Positions 1-64,000 of a DNA stretch of 64,000 nucleotides are shown here, piece after piece. Source of the stretch: Myxococcota bacterium (GTDB lineage: Bacteria > Myxococcota > Kuafuiibacteriia > Kuafuiibacteriales > Kuafuiibacteriaceae); the NCBI GenBank assembly GCA_039024635.1, contig JBCCQA010000001.1, positions 71,932 to 135,931 on the forward strand, written 5' to 3'. Position numbers and translations under genes: made by a program. Position 1 is the first letter of the stretch. Each line of letters opens with the position of its first letter. The notes beneath the pieces were generated by a model. It ran no database searches. It was given only the letters and a program-made list of their open reading frames with translations, and had not been told where the DNA came from.

Positions 1-651
1 GATGGTGTCGTCGACCAGTTGTCCAACGGAGCGCCGCTGAGGGTCCTCGTCTTCTTGACGGTGATGACCTTCCTGCCGGGCATCATCTTGTCCATGACCG
101 CCTTCCTCCGGATCATCGTCGTCCTGGGGTTCCTACGAAACGCCATCGGTCTGGCGCAGATGCCGCCCAATCAGGTGCTGATCGGCCTTTCCCTCTTTCT
201 GACTTGGTTCGTGATGGGGGACGTCATCGACGTAGCCGTATCCCAGGGCGTCGCTCCCTATATGGATGGACAGATCCTGGAGATGGAGGCGGCCGAGAAG
301 GCAGTGGCTCCCTTCAAGAGCTTCATGCTGGAACAAACGCGAGGTGAAGATCTGGCTCTGATGGCTAACTTGGCCGAGGCAGAGGCGTTTGGCGGTCCGG
401 AAGACGTGCCCCTTCGCATCCTCGTTCCGTCCTTCATCACAAGCGAGCTCAGGGTGGCCTTTTCAATCGGCTTCCTCCTCTTCATTCCCTTTCTCGTAAT
501 CGATCTGGCAACGGCCGCCCTCTTGAACGCGCTCGGCATGATCATGCTGCCGCCAACCGCGATCTCTCTTCCTTTCAAAATCCTCGTGTTCGTCCTCGCC
601 GATGGGTGGGCGATGACGATCGGTGCACTGACGCGCACCTTCGGAGTTTGA
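1..651 (+). CDS. fliP: Flagellar export pore protein FliP (5'-partial, N-terminus upstream of window)
   Basis: Frame open from nt 1. Conserved FliP core (MTAFLRIIVVLGFLRNAIG..., 210 aa visible). Directly followed by fliQ/fliR. Confidence 0.9.
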   Translation, partial: DGVVDQLSNGAPLRVLVFLTVMTFLPGIILSMTAFLRIIVVLGFLRNAIGLAQMPPNQVLIGLSLFLTWFVMGDVIDVAVSQGVAPYMDGQILEMEAAEKAVAPFKSFMLEQTRGEDLALMANLAEAEAFGGPEDVPLRILVPSFITSELRVAFSIGFLLFIPFLVIDLATAALLNALGMIMLPPTAISLPFKILVFVLADGWAMTIGALTRTFGV

Positions 652-652
652 C

Positions 653-925
653 TTGAATCAGGACTTCGCGATCGGCCTCCTCAAGATGGCCATCTTCACC
701 GGGGCTCAGGTCATGGCACCCTTGCTCGCGACCGGCCTCGTGGTCGGCATCAGCGTGGGTGCGCTACAGGCTGCGACCCAAGTCAACGAGCCAACCCTGA
801 CCTTCGTACCCAAGGCTCTCTGCGTGGGTGCGCTCGGCGCCTGGCTCTTTCCTTGGGGCGTGGACCGCATGGTCTCCATCTTTGTGGCTGTTGCCGAGGG
901 CATGGCTCAGATCGGAGCCCAGTAG
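653..925 (+). CDS. fliQ: Flagellar export protein FliQ
   Basis: 90-aa two-TM protein with FliQ-like 'LQAATQVNEPTLTFVPK' motif. TTG start 2 nt after fliP stop. Confidence 0.85.
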   Translation: MNQDFAIGLLKMAIFTGAQVMAPLLATGLVVGISVGALQAATQVNEPTLTFVPKALCVGALGAWLFPWGVDRMVSIFVAVAEGMAQIGAQ

Positions 926-1653
926 TGGACGGCGTGAGCCTGGAGGCGATGTTCTACGCGTTTCTTCGGCTCAGCGCCTTCTTCGTCGTCATGCCCTTTC
1001 CAGGGATGACGACGCCCGGACCCGTGAAGCTCGTCCTGTCAGGCACCCTCGCTTGGAGCCTGACCGCACCCGGTCCCATCCCCGCTCTCACTCTACCCGC
1101 CATGATGCTCGAGATCCTGGTTGGACTGGTGGCCGGCTTCCTCATCCGCGTCGTCATTCAGGCCTTCACCTTCGGCGGTGAGGCGGCTGGAACACAGATG
1201 GGACTCGCGTCCATCGGATTCTTCAACCCGCTCGAAAGCCAGATCACCCTGCTGGGAAGCGCCTTCACCTTCCTCGTTCTCGGTCTGTTCGCCCTCGGCG
1301 ACGGTCCGGCTCGCTTGCTCGCCTTTCTGCATCGCTTCTTGGAGCTGATGCCCGCAGGTCAGGCCGAGCTGCGCTTCGATCCGCGGCTCGTCGCCAGTGA
1401 GGAAGGCCGCCGCTTCTTCGTGCTGGGCCTGATGACTGCGGCGCCAATGATCGCGTCGGTCTTCTGTGCACAGGTCGTTCTCGCCGTGCTGGCCCGGGCC
1501 GTCCCAACTCTGAACCTTCTCATCGAAGGTCCGGGGCTCACCATTTCCGCCGGTATCGTCGGCTTCTTCGCTTCACTTCATTCCTTTGGCGGCTTGGTCA
1601 CCCGCGCGTTGGCCGAGCAGCTCCAGGTGGCCGGTCGGATTCTCTTCGGGTGA
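925..1653 (+). CDS. fliR: Flagellar export protein FliR
   Basis: Polytopic membrane protein (~240 aa). GTG at 925 overlaps the fliQ TAG (taGTG); an alternative ATG is at 949. Position between fliQ and flhB. Confidence 0.8.
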   Translation: MDGVSLEAMFYAFLRLSAFFVVMPFPGMTTPGPVKLVLSGTLAWSLTAPGPIPALTLPAMMLEILVGLVAGFLIRVVIQAFTFGGEAAGTQMGLASIGFFNPLESQITLLGSAFTFLVLGLFALGDGPARLLAFLHRFLELMPAGQAELRFDPRLVASEEGRRFFVLGLMTAAPMIASVFCAQVVLAVLARAVPTLNLLIEGPGLTISAGIVGFFASLHSFGGLVTRALAEQLQVAGRILFG

Positions 1654-1658
1654 GCTGA

Positions 1659-2732
1659 ATGTCGGAGAACGGAAGCGGCGGCGCCGAGAAGACCGAACAA
1701 CCAACGCCACAACGTCGGGAGAAGGCTCGAAAAGAGGGCCAAGTCGCGATGTCCCAGGAAATAGGCATCGCCGGAAGTCTCCTCGTCCTCACCACGACCC
1801 TATTCCTGCTCATCCCGTGGACCGCCACCCTCGCCCTTCGGCAGTTCCAGAGCGGCCTATCGGTTCCTGTCCCCCGGACCTTCGACGTGGGCTCGGCGGC
1901 GGAGGTCGTTCGGACGGCGATGGGACGGATAATTGGTCTTCTCGGTCCCATCGCCGGGTCGGTCCTCGTGGTGGGGGCGGGTCTGGGAGTGTCCCAGGTC
2001 GGCTTTCGACCCAACGCGGACCTCATCGCGCCCAAGGCCAAACGCCTCGATCCTCGTAACTGGCTGAAGAAGATCTTTTCGGCCGACCTACTGGTCAACC
2101 TCGCCAAGAACCTCGGCAAGGGCTTGGGCATCATCGCCCTCGCCGTCTGGACTCTTCGGGATCAGCCCTTTCGTTTTCATGGCCTTCTCGTCAATCCACC
2201 GGCCCAGCTCGCCCACTACATGTTGGAGGTAGCGTCGACGGTCGCTTTCCGGGTTACCGCGGCGCTCGTTGTCATCGCTCTCCTCGATCTGCTTTGGACC
2301 CGCTACCGGCACGAGCAGAAGCTCATGATGAGCAAGCAGGAAGTGAAGGACGACCTGAAAGAAACCGAGGGCAATCCGCAGGTCAAGGCGGCTCAGAAGC
2401 GACGGGCGGCCGAGGCCTCCAAGCGTCGCCTAGTGGAGGACGTCAAGTCCGCTACCGTCATCGTGACGAACCCGACCCACTACGCAGTGGCTCTTCGCTA
2501 CTGGCGACACCAAGACGCGAGCCCAGTGGTCGTGGCCAAGGGCCTCGACTTCCGCGCTCATCGCATCAAGGAGATTGCGCGGGAGCATGGCGTCCCCGTG
2601 ATCGAAGAAAAGCCGCTGGCTCGCGCGCTCCACGCGCTGGTCAAGGAGGGTGACAGCGTCCCGAACGAGCTCTTCAAGCCCGTGGCCAAGCTGCTCGCCC
2701 TCGTCTACCGGCGGCGAGGAGACCGTCGATGA
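1659..2732 (+). CDS. flhB: Flagellar export switch protein FlhB
   Basis: N-terminal 'EKTEQPTPQRREKARKEGQVAMSQE' and the NPTH autocleavage motif (IVTNPTHYAVAL), 357 aa. Confidence 0.95.
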   Translation: MSENGSGGAEKTEQPTPQRREKARKEGQVAMSQEIGIAGSLLVLTTTLFLLIPWTATLALRQFQSGLSVPVPRTFDVGSAAEVVRTAMGRIIGLLGPIAGSVLVVGAGLGVSQVGFRPNADLIAPKAKRLDPRNWLKKIFSADLLVNLAKNLGKGLGIIALAVWTLRDQPFRFHGLLVNPPAQLAHYMLEVASTVAFRVTAALVVIALLDLLWTRYRHEQKLMMSKQEVKDDLKETEGNPQVKAAQKRRAAEASKRRLVEDVKSATVIVTNPTHYAVALRYWRHQDASPVVVAKGLDFRAHRIKEIAREHGVPVIEEKPLARALHALVKEGDSVPNELFKPVAKLLALVYRRRGDRR

Positions 2733-4792
2733 GTACGATGACTGCCCTCTCCCGGATGCCCCGGGAGCTCATGAACACCGAAGTCTTGGTCGGCGTCGCC
2801 TCTTTGGGCGTGGTCGTTCTCTTGATGGTACCGATTCCGCCAGCCCTCCTCGACCTTCTCTTGGCTACCAGTATCGCCATCTCCTTGGTGGTTTTCCTAA
2901 CCGCTCTCTTCAGCGAACGCCCAACCGACTTCTCGATCTTCCCGGCACTCCTGCTCATCGCCACTCTGCTTCGCCTGTCTCTCAACATCGCTTCCACCCG
3001 GCTGATCCTCCTTCAAGGACACGAGGGCCCAGACGCGGCGGGCAACATCATTCAGTCCTTCAGCGACTTCGTCGTGGGCGGGAACATCGGCGTCGGCTTC
3101 ATCATCTTCCTTACCCTGGTCGTCATCAACTTTGTCGTGATCACGAAGGGCTCAGGACGAATCGCAGAGGTCGCGGCCCGATTCACCCTCGACGCCATGC
3201 CGGGTAAGCAGATGGCCATCGATGCCGAGCTCAGCGCGGGGGCCATCAACGATGCCCAAGCGCGTGACCGTCGCCGAGAGGTCGAGGAGCAGGCCAACTT
3301 TTACGGCGCTATGGACGGTGCGAGCAAGTTTGTCCGTGGCGATGCCGTGGCCGGACTCATCGTCACCGGTATCAACCTCATAGGCGGACTCGCAGTGGGT
3401 GTCCTCCAGCAGAATCGGAGCTTCGCTGAAGCAGCAGCCACCTATCCAGCCCTCACGGTGGGAGACGGGCTGGTGTCCCAGATGCCCGCCCTCCTCGTAT
3501 CTACCGCCGCCGGTCTGGCCATCTCTCGAGCCTCGGGCAAGGCCGAGTTTGGCAAGCAGCTCGTCGGGCAGATGCTGGGGACGAGAAACGTGCTCGCCAT
3601 CGCCTCCGCTTTTCTGCTCGTTCTTGGCCTTCTTCCGGGGCTCCCGCTGCTACCATTCCTGGTCCTATCGGGGGCTATGCTCTACGGCGCCATCCGATTC
3701 CAGCCGGTCGAGGAAGAAGACGTCGAGAAGGAGGTCGAAACCGAGGAGCCCATGGACGAGGAAGCTTCGCTCGTTGAGGCCTTGAAGGTCGAGACGCTAT
3801 CCTTGGAGGTGGGCTACGGCCTGCTCCCACTCGTCGACTCGGATCGAGGTGGGGACGTTCCGGAGCGGATCAAGAAGCTCAGAAAGCAACTGGCCACCGA
3901 GCTGGGCGTCATCGTGCCGCCGGTGCGGGTGCTGGACAACCTCCAGCTCGGCTCTGGGCACTACGCCATCAAGCTGTTCGGAATCACCGTCGGTCAGGGC
4001 GAGGTCATCCAAGATCGACTGCTCGCCATCGATTCGGCCGGAGTCCAGTCCTTCCCGGAAGGGATCGAGACCAAAGAGCCCGTTTTCAACTTACCCGCTT
4101 GGTGGATCAAGGAAGCCGACAAGGACAAGGCGGAGTCGATGGGTCTTACCGTCGTCGATCCATCCACCGTCGTCAGCACGCACATGGCAGAGGTCCTGCG
4201 GGCCAACGCAGATCAGCTCGTAGGACGAGATCAGGTTCACGAGCTTCTGAGCTACGTCAGAGAAGCTTCTCCCAAGTTGGTGGAAGAGCTCATTCCCGAG
4301 AAGCTCTCACTGGGTGAGCTCGTCGAGGTTTTGCAGGCTCTCCTGCGAGAGCGAGTCTCCATCCGCAACCTTCGCGTGATTTTGGAGGCGATCGCCAATG
4401 CAGTCATCAGAACGAAGGACGTGAGAGCGCTGGCCGAAGCAGCCCGGAGTGCGCTCTCTCGTCAGATAACCCGCCAGCTGGAGGGTGATGCAAGGAGCAT
4501 CGCTGCCGTCGTCCTGGATCGTCAGCTGGAACTGAGCTTGCGTTCGAGCCTCACGCCAGACGGTGGGCTGGCCCCCGAGCCGTCGACCTTTCAACAGTTG
4601 GTCAGTCAAACAGCCGACATCGTCAAGCGGACGACGACGGCGACCCGATCACCTTGTCTCCTGGTCTCCAATGACCTCAGGAGGCCGCTCTATGAACTAC
4701 TGCGCGCCAACCTTCCCGACGTGCCGGTGGTGGCGCTGCAGGAGATCGACCGCCGGAGCGAGCTAGAGGTGGTCGGCACGGTAAGTGCTTAG
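2729..4792 (+). CDS. flhA: Flagellar export gate protein FlhA
   Basis: 687 aa with an 8-TM N-terminal domain plus cytoplasmic domain. Conserved FHIPEP-family sequence. ATGA overlap with flhB. Confidence 0.95.
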   Translation: MSTMTALSRMPRELMNTEVLVGVASLGVVVLLMVPIPPALLDLLLATSIAISLVVFLTALFSERPTDFSIFPALLLIATLLRLSLNIASTRLILLQGHEGPDAAGNIIQSFSDFVVGGNIGVGFIIFLTLVVINFVVITKGSGRIAEVAARFTLDAMPGKQMAIDAELSAGAINDAQARDRRREVEEQANFYGAMDGASKFVRGDAVAGLIVTGINLIGGLAVGVLQQNRSFAEAAATYPALTVGDGLVSQMPALLVSTAAGLAISRASGKAEFGKQLVGQMLGTRNVLAIASAFLLVLGLLPGLPLLPFLVLSGAMLYGAIRFQPVEEEDVEKEVETEEPMDEEASLVEALKVETLSLEVGYGLLPLVDSDRGGDVPERIKKLRKQLATELGVIVPPVRVLDNLQLGSGHYAIKLFGITVGQGEVIQDRLLAIDSAGVQSFPEGIETKEPVFNLPAWWIKEADKDKAESMGLTVVDPSTVVSTHMAEVLRANADQLVGRDQVHELLSYVREASPKLVEELIPEKLSLGELVEVLQALLRERVSIRNLRVILEAIANAVIRTKDVRALAEAARSALSRQITRQLEGDARSIAAVVLDRQLELSLRSSLTPDGGLAPEPSTFQQLVSQTADIVKRTTTATRSPCLLVSNDLRRPLYELLRANLPDVPVVALQEIDRRSELEVVGTVSA

Positions 4793-4808
4793 TCCTGGAG
4801 GAACTGAG

Positions 4809-6038
4809 ATGCAGGTCCAAATCATCACTGCACCCACGCGCCAGAAGGCGCTCGAGAACGCTCGAAGAAGAGTGGGCGGCGACCCGTTGGTGCTCTCGGT
4901 CAAACGCCGCAAGGGCGCCGCCGGCAAGGTCGTTTGGGAGGCCATGGTTGCGCAGGACGGAAATCCTCTCCAGCCATCGGAGCCTAGCCCGGCCGAGCTC
5001 ATTCCGTGGCCGGTGCAAAACACGCTTTCGTCTCAGGACGAGCCCGGAACGGCGCCCGTAGTCCTGGGCCATCCGGGGGAGGTCGAGCCCCCCGTCATCG
5101 ATCTCCATCAGCTGGACGGCTTCCGAGACGACCTGCGGCGACTGCGCGCCAAGCTGGCGTCGGGTGCCAAGCCGAACGGCGATCTCCTGGCCCTGGCTCA
5201 TCGCCTGACTCTTTTTGAGGGAGACCTCCTAAGAGCACTTCTTCAGGGTCGCGAGATGCCGGAGCGGTGGCATCCCATTTTGGAGCGGCTGGGAGGCGCT
5301 GGGTATCCTCGGGAGGACGCTCTGCGCATCCTGACGGTGCTCGCCGACCGAGTGACCCCGGATCACGAAGGCCTGCTCGAAGCCGAGCTTCGTGCCCTCA
5401 TCAGTCAAGGTATCGAGGTGGCGCCCAGCGACGAGCGGGTACGGCCAGCCTTGGTCGTCTTCGCCGGAGGAACAGGGGTTGGAAAGACCACTCTCGCCGC
5501 AAAACTCGCGGCCGACCTCGGTCACGGTGGAGGCGCGCCTCCCATCCTTGGCGTTCTGAGACCCCGTAAGGGTTCGGGAACCGCCATCGTTCGGCACTGT
5601 GCAAGAACGCTGGGGCTCGGCTACGTCGAGGCCTACGACGCCGAGGACGTACGAGCCCTCGCCGAGCGTGCCCAGCGCCAGCCCATCATTCTCGACAGCT
5701 CCTCGGTCAATCCCAATTCTGCCGCCTCAATGGAGGGCCTGGCCGAGAGCTTGAGCCGAACGCCCAACGTCGAGGTGCATGCGGTCGTTCCCGCCAGCCA
5801 GGCGGCCGAGGACACCTACAAGACCCTGACCGCCTTCTCCATGTTTCGTCGGCTTCGCATGTCGGTGACCCGACTAGACGAGTCGCCTTGGGTAGGCCGC
5901 GTACTCAGCGCGAGCAGTCGCTCTCGTACGCCGATCGGTTATCTATCTCTCGGTCCTCGCATTCCCGACGACCTTGCCCGCCCGACCGTCGACCACATGG
6001 TGGACTCGGTCGTCAGCTTCGAAAGGACGGTGGCATGA
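4809..6038 (+). CDS. flhF: Flagellar biosynthesis GTPase FlhF (SRP-type)
   Basis: SRP-GTPase G-domain (VVFAGGTGVGKTTLAAKLA). ATG at 4809 preceded by GGAGG. The ORF track's earlier start at 4785 is less likely. Confidence 0.85.
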   Translation: MQVQIITAPTRQKALENARRRVGGDPLVLSVKRRKGAAGKVVWEAMVAQDGNPLQPSEPSPAELIPWPVQNTLSSQDEPGTAPVVLGHPGEVEPPVIDLHQLDGFRDDLRRLRAKLASGAKPNGDLLALAHRLTLFEGDLLRALLQGREMPERWHPILERLGGAGYPREDALRILTVLADRVTPDHEGLLEAELRALISQGIEVAPSDERVRPALVVFAGGTGVGKTTLAAKLAADLGHGGGAPPILGVLRPRKGSGTAIVRHCARTLGLGYVEAYDAEDVRALAERAQRQPIILDSSSVNPNSAASMEGLAESLSRTPNVEVHAVVPASQAAEDTYKTLTAFSMFRRLRMSVTRLDESPWVGRVLSASSRSRTPIGYLSLGPRIPDDLARPTVDHMVDSVVSFERTVA

Positions 6039-6826
6039 CTTCCGCGCTACAGACACGACGGACCTACCGGCATACGGCCCTCACGCACTGTCGCATACTG
6101 ACGGTAGCCAGCGGTAAGGGCGGCGTGGGCAAGACTCAGCTCGCGGTGAACTTGGCGAGCAGCTTCGCGAGAGCGGGCCGCAGGGTGCTGCTCGTAGATG
6201 CGGATCTTGGCCTCGCCAACGCGAATCTGCTCCTGGGACTGAGCAGCGACTTCAACGCGAGCCATATCGTGGCGGGCACCCATACTGTCGAGCAGGTACG
6301 GATTCGCTACGATGATGCCTTCGACGTCCTTCCCGGAGGGCACTCCCTAGTCGGGCTGGCGGAGCTCGACGTCGACCAACAGGTTCGATGGGTCGAGCGG
6401 CTCAGACTGAATCAGCTCGGCTACGACGACGTCATCATCGACGCCGGCGCCGGCATTGGGGGCAACGTCCGTCTGTCGGTGGCGCTCGCCCACGAGACCA
6501 TGGTCGTCATGAATCCGGAGACCACCTCGCTCACCGACGCCTATGCACTCATAAAGGTGGCACGGAATCTCGCTCGGCCAGGACGCTACAAAGTCGTCGT
6601 GAACCGTGTGGAGTCCGCCGCCCAAGCACGAGAGATCTTCGAGTGTCTCGAATCGGCATGCCGATCCTTCCTGTCGGTGGAGGTCGAGCTCGCGGGCTAT
6701 GTATATAGGGACGAGGTCGTCGAACGCGCGCTGCGCTCTCAGCGGCCCTTCGTCGAAGCGTTCCCCAGCTCCGCCGCCGCACGCTGCGTCGGGGCCTTGG
6801 CCAAGCGCTTCATGGAGAGGAACTGA
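6035..6826 (+). CDS. flhG: MinD/ParA-type ATPase FlhG (FleN)
   Basis: Deviant Walker A 'SGKGGVGKT'. ATGA overlap with the flhF stop. Located between flhF and fliA. Confidence 0.9.
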   Translation: MTSALQTRRTYRHTALTHCRILTVASGKGGVGKTQLAVNLASSFARAGRRVLLVDADLGLANANLLLGLSSDFNASHIVAGTHTVEQVRIRYDDAFDVLPGGHSLVGLAELDVDQQVRWVERLRLNQLGYDDVIIDAGAGIGGNVRLSVALAHETMVVMNPETTSLTDAYALIKVARNLARPGRYKVVVNRVESAAQAREIFECLESACRSFLSVEVELAGYVYRDEVVERALRSQRPFVEAFPSSAAARCVGALAKRFMERN

Positions 6827-6827
6827 A

Positions 6828-7556
6828 ATGCAGAACCTACTCAGGGCCTATACCCAACAGTCGAGCCGCCACAACAACGAGATGGACGAAGCAGTTCGAA
6901 AGTACGCGCCTGTCGTCTATCGCGTCGTACGTCAGGTCTCGGAGCGCATGCCGGCTTCGGTCGATCGAGAGTACTTGTTCAGTGCGGGAATGGTTGGCTT
7001 GCTCGACGCGCTCCAGAAGTACGACGACAAGCGGGGCATCGCGTTCGAGGCCTACGCTCGGATTCGAATCAAGGGTGCCGTTCTGGACGAGCTTCGTGGT
7101 CTCGACCATCTGACTCGTAGCATGCGGCGACGTTCCCGTTCGGTGGCGGAGTCCCGGAACGAGCTCGAGAAGGCAGAGGGTGCACCAGTTGGAGACGCCG
7201 AGGTGGCCGCGGCCACCGGCATGAGCATCGAAGAGGTTCAGCGAAGCCGCAGCCGCAAGGCGCCGCCCGAAGTTCTGGACCCTTCGACCTTGGAGTCCAT
7301 GTCAGTCAGTGGCCTCTGGCAAAGCGAAGGCCTAGCCGATGAGTCCATGGAATGGGGAGAGCACGTCCATCTGCTGTCCCAGGCCCTGGCTGAGCTCCCA
7401 GAGCGCAATCGACTGGTGATCGGCCTCTACTACGAGGCCGAGTTGACCCTACAGGAAATTGGCGAAGTGCTCGGCGTCACGCAAAGCCGTATCAGTCAGA
7501 TCCTCCGAAAGACGGTTGAGATGCTTCGAGAGAAGCTGGTGGACCGTGGTGCTTGA
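6828..7556 (+). CDS. fliA: Flagellar sigma factor sigma-28 (FliA)
   Basis: Sigma-70 family regions 2-4. C-terminal HTH 'LTLQEIGEVLGVTQSRISQIL'. ATG 2 nt after the flhG stop. Confidence 0.9.
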   Translation: MQNLLRAYTQQSSRHNNEMDEAVRKYAPVVYRVVRQVSERMPASVDREYLFSAGMVGLLDALQKYDDKRGIAFEAYARIRIKGAVLDELRGLDHLTRSMRRRSRSVAESRNELEKAEGAPVGDAEVAAATGMSIEEVQRSRSRKAPPEVLDPSTLESMSVSGLWQSEGLADESMEWGEHVHLLSQALAELPERNRLVIGLYYEAELTLQEIGEVLGVTQSRISQILRKTVEMLREKLVDRGA

Positions 7557-7592
7557 GTCGTTGGGGAACCGACCGAATCAGAAGCCACGATC

Positions 7593-7979
7593 ATGAGCCT
7601 CCCGAGCAAAGACATACGAATTCTGTCCGTGGACGACTTCTCGACCATGCGTCGAATCGTGAAGAACATCCTCAAGCAGCTGGGCTACACGAACGTCGAC
7701 GAGGCCGAGAACGGCGCGGCTGCCCTCGAGGCTCTGCGTGAGAACGAATATGGCCTCGTCATCTCCGATTGGAACATGCCGGTAAAGACCGGTATCGAGC
7801 TCCTCAAGGAGGTTCGGGCCGATCCGCAGCTCAAGGATACCCCCTTCCTGATGGTGACGGCCGAAGCCGAGAAGGACAACGTCGTCGAAGCCATGTCGGC
7901 GGGCGTGAACAACTACATCCTCAAGCCCTTCACTGCCCAAATCCTCGAGGAGAAGATGTCGGGGATCTTCCCGGACTGA
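7593..7979 (+). CDS. cheY: Chemotaxis response regulator CheY
   Basis: 128-aa single REC domain. Conserved DD..D..K residues (SVDDFSTMR ... ISDWNMP ... KPF). Confidence 0.9.
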   Translation: MSLPSKDIRILSVDDFSTMRRIVKNILKQLGYTNVDEAENGAAALEALRENEYGLVISDWNMPVKTGIELLKEVRADPQLKDTPFLMVTAEAEKDNVVEAMSAGVNNYILKPFTAQILEEKMSGIFPD

Positions 7980-7989
7980 GGCTTCCTTC

Positions 7990-8598
7990 ATGAACTCCGA
8001 CAGCACCAAAATGAAACAAAGCGACCTGTCCAGCACCGACATCGTCAGCAAGTACATGAGCCTTCAGGAAGAGCTCGGGTCACTCGCAAGCTTCATCGAC
8101 GACACGCGTCGAACCTTGGGTGGCGTTCAGGAACAGCTGCCGTCGGCTTCCGATACACTGACCGGCGTGACCAAAGCTACTGAGCGGGCCACCCACAAAA
8201 TTCTCGAGCATATCGAGGGCATGATGGAGAAAGACGGGGAGCTCGAAGGGCCCATGGGCGTCTTGCGGGCGAAGGGCGACCAGTCGGACGAAGACTATAC
8301 CAAGGCCTTGGACGCCGTGGCCGAGGCGGCCGACCAACGGATGATGGTCCTGACCGAGGTGATGACCGAGCTCTCTTTTCAGGATCTGACCTGCCAGGCG
8401 ATCCAAAAGATCTCGGTGACCATGGTCGAGATCGAGAGACGAATCCTGCATCTCATATCCAGCGACGTCGGTGCCGATGGCGAGCAGGCCCCAGTGCCTC
8501 TGATGTCTGGCCTCGACCGGCTGGAGGAGAGTGCCAGCGGCCAGAGCAGGCAGGAGTTGGTCGATCAAATGTTGAACGGCAAGGCCGGCTCCGAGTGA
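7990..8598 (+). CDS. cheZ: CheZ-family CheY-P phosphatase (CheZ-like)
   Basis: 202 aa. Contains 'SFQDLTCQAIQKI', matching the CheZ catalytic-Gln motif (QDFQDLTGQ). Immediately downstream of cheY. Confidence 0.6.
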   Translation: MNSDSTKMKQSDLSSTDIVSKYMSLQEELGSLASFIDDTRRTLGGVQEQLPSASDTLTGVTKATERATHKILEHIEGMMEKDGELEGPMGVLRAKGDQSDEDYTKALDAVAEAADQRMMVLTEVMTELSFQDLTCQAIQKISVTMVEIERRILHLISSDVGADGEQAPVPLMSGLDRLEESASGQSRQELVDQMLNGKAGSE

Positions 8599-9029
8599 AG
8601 AACCTCCGCCGAGTCATTCGTGCCTTGGAGCTTGAGAGGGCTCGAGAGTCGGAGCAATTCCGAGCCGTCGATGCTCGCCGAGCCGAGCTGGAGCGGGAAC
8701 TCGACCGTGTGGATGACGGGCTACGGCGCTTGGAGGCGAGCTGCCGGGTCGAAGACTTGGGTGTGCGGGTGATTGCCGACGCTGCGGCCAAGCGGCTTCA
8801 AGAAGCGCAAGACGAGCTCTCGAGCCGGCTTGATCACCTGGACCGCGAGGAAGTCGAGCCTGCCCGTGCTCGTCTAGTCGAGGCCAACGTGCGGGTGAGC
8901 ACGGTCGAGCTTTTGGTGGAGCGTCGAAGCGAAGCGGCCAAGAAGGTGCAGGCCCAGCAGCAGCAGCAGAGTCTCGATGAGTTCGGCGCACAGAAATACT
9001 GTGCCTCGAATCGAATCGTCTCGAACTGA
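8595..9029 (+). CDS. Coiled-coil hypothetical protein in flagellar cluster (FliJ-like?)
   Basis: 144 aa. Highly charged, heptad-rich; ends in a Q-rich tract (QQQQQ). GTGA overlap with the cheZ-like stop. Confidence 0.45.
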   Translation: MKNLRRVIRALELERARESEQFRAVDARRAELERELDRVDDGLRRLEASCRVEDLGVRVIADAAAKRLQEAQDELSSRLDHLDREEVEPARARLVEANVRVSTVELLVERRSEAAKKVQAQQQQQSLDEFGAQKYCASNRIVSN

Positions 9030-9030
9030 C

Positions 9031-9057
9031 TCAAGTATCGAAACGAGCCGCCGATTG
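9031..9057 (+). promoter_or_regulatory. Candidate sigma-28 (FliA) promoter for flgF: TCAAGTAT-N11-GCCGATTG
   Basis: Matches TAAAGTTT-N11-GCCGATAA at 6/8 and 6/8 with exact 11-nt spacing. The -10 ends 7 nt before the flgF ATG (9065), implying a leaderless transcript. Confidence 0.45.
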
Positions 9058-9064
9058 GACCGGC

Positions 9065-9778
9065 ATGGCCAGCGGTATCTACGTCGCCACGTCCGGTGCG
9101 GTCGCCCGACAGAACCAGCTCGAAATCGTCGCCAACAACCTCGCCAACGTCGACACAGATGGATTCCGGGAGCAGCAGGTCAGCTTCCAGGAGGTTTTGG
9201 TGGACGAGGTCGACGCCCCCAACCGCCGAATGGTCGCCCTGGGCCGGACCTACGGTTCCCAACGTCAGGGCTCCCTCAAGACGACCAACAACCCCCGAGA
9301 TCTCGCCATCGAGGGCACGGGGCATTTCGTGGTCGGGACGGAGAGCGGGCAACAGCTTACGCGCGCCCTCACGCTCCAGCTCAGCCCCAGGGGTGATCTA
9401 CAGGATGCCTTCGGGCGTCGAGTCTTCGGTGAGACGGGACCCATCATCCTCGACGATCTCGAATCGGTGCGGGTCGATCGCCGAGGCCAGCTAGTTCGCG
9501 ATGGTGAGGTTCTGGATCGGATTCGGACCGTCGACGTGGCCAACCCGTCCGGTCTTCAGCCGACTGGCCTCGGGCTCCAACAGCCGACCCAAGAATCAGG
9601 GGGGCCTTTTCTCGTCGAGGCCCAAGTCGTTGCCGGCGCGCTGGAGAGCTCCAACGTCAACGCCTTGGAGTCCATGGTCCAGCTCGTTCAGCTCCAGCGG
9701 GAGTACCAGACGCTCTCCCGCGCAATCAGCTCATACCGGGAGGCCGAAGAAGGCCTCATCGAAGCCGCCCGGTCCTAG
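9065..9778 (+). CDS. flgF: Flagellar basal-body rod protein FlgF
   Basis: N-terminal 'MASGIYVATSGAVARQNQLEIVANNLANVDTDGF' and a C-terminal rod-family domain. 237 aa. Confidence 0.85.
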   Translation: MASGIYVATSGAVARQNQLEIVANNLANVDTDGFREQQVSFQEVLVDEVDAPNRRMVALGRTYGSQRQGSLKTTNNPRDLAIEGTGHFVVGTESGQQLTRALTLQLSPRGDLQDAFGRRVFGETGPIILDDLESVRVDRRGQLVRDGEVLDRIRTVDVANPSGLQPTGLGLQQPTQESGGPFLVEAQVVAGALESSNVNALESMVQLVQLQREYQTLSRAISSYREAEEGLIEAARS

Positions 9779-9790
9779 CAGGAGATCCAG

Positions 9791-10570
9791 ATGACACGCG
9801 CATTGTACACCGCCGCAACAGGCATGCAGGCCCAGCAGCTCAAGATCGACGTCATTGCCAACAACTTGGCGAATGTGAATACGGATGGCTTCAAGAAAAG
9901 CCGAGCCACCTTCCAAGACCTGGTCTATCAGACCTTGACCACCGCGCAGCCGGACGCAGGAACCGGCACCGTGAACGGCATCCAGGTCGGCCTAGGGTCG
10001 AGGCCACAATCCACGGCTAGGGACTTTCGAGAAGGATCTCTGCGCAACACCGGCAACCAACTCGACCTTGCGATCACTGGAGAGGGCTTCATGCAGGTGC
10101 GACTTCCGAGCGGAGAGGTCGCCTATACGCGAAATGGAGCCTTGAGCCTGGACGCTGAGGGACGCCTTCGTACCCAACAAGGCTACTTGCTGGAACCCGA
10201 GGTCGTCGTGCCCCCTGAGGTGGGCGACCTGAGCATTAGCCCCGAAGGCGTGGTCAGCGTGAGGACGGAGGCCGACAATGAGATCATCGAGCTCGGGCAG
10301 CTGGAGCTGGTAACGACGGTCAACAAGTCGGCCTTCGAAGGCATCGGCGAGAACCTGTACCGCCTGGAAGGCGATAGCCGGGACCTCCTCATCGGAACGC
10401 CCGGTACCGAAGGCTTCGGTCGCCTCCAGCAAGGCTTTCTCGAGGGTTCGAACGTCCAGGTGGTGGAGGAGATGATCGCCATGATCTCGGGACAGAGAGC
10501 CTACGAGGCCAACTCGCGGGTCATCCGCACCTCCGACGAGATGATGCAGGAGACCAACCGACTGAGGTAG
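9791..10570 (+). CDS. flgG: Flagellar distal rod protein FlgG
   Basis: 'MTRALYTAATGMQAQQLKIDVIANNLANVNTDGFK' and a conserved C-terminus. 259 aa. Confidence 0.9.
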   Translation: MTRALYTAATGMQAQQLKIDVIANNLANVNTDGFKKSRATFQDLVYQTLTTAQPDAGTGTVNGIQVGLGSRPQSTARDFREGSLRNTGNQLDLAITGEGFMQVRLPSGEVAYTRNGALSLDAEGRLRTQQGYLLEPEVVVPPEVGDLSISPEGVVSVRTEADNEIIELGQLELVTTVNKSAFEGIGENLYRLEGDSRDLLIGTPGTEGFGRLQQGFLEGSNVQVVEEMIAMISGQRAYEANSRVIRTSDEMMQETNRLR

Positions 10571-10572
10571 CC

Positions 10573-11220
10573 ATGAGCGCGCTTCTTCTCCTGTTGGCTC
10601 TCGGGAGCCCCGAGTTCTTCTCGACGCCGAGGGCGGCCATCTTGGACGTTCTACCCGACGCACGACGAGAGACTTTGCCCGTCTACGTTCGTGGGCTTCC
10701 CCGACCGGGTGCCCGAGTTCGCTATTGGGCGCGCATTGACCCCTCGGCTGGAAGGTCCGATACGGTGGAGGTCGAGCTAGGCGCACTCGCAGCCGGGCGC
10801 AGCTGGCCGTCGGTACGCTTGCGCTTGCCTCGGCGCCACACGACGCTGGCAAGCATCGCGACCCGAGATCTGCCGCCTGGACATCTCTTGTCAGACGGAG
10901 ACCTCGCTTTGGCCGAGGTCGAACTCCGTGGAGGTGGCCCAACCGTCCCATCCATCGAGGAGCTCCTCGGCACCCGACTCGTGCGCGGCGTTCGGGCAGG
11001 TGAGCCGATCAGGCGCCGAGCTGCCGCGGCCGAGCCCATCGTACGGCGCGGGAACACGGTGGATGCGCTCTGGCGGGTCGGCGGGCTTCAGGTCGTCGTT
11101 ACGGCGAGAGCCCTTCAGGATGGTCGGCAAGGCGAGACGATTCGTGTCTTGAACGAGATGTCGAAGACGAGTCTTCGGGGCGTCGTTGTCGACGCTCACC
11201 GGGTTGAGATAAGGCGATGA
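10573..11220 (+). CDS. flgA: P-ring assembly chaperone FlgA
   Basis: Signal peptide. C-terminal SAF/FlgA motif (GEPIRRRAAAAEPIVRRGNTV...GETIRVLNEMSKTSLRGVVVD). Confidence 0.75.
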   Translation: MSALLLLLALGSPEFFSTPRAAILDVLPDARRETLPVYVRGLPRPGARVRYWARIDPSAGRSDTVEVELGALAAGRSWPSVRLRLPRRHTTLASIATRDLPPGHLLSDGDLALAEVELRGGGPTVPSIEELLGTRLVRGVRAGEPIRRRAAAAEPIVRRGNTVDALWRVGGLQVVVTARALQDGRQGETIRVLNEMSKTSLRGVVVDAHRVEIRR

Positions 11221-11900
11221 TGACGAGAGCGATATTTGTTTTTGCGCTGGCCATCCTTGGTGGGTGCGCCGGAGTGCGGCACGTGGAGGAGTACACACCA
11301 AAGCGAAGGGTCTATGAGCCCATCGTGGCGCCCGACACCGAGAAGGGCGATCCTCGAAGTGGGTCGCTATGGACTCGACACAACCAGGCATCGACTCTAT
11401 TCACGGACGTCCGGGCCTACGGAATCAACGACATCATCACTGTCAGAATCGTCGAGCAGGCCAGAGCGCGCAGAGATGCTAACACTAGGCTCGATCGTGA
11501 CGCATCGATGGTCTTCGGGGCCGATGCTGCAGGCAAGTTGGCCGAGAACGGCGTCGCTTCAGACAGGCTCTTGGAAGGGAGCAGCAGCAACAGCTTTAAC
11601 GCTTCGGGTCGAACCGGTCGAACTGAAGACGTCGAGTTCACGGTCGCGGGGACGATCACCCAGGTCCTTCCCAACGGTAACCTCTTCGTGGAGGGCCACC
11701 GAGTGGTTCTCGTGAACGAGGAAGAGCACCACTTCTACGTGAGTGGAGTCGCGCGCCCGGAGGACATCCGACGCGACAACACCATCGCCTCTCATCAGCT
11801 TGCCGATGCGGAGATCGAGTTCACTGGTCTCGGCATTCTAACTGAGCAGCAGAAGCCAGGTTGGCTGACGCGCTTCTTCCAGATCATCAATCCACTATGA
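11217..11900 (+). CDS. flgH: Flagellar L-ring lipoprotein FlgH
   Basis: Lipoprotein signal (LAILGGCAG) and FlgH family sequence. ATGA overlap with flgA. Confidence 0.9.
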   Translation: MMTRAIFVFALAILGGCAGVRHVEEYTPKRRVYEPIVAPDTEKGDPRSGSLWTRHNQASTLFTDVRAYGINDIITVRIVEQARARRDANTRLDRDASMVFGADAAGKLAENGVASDRLLEGSSSNSFNASGRTGRTEDVEFTVAGTITQVLPNGNLFVEGHRVVLVNEEEHHFYVSGVARPEDIRRDNTIASHQLADAEIEFTGLGILTEQQKPGWLTRFFQIINPL

Positions 11901-12997
11901 AGCGCCTCATCTTCAGCATCATCGTTGCGATCCTCTCTCTTGCCTCGAGTTCGGCCGAGGCGACCCGGGTCAAAGACCTCGCTCAGGTCAAAGGCGTTCG
12001 AGAGAACCCGCTGATCGGCTACGGGCTGGTGGTCGGTCTGTCCGGGACGGGAGACTCGCGTAGGACTCTGTTTACCCAGCAATCGCTCTCTAACCTCCTT
12101 CGCCGTCTGGGCGTCAACGTCGATCCATCCCGCTTGTCGGTGCGAAACACCGCCGCCGTGATGGTCACGGCCGAGATCCCACCCTTCAGCGATTCTGGCG
12201 ATTCCGTCGATGTCGTGGTCAGCGCCCTTGGAGACGCGCGCTCATTGGCCTCGGGCACCCTCCTGATGACTCCGCTCAAGGGTGCAGACGGCGAAGTCTA
12301 TGCCGTCGCCCAAGGTCAGCTTGTGGTAGGAGGCTTCGAGGTAGACGCCCCCTTTGCCTCGGTTCGCAAGAACTTCCCGACCGCGGCCCGCATCCCTGGG
12401 GGTGGGACGGTGGAGCGGCAGGTGCCGGCCAGCTTCATAGACGACGGAAAGATACAGCTCACGCTTCGTGAAGCCGACTTCACGACGGCGGACCGGGTCG
12501 TTCAAGCGGTCAACGCCAGCTTTGGTGAAGGGGTGGCTGTCGCGGCCTCCCCGGGTCAGATCACGGTTAGTTTGCCAGAGTCCTTCGCTCAGAACGCGGT
12601 TGGGTTTCTGGGCCGACTCGAGATCCTGGACGTAGAGGCCGACATCAAAGCACGGGTAGTCTTCAATGAGCGTTCAGGCACGGTCGTCGTGGGGGGGAAC
12701 GTCACGCTGGGCCCGGCTGCGGTGGCCCATGGGAATCTCAACGTCACCGTCCTGACCCAGTTCGGGGTCTCTCAGCCCGCGCCATTTGCCCGTCGAGGGG
12801 ACACGGTCGTGGTGCCTAATACGACGCTGACCGTAGATGAGGGTGAGGGAACGCTCCAGGCGATTCCCAACGCGACTTCTGTCGAGGAGCTGGTTCAGGC
12901 TCTCAACGCTCTCGGTGCTTCGCCACGGGACCTCATCGCCATTCTCGAGGCCCTCCGCAAAGCGGGTGCGCTTCAGGCCGAGCTGGAGATTCTGTGA
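11897..12997 (+). CDS. flgI: Flagellar P-ring protein FlgI
   Basis: Signal peptide then 'VKDLAQVKGVRENPLIGYGLVVGLSGTGD'. The ATG overlaps the flgH stop. Confidence 0.9.
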   Translation: MKRLIFSIIVAILSLASSSAEATRVKDLAQVKGVRENPLIGYGLVVGLSGTGDSRRTLFTQQSLSNLLRRLGVNVDPSRLSVRNTAAVMVTAEIPPFSDSGDSVDVVVSALGDARSLASGTLLMTPLKGADGEVYAVAQGQLVVGGFEVDAPFASVRKNFPTAARIPGGGTVERQVPASFIDDGKIQLTLREADFTTADRVVQAVNASFGEGVAVAASPGQITVSLPESFAQNAVGFLGRLEILDVEADIKARVVFNERSGTVVVGGNVTLGPAAVAHGNLNVTVLTQFGVSQPAPFARRGDTVVVPNTTLTVDEGEGTLQAIPNATSVEELVQALNALGASPRDLIAILEALRKAGALQAELEIL

Positions 12998-13782
12998 AGA
13001 TCGACCCGACTCCGAACTCGCCCCCGCCAAAGGCGGAGCTCATCGAGACGGCCCGGAAGCTCGAAGCGGTCTTCGTCCGCCAGATGTTCGAAGAAATGGC
13101 CAAGACCGTCGAGTCCTCGGAACTGTTCGAAGACTCGCCGGGAGGCGACATGTATGAGCAATGGTTCCGCGGAGAGGTGGCCGACAGATTTGCCGAGGCG
13201 GGAGGTACCGGTCTCGGGGATCAGATCGCATCGGCTCTGGGCGCGGAGGACCGAGTCTCTCGAAGCGAGGTCGCTCGCATGGGGCACGCATCGGCCTTCG
13301 ACGCCAGCCTAGGCTTGGGGCGTGGCCTCGTGGCCCGACCGTCGGGCCACGACCATGACCACGACCAACGGTCGGAGGGGCTGACCAGCGGCTTCGGAAA
13401 GCGGATCCACCCCGTGACGGGTCGACCCCACGTCCACCTCGGCATCGACCTTCGAGCGGCTCGAGGGACCGGCGTGCGTACCGCATTTGCCGGGGTCGTC
13501 CAGAGAGTGGGCGAAAACGAGACACTGGGCCGCTTCGTCTGGGTCGAGCACGCCAACGGCTTTCGCTCCCTCTTCGGCCACCTGGACGAGATCACGGTGT
13601 CGAAAGGCCAGCGCCTCCCAAGCGGGGGCGCCGTCGGTCGAAGTGGGGCGACGGGTCGCGTGACCGGTCCCCACCTCCATTTTGGGCTTTTTCAGGGCCG
13701 AGATGCCGTAGATCCCCTGAGGTTCATCCCTGACCCGGGGAAGGACCTGCTGTCTCCGACCCGACATTCTCCAAAAAAATGA
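12994..13782 (+). CDS. flgJ: FlgJ-like rod-cap protein with C-terminal peptidase M23 domain
   Basis: N-terminal rod-binding domain (VFVRQMFEEMAKT...GDMY). C-terminal M23 motifs (HLGIDL ... GRSGATGRVTGPHLHFGL). Confidence 0.75.
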   Translation: MKIDPTPNSPPPKAELIETARKLEAVFVRQMFEEMAKTVESSELFEDSPGGDMYEQWFRGEVADRFAEAGGTGLGDQIASALGAEDRVSRSEVARMGHASAFDASLGLGRGLVARPSGHDHDHDQRSEGLTSGFGKRIHPVTGRPHVHLGIDLRAARGTGVRTAFAGVVQRVGENETLGRFVWVEHANGFRSLFGHLDEITVSKGQRLPSGGAVGRSGATGRVTGPHLHFGLFQGRDAVDPLRFIPDPGKDLLSPTRHSPKK

Positions 13783-13792
13783 CAGGCCGACG

Positions 13793-13819
13793 TCAAGTTC
13801 CCGACGTGGGAGCCGATGA
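13793..13819 (+). promoter_or_regulatory. Candidate sigma-28 promoter for flgM operon: TCAAGTTC-N11-GCCGATGA
   Basis: Matches TAAAGTTT-N11-GCCGATAA at 6/8 and 7/8 with exact spacing. Lies in the 85-bp flgJ-flgM gap. Confidence 0.55.
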
Positions 13820-13867
13820 GTACCTGTAGCAGCGAATGAAACGGTTCGCCGCGGACAGGACACCAAC

Positions 13868-14149
13868 ATGACCACCATCAAGAACCCCCTGGGCCCCATT
13901 CCTGAGGATCGCGCTTCGAGCAGCGCCGGCGCTGCCACGGAGCCCGTGAAGAGGACTTCTCGGACCGCGTTTCAGCGCGAGACGTCGTCTTCTCGACGGC
14001 TCTACGAGCAGACGCGTCTCAAAGTGGAATCCGAAAGGGCCGAGCGTCTCGCTGAAATCAGGCTGGCGGTCAAGAATGGTACATGGAAGCCGAACCTTCA
14101 GCTCGTCGCGGAACGATTGGCTACGGAGCTCATCCCCCGCGGCGACTGA
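13868..14149 (+). CDS. flgM: Anti-sigma-28 factor FlgM
   Basis: 93 aa. C-terminal FlgM signature (KVESERAERLAEIRLAVKNGTWKPNLQLVAERL). Confidence 0.8.
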   Translation: MTTIKNPLGPIPEDRASSSAGAATEPVKRTSRTAFQRETSSSRRLYEQTRLKVESERAERLAEIRLAVKNGTWKPNLQLVAERLATELIPRGD

Positions 14150-14155
14150 GGTCGC

Positions 14156-14653
14156 ATGACGATTCACGATGATCCGCTGACGCGAAACACGACGCCCGCC
14201 CCTGCCTCTGATTGGGTCGCTCACCTCGAGTCGGAGACCCACGCTCTTCGCGAGCTTCTCGAGGCCGCTACCCAGACCCGGGCCGCTTCCCTCACCGACC
14301 GACAGGATCAGATTGGGCCCCTCCTCGAGAAGCAGGCCTTGCTCTGCGAGAAGCTTGAGCGGGCCCGGACTCGACGTCGCGCTTTGCTTCAGGAGAGCGG
14401 TCGGGGACGAGGCGACTTTCTCGTGGCCGTCCTTTCCCAAACTCCGCCGGCCCTGCATGCCCAAGCTACGGCCCGATTCTCCGAGTACGTCGATGCCGCC
14501 GAGGCTGCCCAGCGGGAGATCGACATCAACAAGGAGTTCTTCAGCATCGCGCTCTCTGCCCTCGACGACATCATCGGCACCGTCGAGGGTCGTGAACCCA
14601 GCTACGGACCTCGGCCACCGACCGAGCCTCGACTCGTGTCATTCAAGGCCTAA
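14156..14653 (+). CDS. flgN: FlgN-like flagellar chaperone
   Basis: 165-aa helical protein between flgM and flgK, the canonical flgMN-flgKL arrangement. Confidence 0.5.
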   Translation: MTIHDDPLTRNTTPAPASDWVAHLESETHALRELLEAATQTRAASLTDRQDQIGPLLEKQALLCEKLERARTRRRALLQESGRGRGDFLVAVLSQTPPALHAQATARFSEYVDAAEAAQREIDINKEFFSIALSALDDIIGTVEGREPSYGPRPPTEPRLVSFKA

Positions 14654-14665
14654 AAGGAGCTCTCA

Positions 14666-16042
14666 ATGGTTCTCTTCGACATCATGTACCTGGGGCAGAA
14701 CGCCCTCTTCGCCAACCAGACGGGGGTTCGCACAACCTCCGAGAACATCGCCAACGTCAACACGCCGGGCTTCTCTCGTCGAGAGGCGGTCTTTCGGACC
14801 GCTGCCGCGAGCTCCTTCGGTGGGCTTCGGCTGGGCCAGGGCGTGCGGGTCGAGACGACCCGTCGAATCCTGGACGGCGCGCTGAATGCCCGCGCGCGGC
14901 GCCAAAACTCGATCGCGGAAGGCTCGACCGCCCGAGCCAACGTCCTGGCTCGAGCCGACATTGCCTTCGGGGATCTCGAAGGCGGCGGAGCTTCGGCGGC
15001 CTTGGACGACTTCTTCGAGTCGCTAGACATCCTGGCTGCGTCGCCGCAGGACCAAACCGCCCGGACCAACGTCCTCGCCACGGCAGGTCGACTCACCGAA
15101 ACCCTCAATGGGTACGGTCGAGAGCTCAGACTCCTGAGAGAGGAGCTCAACGCCGAGATTCGCGCCGAAGTATCCGAGGTCAATCGGCTCGGGGCCGAGG
15201 TGGCCGATCTCAACTCGAGAATCACGCAAAGCGCTCAGCCCTCGAACGATCTTCTGGACCGGCGAGACCAGCTCATTGCGGAAATCGCGCAGCGCAGCGG
15301 GCTCCAGACCATCGAGCAGGACAACGGTCTCGTCACCGTGGTGTTGGAAGGCGGCCATACTCTGGTTGCGGGCAACGAGGTCCAGGAGCTCGTGGTGGTG
15401 GCCAACGGCCCACTGGTGGACATCACGGCCGGCGACGGCGGCGTAGAGCGCGATCTGACCGACGACATTCGAAGCGGTTCGCTGGGCGGAATCCTTCGGG
15501 CCCGAGATGAAGACCTCGCTGCCACCCAGACCGCGGTCGACGACTTCGTGACCACATTCGCGACCGAGTTCAATGCACGCCATCAGGCCGGGTTTGGCCT
15601 CGACGGGCTCGGCGGACGGGACTTCTTCGCTCTTCCGTCGCCGGGGGCGAGCAGTGCTGAGTTTCTTCGCCTCGATCCTGGTCTGAGCAACGACACTTTG
15701 GCGGCTGCCAGCGACCCGACCCTGATCAATGGCGACAACACCAATGCCCTTTCCTTGGCTGCTCTTCGCACCGATGCGGTGGTGAGCGGTCAGGAGCCCG
15801 GAGACGCTTTGCGCGGTCTTCTGCAGGACTTCGGGGACCGAGCCTTCTCGTCCGAGGCAGCGTCCCAAGCCGACGGCTTCGCTGCCCAGCAGCTGACCGA
15901 GCTTCAGCAGTCCATCTCCGGCGTGTCCATAGACGAAGAAATGGCCAACCTTCTCCGCTTTCAGCAGAGCTTCGCCGCCTCCGCGACCATCATCCGGACG
16001 GCTGACGAGCTCACGCAGGACATCATCGCACTCAAGCGGTGA
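14666..16042 (+). CDS. flgK: Hook-associated protein 1 FlgK
   Basis: 458 aa. N-terminal (NIANVNTPGFSRRE) and C-terminal (MANLLRFQQSFAASA) flagellar rod/hook family domains. Confidence 0.9.
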   Translation: MVLFDIMYLGQNALFANQTGVRTTSENIANVNTPGFSRREAVFRTAAASSFGGLRLGQGVRVETTRRILDGALNARARRQNSIAEGSTARANVLARADIAFGDLEGGGASAALDDFFESLDILAASPQDQTARTNVLATAGRLTETLNGYGRELRLLREELNAEIRAEVSEVNRLGAEVADLNSRITQSAQPSNDLLDRRDQLIAEIAQRSGLQTIEQDNGLVTVVLEGGHTLVAGNEVQELVVVANGPLVDITAGDGGVERDLTDDIRSGSLGGILRARDEDLAATQTAVDDFVTTFATEFNARHQAGFGLDGLGGRDFFALPSPGASSAEFLRLDPGLSNDTLAAASDPTLINGDNTNALSLAALRTDAVVSGQEPGDALRGLLQDFGDRAFSSEAASQADGFAAQQLTELQQSISGVSIDEEMANLLRFQQSFAASATIIRTADELTQDIIALKR

Positions 16043-16941
16043 AGGAACAGGTGATTCCAATGCGAGTATCGACCCAGATGCAGTTCAGTCTCTCCGTCCG
16101 GACCGTCAACCAGCGCCAGTCCGAGCTGCTGAGGACCCAAGAGCAGATCGCCACCGGTAGAAGGATCAATTCCTTCGCCGAAGATCCGGTGGCCTCCCGG
16201 AAAGTGCTGAGAGAGCAGGCGAATCTCCGCCAGGTCGAGTCTGGCCGACGAACATCGGGGGACGCTCAGCTTCTTCTTGAGAACGCGGAGTCCGCCCTCA
16301 TCGGGGTGGCCGACGCTCTCCAACGGGCGTACGAGCTCAACATTCAGCTTGCCAACGACAGTTTCGATGCTCCACAGCGGCGCTCCGGCGCAGACGAGAT
16401 TCGTCAGATTCGTGAGCAGATCCTGAGCTTGGCCAACACCGAGCGCAACGGGCGCTATCTCTTCTCGGGCTTGGGCAACACCGCAGATCCCTTCCAGCTA
16501 GACGGGACCTTCAATGGAGACGCGGGTCGACTAACGGTTCCCGTGAGCCGCAATACCACTGTCGACGCGACCGTGGCTGGGGGCGAGCCTTTCCTCGATG
16601 CGGCCGGCGGCCGAAACACCCTCGAATCACTCGCTGAGCTCGAGGATGCGCTTCGCGCCAACGATAGCGTGCAGATCAACGCCATGATCGACGAAATGCT
16701 CGGTACCCTGGAGCGGAGCACGGCCGCTCGCCAGCAGATTGGCCAGCGTCTGCAGCGACTGGAATTCGTAGACGACGTCTTGGCCCGAACCGAGCTGGCG
16801 GCCAACGCCACCCTCGCCGTGGAGCGAGACACCGACATCAGCGAAGCCGTCATCCGGCTGCGCGAGTCAGAGAGCGGCCTGCAGGCCGCCCTCGCCATCA
16901 CTGGACGGCTCGACGATCTGAGCCTGCTCAACTTCATCTGA
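16039..16941 (+). CDS. flgL: Hook-associated protein 3 FlgL
   Basis: 300 aa with flagellin-like N and C termini. Overlaps the flgK stop. Confidence 0.85.
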   Translation: MKEQVIPMRVSTQMQFSLSVRTVNQRQSELLRTQEQIATGRRINSFAEDPVASRKVLREQANLRQVESGRRTSGDAQLLLENAESALIGVADALQRAYELNIQLANDSFDAPQRRSGADEIRQIREQILSLANTERNGRYLFSGLGNTADPFQLDGTFNGDAGRLTVPVSRNTTVDATVAGGEPFLDAAGGRNTLESLAELEDALRANDSVQINAMIDEMLGTLERSTAARQQIGQRLQRLEFVDDVLARTELAANATLAVERDTDISEAVIRLRESESGLQAALAITGRLDDLSLLNFI

Positions 16942-16951
16942 GGATACGACC

Positions 16952-17434
16952 ATGCCGACTTTCGAGACCAATCACTTCGGAACCGTCACCATAGACGACG
17001 ATCAGATCCTGACTTTCCCCCAAGGGGTTCCAGGCTTCGAGGACCTTCACCGTTGGGCTCTGTTCCATCTGGAGGACTGCAACGAGCTGGACTGGCTCCA
17101 GGCCGTGGACGAGCCCTCCGTGGCCTTGCTCCTCGCCGATCCGGATCGGCTGTTCGCCAACTACGACGTCAACGTCGAGCCCGACGACCTGGAGCCCATC
17201 GAGCTCTCGGAAGCGGCTCGCTTCGGAGATTCACCGCCGGTCGTGATGCGGGTCGTCCTCCGTCGAGACTCGGACACGGACGGCTTCGTAGCCAATCTGC
17301 GGGCCCCCATTTTATTCAACTTGGAGAATCGGAGAGGCATGCAGCTCCTCCTCAATCATCCTCACTACTCGGCGCATCAGCGGCTTCAGGTTCGCTCCAA
17401 GCTCGACCAGGTCTTGGCCGGTTTCGCCGGATGA
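16952..17434 (+). CDS. fliW: Flagellar assembly factor FliW
   Basis: 160 aa. 'FETNHFGTVTIDDDQILTFPQGVPGFEDLHRWALF' is typical FliW. Confidence 0.85.
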   Translation: MPTFETNHFGTVTIDDDQILTFPQGVPGFEDLHRWALFHLEDCNELDWLQAVDEPSVALLLADPDRLFANYDVNVEPDDLEPIELSEAARFGDSPPVVMRVVLRRDSDTDGFVANLRAPILFNLENRRGMQLLLNHPHYSAHQRLQVRSKLDQVLAGFAG

Positions 17435-17790
17435 AGGAAGCGGCCGCCCGCAGCGAATCGTGGTGTATGTCCTGGGACGAGCTTTCTGATGAACTCCTCG
17501 AACAACTCCGTCGGGAGCTGAATATCGAGCGGGTGCATGAGCTCTTGCAAGGGCGGCAGCGCTTGATGACCGCCAATCCCCGGCCGAGCGAGGGCCGAGG
17601 ACAAGCCGAGCTTCGAACCTGGCTGGAAGCTGCTCGGGACCGTGAGGACGCCATCCGGGACGCCTTCGAAAGCTACCGAGCTCGTGTTCGCGCTGCGCGT
17701 CGCTCCATGCTGGCCTCCCAGGCCACCCGCCGCCGGTTCGGAAGTCAGGACCAGGTCCTTCCAGCTTCACGCCTCGACCGTCGTGTTTGA
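17431..17790 (+). CDS. Hypothetical protein (not CsrA) coupled to fliW
   Basis: ATGA overlap with the fliW stop. 119 aa, charged and helical, with no recognisable family. Confidence 0.4.
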   Translation: MKEAAARSESWCMSWDELSDELLEQLRRELNIERVHELLQGRQRLMTANPRPSEGRGQAELRTWLEAARDREDAIRDAFESYRARVRAARRSMLASQATRRRFGSQDQVLPASRLDRRV

Positions 17791-18401
17791 CGAAGCTCCC
17801 CTCTTCTTGGATGGGGTGGTGGGTGTCGCCCGCCGCTGAACGTAACAAGCAACCCATACTGGAAGGACTTCGGCCGTGGCTTCCGGAGCTCGGATTGGTA
17901 CTGGAGGTGGCCTCGGGTTCCGGCGTACACGTAGGCCATCTCGCGCGCGGGCTCCCTCGGCTTCGCTTTCAGCCGACGGATCAAAGTGCTGAGGACTTTG
18001 GTCTCATCGAGGCTCGGGTACAGGGACTCTCGAACGTCGAGGCTCCGCTCATCCTCGATGCCAGCCAGGATGAATGGCCTGTGGTCAGGCCGGATTTCCT
18101 GTTCAACGCCAACATGATTCACATCAGTCCTGTCGCGGTCGGCCACGGCCTCTTCGAAGGGGCTGGACGTATCCTCGCCTCCGGTTCACGCATGGCGACC
18201 TATGGTCCCTATTTCGAAGAGGAAGTAGAGACTGCGGCCAGCAATCTGGCCTTCGATGTCAGCCTCAAAGAGCGCAACTCGGAATGGGGCATCCGTCGCC
18301 GAGAGGACGTAGAGAACTGGGCGGGCCGCTGCGACCTGACGCTTGAAAGCCGCATCGAGATGCCCGCCAACAACCTCCTCCTCATCTGGCGGCGTACTTA
18401 G
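17787..18401 (+). CDS. DUF938-family class I SAM-dependent methyltransferase-like protein
   Basis: 'NKQPILEGL...LVLEVASGSGVHVGHLA' matches the DUF938 N-terminus. TTGA overlap with the upstream stop (an alternative ATG is at 17811). Confidence 0.6.
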   Translation: MTKLPSSWMGWWVSPAAERNKQPILEGLRPWLPELGLVLEVASGSGVHVGHLARGLPRLRFQPTDQSAEDFGLIEARVQGLSNVEAPLILDASQDEWPVVRPDFLFNANMIHISPVAVGHGLFEGAGRILASGSRMATYGPYFEEEVETAASNLAFDVSLKERNSEWGIRRREDVENWAGRCDLTLESRIEMPANNLLLIWRRT

Positions 18402-18774
18402 GAGCCCGGCGTGGGCCGAGCCCACGCCACCCTCGCTACGCTCCCTCCGTGAGGCTCGGCTGGCGCCGACCTCCCTCCGCTCGCTGCGCGTCCGCTTCGG
18501 CCTCTACGCGGCCTACGCTTTCTTGCCTAGGGGCCCGGCGTGGGCGGAGCCCACGCCACCCTCTCTACGCTCCCTCCGTGGGGCTCGGCTGGCGCCGACC
18601 TCTCTCCGTGAGGCTCGGCTGGCGCCGACCTCTCTCCGGGGGGCTCGGCTGGCGCCGACCTCTCTCCGTGGGGCTCGGCTGGCGCCGACCTCCCTCCGCT
18701 CGCTGCGCGTCCGCTTCGGCCTCTACGCGGCCTACGCTTCTTGCCTAGGGGCCCGGCGTGGGCGGAGCCCAAGT
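18402..18774. repeat. Dispersed intergenic repeat cluster: about 2.2 units (~125 and ~215 bp plus a truncated third), each with a 9-bp-stem hairpin and 1-4 tandem 30-bp subunits
   Basis: Units start 'GGGCCCGGCGTGGGC-GGA-GCCCACGCC' (18408-18428 hairpin). 30-bp unit GRGGCTCGGCTGGCGCCGACCTCTCTCCGK x4 at 18581-18700. Related copy at 22433-22530. Confidence 0.9.
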
Positions 18775-18781
18775 CGGCACT

Positions 18782-19657
18782 CTAAGTACGCGGTCGCATC
18801 AGGCCCTCCTGGGCCACGGAGGCGACCAGAGTGCCGTCCATTCGGTAGATGTGGCCGAAGTTGAGGCCTCGTCCACCGCCGCTGTTGGGGCTTTGCAGCG
18901 AGTAGAGCAGCCAGTCATCGGCTCGGAAGGGACGATGAAACCAGAGGGCATGGTCTAGGCTTGCAACTTTGACCTTGGGGTCGAACCAGTTCAGTCCGTG
19001 GTGACGAAGTGCGGACTCCAGCAGATAGAAGTCCGAGGCATAGGCGAGGACGCACTGATGAAGCAGCGGGTCATCGGGAAGCTTGCCTCTGGCGCGGAAC
19101 CATACGTCATGCCGACCAGGTTTCGGCTGAGGCGCTAGGGGGTTCATGGGGTCCGGATCCCGGTGCTCGATAGGGTTGTCGAGCTTCCGAATGAACTCGA
19201 GGACTGGGTTGGGGTTCTTCTCCAGGACGGCCTCGAGCCGTTCGGCGTTGGACGGTATTCCTTCGGGGGGCGCGACTTCTGGCATCGGGAGCTGATGTTC
19301 GGGGCCTTCCTGACTCGCCTGGAAGGAAGCCGACATGTTGAAGATCGGCTCGCCGCCTTGGACTGCGACGACTCGGCGGGTCGTGAACGAGCGTCCGTCT
19401 CGGATCCGGTCTACGTGGTAGATGATGGGGACTTTTCGATCGCCGGGCCGAAGGAAGTAGGCGTGTAGCGAGTGGACCGGTCTGTCGGCTTGGGCCTCCG
19501 TCGTTCGTACCGCCGCCACCAAAGCTTGGGCCGCGACCTGACCACCAAAAACCATGGGACGCCCGTCGTCGGGGCTGAAGCCCCGGAAGAGGTCCCGGTC
19601 GAGTTGTTCGAGATCCAGTCGGTCGGTGAGCGATGCGATGCCCATGCCTCGACCCAC
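18782..19657 (-). CDS. tesB: Acyl-CoA thioesterase II (TesB)
   Basis: 291 aa. Double hot-dog thioesterase II sequence (VFGGQVAAQALVAA...). Confidence 0.8.
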   Translation of the reverse strand: MGRGMGIASLTDRLDLEQLDRDLFRGFSPDDGRPMVFGGQVAAQALVAAVRTTEAQADRPVHSLHAYFLRPGDRKVPIIYHVDRIRDGRSFTTRRVVAVQGGEPIFNMSASFQASQEGPEHQLPMPEVAPPEGIPSNAERLEAVLEKNPNPVLEFIRKLDNPIEHRDPDPMNPLAPQPKPGRHDVWFRARGKLPDDPLLHQCVLAYASDFYLLESALRHHGLNWFDPKVKVASLDHALWFHRPFRADDWLLYSLQSPNSGGGRGLNFGHIYRMDGTLVASVAQEGLMRPRT

Positions 19658-19731
19658 CCTGAATTCGGCGTCCAGTCACCCACTTTGCGCGGGCCTCGGC
19701 CCAAACACCCTCGGCCCCAAACGATGAAACC

Positions 19732-19755
19732 CCCGTCCGCCAGAAGGCGGACGGG
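19732..19755 (-). terminator. Candidate intrinsic terminator of fliC (10-bp GC stem, AGAA loop, U-rich tail on minus strand)
   Basis: CCCGTCCGCC-AGAA-GGCGGACGGG lies 46 nt downstream of the fliC stop. The minus-strand transcript continues GGUUUCAUCGUUUGG. Confidence 0.5.
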
Positions 19756-19800
19756 AGTTTCGGGCTGAAGTCGACGTCGGCTAGACCGGCGCCGCTTCCA

Positions 19801-21201
19801 TCAACCCAGCAGCGACAGCGCGACCTGGGTCGAGACGTTGGCCTGAGCCAAGATCGAGACGCTGGCCTGCTGCAGGATCTGGTTTCGCGAGAACTGTGCC
19901 GTCTCGGCGGCGAAGTCCGCGTCCTGGATCCGGCTACGAGCGGCGGAGAGGTTCTCGGACACAGCGGTCAGAGAGCCCACGACCGACTCGAAGCGGCTGA
20001 GCTGCGCACCCAGGTTGGCCTGCTGGCCGTTGACCTGACGGAGGGCGTCATCGAGTGTCGCGATGGCGTCCACCGCGTCGGTGCGCGAGGTCAGGCTCAA
20101 GGTGTTGAGGTTGGTGGCCACGTTGACCACCGCGCTACTGGCGCCGATTCGGCTGGAGCCGTCGACGACGGTGAAGTCGTTGTCGCTCTTCAGCGTGATC
20201 TGACCATTGAAGGTCTGGGTCGCCTCGTCGAAGCCGGAGCCCGTCTCACCGTCGGCCGTAGCGGTGACGGTGATGTTCCGGCCGTCCCCGGCGGTGAGAA
20301 CCAGCTGGTTCGAACCGTCGAGGCTGGCCACGACGCCGGTTTGTCCGGTGACCGCGTTGATCGCGTTCCGAAGAGCGCTGTCCGAGTCGTTGGCAAGAAC
20401 GGCCACGGGGCCGATGTCCACGCCGTTGATCAACAGGTCAGCGGCGGCCACGGACTGAGCGCCCACGGCCGCGGTTCCAGCGATGGTCGTGTCACCCACG
20501 ATGGCCTCGACGTTGGTCTCAGCCGCGGAAGCGTTGATAGCCGCCGCCTTGGCGATGGCCGACGCGTCGTTGCCCGCGAAGGACAAGGCGTCGTCCGCAG
20601 CCGCGGTGGCGCGAATCTCGACGCTGTTGATCGTGACCTCGCTGGCGCCGATCGCGGCGGCACCGACGGTAGCCGTGCTCTGGGCAGTGGCGCCCAGGGC
20701 CGAAGCTCGGGCCCCGTCGATGCTGAAGGACAGGGTGTCGCCCTGGTTGGCACCGATCTGGAAGGTCTGATTGATGAAGGTACCGTCGAGGACGGCCTTG
20801 CCGTTGAACTGGGTCTGAGTCGCGATCCGGTCGATCTCGGACACCAGCTGATCCGCCTCGGCTTGGAGGGCCAGTCGGTCGGAGGTGCTGTTGGTGTCGT
20901 TGGCCGACTGAACGGCGAGCTCACGGAGACGCTGGAGCGATCCGCCGACCTCGTTCAGCGCGGCTTCCGTCGTCTGGGCGAGGGAAATGCCGTCGTTGGC
21001 GTTTCGGACGGCCTGGTTCAGACCACGGACCTGCGCCGTGAAGCGCGAGGCGATGGCCAGACCGGCGGCGTCGTCCTTGGCGCTGTTGATCCGAAGACCG
21101 GTCGACAGACGCTGGAAGCTGGTGGAGAGGTCCCGCTGGCTCCGGAGGAGCGAACGCTGGGCGTTCAGGGAAGCGACGTTGGTATTGATGACGAGAGTCA
21201 T
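19801..21201 (-). CDS. fliC: Flagellin
   Basis: 466 aa. Conserved N-terminus 'MTLVINTNVASLNAQRSLLRSQRDLSTSFQRLSTGLRINSAKDDAAGLAIA' and C-terminus (...LQQASVSILAQANVSTQVALSLLG). Confidence 0.95.
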   Translation of the reverse strand: MTLVINTNVASLNAQRSLLRSQRDLSTSFQRLSTGLRINSAKDDAAGLAIASRFTAQVRGLNQAVRNANDGISLAQTTEAALNEVGGSLQRLRELAVQSANDTNSTSDRLALQAEADQLVSEIDRIATQTQFNGKAVLDGTFINQTFQIGANQGDTLSFSIDGARASALGATAQSTATVGAAAIGASEVTINSVEIRATAAADDALSFAGNDASAIAKAAAINASAAETNVEAIVGDTTIAGTAAVGAQSVAAADLLINGVDIGPVAVLANDSDSALRNAINAVTGQTGVVASLDGSNQLVLTAGDGRNITVTATADGETGSGFDEATQTFNGQITLKSDNDFTVVDGSSRIGASSAVVNVATNLNTLSLTSRTDAVDAIATLDDALRQVNGQQANLGAQLSRFESVVGSLTAVSENLSAARSRIQDADFAAETAQFSRNQILQQASVSILAQANVSTQVALSLLG

Positions 21202-21210
21202 GGGTTGGGT

Positions 21211-21245
21211 TCCTCCTTGGAACAGTCAGGCCGCTCCTTGCGGCC
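21211..21245 (-). promoter_or_regulatory. fliC 5' leader: hairpin GGCCGC-AAGGA-GCGGCC presenting a GGA loop, plus an AAGGAGG Shine-Dalgarno (CsrA-type dual site)
   Basis: Minus-strand leader reads ...aggccgcAAGGAgcggcctgactgttccAAGGAGGaacccaacccATG. Hairpin at 21229-21245, SD at 21211-21217. Confidence 0.5.
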
Positions 21246-21559
21246 TGTTTCGAATTCGAGTTCAACGTCGGGACGACCCGGAGGACCCCATGCCCTCCGT
21301 GAAAGAAGTCGCGACCGACGCCGGTGGAACTCGGCCCCTCGCGTTCCCCATCGATGAAGTGGTGTGATCTTTCTCAAGGCGAGATGCTTCTTCTCAAGTC
21401 GAGACCTCAGCTCGAAACAACCTACGGCCGCCGTGTACCAGGCCGGTGCAGCGTGCAGCGGCTCACAGGCTTCCAAGGGCGGAGGCAGGCTCTTCATCAA
21501 CATTCCCAGGCGTCGGCCGATTCAGAGGGCACAGGGGTCAGGCCCTGACGAGACGCTCC

Positions 21560-22432
21560 ATGGTCCAAGCAGTCACCGCGAAGCCCGATCCCAAAGATCT
21601 CGCCCGACTCATCGAGAAGAACCTCGAGATCCCGTCCATCCCCGACGTGGCGGCCCGAGCCCTCCGAGCCCTCAACGACGATAGGACCACGGCGGCCAAG
21701 GTGGCCCAGATCATCGCTGAGGATCAGGGCATGACGGCCCGGGTGCTCAAGGTGGCCAACTCCGCTCTCTATGGTCTCACTCGCGAGATCACCAACCTTC
21801 AGCAGGCCGCTATGGTGATGGGCTTCGACAGCCTGCGGGGCATCATCATCACGGTTTCCAACCGTGCCATCTACAAGCGCTTCGGCGCGGTGGAGAAGGA
21901 GCTTTGGCAGCACTCGGTAGCGACGGCCATCGCCGCCCAGCACATCGCCGCCGAGCGTAGCCTAGAGCGCAAAGACGAAGCCTTCGTCTGCGGTCTTATG
22001 CACGACGTGGGTAAGGTCGTGATGAACAATGGCATGCGGGATCAGTTCATGGCCTCTCGCCAGCTGGCTGATGACCAGCACGTTCCGGACATCGAGGCCG
22101 AGCAGAGCACCTTCGGCTTCAGCCACTGTGACGTAGGCTCGCTTCTCGTCCAGCGATGGGGGCTCTCTGAGCATTTGGAACACGCCGTCTTCCTACACCA
22201 CGAACCCGACCTGGCACCGATGTTGGCCGGTGACTCGGAGCCTCTCGTCTACGTGACGCACGTGGCTGACCAAATCTGCTACCGACTCGGTTACGGCAAG
22301 GGCAGCGGTCGAGAGGCCGGTGAAACGGTGGACATCGAGGCCTTCTGTAGCTTGGGATTCGAAGCCGAAGACCTCGGCCCTCTATGCCAGAAGGTCGAGG
22401 CCACTTACCAAGAGACCCACGGCTCGTTCTAG
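21560..22432 (+). CDS. HDOD-domain signalling protein
   Basis: HD-related output domain (LHDVGKVVM, HH motifs). ATG at 21560; the ORF track's earlier start is unlikely. Confidence 0.7.
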   Translation: MVQAVTAKPDPKDLARLIEKNLEIPSIPDVAARALRALNDDRTTAAKVAQIIAEDQGMTARVLKVANSALYGLTREITNLQQAAMVMGFDSLRGIIITVSNRAIYKRFGAVEKELWQHSVATAIAAQHIAAERSLERKDEAFVCGLMHDVGKVVMNNGMRDQFMASRQLADDQHVPDIEAEQSTFGFSHCDVGSLLVQRWGLSEHLEHAVFLHHEPDLAPMLAGDSEPLVYVTHVADQICYRLGYGKGSGREAGETVDIEAFCSLGFEAEDLGPLCQKVEATYQETHGSF

Positions 22433-22530
22433 AGGGGCCCGGCGTGGGCGGAGCCCACGCCACCCTCGCTACGCTCCCTCCGTGAGGCTCGGCTGGCGCC
22501 GACCTCCCTCCGCTCGCTGCGCGTAAGGCG
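22433..22530. repeat. Second copy of the dispersed hairpin repeat (one unit, one 30-bp subunit, 3' end rearranged/inverted)
   Basis: GGGGCCCGGCGTGGGC-GGA-GCCCACGCC...GAGGCTCGGCTGGCGCCGACCTCCCTCCGCTCGCTGCGCG matches 18402-18528. The tail AGGCCGAAGCGGAC is the reverse complement of GTCCGCTTCGGCCT in copy 1. Confidence 0.85.
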
Positions 22531-22554
22531 GCAGGCCGAAGCGGACTGGGAGAC

Positions 22555-23049
22555 TCAGTTGCAGACTTCGGCGTCGCTCAGGTTTGCGACCTCGTCGTTA
22601 TAGACATTGACTGCGTCAAGTAGCTCCGCGCGAGCCTTGAGCTGAAGAGGGGCTCCGGCCAGGCTGACGGCGAGGCCTCCGCCGAAGAGGCCGATGCCGA
22701 CGGAACCGGCCGTTCCGATGCCGTTGGACCCGTTGTTGGTCTGATCGACGATGTACATGACGGTACCGGTCATCGCGAGGACACTCCCCGCGATGACCAC
22801 CACGGCCGAGGTTGTCTGCCGTTTTCGTGCGCTTTTGGCCAGGGCGCGCGACCGGCTGTCCGCCGGGAAGATCTCGTCGACCCCTGAGAAGAATGGGTCG
22901 ACCTGAGCCCGCTGCTCGCATCGGCTCAGCTCCAGACTCATGACGCTGGCGCGGGTGGTGACAAAGCGCCGATTTTGAGGCACGTAGGACGTGCTGGCGC
23001 AGGCCTGCGTCAGCACCAAGAGGCTCACTCCGAAGGCGAGGCATTTCAT
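22555..23049 (-). CDS. Small secreted/lipoprotein with glycine-rich (GxxxG) C-terminal segment
   Basis: 164 aa. Signal peptide MKCLAFGVSLLVLTQAC. 'NGIGTAGSVGIGLFGGGLAVSLAGAP' glycine zipper. The longer 453-aa ORF is an upstream extension. Confidence 0.5.
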   Translation of the reverse strand: MKCLAFGVSLLVLTQACASTSYVPQNRRFVTTRASVMSLELSRCEQRAQVDPFFSGVDEIFPADSRSRALAKSARKRQTTSAVVVIAGSVLAMTGTVMYIVDQTNNGSNGIGTAGSVGIGLFGGGLAVSLAGAPLQLKARAELLDAVNVYNDEVANLSDAEVCN

Positions 23050-23096
23050 GCCTTGGCCTAAGTACGAATGGTCCGTCCTCGGAAGAAGAATGCTGC

Positions 23097-24080
23097 TCAG
23101 CCCCGCCTCCGTCGCTGCCGGCGCGAGCCTTCCAAGTAAAGTCCCGCGCCCAGCAGACCGGCGCCGACCATCCACCACCCGAGGCTGCCGCCGCGGCGCT
23201 CTTTCCGGACCAGTGCCGGCGGGTTGGGAACCACCATGCTTCGAAGGGGCCGGGGCCTCGGTCGGCGTCGATGTTGCTCGGGCACTACGCCTCTTCTGAG
23301 CTGCTGGGCGATGGGGCCGATCTGAGCATGAGCCGCCCGGTAGCCCAGGTCCTCGACGTCGGAGACGTGGCGGGTGTCCAGAGGATCGAAGCGGTGTAGA
23401 TCCTCGGGCTCCACCACGACGTCGGCCAGGGCGAGGCTGCGCTCGTTGCTTCGACGGCCCACGATTTCCATGCCTCGGTTGAAGACCCGCCAGCTGCTGC
23501 GACAGCATCCGTCGTCGGCGGTGTAGTGCGGGTTCACGTCGACGGCTATCACCGTCTGGCAGAGGCTCCTTATCGGCTCCACCGGGACGTTCAGGCTGTA
23601 GCCCCCGTCGAAGAGCAGCCGCTCCCCCACGCTCACTGGGGGCCAGAATGGGGCCAGCGCGCAGGAGGCCTGGAGCGCTGGCAGGCGGGCCCCGCTGAAC
23701 ATGAGAATGGGCTCCCCGGACTGCAGGTCCGTCGCCACGACCCAAACGGGCGGGGTTCCGTCCTCGAGTTCCCCCGCCAGAAGCTCGGCCCAGTGGCTCG
23801 TGAAAGAGCTCGGGTCCAAGAGGGAGGGGCCTGACCAGTTGGTGTACCAGAGGCTCAGTGGCGAGAAATCCAGCATGGCCTGCCGCATCTCCTCGTCCTT
23901 GAGCCCCATCGACCACATGGTGCCGACCAGCGCGCCAGAGCTCGTTCCGCAGATGATGTCCGGACGGACGTCTAGCTCCCTAAGGGCCCGTAGAACCCCG
24001 ATGTGCGCCGCCCCTCGAACGGCGCCTCCACTCAGGGCGAGACCGAGTCTGTAGTCCAAAGTCGCACGTTCGGCGGCCAC
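23097..24080 (-). CDS. Patatin-like phospholipase
   Basis: Oxyanion-hole 'SGGAVRGAAHIGVL', GxSxG 'GTSSG' and a catalytic 'DGG' dyad. 327 aa. Confidence 0.8.
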   Translation of the reverse strand: MAAERATLDYRLGLALSGGAVRGAAHIGVLRALRELDVRPDIICGTSSGALVGTMWSMGLKDEEMRQAMLDFSPLSLWYTNWSGPSLLDPSSFTSHWAELLAGELEDGTPPVWVVATDLQSGEPILMFSGARLPALQASCALAPFWPPVSVGERLLFDGGYSLNVPVEPIRSLCQTVIAVDVNPHYTADDGCCRSSWRVFNRGMEIVGRRSNERSLALADVVVEPEDLHRFDPLDTRHVSDVEDLGYRAAHAQIGPIAQQLRRGVVPEQHRRRPRPRPLRSMVVPNPPALVRKERRGGSLGWWMVGAGLLGAGLYLEGSRRQRRRRG

Positions 24081-24179
24081 GACCCGAATGTGACCTGGAC
24101 CGGGCCGGGACCCAAGTCATGAAGCGTATCTCCAAGCGTTTCAGTTCGAGTCGTTGGACTCTTCACGGCCTCGCGATCG

Positions 24180-24187
24180 GCCGATGA
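24180..24187 (+). promoter_or_regulatory. Sigma-28 -10-like element GCCGATGA 9 nt upstream of the fliD ATG (no convincing -35)
   Basis: 7/8 match to GCCGATAA, but the -35 is poor. Would imply a leaderless fliD. Confidence 0.2.
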
Positions 24188-24196
24188 GCGTTTCGC

Positions 24197-26422
24197 ATGG
24201 TCAGCGTAGGTGGACTGGCATCCGGGCTCGACACCCAGGGCATCGTGGCCCAGCTCCTGGAGCTGGAGCGCCGACCCATTCGGCAGCTCGAGGCCCAAGT
24301 CGCAGAACTGACGGCTCAGCAGGGCCGCTACACCGCCCTTCAGCCCAACCTCAATGCCTTGAGAAGCGCAACGAGCGCCCTCCAGGACCGGACCAGCCTT
24401 CTCCGTCCCCAGCTCAACATCCAAGGCTCCGCGGTCTCAGCGACGGTCCAGGACAGCGCCGTGTCCGCTCGCTACGACCTCACGGTCAGCCAGCTCGCCA
24501 CAGCCGGTCGCATCGCGTCCCAGGGCGTGGACAGCACGAGCACTCCCATCGCCGTTGGACCCGGCAGCTTCCAACTTCGAGCGGGCGCCAACGGCGCCCT
24601 GGTTTCGGTCAGCGTCGACGCGGCGACCACTCTCAACGACCTCGCCTCGGCCATCAACGCCCAAAATGGCGAGGTCACGGCGAGCGTCATCAACGACGGT
24701 ACGGCAGCCAACGCCCAACGCTTGGTCCTCTCCAGCGCCCGGACTGGCCGGGATTTCGACGTCGAGATCGTCAACAACGACACCACCCTCCAGTTCGACA
24801 CCAAACTCATCGAAGACGCGGTCGCGGATGACGCCAACGACTCGGCCTATACGGGCACGGTCAGCTCCAGCGGCACCTACACAGGCTCGGACAGCAAGAC
24901 CTTCATCGTCGAGATCCTCGCCGGGGGGGTTGCCGGGACGGCGACCTACCGGGTCTCTTCGGACGGCGGCATCACCTTCGACGACAACGGTGGGGCGGGT
25001 TTCACGACCTCGGAGACGGCGACCCCCCTCGGCGCCGTCGGCGAAGGGGTGGATATCGCCTTCACCAATTCGGGCAGTCTGACGGCGGGGGACCGCTTCT
25101 CGATCGACGTCACCGTGCCGGTGCTGGACGAAGCCAAGGACGCCGTTTTTCGGCTCAACGGTATTCAGCAGACCCGGTCTTCGAACGACATCGACGATGC
25201 GGTCGAAGGACTCAGCTTCTCCCTCCTCTCGACCACCGAGAGTGGGGAGTCCTCGAGCGTCACCGTCTCCAGAAACGACGGCGCCATCATCACCGCCCTC
25301 CAGGAGTACGTGAACGCATACAACGAGGTGGTCTCCGGGATCCGGCAGCAGCAGACCTTCGACCCCGACACGAACACCGCTGGGGCGCTCCTGGGAGACC
25401 CCACGGCCAACCGTATCGTCCGCTCTTTGAGGAACGCCATCACCCGACAGGCGGTCGGCGTTGTGTCCGGTCCTCAACGCCTGATCGACCTGGGCATCTC
25501 CTCCAGCACCAACGGGGAGATCAGACTGGACGCCAATCGACTCACGACCCTGCTCGAAGAAGACCGCGAAGGCGTCCTCGACCTACTCGCCTCTTCCGGC
25601 ACCGCCTCGGTGCCTTCCTTGGGGATCGAGTCCCAAAGTGGGGTCGGTGCCGGCGTGTATGGCGTTTCGGTGAGCACCGTCCCCGAACGGGCCTCCGTGA
25701 GCGCATCGGGTGTGCTCGGTACCCTCAGCGCAGACGAGACCCTCAGCTTTAGTCTCAGCTCCGATCAGACCGACGATACGCCGAGTTCTCGCGACTTCAC
25801 GGTCTCCTTGAGCGCCGGCGACACGGCGGCCCAGGTCTTGGCCGAGATCAACTCCGCCTTTGCAACCCAGGGCGTCGCCTTCGAGGCCGTCCTTGATGGC
25901 GCAGGTCAACTGGAGCTGCGAGCGACGGAGTTCGGCGCCGACTTCCAGATCACCGTGAGCTCAGACGTCGCCGCCGGTGTCGGCAGCACGCAGATCGGGA
26001 CGACCGAGCTGGTCGACGCAGGAGTGGACATCGCCGGCCTCATCAGTGGTCGACAGGCGATCGGCGTCGGCAACACGTTGACCGGGACCGGGGACCTCGC
26101 CGACCTTGTCTTGAGCTACTCGGGGAGCGACACCGGGAACATCGGGATCATCACCATCACCGAAGGCCTCGGCAGCCTCCTGGCGGATACGGTCGAGGGA
26201 CTGGTAACGGGTAGCGAAAGCGTTCTGGCGACCCGAAACCAAGGGCTTCAGAGCCGCATCGACAGACTCAACGAACAGATCTTGGCCAAGAACGAGCAGG
26301 TGGCCCGGAACCAGGCGCGACTGGAGCGGGAGTTCGCCAACCTCGAGGTCACCTTGGCCCAGCTTCAGTCGCAAGGGAACTTCGTGACGAACCAGCTCGC
26401 CCTCATCGCCCCTCAGAGCTGA
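24197..26422 (+). CDS. fliD: Flagellar filament cap protein FliD (HAP2)
   Basis: 741 aa. N-terminus 'MVSVGGLASGLDTQGIVAQLLELERRPI' and a C-terminal coiled coil (LEREFANLEVTLAQLQSQGNFV). Confidence 0.9.
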   Translation: MVSVGGLASGLDTQGIVAQLLELERRPIRQLEAQVAELTAQQGRYTALQPNLNALRSATSALQDRTSLLRPQLNIQGSAVSATVQDSAVSARYDLTVSQLATAGRIASQGVDSTSTPIAVGPGSFQLRAGANGALVSVSVDAATTLNDLASAINAQNGEVTASVINDGTAANAQRLVLSSARTGRDFDVEIVNNDTTLQFDTKLIEDAVADDANDSAYTGTVSSSGTYTGSDSKTFIVEILAGGVAGTATYRVSSDGGITFDDNGGAGFTTSETATPLGAVGEGVDIAFTNSGSLTAGDRFSIDVTVPVLDEAKDAVFRLNGIQQTRSSNDIDDAVEGLSFSLLSTTESGESSSVTVSRNDGAIITALQEYVNAYNEVVSGIRQQQTFDPDTNTAGALLGDPTANRIVRSLRNAITRQAVGVVSGPQRLIDLGISSSTNGEIRLDANRLTTLLEEDREGVLDLLASSGTASVPSLGIESQSGVGAGVYGVSVSTVPERASVSASGVLGTLSADETLSFSLSSDQTDDTPSSRDFTVSLSAGDTAAQVLAEINSAFATQGVAFEAVLDGAGQLELRATEFGADFQITVSSDVAAGVGSTQIGTTELVDAGVDIAGLISGRQAIGVGNTLTGTGDLADLVLSYSGSDTGNIGIITITEGLGSLLADTVEGLVTGSESVLATRNQGLQSRIDRLNEQILAKNEQVARNQARLEREFANLEVTLAQLQSQGNFVTNQLALIAPQS

Positions 26423-26442
26423 GCCCGACCGCAGGAAGCTTC

Positions 26443-26868
26443 ATGTACCCCAGCAAGTCCGCCTACACGAGCAGCCAGGTCGAAGGCTACTCACCCGAAC
26501 GCCTCGTCTTGGCCATGTTCGACGCTGCCCTTCGCAACCTAGGTTGGGCTTCGGATGCGCTGGAGCGCGGGGATCTCTCTCGAAAGGGCACGAATATCTC
26601 CAAGACCTTGGCCATCGTCAACGAGCTCCAGGCTTCGCTCAACAAGGAGGCCGGCGGCGAACTTGCTGAACGTCTCGACGGCCTCTACGTCTACGTCAGC
26701 GGCCGCTTGGTCGAGGCCAACGTCGAGAATGACGCCGAGAAGATTGCCGAAGTTCGAGGCCTGCTCCAGACGGTTCGAGACGGATGGGCCGAAATGTTGG
26801 AAGAGACTGGTCCCCCGGCGGCCCAAGGCTCAGCAGCCTCGGCTCAGGCCGGCAAGATCTACGTCTGA
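26443..26868 (+). CDS. fliS: Flagellin-specific chaperone FliS
   Basis: 141 aa. FliS family helical bundle (LVLAMFDAALRNL...LYVYVSGRLVEAN). Confidence 0.85.
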   Translation: MYPSKSAYTSSQVEGYSPERLVLAMFDAALRNLGWASDALERGDLSRKGTNISKTLAIVNELQASLNKEAGGELAERLDGLYVYVSGRLVEANVENDAEKIAEVRGLLQTVRDGWAEMLEETGPPAAQGSAASAQAGKIYV

Positions 26869-26883
26869 GTCCTCGCCCGCCCC

Positions 26884-28086
26884 TCAGAGCGTGCGTCGAG
26901 GAGGAAACACGGCGCTGGCCAACAAGAGCCCCGAAACGATCCCGGCCGTGATGGTGGCCATCTGCACCGCCCCTCCCAGTCCTGCCAGCGGGTCCTGATC
27001 GAAGAAGGACAAGAAGCTCCGGTAGCCGACACTCCCCGGAACCAAGAGCAAGATCCCAGGCAGCAACACGATGCTGGCCGGCGCCTTTCGGAAGCGGGCG
27101 AAGGCGTTCCCGAGCACGCAAACCAGAAAGGCCGAGAGGAAGCCCGCCAGTTCGGGGCCTAGAGGTTCGGCCGACCAGCGTGCGCTCCAAAAGGCGAGGT
27201 GTACGGCCCCCGCGACCCAACCCGTGAAGCCCAAGGGCACGCGGAACAGGACGACGAGCCCCACGCTGGTGGCGAGCAAGCAGGGGTGGACCACCCAAGC
27301 CGGAAGAGGGAGCGCTTGCTCGGCCTCGACACCGGGACCCAGCAGGCCGACCAGCTTGGACCCGAGGGCGGTTCCGAAGGTCAGCTGACCCAAGGCCATG
27401 AGGGCCGCCGTCAGCCGGGCCGAGCCCGAGGCCAGATTTCGGGTCGCCAGCTCCGACATGGCTACTGTCAGGGTCATGCCGGGCAGCAGGACGATCAGGC
27501 CTGCGATGATGGCCACCGAGGCCCGGTCGACCCATCCCAGCCAGCCCAACAGGCTGCCAAGCGCGGTCACCGAGAAGGCTGCGACGAGCTCGAACATGCG
27601 TCCCCCGGTCGGGCTTCGGGTGAGCGACAGCGCTAAGGTACCGGTTAGGGCGCCCAGACCACCGGCCACCAGCATCTGCAGTCCGTCGCCCCCCAAGAAG
27701 CGAGCCACCGAGGCCGAGATGACGACGAAAGTCAGGACGTCCAGTCCCCCCGAACGACGGCTCGGCTTCTCGAGACGCTCCAAGGCTTCCTCCGCCGCGT
27801 CCAGGCCCGCCTCCGAAGGCTCCAGATGGGTGGCCAAACGGTCTAGCGCCCACATGCGCTCGAGGTCGACCTCCCCTCCTGCCTGAATACGGAGCATGCG
27901 AACCGATTGACGACCCAACGGGCCAAAGGCGCAAAAGAGCGAGGTCGGGGTGCTGAAGAAAGAGGCCTGCAGGGTGAGCCGGGTCGAGGCCTCTTGCAGA
28001 GTGTCCTCCAAGCGATGGGCGGGAGTCTGAAGGTTTTGGAGGGCGCGGCCGATTCGCAGCACCAGCTCGATCGCGCGCTCGTTCAC
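26884..28086 (-). CDS. Threonine/serine exporter family protein (ThrE/YjjP-YjjB fused)
   Basis: DUF1212/DUF3815-like membrane protein. A GTG start overlapping the queG stop (GTGA) is inferred. The long ORF 26884-28428 overlaps queG. Confidence 0.6.
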   Translation of the reverse strand: MNERAIELVLRIGRALQNLQTPAHRLEDTLQEASTRLTLQASFFSTPTSLFCAFGPLGRQSVRMLRIQAGGEVDLERMWALDRLATHLEPSEAGLDAAEEALERLEKPSRRSGGLDVLTFVVISASVARFLGGDGLQMLVAGGLGALTGTLALSLTRSPTGGRMFELVAAFSVTALGSLLGWLGWVDRASVAIIAGLIVLLPGMTLTVAMSELATRNLASGSARLTAALMALGQLTFGTALGSKLVGLLGPGVEAEQALPLPAWVVHPCLLATSVGLVVLFRVPLGFTGWVAGAVHLAFWSARWSAEPLGPELAGFLSAFLVCVLGNAFARFRKAPASIVLLPGILLLVPGSVGYRSFLSFFDQDPLAGLGGAVQMATITAGIVSGLLLASAVFPPRRTL

Positions 28087-28976
28087 CGGAGGATACGGAG
28101 CGCGTTTCGTCGGAGAGCCGACGCGCCGGTGCGCTGGAGCGCCGTACCTCGAATCAGGGCCTCCAGTCTCTCGGGGTCCTGTACGCAGGCTTGGATCGTG
28201 GGCCAAGACAGCTCGCTTTGGGCCTCGAGTTCGGGATCGGCCTCGACCCCGAACTTGTTCCAAGGGCAGACCTCCTGACAAACGTCGCAGCCTGCCAACC
28301 ATCCGTGCAGCTCGGGGAGCGCCTCCACCCCTCGCGTTCTCTCTTCCACGTTCCAGGTGGTGATGCATCGGCGAGCGTCGAGCTCTCTCGGGCCAACGAA
28401 GGCCTGGGTAGGGCACGCGTCCAAGCATCGAGTACAGCTGCCGCAGCGATCGGGCATGGGCTCGTCGGCTTCGAAGCCCACGTCGGTGATCAACGTTCCG
28501 AGGAAACTATAGGTTCCAAGACGAGGACTGATGGCCATGCAGGACTTACCGATCCAGGCGATGCCGGCTCGAGCTGCCCAGGCCCGCTCCAAGACGGGAG
28601 ATGTATCCACGCTGGGCTTGACGGCGGCCTCCGGGAAGGCCTCGAGGATGGACTTCCGCAGCTTCCTCAGCCGCTTTCGCAACACCTTGTGGTAGTCCCG
28701 CGCGGTCACATATCGGCTGACTTTCAGCGGGCCTCGAGGCGGTGCCTCTCGACGATAGCTCATGGCGAGGGCGACGACGCTCCGTGCCCCAGGGACCACG
28801 CGTTCGACATCCTCTCGTTCCGCGACGTTGCGCGCCATGTAGTCCATGGGCCCGTGACGCTCTCGGGCCAGCCAGTCCCGAAGCCGGCCCTCTGGGTCCG
28901 CCGGGCCGGCGCGCGCGATGCCGCAGGCGTCGAAGCCGAGCTCGGCGGCACGGGCTTTGAGGGCGCGAGCGTCCAC
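28083..28976 (-). CDS. queG: Epoxyqueuosine reductase QueG (short form)
   Basis: 4Fe-4S ferredoxin motif 'CGSCTRCLDACPTQAF' and a conserved QueG N-domain. 297 aa. Confidence 0.75.
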   Translation of the reverse strand: MDARALKARAAELGFDACGIARAGPADPEGRLRDWLARERHGPMDYMARNVAEREDVERVVPGARSVVALAMSYRREAPPRGPLKVSRYVTARDYHKVLRKRLRKLRKSILEAFPEAAVKPSVDTSPVLERAWAARAGIAWIGKSCMAISPRLGTYSFLGTLITDVGFEADEPMPDRCGSCTRCLDACPTQAFVGPRELDARRCITTWNVEERTRGVEALPELHGWLAGCDVCQEVCPWNKFGVEADPELEAQSELSWPTIQACVQDPERLEALIRGTALQRTGASALRRNALRILR

Positions 28977-29028
28977 TCAGGCCACGTTGGCCTTTGCCCG
29001 GGCCGGGAGCAAGGCTAGTGACCGTACT

Positions 29029-29850
29029 ATGGACGTTCAGACCGAGGACGGGCTTCGCCTCCACGTGATCCGCAGTGAGGCTGAGGATCCGCAGGGGGAG
29101 GTGCTTCTCGTCCACGGCTACGGCGAGCACTCCGGACGATACGCCGAGGTGGCCGAAAGCTGGACTCGGCGGGGCCTGTCCGTAACCGCCTTCGACCTGC
29201 GGGGGCACGGTCGGAGCGAGGGGCCGCGGGGACACGTCGACCGTTTCGAAGACTACCATCGGGACCTGGACGCGGTCTCGGACTTCGTGCGGACCCAGTC
29301 GGAGCACCGCCCATTCCTATTCGGTCATTCGATGGGGGGCCTCCTGTCCCTCCACTTTCTCGTCCAGCGAGGCGTCGAGGCGTGGCGCGGGCTGGCCCTG
29401 TCTTCGCCCTACGTCGGCTTGGAGCTCGAGGTCCCGGCTTGGAAGGTCGCCATGGGTCGAGTCCTGAACCACGTCACTCCGAGCCTGGGACTGGCCACTG
29501 ACTTGAAGGGAGCGCAGGTGGCCTCGGACCCCGAGATAGCCGCCCGCTACGACATCGACCCGCTCAACAACAAGAAGGCCACGGTGCGCTGGTTCCAGGA
29601 GAGCCAGCGGGCGATGGAGGAGGTCTTCGCGGGCGCATCAGAGCTCGATATCCAGACCCTCTTGCTCTTCGCAGGGGGCGACGTCGTGGCGAGCCCAGCC
29701 GCAAGTCGAAGGCTGGCCCAAGCCTTACCCTCGGTCGAGGCCGAGGAGCTGGCGGGACTCCAGCACGAGATCCTGAACGAGCCGAAGCCGACCCGAGAGG
29801 GACTGATCGAACGCTACGCGGACTGGTTCCTGGCCCGAGTCGCGTCGTGA
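29029..29850 (+). CDS. Alpha/beta hydrolase (lysophospholipase/monoacylglycerol lipase-like)
   Basis: 'LLVHGYGEHSGRY' and the GxSxG nucleophile 'GHSMGG'. ATG at 29029. Confidence 0.75.
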   Translation: MDVQTEDGLRLHVIRSEAEDPQGEVLLVHGYGEHSGRYAEVAESWTRRGLSVTAFDLRGHGRSEGPRGHVDRFEDYHRDLDAVSDFVRTQSEHRPFLFGHSMGGLLSLHFLVQRGVEAWRGLALSSPYVGLELEVPAWKVAMGRVLNHVTPSLGLATDLKGAQVASDPEIAARYDIDPLNNKKATVRWFQESQRAMEEVFAGASELDIQTLLLFAGGDVVASPAASRRLAQALPSVEAEELAGLQHEILNEPKPTREGLIERYADWFLARVAS

Positions 29851-32453
29851 GTAGCGCTCGCCAGACGCCGATGATGCAGCAGTATCTCGGCGTGAAGGCG
29901 CAGTACGCCGACGCCATCGTCCTTTTCCGGATGGGGGACTTCTTCGAGACCTTCTTCGAGGACGCCGAGACCTGCTCCCGACTGCTCGGCATCACCCTCA
30001 CCGCCCGCAGCAAGGAGAAAGACGTTCCGATGGCTGGGGTTCCTCATCACGCCATCGATAGCTACCTCTCCCGACTGATCGAGCTGGGCCGGAAGGTCGT
30101 CCTCGTCGACCAGGTCGAGGACCCGAAGAAGGCCAAGGGCTTGGTGCGTCGAGCCGTGACCCGGGTCCTGACGCCAGGGACCTTCTTGGATCCTCGAGCC
30201 GCTCCCCGGCAGGAAGCGCCTCTCGCCGCCGCCTGTCGAGGGCCGGGCAAAGGGGCGCGTATCGGACTCGCGGTGCTCGAGCTATCGACGGGACAGTTCG
30301 TCGCGACATCGGTCAGTGACTCGGACGCCCTCAACGAAGAGCTGGGTCGCCTCGGCGTCAAAGAGCTCATCGGTGAGGAGGGCGAGGATTGGGTCTCCCC
30401 TGTGCCCTATTCTCCCCGGCCGCTGCGCGACCGCGTCGGCGCGCGGGATCGCTTGGAGACTCAGTTTGGTGCCGATGAGTTCAAGGGCCTGGAGCTCGCC
30501 TTGTCCTCCGAGGCCATCGATGCGGCGGGCATGATCTTGGGCTACGTCGACGCCACCCAGCTCCTACCCGAAGCGCAAGACCTGACGGGGCGCGCGACTC
30601 TCGATCACGTGGGCCGCCTGGTGCCCTACGTCGCGAGTGGCGGCTTGGTGCTGGACGGTCTCACTCGCGAGCATCTCGAACTCTTCAAGGCCCGCGGCGA
30701 AGGGAGCCAGTCCTTTCTGGACTGCATCGACGAGACGAAGAGTCCCGCCGGCGCTCGACGCCTCCGGACCTGGCTTGCCCGGCCCCTCGACGACCTCGAA
30801 GCCATTGCTCGACGGGCCGACGCCGTTCAAAGGCTCTCTGCCCATCCTTCGGTCCTGGACGGCGCTCGTGAGGCCAGCGCGCGCATGCCTGACTTGGAGC
30901 GGCTTCTGGCCCGGGTCGCCCTGGGCCGCGCCCATCCCAAAGAGCTTCGAGCTTTGGCCAACGGCCTCCAGGCGGCGGGTAGTCTGCTGGACGCGCTGCG
31001 TCCCGTTCTGCTGGACGGCCTGGTTGGAGGGGGAGGGCGACTTCAGCAGCTGGTCGAGGTCGACCGAGTTGCCGACGTTCTCGGACGCTTGGACGAGGCT
31101 TTGGAGGAAGCGCCCCCCATCGATCCCGCCGAGCCCGGCGTATTCCGACCGGGATGGGACCCGGAGCTGGATAGGGCCTCCGAGCTGTCCTTCCAAGGCA
31201 AGCGTCTCATCGCCGAACTCGAGGCGAAGGAGAAGGCGGAGACGGGCATCAGTTCCTTGAAGGTTCGGCACAACAAGGTCTTCGGCTACTACATCGAAGT
31301 GACGAAATCCAACTTGCACATGGTTCCGGATCGCTTCATCCGCAAGCAAACCACGGTCAATGCTGAGCGTTTCTTCACCGAGGAGCTCAAGAAGCTGGAG
31401 GACGAGGTGAGTCACGCCGAGGAGCGTCGTCAGACCCGAGCGTGGGAGCTGTTTCGCAGCTTGATGTCGGAGCTTGCACCCGAAATACCTCGGACCCGCG
31501 CCCTGATCGACGCAGCGGCCGAGGCCGACGTTTTGAGCGGACTCGCGTGGCTGGCCGAGACCCGAGGATGGTCTCGTCCCCGGTGTGTCGAAGAGGACGT
31601 GATCGATATCCAAGAAGGGCGGCACCCCGTTCTAGAGGCGATGTCGGACAAGCTCGGTGAGCGCTTCGTTCCCAACGACATCCGGCTGGACGCGTCGGAG
31701 CGCTTGCTGGTGATCACCGGACCCAACATGGCGGGCAAGAGCACGGTGATGCGCCAGACCGCCTTGATCGTCATTCTGGCCCACATGGGCTCTTTCGTCC
31801 CGGCCAAGAGCGCGACCGTGGGGAGAGTGGACCGAGTCTTCACGAGAGTGGGGGCGGGTGACGAACTCTCCAAGGGGCGGTCGACCTTCATGGTCGAGAT
31901 GAACGAGACCGCCAACATCCTCCGGGCGGCGAGCGAGCGTTCCCTCGTGCTGTTGGACGAGATCGGTCGCGGTACCAGTACATTCGACGGCCTTTCCATC
32001 GCCTGGGCCGTCGCCGAGCATCTTCACGACGTGGTGGGCGCCAAGACGCTTTTTGCCACCCACTACCACGAGCTGACGGAAATCGGCCGAACGCGAGCCC
32101 GGGCCGGGAATCGACACGTGGTGGTCAAAGAGCGGGCGGACGGCATCATTTTCCTGCGAAAGCTCGAAGAAGGTGGCGCCAACCGCAGCTATGGGGTCCA
32201 GGTTGCCCGCTTGGCCGGCCTCCCCACGCCAGTCGTGAAGCGGGCCCGGGCGCTGCTGGAGCGACTGGAGCGCGGGGAACGGCTGGGACCTTCCGATCAA
32301 TTGGAGCTGTTCGGACCTCGCGCTGACCCAACGGGGGAGCCCGAAGACGATGTCCGCCAGCGGCTCCTCGCCCTCGACCTCGACGAGATCAGTCCCCGTG
32401 AGGCCTATCGCTTCCTAGCCGAACTGCAGGACGACCTGCGCGAAGGCGGATGA
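29847..32453 (+). CDS. mutS: DNA mismatch repair protein MutS
   Basis: 868 aa. Walker A 'GPNMAGKST' and the mismatch-binding N-terminus 'TPMMQQYLGVKAQYADAIVLFRMGDFFE'. GTGA overlap with the upstream gene. Confidence 0.95.
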   Translation: MSSARQTPMMQQYLGVKAQYADAIVLFRMGDFFETFFEDAETCSRLLGITLTARSKEKDVPMAGVPHHAIDSYLSRLIELGRKVVLVDQVEDPKKAKGLVRRAVTRVLTPGTFLDPRAAPRQEAPLAAACRGPGKGARIGLAVLELSTGQFVATSVSDSDALNEELGRLGVKELIGEEGEDWVSPVPYSPRPLRDRVGARDRLETQFGADEFKGLELALSSEAIDAAGMILGYVDATQLLPEAQDLTGRATLDHVGRLVPYVASGGLVLDGLTREHLELFKARGEGSQSFLDCIDETKSPAGARRLRTWLARPLDDLEAIARRADAVQRLSAHPSVLDGAREASARMPDLERLLARVALGRAHPKELRALANGLQAAGSLLDALRPVLLDGLVGGGGRLQQLVEVDRVADVLGRLDEALEEAPPIDPAEPGVFRPGWDPELDRASELSFQGKRLIAELEAKEKAETGISSLKVRHNKVFGYYIEVTKSNLHMVPDRFIRKQTTVNAERFFTEELKKLEDEVSHAEERRQTRAWELFRSLMSELAPEIPRTRALIDAAAEADVLSGLAWLAETRGWSRPRCVEEDVIDIQEGRHPVLEAMSDKLGERFVPNDIRLDASERLLVITGPNMAGKSTVMRQTALIVILAHMGSFVPAKSATVGRVDRVFTRVGAGDELSKGRSTFMVEMNETANILRAASERSLVLLDEIGRGTSTFDGLSIAWAVAEHLHDVVGAKTLFATHYHELTEIGRTRARAGNRHVVVKERADGIIFLRKLEEGGANRSYGVQVARLAGLPTPVVKRARALLERLERGERLGPSDQLELFGPRADPTGEPEDDVRQRLLALDLDEISPREAYRFLAELQDDLREGG

Positions 32454-32500
32454 GCCGGTCAAAAAGTTGCGCCCGGGATCCCTCGTTTTAGGATCGCTGC

Positions 32501-33637
32501 GTGCTCGTCCTGTTTCTCAGCTTGGCTGCGTCTCCGCTCATGGATCGTGCTGTCGCTGCCGACTCGGCCTTGGAGCGTTCGGAGCCCTCTTTACGTCAGC
32601 GCCATCGGCACATCCGCGTCATCAAGCTTTGGCAGACCGTCGCGTTTCGAGGACCCGAAGAGGAGCGATGCAGCGCCAAGACCCAGGAAGCCCGAGCTTG
32701 GACGCGTTTGGCCCACTGGTCCGGAAGCGCAGCCGACAGAAGACGAGCCCGGCAGGTGCAGGCAGGATTGTGTGTTCAGGGGACGCCGGCCACGACCCAG
32801 AGTGCGCCCTCGGTGGAGTCTTCAGCGGCCGTGACCGCGCCGCCAGGAGCGCCCACCATCGTTCTCGACCCGGGCCACGGAGGGGAAGAGAAGGGGGCTC
32901 GAGGTCCGGGAGGCTTATGGGAGAAGGACTACAACCTCGACGTCGCTCAGCGGCTTCGAAGGCTCCTAGAGGGTCGCTACCACGTGCTGATGACCCGACA
33001 GGACGACAGCACGGTAGGCTTGGCCGAGCGGGTTCAAGTCGCCAACCGCTCCGAGGCGGTGCTCTTTGTCTCCATCCACGGCAACGCCCACAGTCAACGC
33101 CGCTTTCACGGTATCGAGACCTACGTTTTGGACGTGGAGGCCCGCAGATTCGAAGGCCGCCTCGAGGACCGTGAGGCCCGACTCCGCCGTCCAGAGTACC
33201 CGACCGAAACGCCCGAACACATTCGGGACGTGGAGCTTCTGTTGGCCAGCATGGCGATGAGGGAGGCAACGCGTCGCTCCGAGCATCTCGCCCAGGCAGT
33301 CCAGGAAGAGGTCGTGCATGCGTTGCGGAAAGACGTGGGGCCGATCCGAAGTCTGGGACTGCGGCGCGCCCTTTTCCACGTTTTGCTCGGTGCTCGAATG
33401 CCCGCAGTCCTGGTCGAGAGCGGCTTCCTCAGCCATCCAGTCGAGGGACGCCGCATGATGCAAGACACATGGCGGACGGCGGTGGCTCAGGGTCTTGCCC
33501 GGGGAATCGATGCCTATTTCACAGGCCGCGAGGCTCCGGACGGAGGTGGGTACCTTGCCCACCTGGTCCCAGAAATAAGTGCTTCGATGACGCATTCCAT
33601 TTCAGGTTCGCGAGGGAAGTCCGAATCAGCGAAATGA
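32501..33637 (+). CDS. N-acetylmuramoyl-L-alanine amidase (Amidase_3, AmiC-like)
   Basis: Signal peptide then the Amidase_3 core (IVLDPGHGG...FVSIHGNA...). 378 aa. Confidence 0.75.
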   Translation: MLVLFLSLAASPLMDRAVAADSALERSEPSLRQRHRHIRVIKLWQTVAFRGPEEERCSAKTQEARAWTRLAHWSGSAADRRRARQVQAGLCVQGTPATTQSAPSVESSAAVTAPPGAPTIVLDPGHGGEEKGARGPGGLWEKDYNLDVAQRLRRLLEGRYHVLMTRQDDSTVGLAERVQVANRSEAVLFVSIHGNAHSQRRFHGIETYVLDVEARRFEGRLEDREARLRRPEYPTETPEHIRDVELLLASMAMREATRRSEHLAQAVQEEVVHALRKDVGPIRSLGLRRALFHVLLGARMPAVLVESGFLSHPVEGRRMMQDTWRTAVAQGLARGIDAYFTGREAPDGGGYLAHLVPEISASMTHSISGSRGKSESAK

Positions 33638-33638
33638 G

Positions 33639-34376
33639 ATGACTGCAATCGTTCCACGGGTCGGTTATGGTCCGCACGAGGTGTCGGACGCTCGTTTGTC
33701 TTCTCCGGTCGCGTCGGTGCTCGAGGGTCACGGCGTTTCGACCGAGCCGCATGTCGAACTCTTCGACTGCGCAGAGCTGCGTGATGTACTGCACGGCCTG
33801 GTGGGTCCGGGCTGCGTGCACGAGCACTCCGACTCGGGCTCCGTCGCCTCGGCGGTCCGAGCCCATCGCGTCACGGTCGTCGTCACCCACGCCCGCGGCA
33901 TTTCCGAACTCATGCGCAACCTGAGCGTGGAGAGTGCACCGGTGGGCCTCATCGTCTACGACCCCAACGGGCACGATAGCAACTCGGCCGCCCTCCGCGC
34001 CCAAGGCGTCATGGACGTGCTGACCGATCGCCTGCCTGAGACTTGGGCAGACGTCCTGACCAGGGCTTTCGATTTTCGAGCCCTGTTGATGCTCGAGCTC
34101 GACCATCGTTGTGAGTCCAAACGCCTGTCCCAGCGGGAGCTGGAACTCTTGGGCGAGCCCCCCGAGAGTTTGTCCGACGATCTCGACTCGTTTCAGCCAC
34201 CCCCGCTCCCGGTCGGACCGATGTCCGTCCACGACCTGGAGAGCGCCAGTGACGCGTTCGAAACGGCGTACATCGAGCGGGTCCAGCACCTCTGCAACAG
34301 CGCCAGGGAGGCCGCTCAGGTGCTGGGCGTGTCCCCCGCTACTTTATCGAGACGCCAGCGAAGAGATATCGAATGA
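33639..34376 (+). CDS. Fis-family HTH regulator with N-terminal pseudo-receiver-like domain (no AAA+ domain)
   Basis: C-terminal Fis-type HTH 'AREAAQVLGVSPATLSRRQ'. 245 aa. Directly upstream of a paralog. Confidence 0.5.
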   Translation: MTAIVPRVGYGPHEVSDARLSSPVASVLEGHGVSTEPHVELFDCAELRDVLHGLVGPGCVHEHSDSGSVASAVRAHRVTVVVTHARGISELMRNLSVESAPVGLIVYDPNGHDSNSAALRAQGVMDVLTDRLPETWADVLTRAFDFRALLMLELDHRCESKRLSQRELELLGEPPESLSDDLDSFQPPPLPVGPMSVHDLESASDAFETAYIERVQHLCNSAREAAQVLGVSPATLSRRQRRDIE

Positions 34377-35053
34377 AACGAAACATGCCTCGGGGGGCCG
34401 TGATCGCGGTCCTCGACCGAGGAGACCTGAGCGACGACCTGGAGTCCTGGAGCGCAAAGCGCGGTGTCGGACTCGACCTTCGGACCTTTACTTCAGCGCT
34501 GGAGTTGACCGGTGACGGCGGCCCCAGAAGTCTGGACGGCCTGGCCATCACCGTGGCGGCGGCCGGCCCTTTTCTGCCCGAGGTCCTTCGATGGGCGGAC
34601 AGCCAGCTTTCGGACCGGATGCCGACCCTGCTGTTTGGAAGCGGGAAAGAGATTGAAGACGACGTGGCCACCCGCCAGATCTTGGGTCGAGAGCAGATCA
34701 CTTGGTTGCCCTCGGGCGCGGCCCGAGACGACCTGGACCGCTGGTTGATCTTGGCTTTGGAGGTCAAAGAGCTCCGGGCCTTTCGGCGCCAGCACGATCA
34801 GATCGCCCACAGCTTGCGTCGGGCCCGCATGCAGCTCTTCCACGGCCACGACCTCGACATGGAGCCGCCTGAAGGCCCGCCTTGTGGCCCGCCCCTCCCC
34901 ACCACCCTGGAGGAGGTTGAACCCTTGAAGGAGGCCCGGGCTCGGTTCGAGCGGGCCCACATCCAAGCTGTCATTCGGGAACAGGAGAGCTTGAAGGAGG
35001 CGTCGGTCGCCCTCGGGATCTCCTACACCTCTCTTTGGCGACGCCTACGATAA
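34373..35053 (+). CDS. Fis-family HTH regulator with REC-like N-terminal domain (paralog of preceding gene)
   Basis: C-terminal 'LKEASVALGISYTSLWRRL' and a REC-like N-terminus (VIAVLDRGD...LLFGSGKE). ATGA overlap with the upstream gene. Confidence 0.5.
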   Translation: MKRNMPRGAVIAVLDRGDLSDDLESWSAKRGVGLDLRTFTSALELTGDGGPRSLDGLAITVAAAGPFLPEVLRWADSQLSDRMPTLLFGSGKEIEDDVATRQILGREQITWLPSGAARDDLDRWLILALEVKELRAFRRQHDQIAHSLRRARMQLFHGHDLDMEPPEGPPCGPPLPTTLEEVEPLKEARARFERAHIQAVIREQESLKEASVALGISYTSLWRRLR

Positions 35054-35620
35054 TCCGCCGTCCCCCGTCGACACGATGAGCATGGGGTTGATGCCGGCCT
35101 TGGCCAGGGCCGTGTTCCAGCGATCATCGCTCGGAGTTTCGAAGACCACGGACTCGTCGAGCTCGACGGGAATCCACGAGCCGGCCTGGATTTCGGCGTC
35201 CAGCTGACCGCCGCCCCAGCCTGCGTAGCCCAGCACCAACATATGGGCTGGCGCCGCCGGTTGTTCGCTCAGACGGGCCAAGCGGTCCCGACTGGGACTC
35301 ACCCTGATGCTGTCGGCTACCTGGATCGTGACCTCGTCCTCGGGAGCATAGCGACCCTGTGGCGCCCCGTAGACGATCCACCCGGTCTCTGGCGACACGG
35401 GACCTCCGACCATGACGGGGACCTCGGGCGCGGTGTCGGCGGCGTCCGGGTTCAGCTCTCGTACGACCCGGGAGAACTCAATTTGGGCCGGCCGATTCAC
35501 CACGAAGCCCAAGGAACGATCAGGGCCATGCTCCACCAGGAGAACCACAGTGCGCATGAAATTCGGGTCCTGGAGAGCAGGCGACGCGACCAAGAAGCCC
35601 GGTGCAAGGGACGAGGCCAT
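35045..35620 (-). CDS. yqgE: YqgE/AlgH family protein (UPF0301)
   Basis: 'MASSLAPGFLVASPALQDPNFMRTVVLLVEHGPDRSLGFVVNRP' matches the YqgE N-terminus. Start at 35620 is inferred. Confidence 0.75.
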   Translation of the reverse strand: MASSLAPGFLVASPALQDPNFMRTVVLLVEHGPDRSLGFVVNRPAQIEFSRVVRELNPDAADTAPEVPVMVGGPVSPETGWIVYGAPQGRYAPEDEVTIQVADSIRVSPSRDRLARLSEQPAAPAHMLVLGYAGWGGGQLDAEIQAGSWIPVELDESVVFETPSDDRWNTALAKAGINPMLIVSTGDGGLS

Positions 35621-35711
35621 GGGAGAAGGGTGGCACCCGGTGGCGCGGGGAGCGAGCCATATCGACTCGCCCACTCAGCATCTTCGGGTCTCGCCCGATG
35701 ATCCCACCGAC

Positions 35712-36728
35712 GTGCCGCGATCGCGACGAGCCACGGACCTGACCCGGCCTTCGATCCTGCTGGTCGAAGACGACCGGACAAGCCGGCTCACCCTCGCTCG
35801 GCACCTGGAGAAGCAGGACTACGAGGTCACCGCGGTCGGGACTGGCGAAGAGGGGCTCGAGGCCCTGATGGCCGGCGCTCATCGGATCGTGCTCCTCGAC
35901 CTCGGGCTTCCCGGGATGAACGGGACGGAAGTCTGTCGGCGCATCCGCCTCGCCGAACAAGACATCTACACCTACATCGTCATCCTGACCGGCAGCGAAG
36001 GCGAGGACTCCCTCATCGAGGCCTTCGAATCGGGGGCCGACGACTACATGACCAAACCCTTCAAGAAGCAGGAGCTGTCGGCTCGGCTCCGGGTCGGCGA
36101 ACGCCTCCTCCGTTTCCACGCTCGGATGAAGGAGTCGGAGCGACGAATCAAGGAGCTGGCCCGGCTCGACGGGCTGACGGGTGTGTTCAATCGAGCCGCA
36201 CTTGACGAGCGGGTCGCAGCCAAGCTGCGTGACGCCAAGGTCGGCGGAGGCCCGGTCGGCTACCTCATGGTCGACATCGACTTCTTCAAGAGAATCAACG
36301 ACACGTTCGGCCACCAAGCCGGTGATGAGGTGTTGCGCGAGGTGGCTCGTCGCCTCAAGGCCTCGGTCCGGACCGAAGACGACGTCGGTCGCTACGGCGG
36401 TGAAGAATTCGGGGTCGTTCTGTTCGGCGCCAACGCGCAGGCCATCCGCGCAGTCTCCACTCGGGTCTGGGGCGCGCTTCGCGAAGCGCCCATCGAATGG
36501 GAAGGTCACTCCATCTCCATCACGGCAAGCATCGGGGCCCACTTCAGCGATGCCGGTGGCCCGGTGAGCGCCCTCTACGCCAACGCCGATGCCGCCCTCT
36601 ACCGAGCAAAGCGGACCGGCCGAGACCGGGTGGTTTTCCTGGATGAGGCGGAAGAATTCGTCGAGCTGGTGGTCCGAGATCCAGGCGAGTCTGGATCAAA
36701 CCCTCCGGCTGTAGCAGTCGGGAGCTGA
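35712..36728 (+). CDS. Response regulator receiver + GGDEF diguanylate cyclase (PleD-like); 5' end uncertain
   Basis: REC (ILLVEDD...VLLDLGLPGMNG...KPF). GGDEF with an active 'GGEEF' and an RxxD I-site (RTED). In-frame ATG 35619 overlaps the yqgE start; GTG 35640 and 35712 are alternatives. Confidence 0.7.
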   Translation: MPRSRRATDLTRPSILLVEDDRTSRLTLARHLEKQDYEVTAVGTGEEGLEALMAGAHRIVLLDLGLPGMNGTEVCRRIRLAEQDIYTYIVILTGSEGEDSLIEAFESGADDYMTKPFKKQELSARLRVGERLLRFHARMKESERRIKELARLDGLTGVFNRAALDERVAAKLRDAKVGGGPVGYLMVDIDFFKRINDTFGHQAGDEVLREVARRLKASVRTEDDVGRYGGEEFGVVLFGANAQAIRAVSTRVWGALREAPIEWEGHSISITASIGAHFSDAGGPVSALYANADAALYRAKRTGRDRVVFLDEAEEFVELVVRDPGESGSNPPAVAVGS

Positions 36729-36753
36729 CGGGCGGCCGAGCCGCCATCGGCTC

Positions 36754-37620
36754 GTGCGAGTTCTCTGTCTCATATTGCTCCTCAGCTCGGCCTGCCGAGA
36801 GGCCAAGCCCACCCGGAGCGCCCGGCTCTACTTCACATCCGAGTTCCAAGGTCGGGTCGCCCCGAGCGATCAGGAGGGGGGCCTCGCTCGGCTCGTTTCC
36901 GTCCTGAAACGCGATTCGGGACCGCGCTGGATGGACCTCGGCGACCTGTTGGCGCCGAACTCCACCCCCGCTCAGGCCAGGGTCCTGGCCCGGCCGCTCT
37001 CCTCCCACGCCTTGGCTCTGAATCTCGGACCTCACGAGCTGGAGCAAGCCTCGCTTCTTCGGACGCTTCGCCGAGAGGTGGCGCCACCCTGGCTGAGCGC
37101 CAACGCAAGACCAGTGGATGAGTGGGCGCTTGCCCGATCCTTCGTCCGCTTGGTGGATGGCGTTCGGATAGGTATCACTGGGGTCGTCTTGCCCGAAGGC
37201 ATCGAGACCCGGGACTTCGTTCTCTTGGCCCACGAACCGGCACTGGCGAATGAAGTCCACGCACTGGAGGACGCCGGGGCAGAAGTGTTCATCCTCTTGG
37301 CACGCTTGGAGCGACGGCAAGCCCAGGTCCTGGCAGAGGTTGCGCCGACGCTCGACTTCATCATCTACGGCGCAGACCGGGCCGAAACGGCGGAGCCTAC
37401 ACGCCATGGCGACACCTGGCTGATTCATGCAGGGGGTCGAGGACGAGCGGTCGGCGTGTTGAACATCTCGGTTCACGCCTCCCACGGGGCCTTCGACCGG
37501 GGTGAAGGCAGCTTGGGAACGGCCAACAGCTTCCAGGTCGAACTGCTGCCCCTGGACGCCCGTATCCCGCAGGACCCTGGTGTCTCGATCCGCTTGGAAT
37601 CTGGGGCACAGAGCCAATGA
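36754..37620 (+). CDS. Secreted hypothetical protein (degenerate metallophosphoesterase/5'-nucleotidase-like?)
   Basis: Signal peptide MRVLCLILLLSSAC. 288 aa. ATGA coupling to the downstream mltD. No recognisable catalytic His motifs. Confidence 0.4.
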   Translation: MRVLCLILLLSSACREAKPTRSARLYFTSEFQGRVAPSDQEGGLARLVSVLKRDSGPRWMDLGDLLAPNSTPAQARVLARPLSSHALALNLGPHELEQASLLRTLRREVAPPWLSANARPVDEWALARSFVRLVDGVRIGITGVVLPEGIETRDFVLLAHEPALANEVHALEDAGAEVFILLARLERRQAQVLAEVAPTLDFIIYGADRAETAEPTRHGDTWLIHAGGRGRAVGVLNISVHASHGAFDRGEGSLGTANSFQVELLPLDARIPQDPGVSIRLESGAQSQ

Positions 37621-39215
37621 AACCGGGCGCGCAGGCCCTTCTGCTTGTCTTTGCCGTTACGGCCTGCGCGACGCTCCCGCCTTCTGAAGCGGAGCCGGAG
37701 TCCCGCGCCTCCATGCTCCAGCCGAGCTCGACCGAGGTCCAGGGGGTCGAGGTCGAGAGCTCGAAGGACGTGGCCTTCGTCGAAGACCTGCCTTTCGATC
37801 AGGCTCCCATCGCGCCCCGGAGCTTCACCGCTCGCGCGATCTTCACCCAAACCGGCACCATCAGCTTCGACATCCCGATGGTCGACGACGAGCGGGTGAT
37901 CTACTGGGAAGACTACCTCAGCGGACGAGGGCGACGCTGGTTCGAGATCTGGCTTTCTAGGAGCACGCGCTACGTCCCCACCTTTTGGGAGGCCCTGGAT
38001 CGGAAGGGTCTGCCTCGAGACCTCGTTTTCTTGGCCATGGTAGAGAGCGGCTTCTCGACTTCTGCCCAGTCCTGGGCCGATGCCGTCGGGCCCTGGCAGT
38101 TCGTGGCGTCGACGGGTCGCGCCTACGGTCTCCGCATCGACTTCTGGGTCGACGAGCGTCGCGACTTCGAGCGGAGCACCGAGGCCGCTCTCGACTACCT
38201 GGAGCGCCTCTACGAGCGATTCGGAGACTGGCATCTGGCCTTTGCGGCCTACAACGCAGGTCCGGGACGAGTCAGCCGCGCCATCCGAAGAGCGGGCGTG
38301 GAAGACTTCTGGCAGCTCGATCGATGGCTCCGAAAAGAGACGGAGAACTACGTCCCCAAGATCTTGGCTGCAGCCCGGGTTGCCAAGGAGGCGGAGCAGA
38401 GGGGCTTCGAGAACGTCGCGTATCTTCCGCCCTTCGAGTTTCGAACTCTCACCGCGACCCAGTCGGTTTCGCTGAAGAGCATGGCCGAGCTCTGTCCCGA
38501 GGAGCTCGAGGTCGAAGACCTGATACAGCTCAATCCCTCTCTTCGGACCGGGGTCACGCCCCCGGGAGAGGATTGGAAGCTGCGCGTTCCCAAGGCCACC
38601 ACCGCCTCGTGCGCCCAGGCCCTGGATGCCGGGCCAGGACGCTCGGCGTGGACCCACCGCTGGCACCCGGTCCAGCCCGGGGACACGCTGGAAGGGCTGG
38701 CCGAGCGCTACCGGACGACGACTGAGGCCATCCTGGCCTTCTCCGAAGCCGAAGCCGAAGACTTCGAGAAGTTCGAAGAGATCGTGATTCCCATTCCTCG
38801 CCCACATGCCCAGGCCCCCATCCGGACACCCCGAACTCTCCCCGGACGTTCGGCGGTCTACGGGGTGCCGGAGGTACGAATCATTCGCTATCGGGTTCGG
38901 AGCGGGGACTCGCTATGGCGGATCGGTGAGCGATTCCGGGTGTCGGTCGCCGAGCTTTGCCAATGGAACGGTCTGCGGCGGAACGACGTGCTGGGCCTAG
39001 GTCAGCGCCTCCGAATCGAGCAGCGTCCGGGGCGTCGTTCTTCTTCTCCGGTGCCCAGCCAGGTGGCGCCTCCGGGCATTCATGTCGTTCAGGCCGGAGA
39101 GTCCTTTTGGCTCATCGCCCGTCGTCACGACACCACGGTGAAGCGGTTGCTGAAGCTCAACGAACTCGAACCGGAGCACGTTCTCGTGCCAGGGGAGCAG
39201 CTCAAGCTCCGCTGA
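37617..39215 (+). CDS. mltD: Membrane-bound lytic murein transglycosylase D-like (SLT domain + 3 LysM)
   Basis: SLT motif 'AMVESGFS...AYNAGPGRV'. Three LysM repeats (QPGDTLEGLAERY; RSGDSLWRIGERF; QAGESFWLIARRH). Lipoprotein signal. Confidence 0.85.
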   Translation: MKPGAQALLLVFAVTACATLPPSEAEPESRASMLQPSSTEVQGVEVESSKDVAFVEDLPFDQAPIAPRSFTARAIFTQTGTISFDIPMVDDERVIYWEDYLSGRGRRWFEIWLSRSTRYVPTFWEALDRKGLPRDLVFLAMVESGFSTSAQSWADAVGPWQFVASTGRAYGLRIDFWVDERRDFERSTEAALDYLERLYERFGDWHLAFAAYNAGPGRVSRAIRRAGVEDFWQLDRWLRKETENYVPKILAAARVAKEAEQRGFENVAYLPPFEFRTLTATQSVSLKSMAELCPEELEVEDLIQLNPSLRTGVTPPGEDWKLRVPKATTASCAQALDAGPGRSAWTHRWHPVQPGDTLEGLAERYRTTTEAILAFSEAEAEDFEKFEEIVIPIPRPHAQAPIRTPRTLPGRSAVYGVPEVRIIRYRVRSGDSLWRIGERFRVSVAELCQWNGLRRNDVLGLGQRLRIEQRPGRRSSSPVPSQVAPPGIHVVQAGESFWLIARRHDTTVKRLLKLNELEPEHVLVPGEQLKLR

Positions 39216-40140
39216 AGGGCGTCGACCCGGCGCTGCCTGATGGTCTGCCTGGGGACCTGGTCGGGAGCCCGAAGACGAAGGTCGTCCCGGGGCCTTCCGT
39301 GTCCTCGATCCACAATTGGCCCCCGTGTCCTTGGACCACCCGCTGGGCCAGGGTCAGGCCCAGGCCGCTCCCTTCCCGGTCGGAGCTCAGCCGCTGGAAG
39401 GGTTCGAAGACTTCACCTCGCAGCTCTCTTGGGATGCCGATCCCTTCATCCCTGACTTCTACGAGGATCCGGTCGACCTGGGTCCTCCAGGCGATCGTGA
39501 TGCTCGGAGGACCGTCCGAGTACTTGATGGCATTGCTGAGCAGGTTCTGAAAGACGGTTCCGATGCAGCTGTGGTCGCACCAGGCCGAAGGCAGTCGACT
39601 TTGGACGTGAACCTTAGCCCCTGTCGCTTCAATGGTGGACTCGAGTCCCTGGAGGGTGTCGTCGAGCACCGCCTGCAGGTCGACTTCGCGGCGGTCGAGT
39701 CCCGTTCGGCCCAGCCTCGAGAAGTCGTGTAAGGACTGGACCTGGTTCTCCAGCCGCTGGGCCATCTCACGGATTCGGTCCAGACGCCGGTTTACTTCTC
39801 CCGGCAGATGCCGGCCATGATCCTCGCCGATAAAGCTCACGTAGTTCCGGATGCCTCGAAGCGGCTCTTTCAGGTCGTGGGCGATCACCTGGGCAAACTC
39901 GTCCAAGGCTCGGTTGCTGTCTTCTAGCCTTGCCTCCGCCCGCAATTTGGCCTGCATCGCCCTATGCTCTCGCCAACGAAGGATGAAGACCGAGATCAGG
40001 AGCGGGATGGTGATGAAGGCTAGAAAGGTCGCGAAGGCGGCGCCGACGGGGAGCCCGCCGAGGCAGGGTGAGCAGGCAGTGCAGTCCCATCGGGCCGGGT
40101 AGGGCGAGGGGTCGGACAAGCAACCGATCAGCCCCAGCAT
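39202..40140 (-). CDS. Sensor histidine kinase
   Basis: H-box 'IAHDLKEPLRGI', N-box 'NLLSNAIKYS' and G-boxes 'DEGIGIP...GSGLGL'. N-terminal Cys-rich segment plus one TM. Start inferred at MLGL. Confidence 0.8.
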   Translation of the reverse strand: MLGLIGCLSDPSPYPARWDCTACSPCLGGLPVGAAFATFLAFITIPLLISVFILRWREHRAMQAKLRAEARLEDSNRALDEFAQVIAHDLKEPLRGIRNYVSFIGEDHGRHLPGEVNRRLDRIREMAQRLENQVQSLHDFSRLGRTGLDRREVDLQAVLDDTLQGLESTIEATGAKVHVQSRLPSAWCDHSCIGTVFQNLLSNAIKYSDGPPSITIAWRTQVDRILVEVRDEGIGIPRELRGEVFEPFQRLSSDREGSGLGLTLAQRVVQGHGGQLWIEDTEGPGTTFVFGLPTRSPGRPSGSAGSTPFSGA

Positions 40141-40206
40141 GGACCCACGGTACCAAGGGGCCGGGTCTTCGTTGCTATCTGATCCAATGTTCAGTATTTT
40201 ATTCGA

Positions 40207-40878
40207 ATGGCCGAAGCGCGCTCCCTCCACGAGCTGCGGCGTGAGCTCGCATCACGGGCACCCTTCTTGGGTCAGCTCGCCTCTATGAGCAGCGGTTGGC
40301 CGGAGCTCGACCAGCGGTTGGGCGGGTGGCCTCGGGGCGGTATCACCCTTCTCACCGGGCCCGCGGGGAGCGGTCGTTTGAGCCTGGCCGCGGGGCTTCT
40401 CGCTCAGCGGACCCAGCAAGGTGAGGTCGTGGCCTTCGTCGACGGAAGCGCCAGCGCCCATCCTCCTGCCTTGTGGCAGCGGGGCGTAATCCTCGAGCGA
40501 ACGCTCATGATCCGAAGGGAGGATGAGCGGGTCGTGTACGGTTTCGAACAGATCGTCGCTTCCGGCATTTTCTCGGCCGTTGTGGGCTTTGGTCTGGATC
40601 CATGGCTGACGCCGCCTCGTTGGCGGCGCCTGCAGAGCGCCACCGAGGGGGCTGGGGTCGGCACCGTGCTCGTCACTTCGCCCGAAACTGCGGCCTCGAT
40701 CTCTGGGGCAGCGCTCCGCCTCGATCTCGAGCCAAGTCAAACAGAGGTTCGAGTCGCCGTCCGAAAAGACCGAAGCGGGCGAGCAAGTGGGCAGAGCTTC
40801 CCACTCGCGGGTATGCACGGAGCGCTGTCGGGCTTCCGAAGGACTCTGGGCTCCCCAGGCGCCTTTCGATCGGACTAG
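40207..40878 (+). CDS. ImuA/SulA-like RecA-fold protein with degenerate P-loop (orphan, no imuB/dnaE2 adjacent)
   Basis: 'LDQRLGGWPRGGITLLTGPAGSGRLSLAAGLLAQ' resembles the ImuA signature (LD..LGGGLPRG.L.E..G...G). Real C-terminus may be shorter. Confidence 0.4.
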   Translation: MAEARSLHELRRELASRAPFLGQLASMSSGWPELDQRLGGWPRGGITLLTGPAGSGRLSLAAGLLAQRTQQGEVVAFVDGSASAHPPALWQRGVILERTLMIRREDERVVYGFEQIVASGIFSAVVGFGLDPWLTPPRWRRLQSATEGAGVGTVLVTSPETAASISGAALRLDLEPSQTEVRVAVRKDRSGRASGQSFPLAGMHGALSGFRRTLGSPGAFRSD

Positions 40879-40886
40879 ATGGCAGC

Positions 40887-41810
40887 GTGACCGGGGACCT
40901 ATACACAGAGCTCGAAAGCTCGCCCTCGGCCAGCCCCGAACAGCTGCGATCCTCCTACAAGAAGCTGATTCGGGAGAACCATCCCGATCTCCATCCGAAC
41001 GATGAGGCCCGACATCAGCGATTTCGGGCCATCACAGCCGCTTTTGACGTGTTGTCCGACCCCAAGAAGCGGGCGCTGTACGACCGCTTCGGCCGAGCCG
41101 CCATCGCCGCCGGCTTCGATCCGGTTCGCCTCGAGTCGATCGGACCAGGCGCCGACGTCCGTCTGTCCATCACCCTCAGCTTCGTCGAGGCCGCCAACGG
41201 GACCCAGAGGATCCTCCTCGTCCCCCGTCGTGAGGGGGCCTCCGGTCCGGTTACGGTCAGGATCCCGCCCGGCGTGAAGTCCGCGCAGACCCTTCGGGTC
41301 CCCGAGGCCGGCGAGCCAGGTCGTCCCCCCGGCACCCTCTGGGTCGACGTCACGGTGGCCAAGCACCCCCTCTTCGAGCGGATTGAACGTGACGTCCGAC
41401 TGCAGCTCCCGGTTTCCCTGAGGGAGCTTGTTTGCGGGGCCGAGGTCATGATTCCGACCCCATCGGGCCGGGTCGCCTTTCGGGTGCCGCCCCGGTGTCA
41501 GCCCGGTCAGGTCATTCGTCTTCCCGGAGCCGGCATTGCAGCCCACAAGGACCGGCGGGCCGGCGACCTCTTGGTGAAGCTCAAGCTGGTGCTGCCCTTC
41601 GAAGCGGCCTCCAGTGGGGAGGGCCGAGCGCTCCTCGAGCAACTCGACCGCTTCTACAAAGAGCCGGTTCGAGATGGCCTGTTCATTCAGGCGCCGGGCT
41701 CGTCGTCCGGCGCGCGCCCCGTTGGTTCGGTCCGACCTGGCTCGGTGACCTCCAGCCCGCCCCCGGCCGGGTCCGAAACGTCCTCCGAGGATCCGCCGAC
41801 CTTGCCCTGA
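40887..41810 (+). CDS. DnaJ/CbpA-like J-domain co-chaperone (no zinc-finger domain)
   Basis: J-domain with HPD (YKKLIRENHPDLHPND) and C-terminal DnaJ CTD repeats. GTG start at 40887. Confidence 0.75.
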   Translation: MTGDLYTELESSPSASPEQLRSSYKKLIRENHPDLHPNDEARHQRFRAITAAFDVLSDPKKRALYDRFGRAAIAAGFDPVRLESIGPGADVRLSITLSFVEAANGTQRILLVPRREGASGPVTVRIPPGVKSAQTLRVPEAGEPGRPPGTLWVDVTVAKHPLFERIERDVRLQLPVSLRELVCGAEVMIPTPSGRVAFRVPPRCQPGQVIRLPGAGIAAHKDRRAGDLLVKLKLVLPFEAASSGEGRALLEQLDRFYKEPVRDGLFIQAPGSSSGARPVGSVRPGSVTSSPPPAGSETSSEDPPTLP

Positions 41811-42121
41811 AGACGCTCGGCGCCCCACCGAGTGGCGTACTCGCCCATGAGTTCTCCGGCCATGGCCCCGCCGAAGGCGCCGACCAGCGTGCCCACACCG
41901 GGAATGAGGCTTCCGACCCCGGCCCCCAAGGCCGCGCCCCCGGCGCTGCCGGTCAGGCTGCCGACGTACTGTCCCAGCTTCTTCTTGTACTCTTCCGGGC
42001 TGACCTCGCCGGACCAATACTTACGGGTCTCTTGCCCGACTTGGATGCCAAAGCGGACCGCAAAGCCCACCACCACCGGGTGGCGAAGGCGACGGTCCCA
42101 ATCAGGAGGGAGGCCGTTCAT
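41687..42121 (-). CDS. Glycine-zipper membrane protein, paralog 1
   Basis: 144 aa. 'GSLTGSAGGAALGAGVGSLIPGVGTLVGAFGGAMAG' zipper. Clear homology to the adjacent ORF. 3' 124 nt antisense-overlap the DnaJ-like tail. Confidence 0.5.
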   Translation of the reverse strand: MNGLPPDWDRRLRHPVVVGFAVRFGIQVGQETRKYWSGEVSPEEYKKKLGQYVGSLTGSAGGAALGAGVGSLIPGVGTLVGAFGGAMAGELMGEYATRWGAERLQGKVGGSSEDVSDPAGGGLEVTEPGRTEPTGRAPDDEPGA

Positions 42122-42543
42122 AGCTTGCGACGAGGGCCGTCCGCGGGCTCCGAGTCCGGGGCTTCGCGGGCCAAAGAGGCTTCCGGCCTGCGCCTGCGCC
42201 CGAAGCGAACCTCCGCGTGCTCGACCGCAGCCCGGCCCAGTCTCGAGCCCGCTTCGTCGCCGACCAGAGAGCCGGTGAAGGCGCCCAGGATCGTTCCCAG
42301 ACCAGGGGCGAAGGCTGTTCCGGCCAGGGCGCCTGCCGCTGCGCCCGCCATGCCGCCCGAGATGGAGCCGACGTGGGTCCAGCCTCGGCGCTTGAATTCC
42401 GCGCCGTCGATCTCGCCGCTCCGGACCCGTTGGTAGTCCTTAGCGAAACGAAGGCTGAGCGTCGCTGCCGTCACCACGACCGTGGGGTGTCGCTCCAAGC
42501 GCCGTATGATGCGCTCGATGGGCGTGCGTTTCAGCAGTTCCAT
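42118..42543 (-). CDS. Glycine-zipper membrane protein, paralog 2
   Basis: 141 aa. 'GSISGGMAGAAAGALAGTAFAPGLGTILGAFTGSLVG'. Shared N-terminal motif RRLxRHPxVVV...RF...SGE..E.K with paralog 1. Confidence 0.5.
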   Translation of the reverse strand: MELLKRTPIERIIRRLERHPTVVVTAATLSLRFAKDYQRVRSGEIDGAEFKRRGWTHVGSISGGMAGAAAGALAGTAFAPGLGTILGAFTGSLVGDEAGSRLGRAAVEHAEVRFGRRRRPEASLAREAPDSEPADGPRRKL

Positions 42544-42686
42544 GGGCTCAGGCTACCGCTCCAGCGCGCGGGAGCGAAGCGTCAGGCATAACTTTCGACA
42601 TCCCCACGGGCCCATGCTAGCTCGCCGAGCGGCGTGGCCGCGCGCACGGGCAGAAAAGGGGCCCATGTACGCTCGACCGTGGTTCT

Positions 42687-44198
42687 ATGGGCCGAAGCAT
42701 GAAGCGACTGGGCGGTCTTCTCCTCCTGCTGTTGACTGGCTGCGCCGATACCCTCCTAGGGATTTCACCCCTCGAAGAAGGCGCCGACCGACTGACGTAC
42801 CCGTTTGGTCTCGCCGCCGTCGAGGGGCCTACCCCCGCCCAGGACACCCTGCTCGTAGTCAGTACGAATCTCGACCAGCGCTTCAACGCCGGCTTGCTGG
42901 CGGCTTTCGACTTCGAGGCCCTTGCTGCACAGGTCGAAGCGGCGACCTGCGAGGCGCCCATCGTCCGCTCCCGCATCGAAGGACTGCGGGGCGCGCTCCG
43001 CGTGCCCTCGGGCTCCGGGCGCTTGGTCCCCTTCCGCGACGGGGCACGCCTTCGCCTCGCCCTCCCGACCCGCTTCGGTCAGAGCCTCAGCCTCTTCGAC
43101 CTCGACCCTGGCGGCCGTCTGCCGACGCCCGGCACCCCGCCCGAGCCCGGGGACCTCGTCTCTTGCCGGGCACAGGGTGCGTCGACCGAGACCGCCCTTG
43201 ACTGTGCGGCCAGTCATCGCATCGGGCTCGACGACGATGACCCTTTCGACGTCGCGCCCGTCTACGACGAGGCCGGCGAACTGGAGCTCCTGGCCGTGAC
43301 CCATCTGGGGGGCAACGGCGGGCCGATTTCGGTCGTAGGGGCCGACCGCATTCGAGCCCGACTCGACCCCCAAGAGGCCACGGACCCCGAGGCCGCGGCC
43401 GGTCGTCCCATCGTCGCCAACGTCTCGGGACTGACCGGCTCCTTTGCGGCGACCGGGCTTGGGCCCGGGCAGTTGCTCGTCACCACCAACGGCGACCCCA
43501 CCGTCCGCCCGCTTCGGATCGCGCGGCTCGAATCGTCCACTTTGCTCGGCCTTCGGCGCTCCAGCTTTGCCGACGTCGGACAGCCTTTGGGGCAGGAAGG
43601 ACGGGACCCTTCGGTCGTTGTTCCCTCTGCCTTCGCGGACCTCGAGCCCGAGACCTCGGGAGAGCGGGTGCGGGGGCTTGCGACGAGGGCTGATCGGCCG
43701 GAGCTCGCGTGGGTGGCCCTGAGGATCATTGACGACCAGGGCGCGCAAACGGAGAACTCGGTGATCGCGACGGTCGACCTGACCGAGAGCCCGTTTCGCG
43801 TGCTGTCGGTCTTCGAGGTGGGCGAACAGATTGGTCGTCCCGTCTTCGATCCGGTCTCGGGCCTCCTGTACGTTCCTGACGAACGCCGCGGACTTTTCGT
43901 ACTCGACGTTTCGGGCGTCGCTCCCTTGCTCGTAGCCCAGGTCGACGGTCGCGCTCAAGTCGCCATCGGCGGCGGATTCACCCGAGGCTTCCGGCTTCTC
44001 TCCAGCCCGACCGAGGTGGCCTTCGATCCCAGACCACGCCAGGGACGCCGTCTTCTTTACGCCAGCAACTTTCTCAACAGCACTTTGGGCGTGATCGACG
44101 TGACCGAGCCCAGCCGCCCCTGCGTCGTCGCCCGGCTCGGTGAGCCTCTGGACCCGGGCAACGAGAGTCGGGAGCTGCTGTTCGGAGTCGAGCCTTGA
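42687..44198 (+). CDS. Lipoprotein with LVIVD-like beta-propeller repeats
   Basis: Lipobox LLLTGC. Repeats 'LLYVPDERRGLFVLDVSGVAPLL' and 'LLYASNFLNSTLGVIDVTEPSRPCVV'. 503 aa. Confidence 0.55.
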   Translation: MGRSMKRLGGLLLLLLTGCADTLLGISPLEEGADRLTYPFGLAAVEGPTPAQDTLLVVSTNLDQRFNAGLLAAFDFEALAAQVEAATCEAPIVRSRIEGLRGALRVPSGSGRLVPFRDGARLRLALPTRFGQSLSLFDLDPGGRLPTPGTPPEPGDLVSCRAQGASTETALDCAASHRIGLDDDDPFDVAPVYDEAGELELLAVTHLGGNGGPISVVGADRIRARLDPQEATDPEAAAGRPIVANVSGLTGSFAATGLGPGQLLVTTNGDPTVRPLRIARLESSTLLGLRRSSFADVGQPLGQEGRDPSVVVPSAFADLEPETSGERVRGLATRADRPELAWVALRIIDDQGAQTENSVIATVDLTESPFRVLSVFEVGEQIGRPVFDPVSGLLYVPDERRGLFVLDVSGVAPLLVAQVDGRAQVAIGGGFTRGFRLLSSPTEVAFDPRPRQGRRLLYASNFLNSTLGVIDVTEPSRPCVVARLGEPLDPGNESRELLFGVEP

Positions 44199-46858
44199 GA
44201 CGAGGCCTCTTGTTCTGGGGCCTGAGCTCCATCGTCCTCGCGAGCTGTGGGGAAGACGTCGACGATGAGGCGGCGGACCTCGAACGACCTTCGGGTCTGG
44301 TTGCTGTCCCGCGCAGCGACACCCGGACCGATCTGATCATCGCCGACTCCGAAGCCGACGGTCTTCGGGTGCTCCAGCTGGACGGCGGTGATGACGTTTC
44401 TCTTCGAAGCAACTTCGTGGGCGGTCCCGCAGTTTTCAAGCCCGTGCTCGTTCCGGCGCCGGGCTTTCCGACCGAGGCGGCGGCTCATGCCGGCACGGTG
44501 GCGACGGCGACGAGTGCCACCCGTCGGGCTTTCGCTCTCGCGCCGGGCAGCGACACCCTTCACGTAACCTGGATCCCGACCCAACCCTTCGCCGTCAGCT
44601 CGACCCGTCTCGAAGGTCACCGCCGAATTGGGAGCCTGGCCATCAACTCGCCGAGCGTCGGGACTTCGACCCTGGCCAGTCTGAGCCTGCTCGATCTCGA
44701 CCCCGGCCTGCGCGATTTCTTGCCCGTCGACCTCGTCGTGACCGACGAGCTCGGCGTCGAGGATGAGGCGTGCGGTGACAACACCGGCGTCCTGACCCGA
44801 GCCCTGCTCTTGCTCCAGGCCCGAAGCGATGCCGCCGCGCCCGGCGCACTGCTCGCTCTGGACCTCTTGACGGCGGAGCCCGGCGAGCTCTGTGCATTCG
44901 ACGGCAGCAGCTTTCCTATGCTGGTGCGGGCCAACTCAGGGGTCGTGGGGGCACGGCTCTTACGGGTCCCGGCGCCCGCCAACGCCCGTGAACTCGTCCT
45001 GGTTCCGGACGGCCTCGTGGTGGTCACGGTCGATGCATCCGAGGGTGGGGCCGGCCTCGCCTTTGTACCCGGCCTGAACAACACGCTCTCCGTCCTCACC
45101 TCCTCGGTGGCGACCGGCGGGCCGGCCAGCGGCGCCTTCGCGCTTCCGGCCGGAAGCTCAGGTCCTGCCGGCTTTGCTTGGCTGCGCTCGGATGAGCCCA
45201 TCATGGAGACCTTCCTCTGTTCGGAACCTTCGACGCCGCTTTGTGTATCTTCGACACTCGCCGTCAGCGGTCCTTACGACGTCCCCGAAGAGGGGCTTGT
45301 CTCCGGCCCCGGCCGACTGGTCTTGCGAGAGTCTGCGGTCGTCGCGGCCGCTTTCGGGTTCAGCCCCTTCCGACTCAGCGACGCGGTGGGTGGCTTGGCC
45401 GACGTGACCGCGACCGCGCTAGAGGAGGGCGTCAACGTCGGTGTTGCGGCTCTCGTGCATCGAGACGGTGTGGTCAGCATTCTCTCCGGCCCGCCCAGCC
45501 AGCTGTCCTACGTGACCCAACGAGAGCGGGACTTCGTCGACGAGGGCGAGGTCACGACCCGAGCCCAACGCCGCTTCGCCGAGATTTCGCCCCGGAACGA
45601 GCTGGGGGCGCGGACGGGTCCGCCCGGCTGCGCCAATGTGTCCACCGACGAAGACGTCACGCGCGAGCTCGACGCGGACCGCTGGTTCGTCGGTCAGGCG
45701 CCCTTCGCCTGCATCGACGATCCCGACAACGCTGACGAGGACGCCGCGGACTTCCAGAGCATTCGCTCGCCCACCGACTGCCCCGACGTGGTCATCGAGC
45801 CTCGTCCGCTTGATGGTGTTTTTCGAGCCAGCTTCCAGGGTGCACTGTTCGAAGGGACAGCCAACGACATACTCGAGACTGCACTCTTTTCGTTCAGCGA
45901 GTCCGAGATCGAAGTGTTCTATGAGTCCGTGCTCCCACCCGTCGACTTCGTGGAGCGGGAGATTCGGGTTGGAGATGCGGTGCACTTTTTTGCCACCTGC
46001 GAGGCCATCGATGGTCCTGACATCGAGGTCGCCATCGCGTCGCCGACATCCGTGGCCGAGGGCGCGGGGGTGGTTCAGCTCGTCGAGCCTCAGCGGCTTC
46101 GATTCGACTTCGCCAATTTCTTCAGCCTGGAGCGGGAGACTTCGCCCCGCCAGATGGCCTTCGACCCAAGCGTGGACGGACCCTTCGCCTTCGCGCGTCT
46201 CTGCGAGTCGGTGCGGGTCGACCGTATCGAGGTCTTTCCGCGAAGTGCAGAGGCGGTGCTCAGCCGTGAGACCGACGGCGGCGACATCATCGAGGTCGTC
46301 GATCGTGTACCGGTGGAGGGCAATCGGGCTCGATTCACCCGAGGCATCCGCTTCGAATGGGAGGCTCAGGATGGCTTCGCCTGTCTTCACCAGCAGGGCA
46401 CGGACCGTCGGGATCCCGAGACGGGCCAGATTCCCGATGCTCCGAACCAGCGGCCCTTGGTCACCTGCGGAGGCCAAGAGTGCGTCCCCGCCCGGACCGA
46501 AGTCCCCTGCGCCAACTCGATCGACTGTGGGCCAGGCCGCAATTGTGTCGGAGGCTCTGCTCGGGACTGTGCGGGGGTGTGCGTCCGGGACTGCACCTCT
46601 TTCGGCGCCTGCTTCGTCGGGTTGATCCAGCGGAGCTGCCCGGAAATCGAGCTCCAGGTAAACGGAGACGACCCCGTCCTCGTGGATCTGAACCCCGCCA
46701 ACGCCACGGCCGGCGGCATCCGATTCCCGGGCGCGGTCCCCGAAGAAGCCGTCCACGTGCCCAATCGGGACTCGGTCTTCGTGAGTTTTCCCGGTTCTCG
46801 AACCCTCCGGGAGCTCCGTTTCACCGAGGAAGGCATCTCCGTGGGCCTGCTCCGCTGA
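44195..46858 (+). CDS. Large lipoprotein with C-terminal Cys-rich module
   Basis: Lipobox VLASC. 887 aa. About 14 Cys within ~90 aa near the C-terminus (CGGQECVPARTEVPCANSIDCGPGRNCVGGSARDCAGVCVRDCTSFGACF). ATGA coupling to the upstream lipoprotein. Confidence 0.55.
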   Translation: MRRGLLFWGLSSIVLASCGEDVDDEAADLERPSGLVAVPRSDTRTDLIIADSEADGLRVLQLDGGDDVSLRSNFVGGPAVFKPVLVPAPGFPTEAAAHAGTVATATSATRRAFALAPGSDTLHVTWIPTQPFAVSSTRLEGHRRIGSLAINSPSVGTSTLASLSLLDLDPGLRDFLPVDLVVTDELGVEDEACGDNTGVLTRALLLLQARSDAAAPGALLALDLLTAEPGELCAFDGSSFPMLVRANSGVVGARLLRVPAPANARELVLVPDGLVVVTVDASEGGAGLAFVPGLNNTLSVLTSSVATGGPASGAFALPAGSSGPAGFAWLRSDEPIMETFLCSEPSTPLCVSSTLAVSGPYDVPEEGLVSGPGRLVLRESAVVAAAFGFSPFRLSDAVGGLADVTATALEEGVNVGVAALVHRDGVVSILSGPPSQLSYVTQRERDFVDEGEVTTRAQRRFAEISPRNELGARTGPPGCANVSTDEDVTRELDADRWFVGQAPFACIDDPDNADEDAADFQSIRSPTDCPDVVIEPRPLDGVFRASFQGALFEGTANDILETALFSFSESEIEVFYESVLPPVDFVEREIRVGDAVHFFATCEAIDGPDIEVAIASPTSVAEGAGVVQLVEPQRLRFDFANFFSLERETSPRQMAFDPSVDGPFAFARLCESVRVDRIEVFPRSAEAVLSRETDGGDIIEVVDRVPVEGNRARFTRGIRFEWEAQDGFACLHQQGTDRRDPETGQIPDAPNQRPLVTCGGQECVPARTEVPCANSIDCGPGRNCVGGSARDCAGVCVRDCTSFGACFVGLIQRSCPEIELQVNGDDPVLVDLNPANATAGGIRFPGAVPEEAVHVPNRDSVFVSFPGSRTLRELRFTEEGISVGLLR

Positions 46859-46931
46859 TCCGCAGGGTCGGCTGCGATTCTTGCAGTCGAGCCGCTGCTC
46901 TCATATGAACTCAGCGGCGGACCGAGCGGGC

Positions 46932-48914
46932 ATGCTTCATCTCACGATCAACGAAAAGGGCGGCGGGTCTCGCCGAGAGAGCTTCGAGAAGGAGGAGGTC
47001 ACGATCGGTCGCGTGCAGGGCAACGACGTGATCTTGCCTAAAGGGAACATCAGCAAGCGTCACTCCCGTCTCGTCTTCAAAGACAACAAGGTGGTCATCG
47101 TCGACCTCAAGTCGACCAATGGGACCTATGTCAACGGCAAGAAGATCACCGCCCCTCAGGTCGTGAAGTCCTCGGACAAGATCTACATCGGCGATTTCAC
47201 CCTTCAGATCGACACCAACGGCGACTCGGGCTCGCCTGCCCATCGGGAGGAGGAGATCGACCTCTTCGGCGGGGATGCGCCGGACGGACCAGGCCCCGGC
47301 CTGCTCGACGACGACTTCGAGCAGGAGTTCGGGAGCGGCTTCGGGTCTCCGGAGATCGAGCCAGGGGGACTGCCCGAGGCCCAGCTCGAGCCCCCGCTGG
47401 CTGCGCCGGCGCCCGAACCCGACCCGGAACCGGAGCCCGTTTCTTTGGCGCCGCCTGAGCCTGAGCCCCTGCCGCTTCCTCTCACGCCCGAACCCGAGCC
47501 GGACCCGCCGACAAAAGCGGCTCCGGAGCCCGAGCCCCGGCCAACGGCGGCGGAGTCTCCGCCCCCAGCGGACGGTGGGCGACCTCGGCGTCCGCCCTCA
47601 GTGGTTCGGCCGGTGCCGCGGCCGACCGGGGCCCCGGCACCCAGCTCCACCTCTTCCGAATCCCTCCCCCTCATTACGGGCCCCGCTACCCCTGCGGCCG
47701 ATGGGCCTACGCATCGTGAGGCCCGGGCTTTCCTCCTTCATGAACTCGTTCAGACCCTCGGTCTGAGGAGTTCGACGGCGGCGGAACGGGTCGAACGGCG
47801 GGCGGAGATCCGACAGGTGGCGGAGCGTTGCGCGGCCTGGGAAGCGGCTTCCGGTCGCGTGCCTCCAGGCCACGTCGATGCCTTGGTATCGGAGCTCACC
47901 CGCATGGCCACCGACTTCGAGCCTTTGTCCGCCTTCCTGGATGACCCCGAGTGTGTGGAACTCGTCGTGGGCTCGGACCTCGAGATCCAAGTCGACAAGG
48001 TCGGTCGACTCGAGAAGTCCGGCGTCCGCATCCCTCACCCTGGACGACTGGACGAGCTCATCCGACAGCTCTCTGCGCTGGGGGGCATGGACGAAGAACC
48101 CGAGGACTTCGTCGACCTGCGCCTTGGGGATGGGACCCGGGTCGTCGCTGCGCTCCCGCCCACGGCCTTTCGGGGGCCGCTCCTCTCCATTCGCAAGACG
48201 CAGCGCGAAGCCTTCAGTCTTGCTCACCTCGAGGAGTACGGGGGCCTGTCGGCATCCATGCGGGCCTTCTTGGATCAGCTTCTCCAGTCGAGGACCAATG
48301 TCCTCGTCGTGGCTGGGCCTGGCGTGTCGCCCAACGCGACCCTGAACGCCCTCGCCCTCGGCCTTCCCCCCGAGGATCGTCTCGGCACCCTGGAGCATGG
48401 AATCGAGCTCCACCTCGGCAGCGACCGATGGGCGGTAGCGCTCGAGCCGGGACACTCCATGGCCGACCTGGCCGAGCGCGCTCGTGCCTTCCAGTGCGAG
48501 CGCTTGGTGGTCGGGGACGCGCTGGCCGAGGCCGACGAGGTCCTCGACGCCGTTCGAGGCTCGCTCACTGGCTCTCTTCTCGGCATTTCGGCTCGGGACG
48601 CTGCGGAGGCGCTGGAGCGCCTTCTGCAAGCATCGACCATGGATCGCGACACCTTGGTCGAGGTTTGCCCCATTGTCTTGGTGGAGCGGAGATTCGCCGA
48701 CAACACCCGACGCATTACGCAGATTGCCGTGGCCGAGGTCGACGACGACGAGTTCGAGATTGAGGAGCTCTTTTGTTTCCGTTTCGAAGGCGTGGGCGCC
48801 GATGGCGTGACCAAGGGACGGTTTGAGTCGGCAGGAGAGGTCCCCAAGTCACTGGCCCGACGGGTCGAACGAGGTGACCTGCAGCTCGACCTTCAGCTCC
48901 TGCGGGGCTCGTGA
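46932..48914 (+). CDS. FHA domain fused to catalytically degenerate CpaF/TadA (VirB11-family) ATPase domain
   Basis: N-terminal FHA (VTIGRVQGNDVILPKGNISKRHSRLVFKDNKVVIVDLKSTNGTYVNG). Pro/Glu-rich linker. CpaF-like core has Walker A replaced by 'VVAGPGVSPNATLNAL', Walker B by 'RLVVGDALAEAD' and the His-box by 'LLGISARDA'. Start could be 46881 or 46905. Confidence 0.7.
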   Translation: MLHLTINEKGGGSRRESFEKEEVTIGRVQGNDVILPKGNISKRHSRLVFKDNKVVIVDLKSTNGTYVNGKKITAPQVVKSSDKIYIGDFTLQIDTNGDSGSPAHREEEIDLFGGDAPDGPGPGLLDDDFEQEFGSGFGSPEIEPGGLPEAQLEPPLAAPAPEPDPEPEPVSLAPPEPEPLPLPLTPEPEPDPPTKAAPEPEPRPTAAESPPPADGGRPRRPPSVVRPVPRPTGAPAPSSTSSESLPLITGPATPAADGPTHREARAFLLHELVQTLGLRSSTAAERVERRAEIRQVAERCAAWEAASGRVPPGHVDALVSELTRMATDFEPLSAFLDDPECVELVVGSDLEIQVDKVGRLEKSGVRIPHPGRLDELIRQLSALGGMDEEPEDFVDLRLGDGTRVVAALPPTAFRGPLLSIRKTQREAFSLAHLEEYGGLSASMRAFLDQLLQSRTNVLVVAGPGVSPNATLNALALGLPPEDRLGTLEHGIELHLGSDRWAVALEPGHSMADLAERARAFQCERLVVGDALAEADEVLDAVRGSLTGSLLGISARDAAEALERLLQASTMDRDTLVEVCPIVLVERRFADNTRRITQIAVAEVDDDEFEIEELFCFRFEGVGADGVTKGRFESAGEVPKSLARRVERGDLQLDLQLLRGS

Positions 48915-50395
48915 CCGACTCCGGCTGTTTCCTGGTCGTCGAAGCCCCCGACGAGGCCGACGAAAAACGCGTCCCTCTCGGTGAGAGCTCCGTCGTAATC
49001 GGTCGGGACGAGGGCGCGGACGTACCCATCGAAGATCCGAAGCTCAGTCGTCGTCACGCCGCTTTCCGGATGATCGACGGCCACCCTTACGTCGAGGATC
49101 TGGGCAGCATCAATGGGGTCAAGGTGCGGGGGCGGCGCATCGAAGAGCGTCGACGCCTGCGAGACGGCGAGCGCGTCCGGCTCGGAAATACGCGGGTTCG
49201 GGTCCAAGCCACCGACCTTCCCCCGCCCACGACCTCCTTAGGACCCCGGCTCTTGGGCCCCGATCTCGAGCTCTCCCTCGGGCGAGCGATTCGCGTGGGT
49301 CGCACGTCGGACTGCCAGCTGCGATCGGAGGATCCGACGGTTTCCCGTTTCCACGCCATGATCGAGCCCACCCCCCCCACCGTTCGGGACATGGACTCGG
49401 CCCACGGCGTCTTCGTGAACGATCGCCGGGTACGACGGGCGCGACTGAAAGACGGCGACGAGCTGCGCTTCGGCAAGCTGGGCTTCGAAGTAGAAATCCC
49501 GATGGACGTGGAGGGCCCACGCGAACTGGAGCCCTGGCGTTCTCCTTGGCCGCGGCGTGTGGGAGGCCTCATTTTGGGTCTGTTGCTGTTGGGCGGCTTG
49601 GGTTTGGGGCTGAGTCGAGGCCGTAATGCCTCCCTGGCCGATGGGTCAGGGCCGACCCCTTCGGCCGAGGTCGAAGCACCGTCCGCGGCGCCCGAAGAGC
49701 AGGCTTCCGAGCCTGTGCTCGCCATCCGCGAAACGCTGGAGCCCAGTTCACCGAAGGCGCCTGTCGCAGTTCCCCCGGTGCGTCGGCGAGTGCGAGCAGT
49801 AGCGCCAAAGCAAGAGAGCTTCTCCGCGCCGCCTTCGTGGAGGGCCGGCTTGAGGGCCTACTTCGCCGGCGAACCCAAGCTGGCCCGTGCCCGGGCTCGC
49901 GCCCCCGAGCTTGTCGCCTGGCTCGACGAAGCCGAAACGCGACACGCACGGGCCCTCACCGAGGTCAGCAACGACGTTGAGCGGGCGAAGCTGTTGCTGG
50001 GCGCCTTGGCTCGCACCGAAGCTCGGGTCTCGACGCAGGTCTCGCCCATGCGGCGTGATCTGAGGGTGCTCTTGGCCGCGGCTTTCGCTGAGGACGCGGA
50101 GCGTCTGCTCGAGCAGTCTCGGGAGGCGAGCGCCTACCAGCACCTCATGGAGGCCCGGGCCTTGGATGCCGAGCACCCTCGGGTTCGGGCGTTGGCCGCG
50201 CGCCTCGACAGCGCTGCCCGGACTCAGGCCAAAAAAGCCGAGTCTCTGTCCAGGGCTGGGGACCAGAGGGCTTGCGGGGCCTGGAGGAAAGTGGCCGCAA
50301 TGACCAGCCCGTCTAGTCGACTAGGGCGAGAGGCTCGTGGCGCCTTGGCTCGGGCCTGTGAAGAGCATGAAGTCAGCGGTCCGCCGAAGGGATGA
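48911..50395 (+). CDS. Membrane-anchored protein with two FHA domains and helical C-terminal domain
   Basis: FHA1 (SSVVIGRDEGADVPIED...RRHAAF...GSINGVKV). FHA2 (IRVGRTSDCQLRS...SRFHAMIE...AHGVFVN). TM 'VGGLILGLLLLGGLGLGL'. ATGA coupling with the upstream gene. Confidence 0.7.
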   Translation: MTDSGCFLVVEAPDEADEKRVPLGESSVVIGRDEGADVPIEDPKLSRRHAAFRMIDGHPYVEDLGSINGVKVRGRRIEERRRLRDGERVRLGNTRVRVQATDLPPPTTSLGPRLLGPDLELSLGRAIRVGRTSDCQLRSEDPTVSRFHAMIEPTPPTVRDMDSAHGVFVNDRRVRRARLKDGDELRFGKLGFEVEIPMDVEGPRELEPWRSPWPRRVGGLILGLLLLGGLGLGLSRGRNASLADGSGPTPSAEVEAPSAAPEEQASEPVLAIRETLEPSSPKAPVAVPPVRRRVRAVAPKQESFSAPPSWRAGLRAYFAGEPKLARARARAPELVAWLDEAETRHARALTEVSNDVERAKLLLGALARTEARVSTQVSPMRRDLRVLLAAAFAEDAERLLEQSREASAYQHLMEARALDAEHPRVRALAARLDSAARTQAKKAESLSRAGDQRACGAWRKVAAMTSPSSRLGREARGALARACEEHEVSGPPKG

Positions 50396-51020
50396 ATTCA
50401 CCCTTCCCGGACTCCACTTCTTCGAGCTTCGCCCGAAGGCGACCCATGAGGCCTTCCCATCCGCCGTTTCGTATCTGTTCTCGGAACTCGGACTTGTAGG
50501 TGCGGACGGTGCTCATGCCGTTCGTTTCGAGGTCCCACATCTTCCAAGCTTCCGGAGTGCGGACGAGGTGGAAGACCAGGCCGATACTTCGTCCTCTTGT
50601 ATGAACCAAGGCTTCGAGCTCCGCCTCGTCCTCCTCTACGCTTTCCTCCAACCACTCGATCCGCAGGTCGCCTTCCCTTTCCTCCTTCTTCTCCAGGGCC
50701 AGTCGCAGCTTGCTGCGGTAGGAGGCCTCGATTAGGCTGCGCAGGAGCTTGCCAAAGGCCTTCTTCTGAGGCTCGGACAGCTCCGACCACCGTCGACGCC
50801 CGAGAGAAGCAGAGACCATCCGGTCCCAGTCGATGGCTTGCTGAATGAGACCGTCGGCGTCGGCACGCCAGGCTTCACCAGCCTCGGTACCGGACTTGGC
50901 GGGACGGTTCGCGAGAGCTCGGGCCTCTTCGATGCGATCTTCGACCCAGTCCTTGGGAGCAGGAGCAGCAGCCAACAGCAGGCTCAAAGCGGCGACGCTC
51001 ACGGCCCCATCGTCGTTCAT
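50373..51020 (-). CDS. MlaC/Ttg2D-like periplasmic lipid-binding protein
   Basis: Signal peptide. 215 aa. Family resemblance (ASLGRRRWSELSEPQKKAFGKLLRSLIEASY...). Downstream of tolC on the same strand. Confidence 0.45.
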   Translation of the reverse strand: MNDDGAVSVAALSLLLAAAPAPKDWVEDRIEEARALANRPAKSGTEAGEAWRADADGLIQQAIDWDRMVSASLGRRRWSELSEPQKKAFGKLLRSLIEASYRSKLRLALEKKEEREGDLRIEWLEESVEEDEAELEALVHTRGRSIGLVFHLVRTPEAWKMWDLETNGMSTVRTYKSEFREQIRNGGWEGLMGRLRAKLEEVESGKGEFIPSADR

Positions 51021-51068
51021 CCCGGCGAGGAATCAAGGGAAGACCGGGATGTGCAGGCCCGCACGCCC

Positions 51069-52430
51069 TCAATCTCTTGCCCCGGCCTCTCGTGCCAGAC
51101 GCCCCGTCGCTCGAGCCAGGCTCGCCAGTTCGAGGATGGTGTCGTAGCGGACCGTCTGAATCTCGGCTTCTGACGCCGCCCAGGCCAAGAAGGCGTCGAT
51201 GAGCTCCGCCGCATCGCCCGTGCCGATGTCGTAGGCCAGAACGTTCGAGGTCAACCAACCCGACGCTGCGCGGTTGGCCCGCCCCAGCTGTTTGAGTCGC
51301 TCCAGGTTGCCCTCGAGACCGGCGTGAATGGCGCGAACCTCCAGCTCTGCCGCGCCCGTGGCCAGCTCCTCTTGGACCCGCCGAGTGCTGAGCTCCGCTT
51401 TGGCTTGCTCGAGTTCTGCCAGCTTCTGGACGACGTTCAGCTCCCACCGCAGGCCGACGCCGAGGCCGAAGTCCACGATGTTGTAGGGGTCGAAGATGAA
51501 GGGGTTGGTCTGGTCCGTAGCGTTGCTCTGGTAGGCGAAGTTGACGAGAGCGCCGAGCAGAAAGTCGGGCAGCAGACCCGCGGCGCGAAACTGCGCGAAG
51601 GCCTTCTGCGCGTCGACCACCGCACGTAGAGCGGCGAGGTCTGGTCGGCCAAGCCTTGCCTGCTCGATCACGAGCTCCAGGGGAGGGGCGGAGGCAGGGA
51701 TGGCTTCGTAGAGCGGTCGCCGGACGAAGCTCAGCTCTTCGGTTTGGGGAAGGCCGGTCAGAAGAAGGAGCGCCGCCGTGGCCTGCTTTCGGGCGGCTCG
51801 CGCCTCAGCCTCTCGAACGCTGAGGGTTCGAAGGACATACTCCAGTCGCAGTCGATCGTTCTCGGTCACTTGAGCCGACTCGTCGTCCAGCAGCTCCTCG
51901 ACCCGCTCCAGGATACCCTCCAAGGTGTTCTGACCGTCGGCAAGGGAACTCAAGAGCGACTCGACGAGCTGGATGGTCCAGAAGGCCCGCGCTACGTCGT
52001 ACACGACTTGGGCCCGCGTCACGTCACTCTGGTGCTCCGCCGCCTCGACGAGGCTCTCGGTCGCTCGTTTGGCCCGCCGAATTTTTCCGAAGGTCGAGAT
52101 GGGGACGAAGATCTGCGCCCCACCCCGGACGGCGAAGCCGAGTTCGCCGAAGTTCAAATCGCCCCCCAAAGACTGAGGGGTGATGGTCGAAATGTCGTTG
52201 CGAACCGCCGTCTTGGCCTCGGAAGTCGGTCCACCGATGAGCGTTTGCAGCTGGAAGGTCGGATAAGCCGCGGCGGCTGCTTGATCGAGCAAGGTCTCAG
52301 CTTCTGCGACCTGACTCACCGAGGCTTCGATATGGAGGTTCCGGTCCAGCGCCAGATCCACCAGCTGCGGCAGGTCGAGCTCGTCGGCACCCACGGCGAC
52401 AAAGCCCGCGAAGGCGACTACCAGACTCAC
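51069..52430 (-). CDS. TolC-family outer membrane efflux protein
   Basis: Tandem OEP repeats and a signal peptide (VSLVVAFAGFVAVGA). Start inferred at 52430, since the ORF track's 52484 sits only 14 nt from the divergent lnt. Confidence 0.7.
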   Translation of the reverse strand: MSLVVAFAGFVAVGADELDLPQLVDLALDRNLHIEASVSQVAEAETLLDQAAAAAYPTFQLQTLIGGPTSEAKTAVRNDISTITPQSLGGDLNFGELGFAVRGGAQIFVPISTFGKIRRAKRATESLVEAAEHQSDVTRAQVVYDVARAFWTIQLVESLLSSLADGQNTLEGILERVEELLDDESAQVTENDRLRLEYVLRTLSVREAEARAARKQATAALLLLTGLPQTEELSFVRRPLYEAIPASAPPLELVIEQARLGRPDLAALRAVVDAQKAFAQFRAAGLLPDFLLGALVNFAYQSNATDQTNPFIFDPYNIVDFGLGVGLRWELNVVQKLAELEQAKAELSTRRVQEELATGAAELEVRAIHAGLEGNLERLKQLGRANRAASGWLTSNVLAYDIGTGDAAELIDAFLAWAASEAEIQTVRYDTILELASLARATGRLAREAGARD

Positions 52431-52498
52431 GTTCGGCCGGCGGTAACAGACCCATCGTTGACAGGCAACTGGCGGCCCCGCCACATGACGGCGCTCCC

Positions 52499-53992
52499 AT
52501 GCTCGGTGCGATACTGGCCGCCATCGTCTCGGGGGTCCTCTACTTCTTGGGCTTCACGGGTTTCGGGTATTGGCCCCTGATCTTCGTCTTCCTGGTGCCA
52601 ATGTTCGTCGTGGTCGAAGAGCGGAGCGACCTCGCCGCTTTCGGTCTCGGCGAGATCGCGGGAACGGTCGCCATGTACGGCGGCTTCTATTGGGTCGCCC
52701 ATCTCCTTCAGCTCTTCGCCCACTTGAGCGCGCCCCTCGCCTTCCTGGGTCTTACGCTGCTGTGCATCTACAACGGAGGAACCTTGGGGCTGGAGGCCCT
52801 GATCTACGTCCGCATGCGCCGTCAGAATTGGCATCCGGCTTTGTGTGGGGCGGTCGCGATGACCGCGGTGGAGGCCAGCTACCCGCTTCTCTTTCCCAAC
52901 TACGCCGCCAACGCGCTCTATCGCACGCCGCTCTTGACCCAGCCCGTCGAGCTCTTTGGCATGGCCGCGCTCGGCGTCCTGGTGGGAGGCGTCAACGGGG
53001 CTCTCGCTGGAGCCTGGCGCAACCGAGGCGACCGGAGCATCGCCCTTCGCCATGGAGCCGCGGCGGCCTCGCTTCTCGCTGGCTTCGCGATCTACGGCGC
53101 CGTTCGTATCCCCATGCTCGAAGAGGCGATCGAGGACGCACCGACGATGAAGGTCGCCCTCATCCAGGCCAACCATGGGGCGGGCAGTGGCGTCAGCCGC
53201 AAGAAGCAGTCCGAAGACCACCGCCGGATGACCCGCCGCGCTCATCGCAGCCACCCCGACCTGGACTTGGTGGTCTGGCCCGAATCAGGCTACGGAGGCG
53301 CCATTCGACGTGAGCAAGAAGACTTGCTTTACGTCACCGGAGGGACCCCGGTCCCGGTCGCCCTCGGCGTGACGACGGTGGAGTATCCTGAGGGTGAGCG
53401 ACGCCTAAGCTACAATTCGGCGGTACTGACTTCGACCAGCGCTCAGCGGATCGGACTCTACGATAAGATTGAGCTTCTGATGTTCGGCGAAGGTCTACCC
53501 TTCGAAGAGACGGTTCCCGCCATACGTGAGTGGTTCCCACAGGCTGCCCGTTTCGAGCGCGGCCGGCGTTTTGAGCATCTGGTTCATCCCTCTGGCATCC
53601 GAATGATGCCTCTCATCTGCTACGAAGATCTCTTGCCGGCACTGGTCCGGAGGCTGTGGACGAAGGCGGGACCGGCCGACGTGCTTCTCAACTTGACGAA
53701 CGACAGCTGGTACGGTGATAGCCACGAGCCACGCACGCACTTGGCACTTGCGACCTTCCGCAGTATCGAGGCCCGCAGGTCCATGATCCGCTCGACCAAC
53801 ACCGGCGTCAGCGCGTTCATCGATCCGCTGGGTCGCATCGCCGACAGCACACCCCAGTACGAATCGGCGACTCTCGTGGGAGAGGTGGCCATCCTCAAAA
53901 GCGGTACTTCGCTTTTCATGCGCATCGGCAACGTGTTGGGCTACGCGGCAATCGCATGGGCTCTTTTCGCTGTCTTCTGGCGGCGGCGCTAG
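52499..53992 (+). CDS. lnt: Apolipoprotein N-acyltransferase Lnt
   Basis: N-terminal polytopic domain plus a CN-hydrolase domain (VVWPESG...LICYEDLLP...NLTNDSWYG). 497 aa. Confidence 0.85.
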   Translation: MLGAILAAIVSGVLYFLGFTGFGYWPLIFVFLVPMFVVVEERSDLAAFGLGEIAGTVAMYGGFYWVAHLLQLFAHLSAPLAFLGLTLLCIYNGGTLGLEALIYVRMRRQNWHPALCGAVAMTAVEASYPLLFPNYAANALYRTPLLTQPVELFGMAALGVLVGGVNGALAGAWRNRGDRSIALRHGAAAASLLAGFAIYGAVRIPMLEEAIEDAPTMKVALIQANHGAGSGVSRKKQSEDHRRMTRRAHRSHPDLDLVVWPESGYGGAIRREQEDLLYVTGGTPVPVALGVTTVEYPEGERRLSYNSAVLTSTSAQRIGLYDKIELLMFGEGLPFEETVPAIREWFPQAARFERGRRFEHLVHPSGIRMMPLICYEDLLPALVRRLWTKAGPADVLLNLTNDSWYGDSHEPRTHLALATFRSIEARRSMIRSTNTGVSAFIDPLGRIADSTPQYESATLVGEVAILKSGTSLFMRIGNVLGYAAIAWALFAVFWRRR

Positions 53993-55104
53993 GCGTCGGC
54001 TGTGGGCTCGCGCCACCGCCGAGTCAGCTCGTGATGCCTACACCGCCCGCACCCGTGCCGGCCGCCCATCGGCTGCGGGTGGCCGTGCTTCCCTTTCTCG
54101 ATGGTCGCACCGAGGCACCGGCGCCAAGGGGTCGCTACGTCTACGGAGGGGTCGAGTATCGAGGCACGGAACTGCGGGGCGACGCCATGAGTCAGCTGAC
54201 CCAGGCCTTTGCCGAGCGGCTCCTGACTCGAGGTGTCTTCGAGGAGATCCTGCTCGTTCGCGACCGCAGTCAGGCCCGCAGCGCAGACCTCTTCCTGACC
54301 GGTCGCGTGCGTCGAGCGCGTGGCTACGTGGAGGCCTCGCCCGACCAGGACGATAGCGAGGAAGCGAAAGCTCGAGGCCCCTTGGCCTGGATAGTGGCCG
54401 AGGTTGACGTTCAGGATCTCCGCCTGGTCGATCGCGAAGGGCAGGTCCGCTTCGACGGAGCCACGGGCTGGGCCCTTCATCGACAAACGCGTGGGGTCGA
54501 AGATCCATGGGCCGTCCTCGGCGAGGCCTGGGCCCAAGCCGCCGACCAGGTTGCGGGCGTTTGGCGTGAGGCGGAGCTACAAAGTGCGAGGGTCCCGGAT
54601 CAGGTGGGTCTCGCCCCCGGCAAGCTGGGCTTCGATGCGCTCACTGAGCGTGTCCCGACCGGCTGGAGCGCCTACCGCGATGATGCTCGAAGCCCGCGAG
54701 GCTGGTCCGGCGACGCGTCATGTGCGCGGCTGGTGCTAAGCCAGATGCATGGCCTGAGATTCCATCGTGCCTTGGGGCCATACGTCCCACAGGCCCGAGT
54801 GTGGCGATGTCCGCCGGACGTAGAGCTGGAGTGGGATGAGGGAGAGTCCTATGCCGCCAAGCTCGCTGGTCGGAGTAGCGATGGTCGATGGCTCTTCGTT
54901 TCGGTGGTCGGCGCCTCGAACTGGAGTGGGGCGGAAGAACAGCTGGTGGAGGCGCTCGCAGTCGAGCCTCCCGAGCAGTCCTACGTCTTCAAGATTCCTT
55001 TGGTTCAGCCTGCGCGTCCCCGACCCAGCCCTCGGCATCGGAGCCCAGGTCCTCCGACCCTTCGACCTGCGCCGATTCGACGAAGCCCGAGTAGGGCCCA
55101 GTGA
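53956..55104 (+). CDS. Hypothetical secreted/lipoprotein
   Basis: Signal-like N-terminus MGSFRCLLAAALGVGCG. 382 aa with no family match. 5' overlaps the lnt 3' end by 37 nt. Confidence 0.4.
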   Translation: MGSFRCLLAAALGVGCGLAPPPSQLVMPTPPAPVPAAHRLRVAVLPFLDGRTEAPAPRGRYVYGGVEYRGTELRGDAMSQLTQAFAERLLTRGVFEEILLVRDRSQARSADLFLTGRVRRARGYVEASPDQDDSEEAKARGPLAWIVAEVDVQDLRLVDREGQVRFDGATGWALHRQTRGVEDPWAVLGEAWAQAADQVAGVWREAELQSARVPDQVGLAPGKLGFDALTERVPTGWSAYRDDARSPRGWSGDASCARLVLSQMHGLRFHRALGPYVPQARVWRCPPDVELEWDEGESYAAKLAGRSSDGRWLFVSVVGASNWSGAEEQLVEALAVEPPEQSYVFKIPLVQPARPRPSPRHRSPGPPTLRPAPIRRSPSRAQ

Positions 55105-55326
55105 ACGACGTGACGACGCATCTCCCTGGGGCTCGGTCCACGCGGTCCGAGACTGATGCTTGGTCGACCCATGCCCCGGGCTCGGCCTCAGGATGAGCAA
55201 GGCGCTGATACCATAAGCCCAAAACAGAAGGAGCCCGTCGCGCCGACGATGGCGAAGCTCGCAATCTCGTGTAGTGGCGCGCCTCCGGCCGAGAGCTTGC
55301 TCTGACCGGCGGAGCGAGGGATAACC

Positions 55327-56859
55327 GTGAGGGTTCGGCGGCACATGACCTTCGGCTTCAACCAATCACTGTCGACCGAGCTGGCCTATGTCGCGGTCGA
55401 GGAGTGCCTGCGTCTCGGGGCCAGCTACGCCGAGGCGCGCTTCGAATCTAGGCGGACGGAAGAACTCCGCACGCGCGGTGGCCGACTCGTCCAGTCCAGG
55501 TTGACCATCGATCAAGGCATCGGGATCCGGACCTTGGTGCGAGGTGCCTGGGGCTTCATCGCCGTCGCCGAGCCTTCGCGGCACGATGTAGCCGTAGGGG
55601 CTCGCAGGGCGGTCGAGCTGGCCCGGGCGGCGGGTGTTCTGCGGCCGTCGATCTCCCATATCCCCGCCATGGAGGTTCAGAGGGGCTCCTTTCGCACTCC
55701 GAGGGTCCGAGACCCCTTCGAAGTTCCGCTCGAAGAGAAGGTCGAGCGCCTGCAAGAGATCGATCGGTATATGATGCAGACGCCCCAGATCGTGACCACG
55801 AGAAGCCTCTGGCTCGGTCACAGCGTGCGAAAGATCCTGGTTACCTCCGAAGGCTCCGAACTCGATCAAGACCTCCTTCGATCCAGCCTCGGTTTCGAAG
55901 CCGGCGCCTCGGATGGGATCGAGCTGCAGATGGCCTCCTTTCCTCCGGCCCGTCAGGGCGTTTTTGGTGGGGGTTGGGAGCGGGTCGAAGCTCTGGACGT
56001 CCAGGCCTGCGCCGAGCGGGTGGCGCGCCAGGCGGCGGAGCAGCTGGAGGCGGACCTGTGCCCTTCCGACACCACCACGTTGGTTCTGAGCCCCGAAACC
56101 TTAGGCGCTCACGTATTGGGCTGCCGAGGCCTGTTCGACTTCGACCGCATGAAGGAACGTGGCGACGGCTCGCTCCTGGGCGAGCGGGTCGGGAGTGAGC
56201 AGCTCGGCTTGCGCAACGAACCCGAGCTGGAAGGGGGCGCGGGGACGGTGGCCTTCGACGACGAAGGCGTTCCTGCCCGGGCCACGACTCTAGTCAAGTC
56301 CGGCGTGCTGGAGGGAATGCTGGCCAGTCGTTCCTCCTTCGACGAGTTGGGGCTCAACGAGCCGTCGGGTGCGATGCACGCCGTGTCCTGGAGTCAGCCG
56401 CCGGAGATCCGGCCCAGCAACCTCGTCGTCGAGGGCGGAGAAGGAAGCCTGGACGACTTCGCCCGCGACCTGGCGAACGGAATCCTGATCGAAGGCATGC
56501 GAAGCTTCGCGCTCAGCGAGCGAGGCGGCGAGTTCGTGGCGGTCGGGGAGCGGGCCTGGGAGATCAAGAAGGGCGAGAGGGTCCGCATGCTGAAGAACCC
56601 GGCCTATCGTGGGAAGACGCGGGCCTTTTTCGAGAGCCTCGAAGGCGTGGGAGCGTCGGACGACGCGGCGGCGGCCGGAGCCCCGGTGGGTAGCAAAGGA
56701 CGGCCCGAGCAGTTTCTGTCCATTGGCGTCAGAGCGCCCTGCGCGCGATTTACCAAGGTCGAGCTTGGAAGTTCGGAGCTACCGCCCGGTGACTCCGTGG
56801 ACCTTCCGGTCGTTGGACCCAAAGAGGGATCGACCCCGCCTCGAGCGAGCAAGGGCTGA
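55327..56859 (+). CDS. tldD: TldD-family metalloprotease
   Basis: 510 aa. PmbA/TldD fold. N-terminus 'ELAYVAVEECLRLGASYAEARFE' and metal motif (HExxxH-like 'HAVSWSQPPE'). Confidence 0.75.
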   Translation: MRVRRHMTFGFNQSLSTELAYVAVEECLRLGASYAEARFESRRTEELRTRGGRLVQSRLTIDQGIGIRTLVRGAWGFIAVAEPSRHDVAVGARRAVELARAAGVLRPSISHIPAMEVQRGSFRTPRVRDPFEVPLEEKVERLQEIDRYMMQTPQIVTTRSLWLGHSVRKILVTSEGSELDQDLLRSSLGFEAGASDGIELQMASFPPARQGVFGGGWERVEALDVQACAERVARQAAEQLEADLCPSDTTTLVLSPETLGAHVLGCRGLFDFDRMKERGDGSLLGERVGSEQLGLRNEPELEGGAGTVAFDDEGVPARATTLVKSGVLEGMLASRSSFDELGLNEPSGAMHAVSWSQPPEIRPSNLVVEGGEGSLDDFARDLANGILIEGMRSFALSERGGEFVAVGERAWEIKKGERVRMLKNPAYRGKTRAFFESLEGVGASDDAAAAGAPVGSKGRPEQFLSIGVRAPCARFTKVELGSSELPPGDSVDLPVVGPKEGSTPPRASKG

Positions 56860-58220
56860 TGATGCGAGAGCAGGAGGAAGCCTTCCGAATCTTGGAGTCG
56901 GCCCTCGCGCTGGCGTCACAAGGGGTCAGCGAGGCCGAGGTTGCGCTGTGCGGCGGTCATTCGGGGGAGACAGGCTTCTGTACCGACGGCTTGGTCGACT
57001 GCCGCGAAATCAACTCCGAGGCCATCACGGTCCGAGTGGTCAAGGAGGGCAACGTCGTCCAGGTGGGCACCACCGATTTCAGCCGTGAAGGCATCCTCGA
57101 GGCGGCCGAAGAGGCACAGCGCCAGGTGGACGTACTCCAGCCCTCGGAGTTCGAGCGCAGCCTCCCCGACGCACAGCACTACACCGTCATCGAGGCTTTC
57201 GACGCAGCGGCCGAAGCCACGCGCTCTCTCGAGCGGGCCGCCATGGCGTCCCGGGCCGTCCTCAAGGCCAAGGAGCGAGGCTATCGAACCCGTGGCCGAT
57301 GCGTGGTGCGGCGCGGGGGCATGGACGCTGGCGGCCAAGTGACCCCTTACGCCATCGCGAACACGAAGGGTCTGCTCGCCTACCATCCGAAGACTCGGGT
57401 CGAATATGGGGTCGAGTTCGGCGATGCCGAAGGTCGCTTCGGCGCGGCTCGCTTCGATGCCCATGCCGTCGCATCGGTCGATCCGGACCGGATCGTTGAG
57501 ACTGCGCTCGCCGAACTGGAGTCGGCGAGCGCCTTTCGTCCGGTCGGGCCCGGCCTGAACAAAGCACTGTTGGGGCCCGCGGCGGTGGGAGAGCTCGTCC
57601 GCTTCATCGGATTGACCTGCGGTGCAGGCATGGTGGAGTCCGGAGCCTCCTTCCTCTCCGACAGGATCGGGAGTCTCATCTGCAGCAAGAGGGTGAGTCT
57701 CAGAGACGACTTCTCCCATCCGCTTCATCGAGGCATGCCCTTCGACCTGGAGGGAGTCGCGCGCAAGCCGGTCGACATCATTGTCGAAGGTGTCGCCAAA
57801 GGCCCCGTGTATTCCTGGGAGAACGCAGCCCGCCTGGAAGGTGAAGCTACGGGCCATCGCCAGAGCCAGGCCGTCGTTGGCGAGTACGAAGGAGCACGTC
57901 ACCTCGTCATGGACGGCGAAGGCGCGCCGCTCGAAGAGCTTGTTCAGATGGTCGAACTCGGGGTCTACATCTCCGACCTCGAGCACGTTCGGCTCGTCGA
58001 CAGCCAGAAGGTTAGGGTGACCGGGGTCAGTCGGGGGGGCGTCCGCGTGGTCGAGGATGGCGAGATCGTCGCCTTCGGTCCTCCCCTCCGCATGGAGTGC
58101 AGCGTCATCGACTTGCTGGGTTCCGTACTTGGTTCCGGTCAGCCGGTCTGGTCGCCGGGGGGCGTTGTGCCTTCGCTCGTCGTGGACGGCCTGCCTCTGA
58201 GACCGACGGCGGCCTTCTAG
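56859..58220 (+). CDS. pmbA: PmbA/TldE-family protein (TldD partner)
   Basis: 453 aa PmbA_TldD family. ATGA overlap with tldD. Confidence 0.7.
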   Translation: MMREQEEAFRILESALALASQGVSEAEVALCGGHSGETGFCTDGLVDCREINSEAITVRVVKEGNVVQVGTTDFSREGILEAAEEAQRQVDVLQPSEFERSLPDAQHYTVIEAFDAAAEATRSLERAAMASRAVLKAKERGYRTRGRCVVRRGGMDAGGQVTPYAIANTKGLLAYHPKTRVEYGVEFGDAEGRFGAARFDAHAVASVDPDRIVETALAELESASAFRPVGPGLNKALLGPAAVGELVRFIGLTCGAGMVESGASFLSDRIGSLICSKRVSLRDDFSHPLHRGMPFDLEGVARKPVDIIVEGVAKGPVYSWENAARLEGEATGHRQSQAVVGEYEGARHLVMDGEGAPLEELVQMVELGVYISDLEHVRLVDSQKVRVTGVSRGGVRVVEDGEIVAFGPPLRMECSVIDLLGSVLGSGQPVWSPGGVVPSLVVDGLPLRPTAAF

Positions 58221-58226
58221 CCTGCT

Positions 58227-60128
58227 TCAGTTTCCCCGAACCTCGAGTCTGTCGCGCTCGAAGTCTGCGATGACCTTCAGTTTGGCCCCAGCGGGAACGT
58301 CGACGTCTTTGACGACGACCGGCGTCGCCCGGCGGAGGGAACCCGGCCGCTCGATGGGGGGGCAGCTCGTGCCTTCGATGGAAATCCGATGGCGGCCGGG
58401 TCGAAGGCGATGGTCGTAGCTCGGCGTACTTCGAGCAATGACGACACCGTCGACCGTCACTCGGCTCGAGCAGGAGCGGGTCCCAAAGGCGACGGTCGCT
58501 TCCTTGGGGGGGGTGGGCGGCGCCTCCCTGGACGTCGGCGCCTTGGCCGAAGTGGGCAAGGCGCCAACCTCGGCGGCGACGGAGACCGTCTCGGTGCTCG
58601 CCGACTCGTCGGGGGGCGCGGTCGGCGTCGAGGAGGGCGCGGTCTCGTCTTCCGCTGGTTCGGGTGCCTGAACCTCTGCCGTAGCCGTGGTAGGGAGGGT
58701 TTCGGTGTCGGGACCATCGCTGAAGCCGATGGCGGCCAGGACCACCACGGTGGCCGCCACGGCGCCGACGACGAGGGGCAGAAAAGGTCGACGGGTCGGA
58801 GGGGCCTCCCCCGGGGTCGACGTGTAGCTCATGGGCGCGACGGGCGCTTCGACGCCGGCCCACGGGCTCATGGTCGAGGAAGGGGGGGGCGTCGGGACCC
58901 TGCTCGGCGCCGATGCGGTCTCGTCTCTGGTGATCCGAGTGTGAACGGGTGGCTGGCTCGTTCCGAGGGCTGGGGTCTCCTCGACGGACGAGTCGCTCTT
59001 AACGAGCAGGGGCGTCGAACCTGGGGTCGCGTCGGGTGAGCTGGGAAAGCGGGTGGCGATGGTCTCGATGTCGTCGGTGATGGAGTGTTCGATCGCCTTG
59101 GAGATGACGTCGCTCAGTTCGAGGGTGCTCGGAACCGAAATCGGCGGAAGCTCGGTTTGGGTCTCTTCTTGGCGTCGTAGCTCCAGCAGCTCCGTGGCGA
59201 GCTTGCCCAGCTTTCGATGGTCTTCGTCGGGATGAAACAAGAAGCGAAGTCGGGCGAGCTGTTGGGCGAGATCGGCCGCCGTCTCCACTCTCCTCTCGGG
59301 ACTCTTGGAGAGAAGCCTGAGGACGAGCTCACTGATCTCGGGCGCCACGCTCGGGTTGCGCTCGGAAGGATCTGGGACGTTGTGCGCTCGCATCAGGGAG
59401 CGGGTCGTCTCGTCGTCGGGCCGCCAGAACAGGGCCTCGCCGGTGAGCATTTCGAAGAGGAGGAGGCCGGTCTGGTAGATGTCGGTCCTGGGGTCCACGT
59501 CCAGGCCGACGGCCTGCTCGGGGGACATGTAGCCCGTGGTCCCCTTCACGACCCCCGCTCGCGTCTTGGGCATGGCGGCAGCGGCAGAGGCGGTCTTGGC
59601 GATGCCGAAGTCCAGGATCTTGACCTCGCCCTCCCGGGAAATCAGGACGTTGCGGGGATTGAGGTCGCGGTGGACCAGACCCAAGGGCTCGCCGTCCGGC
59701 CCGTGTTTCCGGTGGGCGTAGTCCAGACCCTTGGAGACTTCCTCGGCCACCAAGAGGGCGAGACCCGGGTTGAGCGTTCGCCCGAATTTTCGGGCATGAT
59801 CCAGGAGTTGAAAGACGTCCAGGCCATCCACGAACTCCATGGCGATGAAGTAGGTGCCGTCGACGCGGCCGAGCTCGTAGATGCCCACCACGTTGGCGTG
59901 ATTGAGACTGACCGCGATCTTGGCCTCGGCCACGAAGCTCTGAACGAACTCGGGGTCCCGTGCGTACTGAGGCAGGATCTGCTTGATCACCAGATCCTTC
60001 TCGAAGCCGTCGGCGCCGTAGAGCTTGGCCGCGAAGACCTCGGCCATCCCGCCCACCGCAATGCGGCGCGTGAGGAAGTATTTGCCGAAGGTGGTGGGTT
60101 GGAACACGAGGCCCCCAGGCGAAGCCAC
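58227..60128 (-). CDS. Ser/Thr protein kinase with Pro-rich linker, TM segment and C-terminal PEGA domain
   Basis: 'IAVGGMAEVF...VIKQI...HRDLNPRNVLI...DFGIAK...GTTGYMSPE'. C-terminal PEGA-like beta domain (RVTVDGVVIARSTP...). Confidence 0.9.
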   Translation of the reverse strand: MASPGGLVFQPTTFGKYFLTRRIAVGGMAEVFAAKLYGADGFEKDLVIKQILPQYARDPEFVQSFVAEAKIAVSLNHANVVGIYELGRVDGTYFIAMEFVDGLDVFQLLDHARKFGRTLNPGLALLVAEEVSKGLDYAHRKHGPDGEPLGLVHRDLNPRNVLISREGEVKILDFGIAKTASAAAAMPKTRAGVVKGTTGYMSPEQAVGLDVDPRTDIYQTGLLLFEMLTGEALFWRPDDETTRSLMRAHNVPDPSERNPSVAPEISELVLRLLSKSPERRVETAADLAQQLARLRFLFHPDEDHRKLGKLATELLELRRQEETQTELPPISVPSTLELSDVISKAIEHSITDDIETIATRFPSSPDATPGSTPLLVKSDSSVEETPALGTSQPPVHTRITRDETASAPSRVPTPPPSSTMSPWAGVEAPVAPMSYTSTPGEAPPTRRPFLPLVVGAVAATVVVLAAIGFSDGPDTETLPTTATAEVQAPEPAEDETAPSSTPTAPPDESASTETVSVAAEVGALPTSAKAPTSREAPPTPPKEATVAFGTRSCSSRVTVDGVVIARSTPSYDHRLRPGRHRISIEGTSCPPIERPGSLRRATPVVVKDVDVPAGAKLKVIADFERDRLEVRGN

Positions 60129-60299
60129 ACGCTTCGCGGCTCCGAATTTTGCCCTGGACGGAGAGGCAGCGCAATCATCGCGAGCCTTCGTGTATGCGCA
60201 CTCCTAGGCCTGATTTCCTGTCAGAATACCGAAACCTTTCAGGTCAGCTTCGTTGCACCTCAGGAGCCGAATCCCTTCACTGGGGTCGAGGAACTCCAG

Positions 60300-62036
60300 G
60301 TGTGGGGAGTCCTGGGAGATCGTCGCCAAGACCTCGGTCGACACCGGTGGGATCAGGGTCAGTTCGCGCTGCCTCTGGCCCCGGTCGAAGTCCAGCGCTT
60401 GGTGTTTGCCGGGCTGGCCCTCGACGAAATTGGGCGTACGGAGGCCGTCCTTGCCACCGGCCGCACAGCGCTCCTCGACATCCTGCAGTCGGCGCCTTCG
60501 GGGCCGCTGAGGGTCGACTACTGGGCGACAGGCCGCCTCAGTCGTTTGGACGCGCTCCCTTGGTCGGGGCCGACCTGGATGGTGAGCCTTGGGGATCGCG
60601 TCCTTCTCGCCGAGGAGACCGAGGACTGCGTCGAGGTAGCGACCCTGGTGTGGGATGGTCAGCTTCGTCCGGGTCCGGTTCTACCCCCTGCCTTCAACGT
60701 TTCGCCACGGGCCGCCCCGAGGGAAGGCGTTGTCGTGCTGGTGGGGCGGAGTGACTGCGGAGGTCCGGACTGGGCCGTCCTCGACGAGGAAGCTTCGGTT
60801 CTAGATCTGTACGTGGCTTCAGTCCCGCTGCGGCCGGCGGCAGCGGTCTTCCCGGTTGGGACGGGGCGGGTGCTGGTTGCCGGCGGGGCCGAAACGACCG
60901 GACTGGGGACGGTCGAGGTCTATGAGCTCGACCCCGAGACCGGGAACTCGGCGCTCCTTGGGCGACTGGATCAACCTCGGCTCGGCAGCGCTGGGGCTGC
61001 GCTCACCCAAGACCTCGTGGCCATCATCGGCGGACAGACCCGCACGGCGACCGCATCGGCCGTCTCGGCCGTGTCCTTCTTTTCACTAGGGGCCGGTCGG
61101 ACCCAAGGCCGTGGGCTGGAGCTTTCGGAGCCGAGAAGCAAACCCTCGGTCCTGCGGCTGGCCTCGGGCTCGCTCCTGGTGGCGGGCGGGGTCGAAGCCT
61201 CGGCCCAGGTCATCGTTCCGGATCTGGAGCCCACCCGGACTGCAACCCTCACCCCCACCTTGGTCGGCTTGGACGCCGGTCCTGGGGCGCTGGTGGATCT
61301 CCGAGATGGTGGCCTTCTGTGGGTCGCCGAGGCGGGTCAGGTTCAATGGCTGCAGCTCCTTCCGGTCCGAGTGGTGGAGGTGGCGAGCCGAGGTTCTGGC
61401 CCGTGGCGAGCTACTTCGGCCGGTCTCGGCCGGGCCCTCCTTGTCGATGGGCGGGGACAACTCTGGGGCTTCGATGGGGGTCCCCAAGGCCTGCTGACCA
61501 GCCCCCCGAGCTTGGAGCTCCTGGGTCCGGACGTTCCCCTCGGGCTTGTACCGCTGCGGCCGGGTGCTTGGGGAGCGGCCGGTGCGGGGGTGCTCGGCCG
61601 GGCGCCGAGCGCCTTCAGCGTTCAGCTCTTGCCCAGCGAGCGCCTCCTCCTGGCGTCCGAGGACCGGCTCGATTTCGAGCTGACCATCGGTCTCGAACTG
61701 GGCCCGGGTGCCCGGGCCTCCATCGTCTTCGGTCAGGTCCAGGAAGACTTCGACCACGTCGTTCTTGCAGGAACGCCCCAGGTCGTTCGGGGACCTCAGC
61801 GACAGAGCTCGGCGCCGCTCAATTGTCCGCCGGGATTCGATGAACGGCTGGGACGAGAGGGGCTGCCCAACACCATCAGGGTCACTCGTCGAAATCGAGG
61901 GCGAGAGCTGGCCCTCGACGTCGGGGCCGATGGCGAGGAGGAGCTGCGCTGCGCGACCCCGGCTCCGCGAGCCGGGGCCATCAGCCTCGCGGTCATCAAC
62001 GGAGAGGTTCGTTTCTTCGAAGCGGCCCTCCGCTGA
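60300..62036 (+). CDS. Kelch-like beta-propeller repeat protein; start unresolved
   Basis: Repeated 'hhhhGG' blades (RVLVAGGAETTG; LVAIIGGQTRT; SLLVAGGVEAS). Frame is open upstream to a lipoprotein-like 'RRGSAIIASLRVCALLGLISC' segment that lacks an in-frame start codon. GTG at 60300 is the first canonical start. Confidence 0.5.
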   Translation: MWGVLGDRRQDLGRHRWDQGQFALPLAPVEVQRLVFAGLALDEIGRTEAVLATGRTALLDILQSAPSGPLRVDYWATGRLSRLDALPWSGPTWMVSLGDRVLLAEETEDCVEVATLVWDGQLRPGPVLPPAFNVSPRAAPREGVVVLVGRSDCGGPDWAVLDEEASVLDLYVASVPLRPAAAVFPVGTGRVLVAGGAETTGLGTVEVYELDPETGNSALLGRLDQPRLGSAGAALTQDLVAIIGGQTRTATASAVSAVSFFSLGAGRTQGRGLELSEPRSKPSVLRLASGSLLVAGGVEASAQVIVPDLEPTRTATLTPTLVGLDAGPGALVDLRDGGLLWVAEAGQVQWLQLLPVRVVEVASRGSGPWRATSAGLGRALLVDGRGQLWGFDGGPQGLLTSPPSLELLGPDVPLGLVPLRPGAWGAAGAGVLGRAPSAFSVQLLPSERLLLASEDRLDFELTIGLELGPGARASIVFGQVQEDFDHVVLAGTPQVVRGPQRQSSAPLNCPPGFDERLGREGLPNTIRVTRRNRGRELALDVGADGEEELRCATPAPRAGAISLAVINGEVRFFEAALR

Positions 62037-62042
62037 GCGGGC

Positions 62043-63383
62043 TTACTCCGGAGCTTCGTAGAGCTCGTGCTTTCGCAGCAGGTTTCGGAGGTGCTTCCGA
62101 TCCATCGAGGCGAGACGAGAAGCCTTCGACAAGCTTCCGTCGGCTCGGGCCAGCAACCAAGGAAGATAGCTCCGCTCGAAGTCTTGTTCCCAGGCACTCT
62201 TGTGTTCGGAGAAGGAGCGCTCCTCGTCGAAGGCCTCACCCTCCAGTTCGCTCCCTCCTTCCTCCACCACCCCGTGAATCATGAAGCGGGCAACGCCGTC
62301 CCCGGTCTGGGCCAGCCATAGGCCACGTTCCACCGTGTTCTTGAGTTCGCGAACGTTGCCCGGCCAATCGTGGGCCCGAAGGGCCGCAACCTCTTCCGAA
62401 GGAATGGTCGCCTGATGGCGGGTCCGCTCGGCAAAGGCCCGAGCGAAAGACTGGGCCAGAACGGGAATGTCGTCTCGTCGCTGTCGAAGCGGGGGGAGGG
62501 TCAAGGGCACGACGGCGAGTCGAAACCACAGGTCTTCGCGGAAGCGACCCCGGCGAACCTCTTCCCGCAGGTCTCGCTTGGTGGCGGCCACGATCCGAAC
62601 GTCGACCCGCTGGCTCTCGTTGCCGCCCACCCGCTGGATCACTCGCTCTTCTAGGGCTCGGAGGAGCTTGGGTTGGACGTCGACCGGTAGCTCTCCGACC
62701 TCGTCCAGGAACAGCGTTCCTCCATGGGCCCGCTCGAAGGCGCCGGCGCTGCGCTCTTCCGCCCCGGTGAAAGCGCCTCTCTCATGACCGAAGAGCTCGC
62801 TTTCGACCAAGGTCGGCGCGATGGCCCCGCAGTCCACCGTCACGATGGGCCCTTCGGAACGGGCCGAGGCCTGGTGGATGGCTCGGGCGAGGACGTCCTT
62901 TCCCGTACCGGTCTCGCCCAAGAGCAGGACCGTCGCTTCAGTCGAGGCGATGGCCTCCAAGACCCCGAAGATCTCCCGCATGACCAGCGACTTGCCCCGA
63001 GCCTGACCGAATCGGTCATGGTTGGAAGGGAGGATCTTGACCGCGTCCTTGGACTCCATGACCTGGAGTTCGGTCCCGCCCAAGTCGAGGACGGTCCCGG
63101 GCCCAAGGACGGCCTCCTTGATCACGCTGCCGTTGACCTTGGTTTGGCCCTGGGACCGGTCGATGGCGTGGAGGCCGTCGCTTTCCTGGACCAGCTCGAC
63201 CTGAAGTGGGGCCAGGCCCTCCCAGCGGATGAGGACCTTCGGATCGGATCCGATGGTCGTCCGAAACTGGTGGAGCTGCAGCTCATGGCCCTTCTTGGGG
63301 CCGTTCAGCACCACGAGCTTGGGTCGGTCCAGGCGGATCTGATCCGAGACGAAGGCGGTCTTGGGCCCTGAGCTCCTATTCAC
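62043..63383 (-). CDS. Sigma-54-dependent transcriptional activator with N-terminal FHA domain
   Basis: FHA ([20 protein letters not shown]...). AAA+ sigma54 domain ([18 protein letters not shown]...GAFTGA...). C-terminal Fis HTH. GTG start. Confidence 0.9.
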
Positions 63384-63460
63384 TGCCGAGGAGGATAGCA
63401 GCTCTGGGCGGGTCCTTCACTGCTCTGGCCCCGAGCACGCACTCCTGGTCCACTATCGGG

Positions 63461-64000
63461 GTGGCAAAGCCAGGCATCCGGGCGGAGGTGCGGGGTCGGG
63501 TGGCTCGACTGCCGCGTGACGTCGGGCCCTTGGGGACCGACGGCTTCGGCTACGATCCTGAGGCCGTCGAGCGGGCGGCGATACCGGCGGCCTGGCTGTA
63601 TCGCCACTGGTTTCGTGTCTGTTGCGAGGGGATCGAGAAGGTCCCCGATGGGCGGGTGCTTCTGGTGGCGAACCACTCGGGTCAGCTTCCCTTCGATGGC
63701 ATGATGATCTGTTCGGCCATGATGCTCGAGCGGAATCCCCCCCGTGTCGCTCGCGCGATGGTCGAACGTTGGGTTCCTCGACTTCCCTTCGTCTCCGTCA
63801 TGATGGCGCGCTCCGGCCAGGTCGTCGGAACGCCCGAGAACTGTCGTCGGCTTCTTCGCATGGAGCAGGCGATTCTGGTCTTTCCCGAGGGCGTGCGTGG
63901 TCTCTCCAAGACCTTCGATAAGCGCTACCAGCTCCAGCACTTCGGCTCGGGCTTCATGCGCCTGGCCCTCGAGTGTCAGGCCCCCATCGTGCCGGTGTCG
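63461..64000 (+). CDS. 1-acyl-sn-glycerol-3-phosphate acyltransferase-family protein (3'-partial)
   Basis: HX4D acyltransferase motif 'VANHSGQLPFDG' and 'FPEGVRG'. Runs off the window end. GTG start at 63461 is tentative. Confidence 0.6.
   Translation, partial: MAKPGIRAEVRGRVARLPRDVGPLGTDGFGYDPEAVERAAIPAAWLYRHWFRVCCEGIEKVPDGRVLLVANHSGQLPFDGMMICSAMMLERNPPRVARAMVERWVPRLPFVSVMMARSGQVVGTPENCRRLLRMEQAILVFPEGVRGLSKTFDKRYQLQHFGSGFMRLALECQAPIVPVS

Follow-up and report, generated by a model that had tools for sequence, protein, structure and literature searches.

The open reading frame at 46932-48914 of the window (the whole 64,000-nucleotide stretch of DNA that was analysed) is the third of four forward-strand genes that form a cassette. 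The first gene, lipoA (42687-44198), encodes a predicted lipoprotein of 503 amino acids with a signal peptide, a hydrophobic N-terminus and the lipobox LLTGC, which gave no match in Pfam or NCBIfam. The second gene, lipoB (44195-46858), starts within lipoA, with an overlap of 4 nt at the lipoA stop, and encodes a further predicted lipoprotein of 887 amino acids, which has the lipobox LASC and is rich in Cys in its C-terminal part. Because lipoB evolves fast, a homologue search yielded just four proteins, and the AlphaFold model based on this four-sequence alignment was unusable (mean pLDDT of 39). The third gene specifies a protein of 660 amino acids with the architecture FHA-IDR-3HB-NTD-CAD, a putatively non-catalytic KilF/CpaF paralogue that is referred to below as the degenerate ATPase. 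Its stop is overlapped by the start of the fourth gene (48911-50395), which encodes a KilD-like partner of 494 amino acids with two N-terminal FHA domains (two Pfam matches, E 4.6e-35), one transmembrane helix at about residues 216-238 and a helical C-terminal part. Gene calling based on GC3 discriminates poorly at 65% GC, and a GC3 minus GC2 score was used instead.

The order lipoprotein, lipoprotein, degenerate ATPase and tandem-FHA membrane protein was found at all nine loci examined. The gene thus sits in a conserved four-gene operon, a context that the original prediction from this DNA had missed. The same prediction was right that no cpa/tad genes are nearby, since the scanned ORFs of the 64-kb window included neither a secretin nor an A24 peptidase, a GspF-type platform protein or a Flp pilin. 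Likewise, no Tad component (Flp pilin, prepilin peptidase, secretin or TadB/C platform) was found within 8-10 kb on either side of the cassette in eight other loci. A Ser/Thr kinase occurs within 10 kb of the cassette in the window, in its close relative L088 and in L008, but not in L002, L003, L004 or L012; the kinase at 58227-60128, which had been put forward as a partner, is therefore not conserved beside the cassette among the loci checked. A contig scan kept 80 of 570 loci, no two of which share an assembly. A scan of 42000-51200 revealed no promoter-like site, and the terminator-like matches in this interval were within the range of shuffled controls. Two other associations were considered and set aside: a role in anti-phage defence, as none of the four cassette proteins had a PADLOC match, and a tie to the window's flagellar cluster, as no flagellar genes were found at the other cassette loci examined.

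Domain architecture of the degenerate ATPase

The reading frame runs from an ATG at 46932 to a stop at 48912-48914. The longest possible ORF begins at a TTG at 46881, but the equivalent of M1 (MLHLTINEKGG) is the start in 48 of 48 aligned homologues and 46932 is favoured for this reason. Residues 1-97 (46932-47222, forward strand) make up the FHA domain, which is matched by Pfam at residues 23-87 (E 3.5e-17) and is the most constrained part of the protein, being 83-85% identical within the clade of degenerate proteins and 55-70% identical to active KilF-type proteins. Aligned with the FHA domains of GarA and OdhI, the canonical phospho-threonine-binding residues R27, S41, H44 and N63 (GR, SxxH and NG) are intact, in agreement with PF00498, and the suggestion that the domain reads phospho-threonine is thus supported at the residue level. 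Some FHA-like domains of secretion systems, for example those of YscD/PrgH, can function without phospho-threonine.

The FHA domain is followed by an acidic linker rich in Pro and Glu (residues 98-255; 47223-47696, forward strand). Its composition (44 Pro, 20 Glu and a net charge of -22) and a pLDDT below 50 indicate disorder over about 155 amino acids. Two clade-specific motifs lie in the linker on the forward strand: EEEIDLFGGD (short form EEIDLFGG; 47247-47276) and PGLLDDDFEQEF (short form PGLIDDNFDQEF; 47295-47330). The second was present in 59 of 67 clade members and in none of 131 active FHA-CpaF proteins.

The remainder of the protein comprises a three-helix bundle (residues 256-330) and an N-terminal domain (331-425), together at 47697-48206, and a degenerate C-terminal ATPase domain (426-660; 48207-48911), all on the forward strand. 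The T2SSE family (PF00437) is matched at residues 389-572 with 32.5 bits, above the gathering cut-off of 24.9, and phmmer aligned the C-terminal 384 amino acids with residues 113-476 of Caulobacter crescentus CpaF (E 1.8e-23 to 3.2e-23). In the AlphaFold model, the pLDDT exceeds 90 for residues 1-97 and about 256-660 and is below 50 for residues 98-250. The best Foldseek match of this model was TadA/CpaF 8rjf_A (E 6.4e-27, 422 columns), followed by FlaI, archaeal GspE and VirB11. The 3HB-NTD-CAD fold is therefore shared, along the whole chain, with CpaF/TadA of C. crescentus (PMC12019362; PDB 8rjf, 8rkd, 9e24). In contrast, the protein scored only 79.5 bits against TIGR03819, the NCBIfam TadA family, far under its cut-off of 373, and is not a TadA equivalog.

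Pfam, phmmer and Foldseek thus agree on the layout that had been described from the sequence, in which an acidic Pro/Glu linker joins an FHA domain to a CpaF-type fold of the C-terminal ~380 amino acids, and all sequence strings quoted in that description occur in the protein. However, the architecture had not been recognised as a characterised one, and it is: FHA-IDR-CpaF has been published as the "class III" architecture of CpaF (PMC12019362), and KilF (MXAN_3107), the motor ATPase of the Tad-like Kil prey-killing system of Myxococcus xanthus (PMC8460266; PMC12075869), consists of an FHA domain fused to a CpaF-type ATPase (PMC8460266). The fusion is known, and it is the degenerate clade and its operon that appear not to have been described in the literature found.

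Catalytic motifs and selection

Compared with CpaF, whose residue numbering is taken from PMC12019362, the degenerate ATPase has P467 at the position of K287, N468 at T288, A519 at R347, D529 at E357, L545 at H374 and S553 at H382. The first of these changes falls in a replacement P-loop, AGPGVSPNA (48312-48338, forward strand), aligned at the Walker A position. In CpaF, the mutation K287A abolishes ATPase activity and R347 is an inter-chain finger that touches the gamma-phosphate (PMC12019362). A motif table of 66 clade members and 36 active relatives was compiled. The K287 position was occupied by Ala, Pro, Gly or Ser in 66 of 66 members, with no Lys or Arg; both His-box histidines are replaced across the clade, with Leu at the H374 position in 62; the arginine finger at R347 was still Arg in only four, and the Walker B position E357 was variable, with Asp in 16, Gly in 10, His in 10, Glu in eight, Leu in six and other residues elsewhere. 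By contrast, K287, H374, R347 and E357 were canonical in all 36 active relatives. A motif search for GxxGxGK[ST] found it in none of the clade members, and the pore loop is 33 residues long in the clade against 39 in active relatives.

Other parts of the pocket have been retained. D215, R217, R223, G282, G284, E308 and E312 of CpaF correspond to D395, R397, R403, G462, G464, E488 and E492 of the degenerate ATPase. Among these, the N-domain arginine fingers R217 and R223 and the Asp-box glutamates E308 and E312 are invariant in the clade, D215 nearly so, and the P-loop glycines G462 and G464 invariant or nearly so. Within the Asp box, D309 alone has been lost (H489). The T288 position is Thr or Ser in 62 of 66 members, the window protein having Asn, and the clade shares a conserved replacement P-loop, GPGVxx[TS]AT. 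Taken together, these residues indicate that the ATP pocket is still constrained, and it may have kept the ability to bind a nucleotide or some other phosphorylated ligand. The earlier statement that every catalytic signature is degenerate thus holds for the Walker A Lys, the Walker B Glu, the His-box His and the trans Arg, and the same degenerate motif residues were obtained from phmmer, from a 120-sequence MAFFT alignment and from HMM alignments; it does not hold for the arginine fingers of the N-domain, the Asp-box glutamates or the two P-loop glycines.

In a neighbour-joining tree the degenerate clade is monophyletic. Clustering at 90% identity gives 66 clusters, which are 37-75% identical and all have an intact reading frame, and at 50% identity the clade has 23 representatives. 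Against a 76%-identical orthologue, dN/dS was 0.149 overall, 0.064 for the FHA domain and 0.146 for the ATPase domain. Given a dN/dS of 0.15 and a conserved replacement P-loop, the gene is under purifying selection and is not decaying, and a pseudogene is ruled out by these values and by the conservation of the protein. Since selection maintains a protein from which the catalytic Lys, Glu, His and trans-Arg are missing, the label "pseudo-ATPase" given to it from the sequence is apt. We infer from the motif positions that the degenerate ATPase is probably no longer a motor.

Relation to Kil cluster 1

With the gene order in Supplementary file 1 of PMC8460266 as reference, the Kil order was also recognised at L005, L009, L018, L035, L054 and L059. 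A lipoA profile built from six cassette members only matched the first lipoprotein of Kil-type loci (2.9e-25 in L009, 3.7e-21 in L054 and 7.9e-11 in L018), and lipoA is thus a homologue of the first Kil cluster-1 lipoprotein, at the MXAN_3102 position. The match of lipoB to the second Kil-locus lipoprotein (MXAN_3103 type) was weak, with an hhalign probability of 93.6% and an E-value of 2.2e-7 over 87 N-terminal columns only. The KilD-like partner matched the protein encoded downstream of the active KilF in L005 (BLASTP, 5e-24).

Judged by these comparisons, the cassette is paralogous to Kil cluster 1 but contains no gene for the small FHA protein, for the prepilin peptidase KilA or for the secretin KilC. 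The degenerate ATPase resembles KilF in its N-terminal FHA domain, disordered linker and CpaF fold, in the KilD-type tandem-FHA gene that comes next and in the two lipoprotein genes further upstream, of which the first is demonstrably homologous. It differs from KilF-type proteins in that these keep GGTGSGKT, the Walker B Glu, both His and R347 (36 of 36), whereas the Walker A Lys is missing throughout the degenerate clade, whose pore loop is shorter by 6 residues and whose linker motifs are its own. In the ATPase-fold part, identity to active relatives is only 30-32%, and the chromosomal context is also different.

It has been proposed that the many FHA proteins of Kil cluster 1, together with its unknown lipoproteins, are a likely contact sensor (PMC8460266). 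KilD forms clusters where the cell touches its prey, whether or not the Tad machine works (PMC8460266), which fits a sensing sub-module built from these gene types.

A scaffold reading and its alternatives

The loss of the catalytic residues and an operon without pilus parts make a signalling scaffold, rather than a motor, the most likely function. We consider it probable that the degenerate ATPase is a selection-maintained, non-catalytic paralogue of KilF that acts as a scaffold in an operon paralogous to Kil cluster 1, and, judging from its sequence, its role is likely to be that of a phospho-threonine-reading scaffold or regulator. It would act in the cytoplasm as a scaffold or adaptor, possibly still forming a ring. 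Through its highly conserved FHA domain and the pair of linker motifs peculiar to the clade, it would bind phosphorylated or other partners at the tandem-FHA membrane protein, and this protein would in turn provide a connection through the inner membrane to both lipoproteins. The resulting module may detect a signal from the envelope or from contact, or pass one on, perhaps to an active Tad/Kil machine whose genes lie elsewhere in the genome. A comparable arrangement is that of Fha1/TagH in type VI secretion of Pseudomonas, which, as cited in PMC8460266, is a phospho-dependent assembly scaffold working with threonine phosphorylation by PpkA-PppA. Both are FHA proteins that scaffold, or would scaffold, a contact-responsive envelope machine; however, the machines are unrelated, Fha1/TagH has no ATPase fold, and the cassette contains no conserved kinase or phosphatase.

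More tentatively, the Myxococcota KilF motor might have given rise to a large family of ATP-independent, FHA-wired scaffolds, with the degenerate clade as the cytoplasmic hub of an envelope-spanning sensor of contact or of the envelope (two lipoproteins and a KilD-like protein), whose role would be to license or place the prey-killing Tad machine or some other process of the envelope.

The protein could instead be a non-hydrolysing nucleotide-binding switch, an unlikely reading in our view, whose altered pocket would still take up ATP, ADP or some other phosphorylated ligand and whose occupancy would steer assembly or partner binding. The retained arginines, glutamates and glycines, the nearly invariant D395 and the prevalence of Thr or Ser at T288 are consistent with such a pocket, as are the purifying selection on the ATPase domain and a replacement P-loop that is conserved rather than random. 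On the other hand, the K287 position is without a basic residue in every member, Pro and Val lie inside the P-loop, and the window protein itself carries Asn at T288. A switch of this kind would resemble FlaH of the archaellum, a RecA-type protein that regulates the FlaI motor and binds ATP without hydrolysing it. The fold of FlaH is of the KaiC/RecA type, and FlaH is no degenerate version of the motor itself; the likeness is one of concept only, that of a non-hydrolysing partner at a type IV filament motor, and no homology is claimed.

It is improbable that the degenerate ATPase is a poison or regulatory subunit that enters mixed hexamers with active KilF and throttles the extension or retraction of a Kil/Tad pilus. 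The common 3HB-NTD-CAD fold and the similarity of the FHA domains would suit co-assembly, and a mixed ring would be slowed because the degenerate ATPase has no trans Arg finger at R347 with which to activate the ATP of the neighbouring subunit. However, the ATPase-fold part has diverged widely from that of active relatives, and a dedicated KilD-like partner and lipoproteins suggest a separate complex.

There is very little chance that the protein is still an active ATPase with non-canonical residues, or that an alignment artefact masks an intact site. E488 and E492 are kept, and D529 stands at the position of the Walker B Glu, but three kinds of alignment place the degenerate residues at the motif positions alike, Foldseek aligns the model along the whole CpaF chain, the clade varies at Walker B and is devoid of GxxGxGK[ST], and K287A alone is enough to kill CpaF activity (PMC12019362). 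Finally, that the gene is a functionless remnant, in decay, of a Kil/Tad system since lost, as the missing catalytic motifs and the absence of secretin and peptidase from the operon might suggest, is scarcely credible in view of the intact frames, the low dN/dS (especially of the FHA domain), the conserved replacement P-loop, the gain of clade-specific linker motifs and the conservation of cassette and synteny at nine of nine loci.

In the scaffold reading, the cassette would be a natural dissection of Kil cluster 1 that keeps two lipoproteins, a KilD-type protein and an FHA-ATPase and drops the pilus-specific parts and catalysis. It thus bears on how Myxococcus senses contact with prey and triggers assembly of the Kil pilus, and its study could reveal the roles of the components apart from pilus polymerisation. 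The conversion of a motor into a pseudoenzyme within the PilT/VirB11 family was not found described in the literature searched, and the degenerate clade would offer a clear case of a type IV filament motor turned pseudoenzyme amid a wider radiation. Among the best-scoring 150 cluster representatives at 50% identity, the Walker A lysine is absent in 107, and at many of the loci examined the protein is paired with a KilD-like tandem-FHA gene of its own.

Architecture and catalytic residues of the FHA-CpaF protein

The ORF at 46932-48914 (+) encodes a protein of 660 aa, here termed the dead ATPase, in which Pfam identifies an FHA domain (residues 23-87, E 3.5e-17) together with a T2SSE match that is weak but exceeds the threshold (residues 389-572, 32.5 bits, cut-off 24.9). 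An end-to-end alignment places its C-terminal 384 residues on C. crescentus CpaF (9e24, residues 113-476; E 1.8e-23 to 3.2e-23); the alignments to FlaI, archaeal GspE and VirB11 are weaker. An AlphaFold model, with 48 sequences in its input alignment, has a pLDDT >90 in two parts, namely the FHA domain (residues 1-97) and residues ~256-660, which form a three-helix bundle, an N-domain and the ATPase domain. The linker at residues 98-250 is modelled as disordered and contains 44 Pro and 20 Glu, with a net charge of -22. The top Foldseek match in the PDB was TadA/CpaF (8rjf_A, E 6.4e-27, 422 columns), followed by FlaI, GspE and VirB11. These results bear out the original prediction of an FHA domain fused to a CpaF fold, and the observation is therefore real, far beyond chance. 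The architecture, originally not recognised as a characterised one, is not new: FHA-IDR-CpaF proteins have been published as 'class III' CpaF (PMC12019362) and as KilF, the CpaF-type ATPase with an N-terminal FHA fusion of the Myxococcus Tad-like prey-killing (Kil) system (PMC8460266). Full-text searches of open-access papers found no description of a dead FHA-CpaF version, and no pseudo-ATPases among pilus or secretion motors.

Residue roles and numbering were taken from the CpaF cryo-EM paper (PMC12019362), and the CpaF alignment, together with a 120-sequence alignment, served to locate the equivalent positions in the dead ATPase and its clade of 66 relatives with a replaced P-loop. The Walker A Lys (K287) is P467 in the dead ATPase and A, P, G or S in 66/66 clade members, while the Mg-coordinating Walker A Thr (T288) is N468 (Thr or Ser in 62/66). 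The Walker B Glu (E357) is D529 (variable, Glu in 8/66), the inter-chain Arg finger R347 is A519 (Arg in 4/66), and the His-box residues H374 and H382 are L545 (Leu in 62/66) and S553 (variable). Active relatives (FHA-CpaF proteins with GGTGSGKT) have 39 residues in the pore loop, which connects the Asp box to Walker B, against 33 here, a difference of 6. Since the K287A variant of CpaF has no ATPase activity (PMC12019362), these losses make 'catalytically dead' a reasonable reading of the gene product, as originally proposed. However, the claim that every catalytic signature is degenerate was overstated, since constraint persists in part of the pocket: D215, which stabilises R347, is kept as D395 (Asp in 64/66), the N-domain Arg fingers R217 and R223 as R397 and R403 (66/66), the Walker A glycines G282 and G284 as G462 and G464 (65/66 and 66/66), and the Asp-box residues E308 and E312 as E488 and E492 (66/66). 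All of the mapped positions are canonical in the active relatives (n=36).

Conservation of the clade and the wider FHA-CpaF radiation

A search of 5.8 billion proteins returned 681 matches to the dead ATPase. The Walker A lysine is missing from every one of the best 66 clusters (37-75% identity to the query), all of which come from Myxococcota or 'Deltaproteobacteria' metagenome-assembled genomes, the members found being from uncultured genomes throughout; FHA-CpaF proteins with an intact GGTGSGKT rank below them. When 1.84 billion 50%-identity cluster representatives were searched exhaustively with a profile, 23 were found to carry the replacement P-loop that the 66 clusters have in common, GPGV[STGN][PA][TS]ATLNAL. 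Against the orthologue at L088, a close relative of the window locus (76% identical over aligned codons), dN/dS was 0.149 for the whole gene, 0.064 for the FHA domain, 0.114 for the N-domain and 0.146 for the ATPase domain, ratios that are approximate at a dS of ~1.2. The dead ATPase is a member of a conserved family and not the product of a broken gene.

Constraint is strongest in the FHA domain, which shows 83-85% identity inside the clade and 55-70% to active KilF-type proteins; the corresponding values for the ATPase-fold part are 37-38% and 30-32%. In the FHA domain, the Gly-Arg, Ser-x-x-His and Asn-Gly residues line up with those of the phospho-Thr-binding GarA/OdhI FHA domain. Two motifs are conserved in the disordered linker, EEEIDLFGGD (47247-47276; EEIDLFGG within it) and PGLIDDNFDQEF / PGLLDDDFEQEF (47295-47330), the second (PGLIDDNFDQEF) being present in 59/67 clade members and 0/131 active relatives. 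Both motifs are confined to the dead clade, with neither present in active KilF-type proteins.

A rough neighbour-joining tree recovers the clade as monophyletic, nested in a large radiation of Myxococcota FHA-CpaF paralogues whose KilF branch is short and keeps all canonical residues. The Walker A lysine is also absent from many other branches, and from 107 of the 150 best-scoring 50%-identity representatives. Other degenerate P-loops in the radiation include GSGRST, GAGTGT and GSGVTT (L010-L076, P0229-P0354), many of these paralogues being followed by their own tandem-FHA gene, and degenerate copies occur in the cultured strains Polyangium sp. y55x31 (L013) and Sorangium sp. So ce176 (L076). 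Four unusually long proteins (P0125, P0226, P0227 and P0232; 1156-1605 aa) carry a canonical GGTGSGKT CpaF-like unit with profile matches in several stretches, and may be fusions or tandem arrangements.

The four-gene cassette and the Kil system

The dead ATPase is encoded by the third of four co-directional genes, with stop/start overlaps at two of the three junctions. It is preceded by lipoA (42687-44198, +, lipobox LLTGC) and lipoB (44195-46858, +, lipobox LASC), and followed by a gene for a KilD-like protein of 494 aa (48911-50395, +) that combines two FHA domains with a single transmembrane helix and a helical C-terminal region. Each of the nine loci examined keeps these four genes in this order (the window, from the same genome as L001, and L002, L003, L004, L008, L012, L088, L089 and L090). 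A pyruvate phosphate dikinase gene lies upstream in 7/9 (L002, L003, L004, L008, L012, L089 and L090), and a convergent MlaC and TolC-like OEP pair downstream in 6/9 (window 50373-52484, -). The dikinase gene is on the same strand, immediately upstream of lipoA, whose start its stop overlaps in four loci; in L090 it is truncated to PPDK_N and PEP-utilizers. As originally noted, no Tad or Cpa genes were found among the ORFs scanned in the window, but the kinase at 58227-60128, proposed as a partner, is not conserved near the cassette across loci.

Kil cluster 1 has the order MXAN_3102, MXAN_3103, MXAN_3104 (FHA), KilA (prepilin peptidase), KilC (secretin), KilF and KilD (FHA plus TPR); MXAN_3102 and MXAN_3103 have beta-propeller-type InterPro domains, and two predicted outer-membrane lipoproteins are counted in the cluster (PMC8460266). 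The same order recurs around active relatives at L005, L009, L018, L035, L054 and L059. A lipoA profile built from six cassette proteins only matches the first lipoprotein of Kil-type loci (E 2.9e-25, 3.7e-21 and 7.9e-11), the cassette tandem-FHA protein is similar to the protein in the KilD position at L005 (5e-24), and lipoB weakly matches the second Kil lipoprotein (hhalign 93.6%, E 2.2e-7, 87 columns). By these homologies, the cassette is a paralogue of Kil cluster 1, sharing its lipoprotein, FHA-CpaF and KilD-type genes but lacking counterparts of the small FHA protein MXAN_3104, the peptidase KilA and the secretin KilC. The chromosomal surroundings also differ, with a glycyl-tRNA synthetase gene and polA at L005.

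An active FHA-CpaF locus in L006 (7566-14143) encodes a Flp pilin, an A24 peptidase, a secretin, the ATPase and a tandem-FHA protein, and the ~9 kb upstream of it lack a lipoA homologue; in some lineages, therefore, the components of Kil cluster 1 have a different distribution.

Proposed role and other genes of the window

The dead ATPase is most likely a scaffold or adaptor and not a motor. Through its FHA domain and linker motifs it would bring in partners, or be brought in by them, at the KilD-like membrane protein, which would in turn link across the inner membrane to the lipoA and lipoB lipoproteins. This reading fits the finding that KilD still clusters at prey contacts when the Tad machine is not functional, as well as the proposal of the Kil authors that the FHA proteins of the cluster are an upstream signalling layer (PMC8460266). 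The retained arginine fingers and Asp-box glutamates would also suit a switch that binds nucleotide without hydrolysis, which we consider unlikely though worth weighing. That it poisons KilF as a subunit of mixed rings is less probable still, and a cryptically active enzyme quite improbable. Least credible is a decaying relic, which selection and conservation contradict.

Myxococcota are known for gliding and pilus motility, and flagella are unusual among them. A near-complete flagellar cluster fills the first 27 kb of the window (1-26900), encoding FliP, FliQ, FliR, FlhB, FlhA, an FlhF-like GTPase, a sigma-28-like factor, a CheY-like receiver, a CheZ-like protein, FlgF, FlgG, FlgA, FlgH, FlgI, FlgJ, FlgN, FlgK, FlgL, FliW, flagellin, FliD and FliS. 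A further FHA-linked regulator, a sigma-54 activator (Sigma54_activat, AAA_lid_14) with an N-terminal FHA-like (Yop-YscD_cpl) domain, is encoded at 62043-63383 (-), near the Ser/Thr kinase gene (58227-60128, -).
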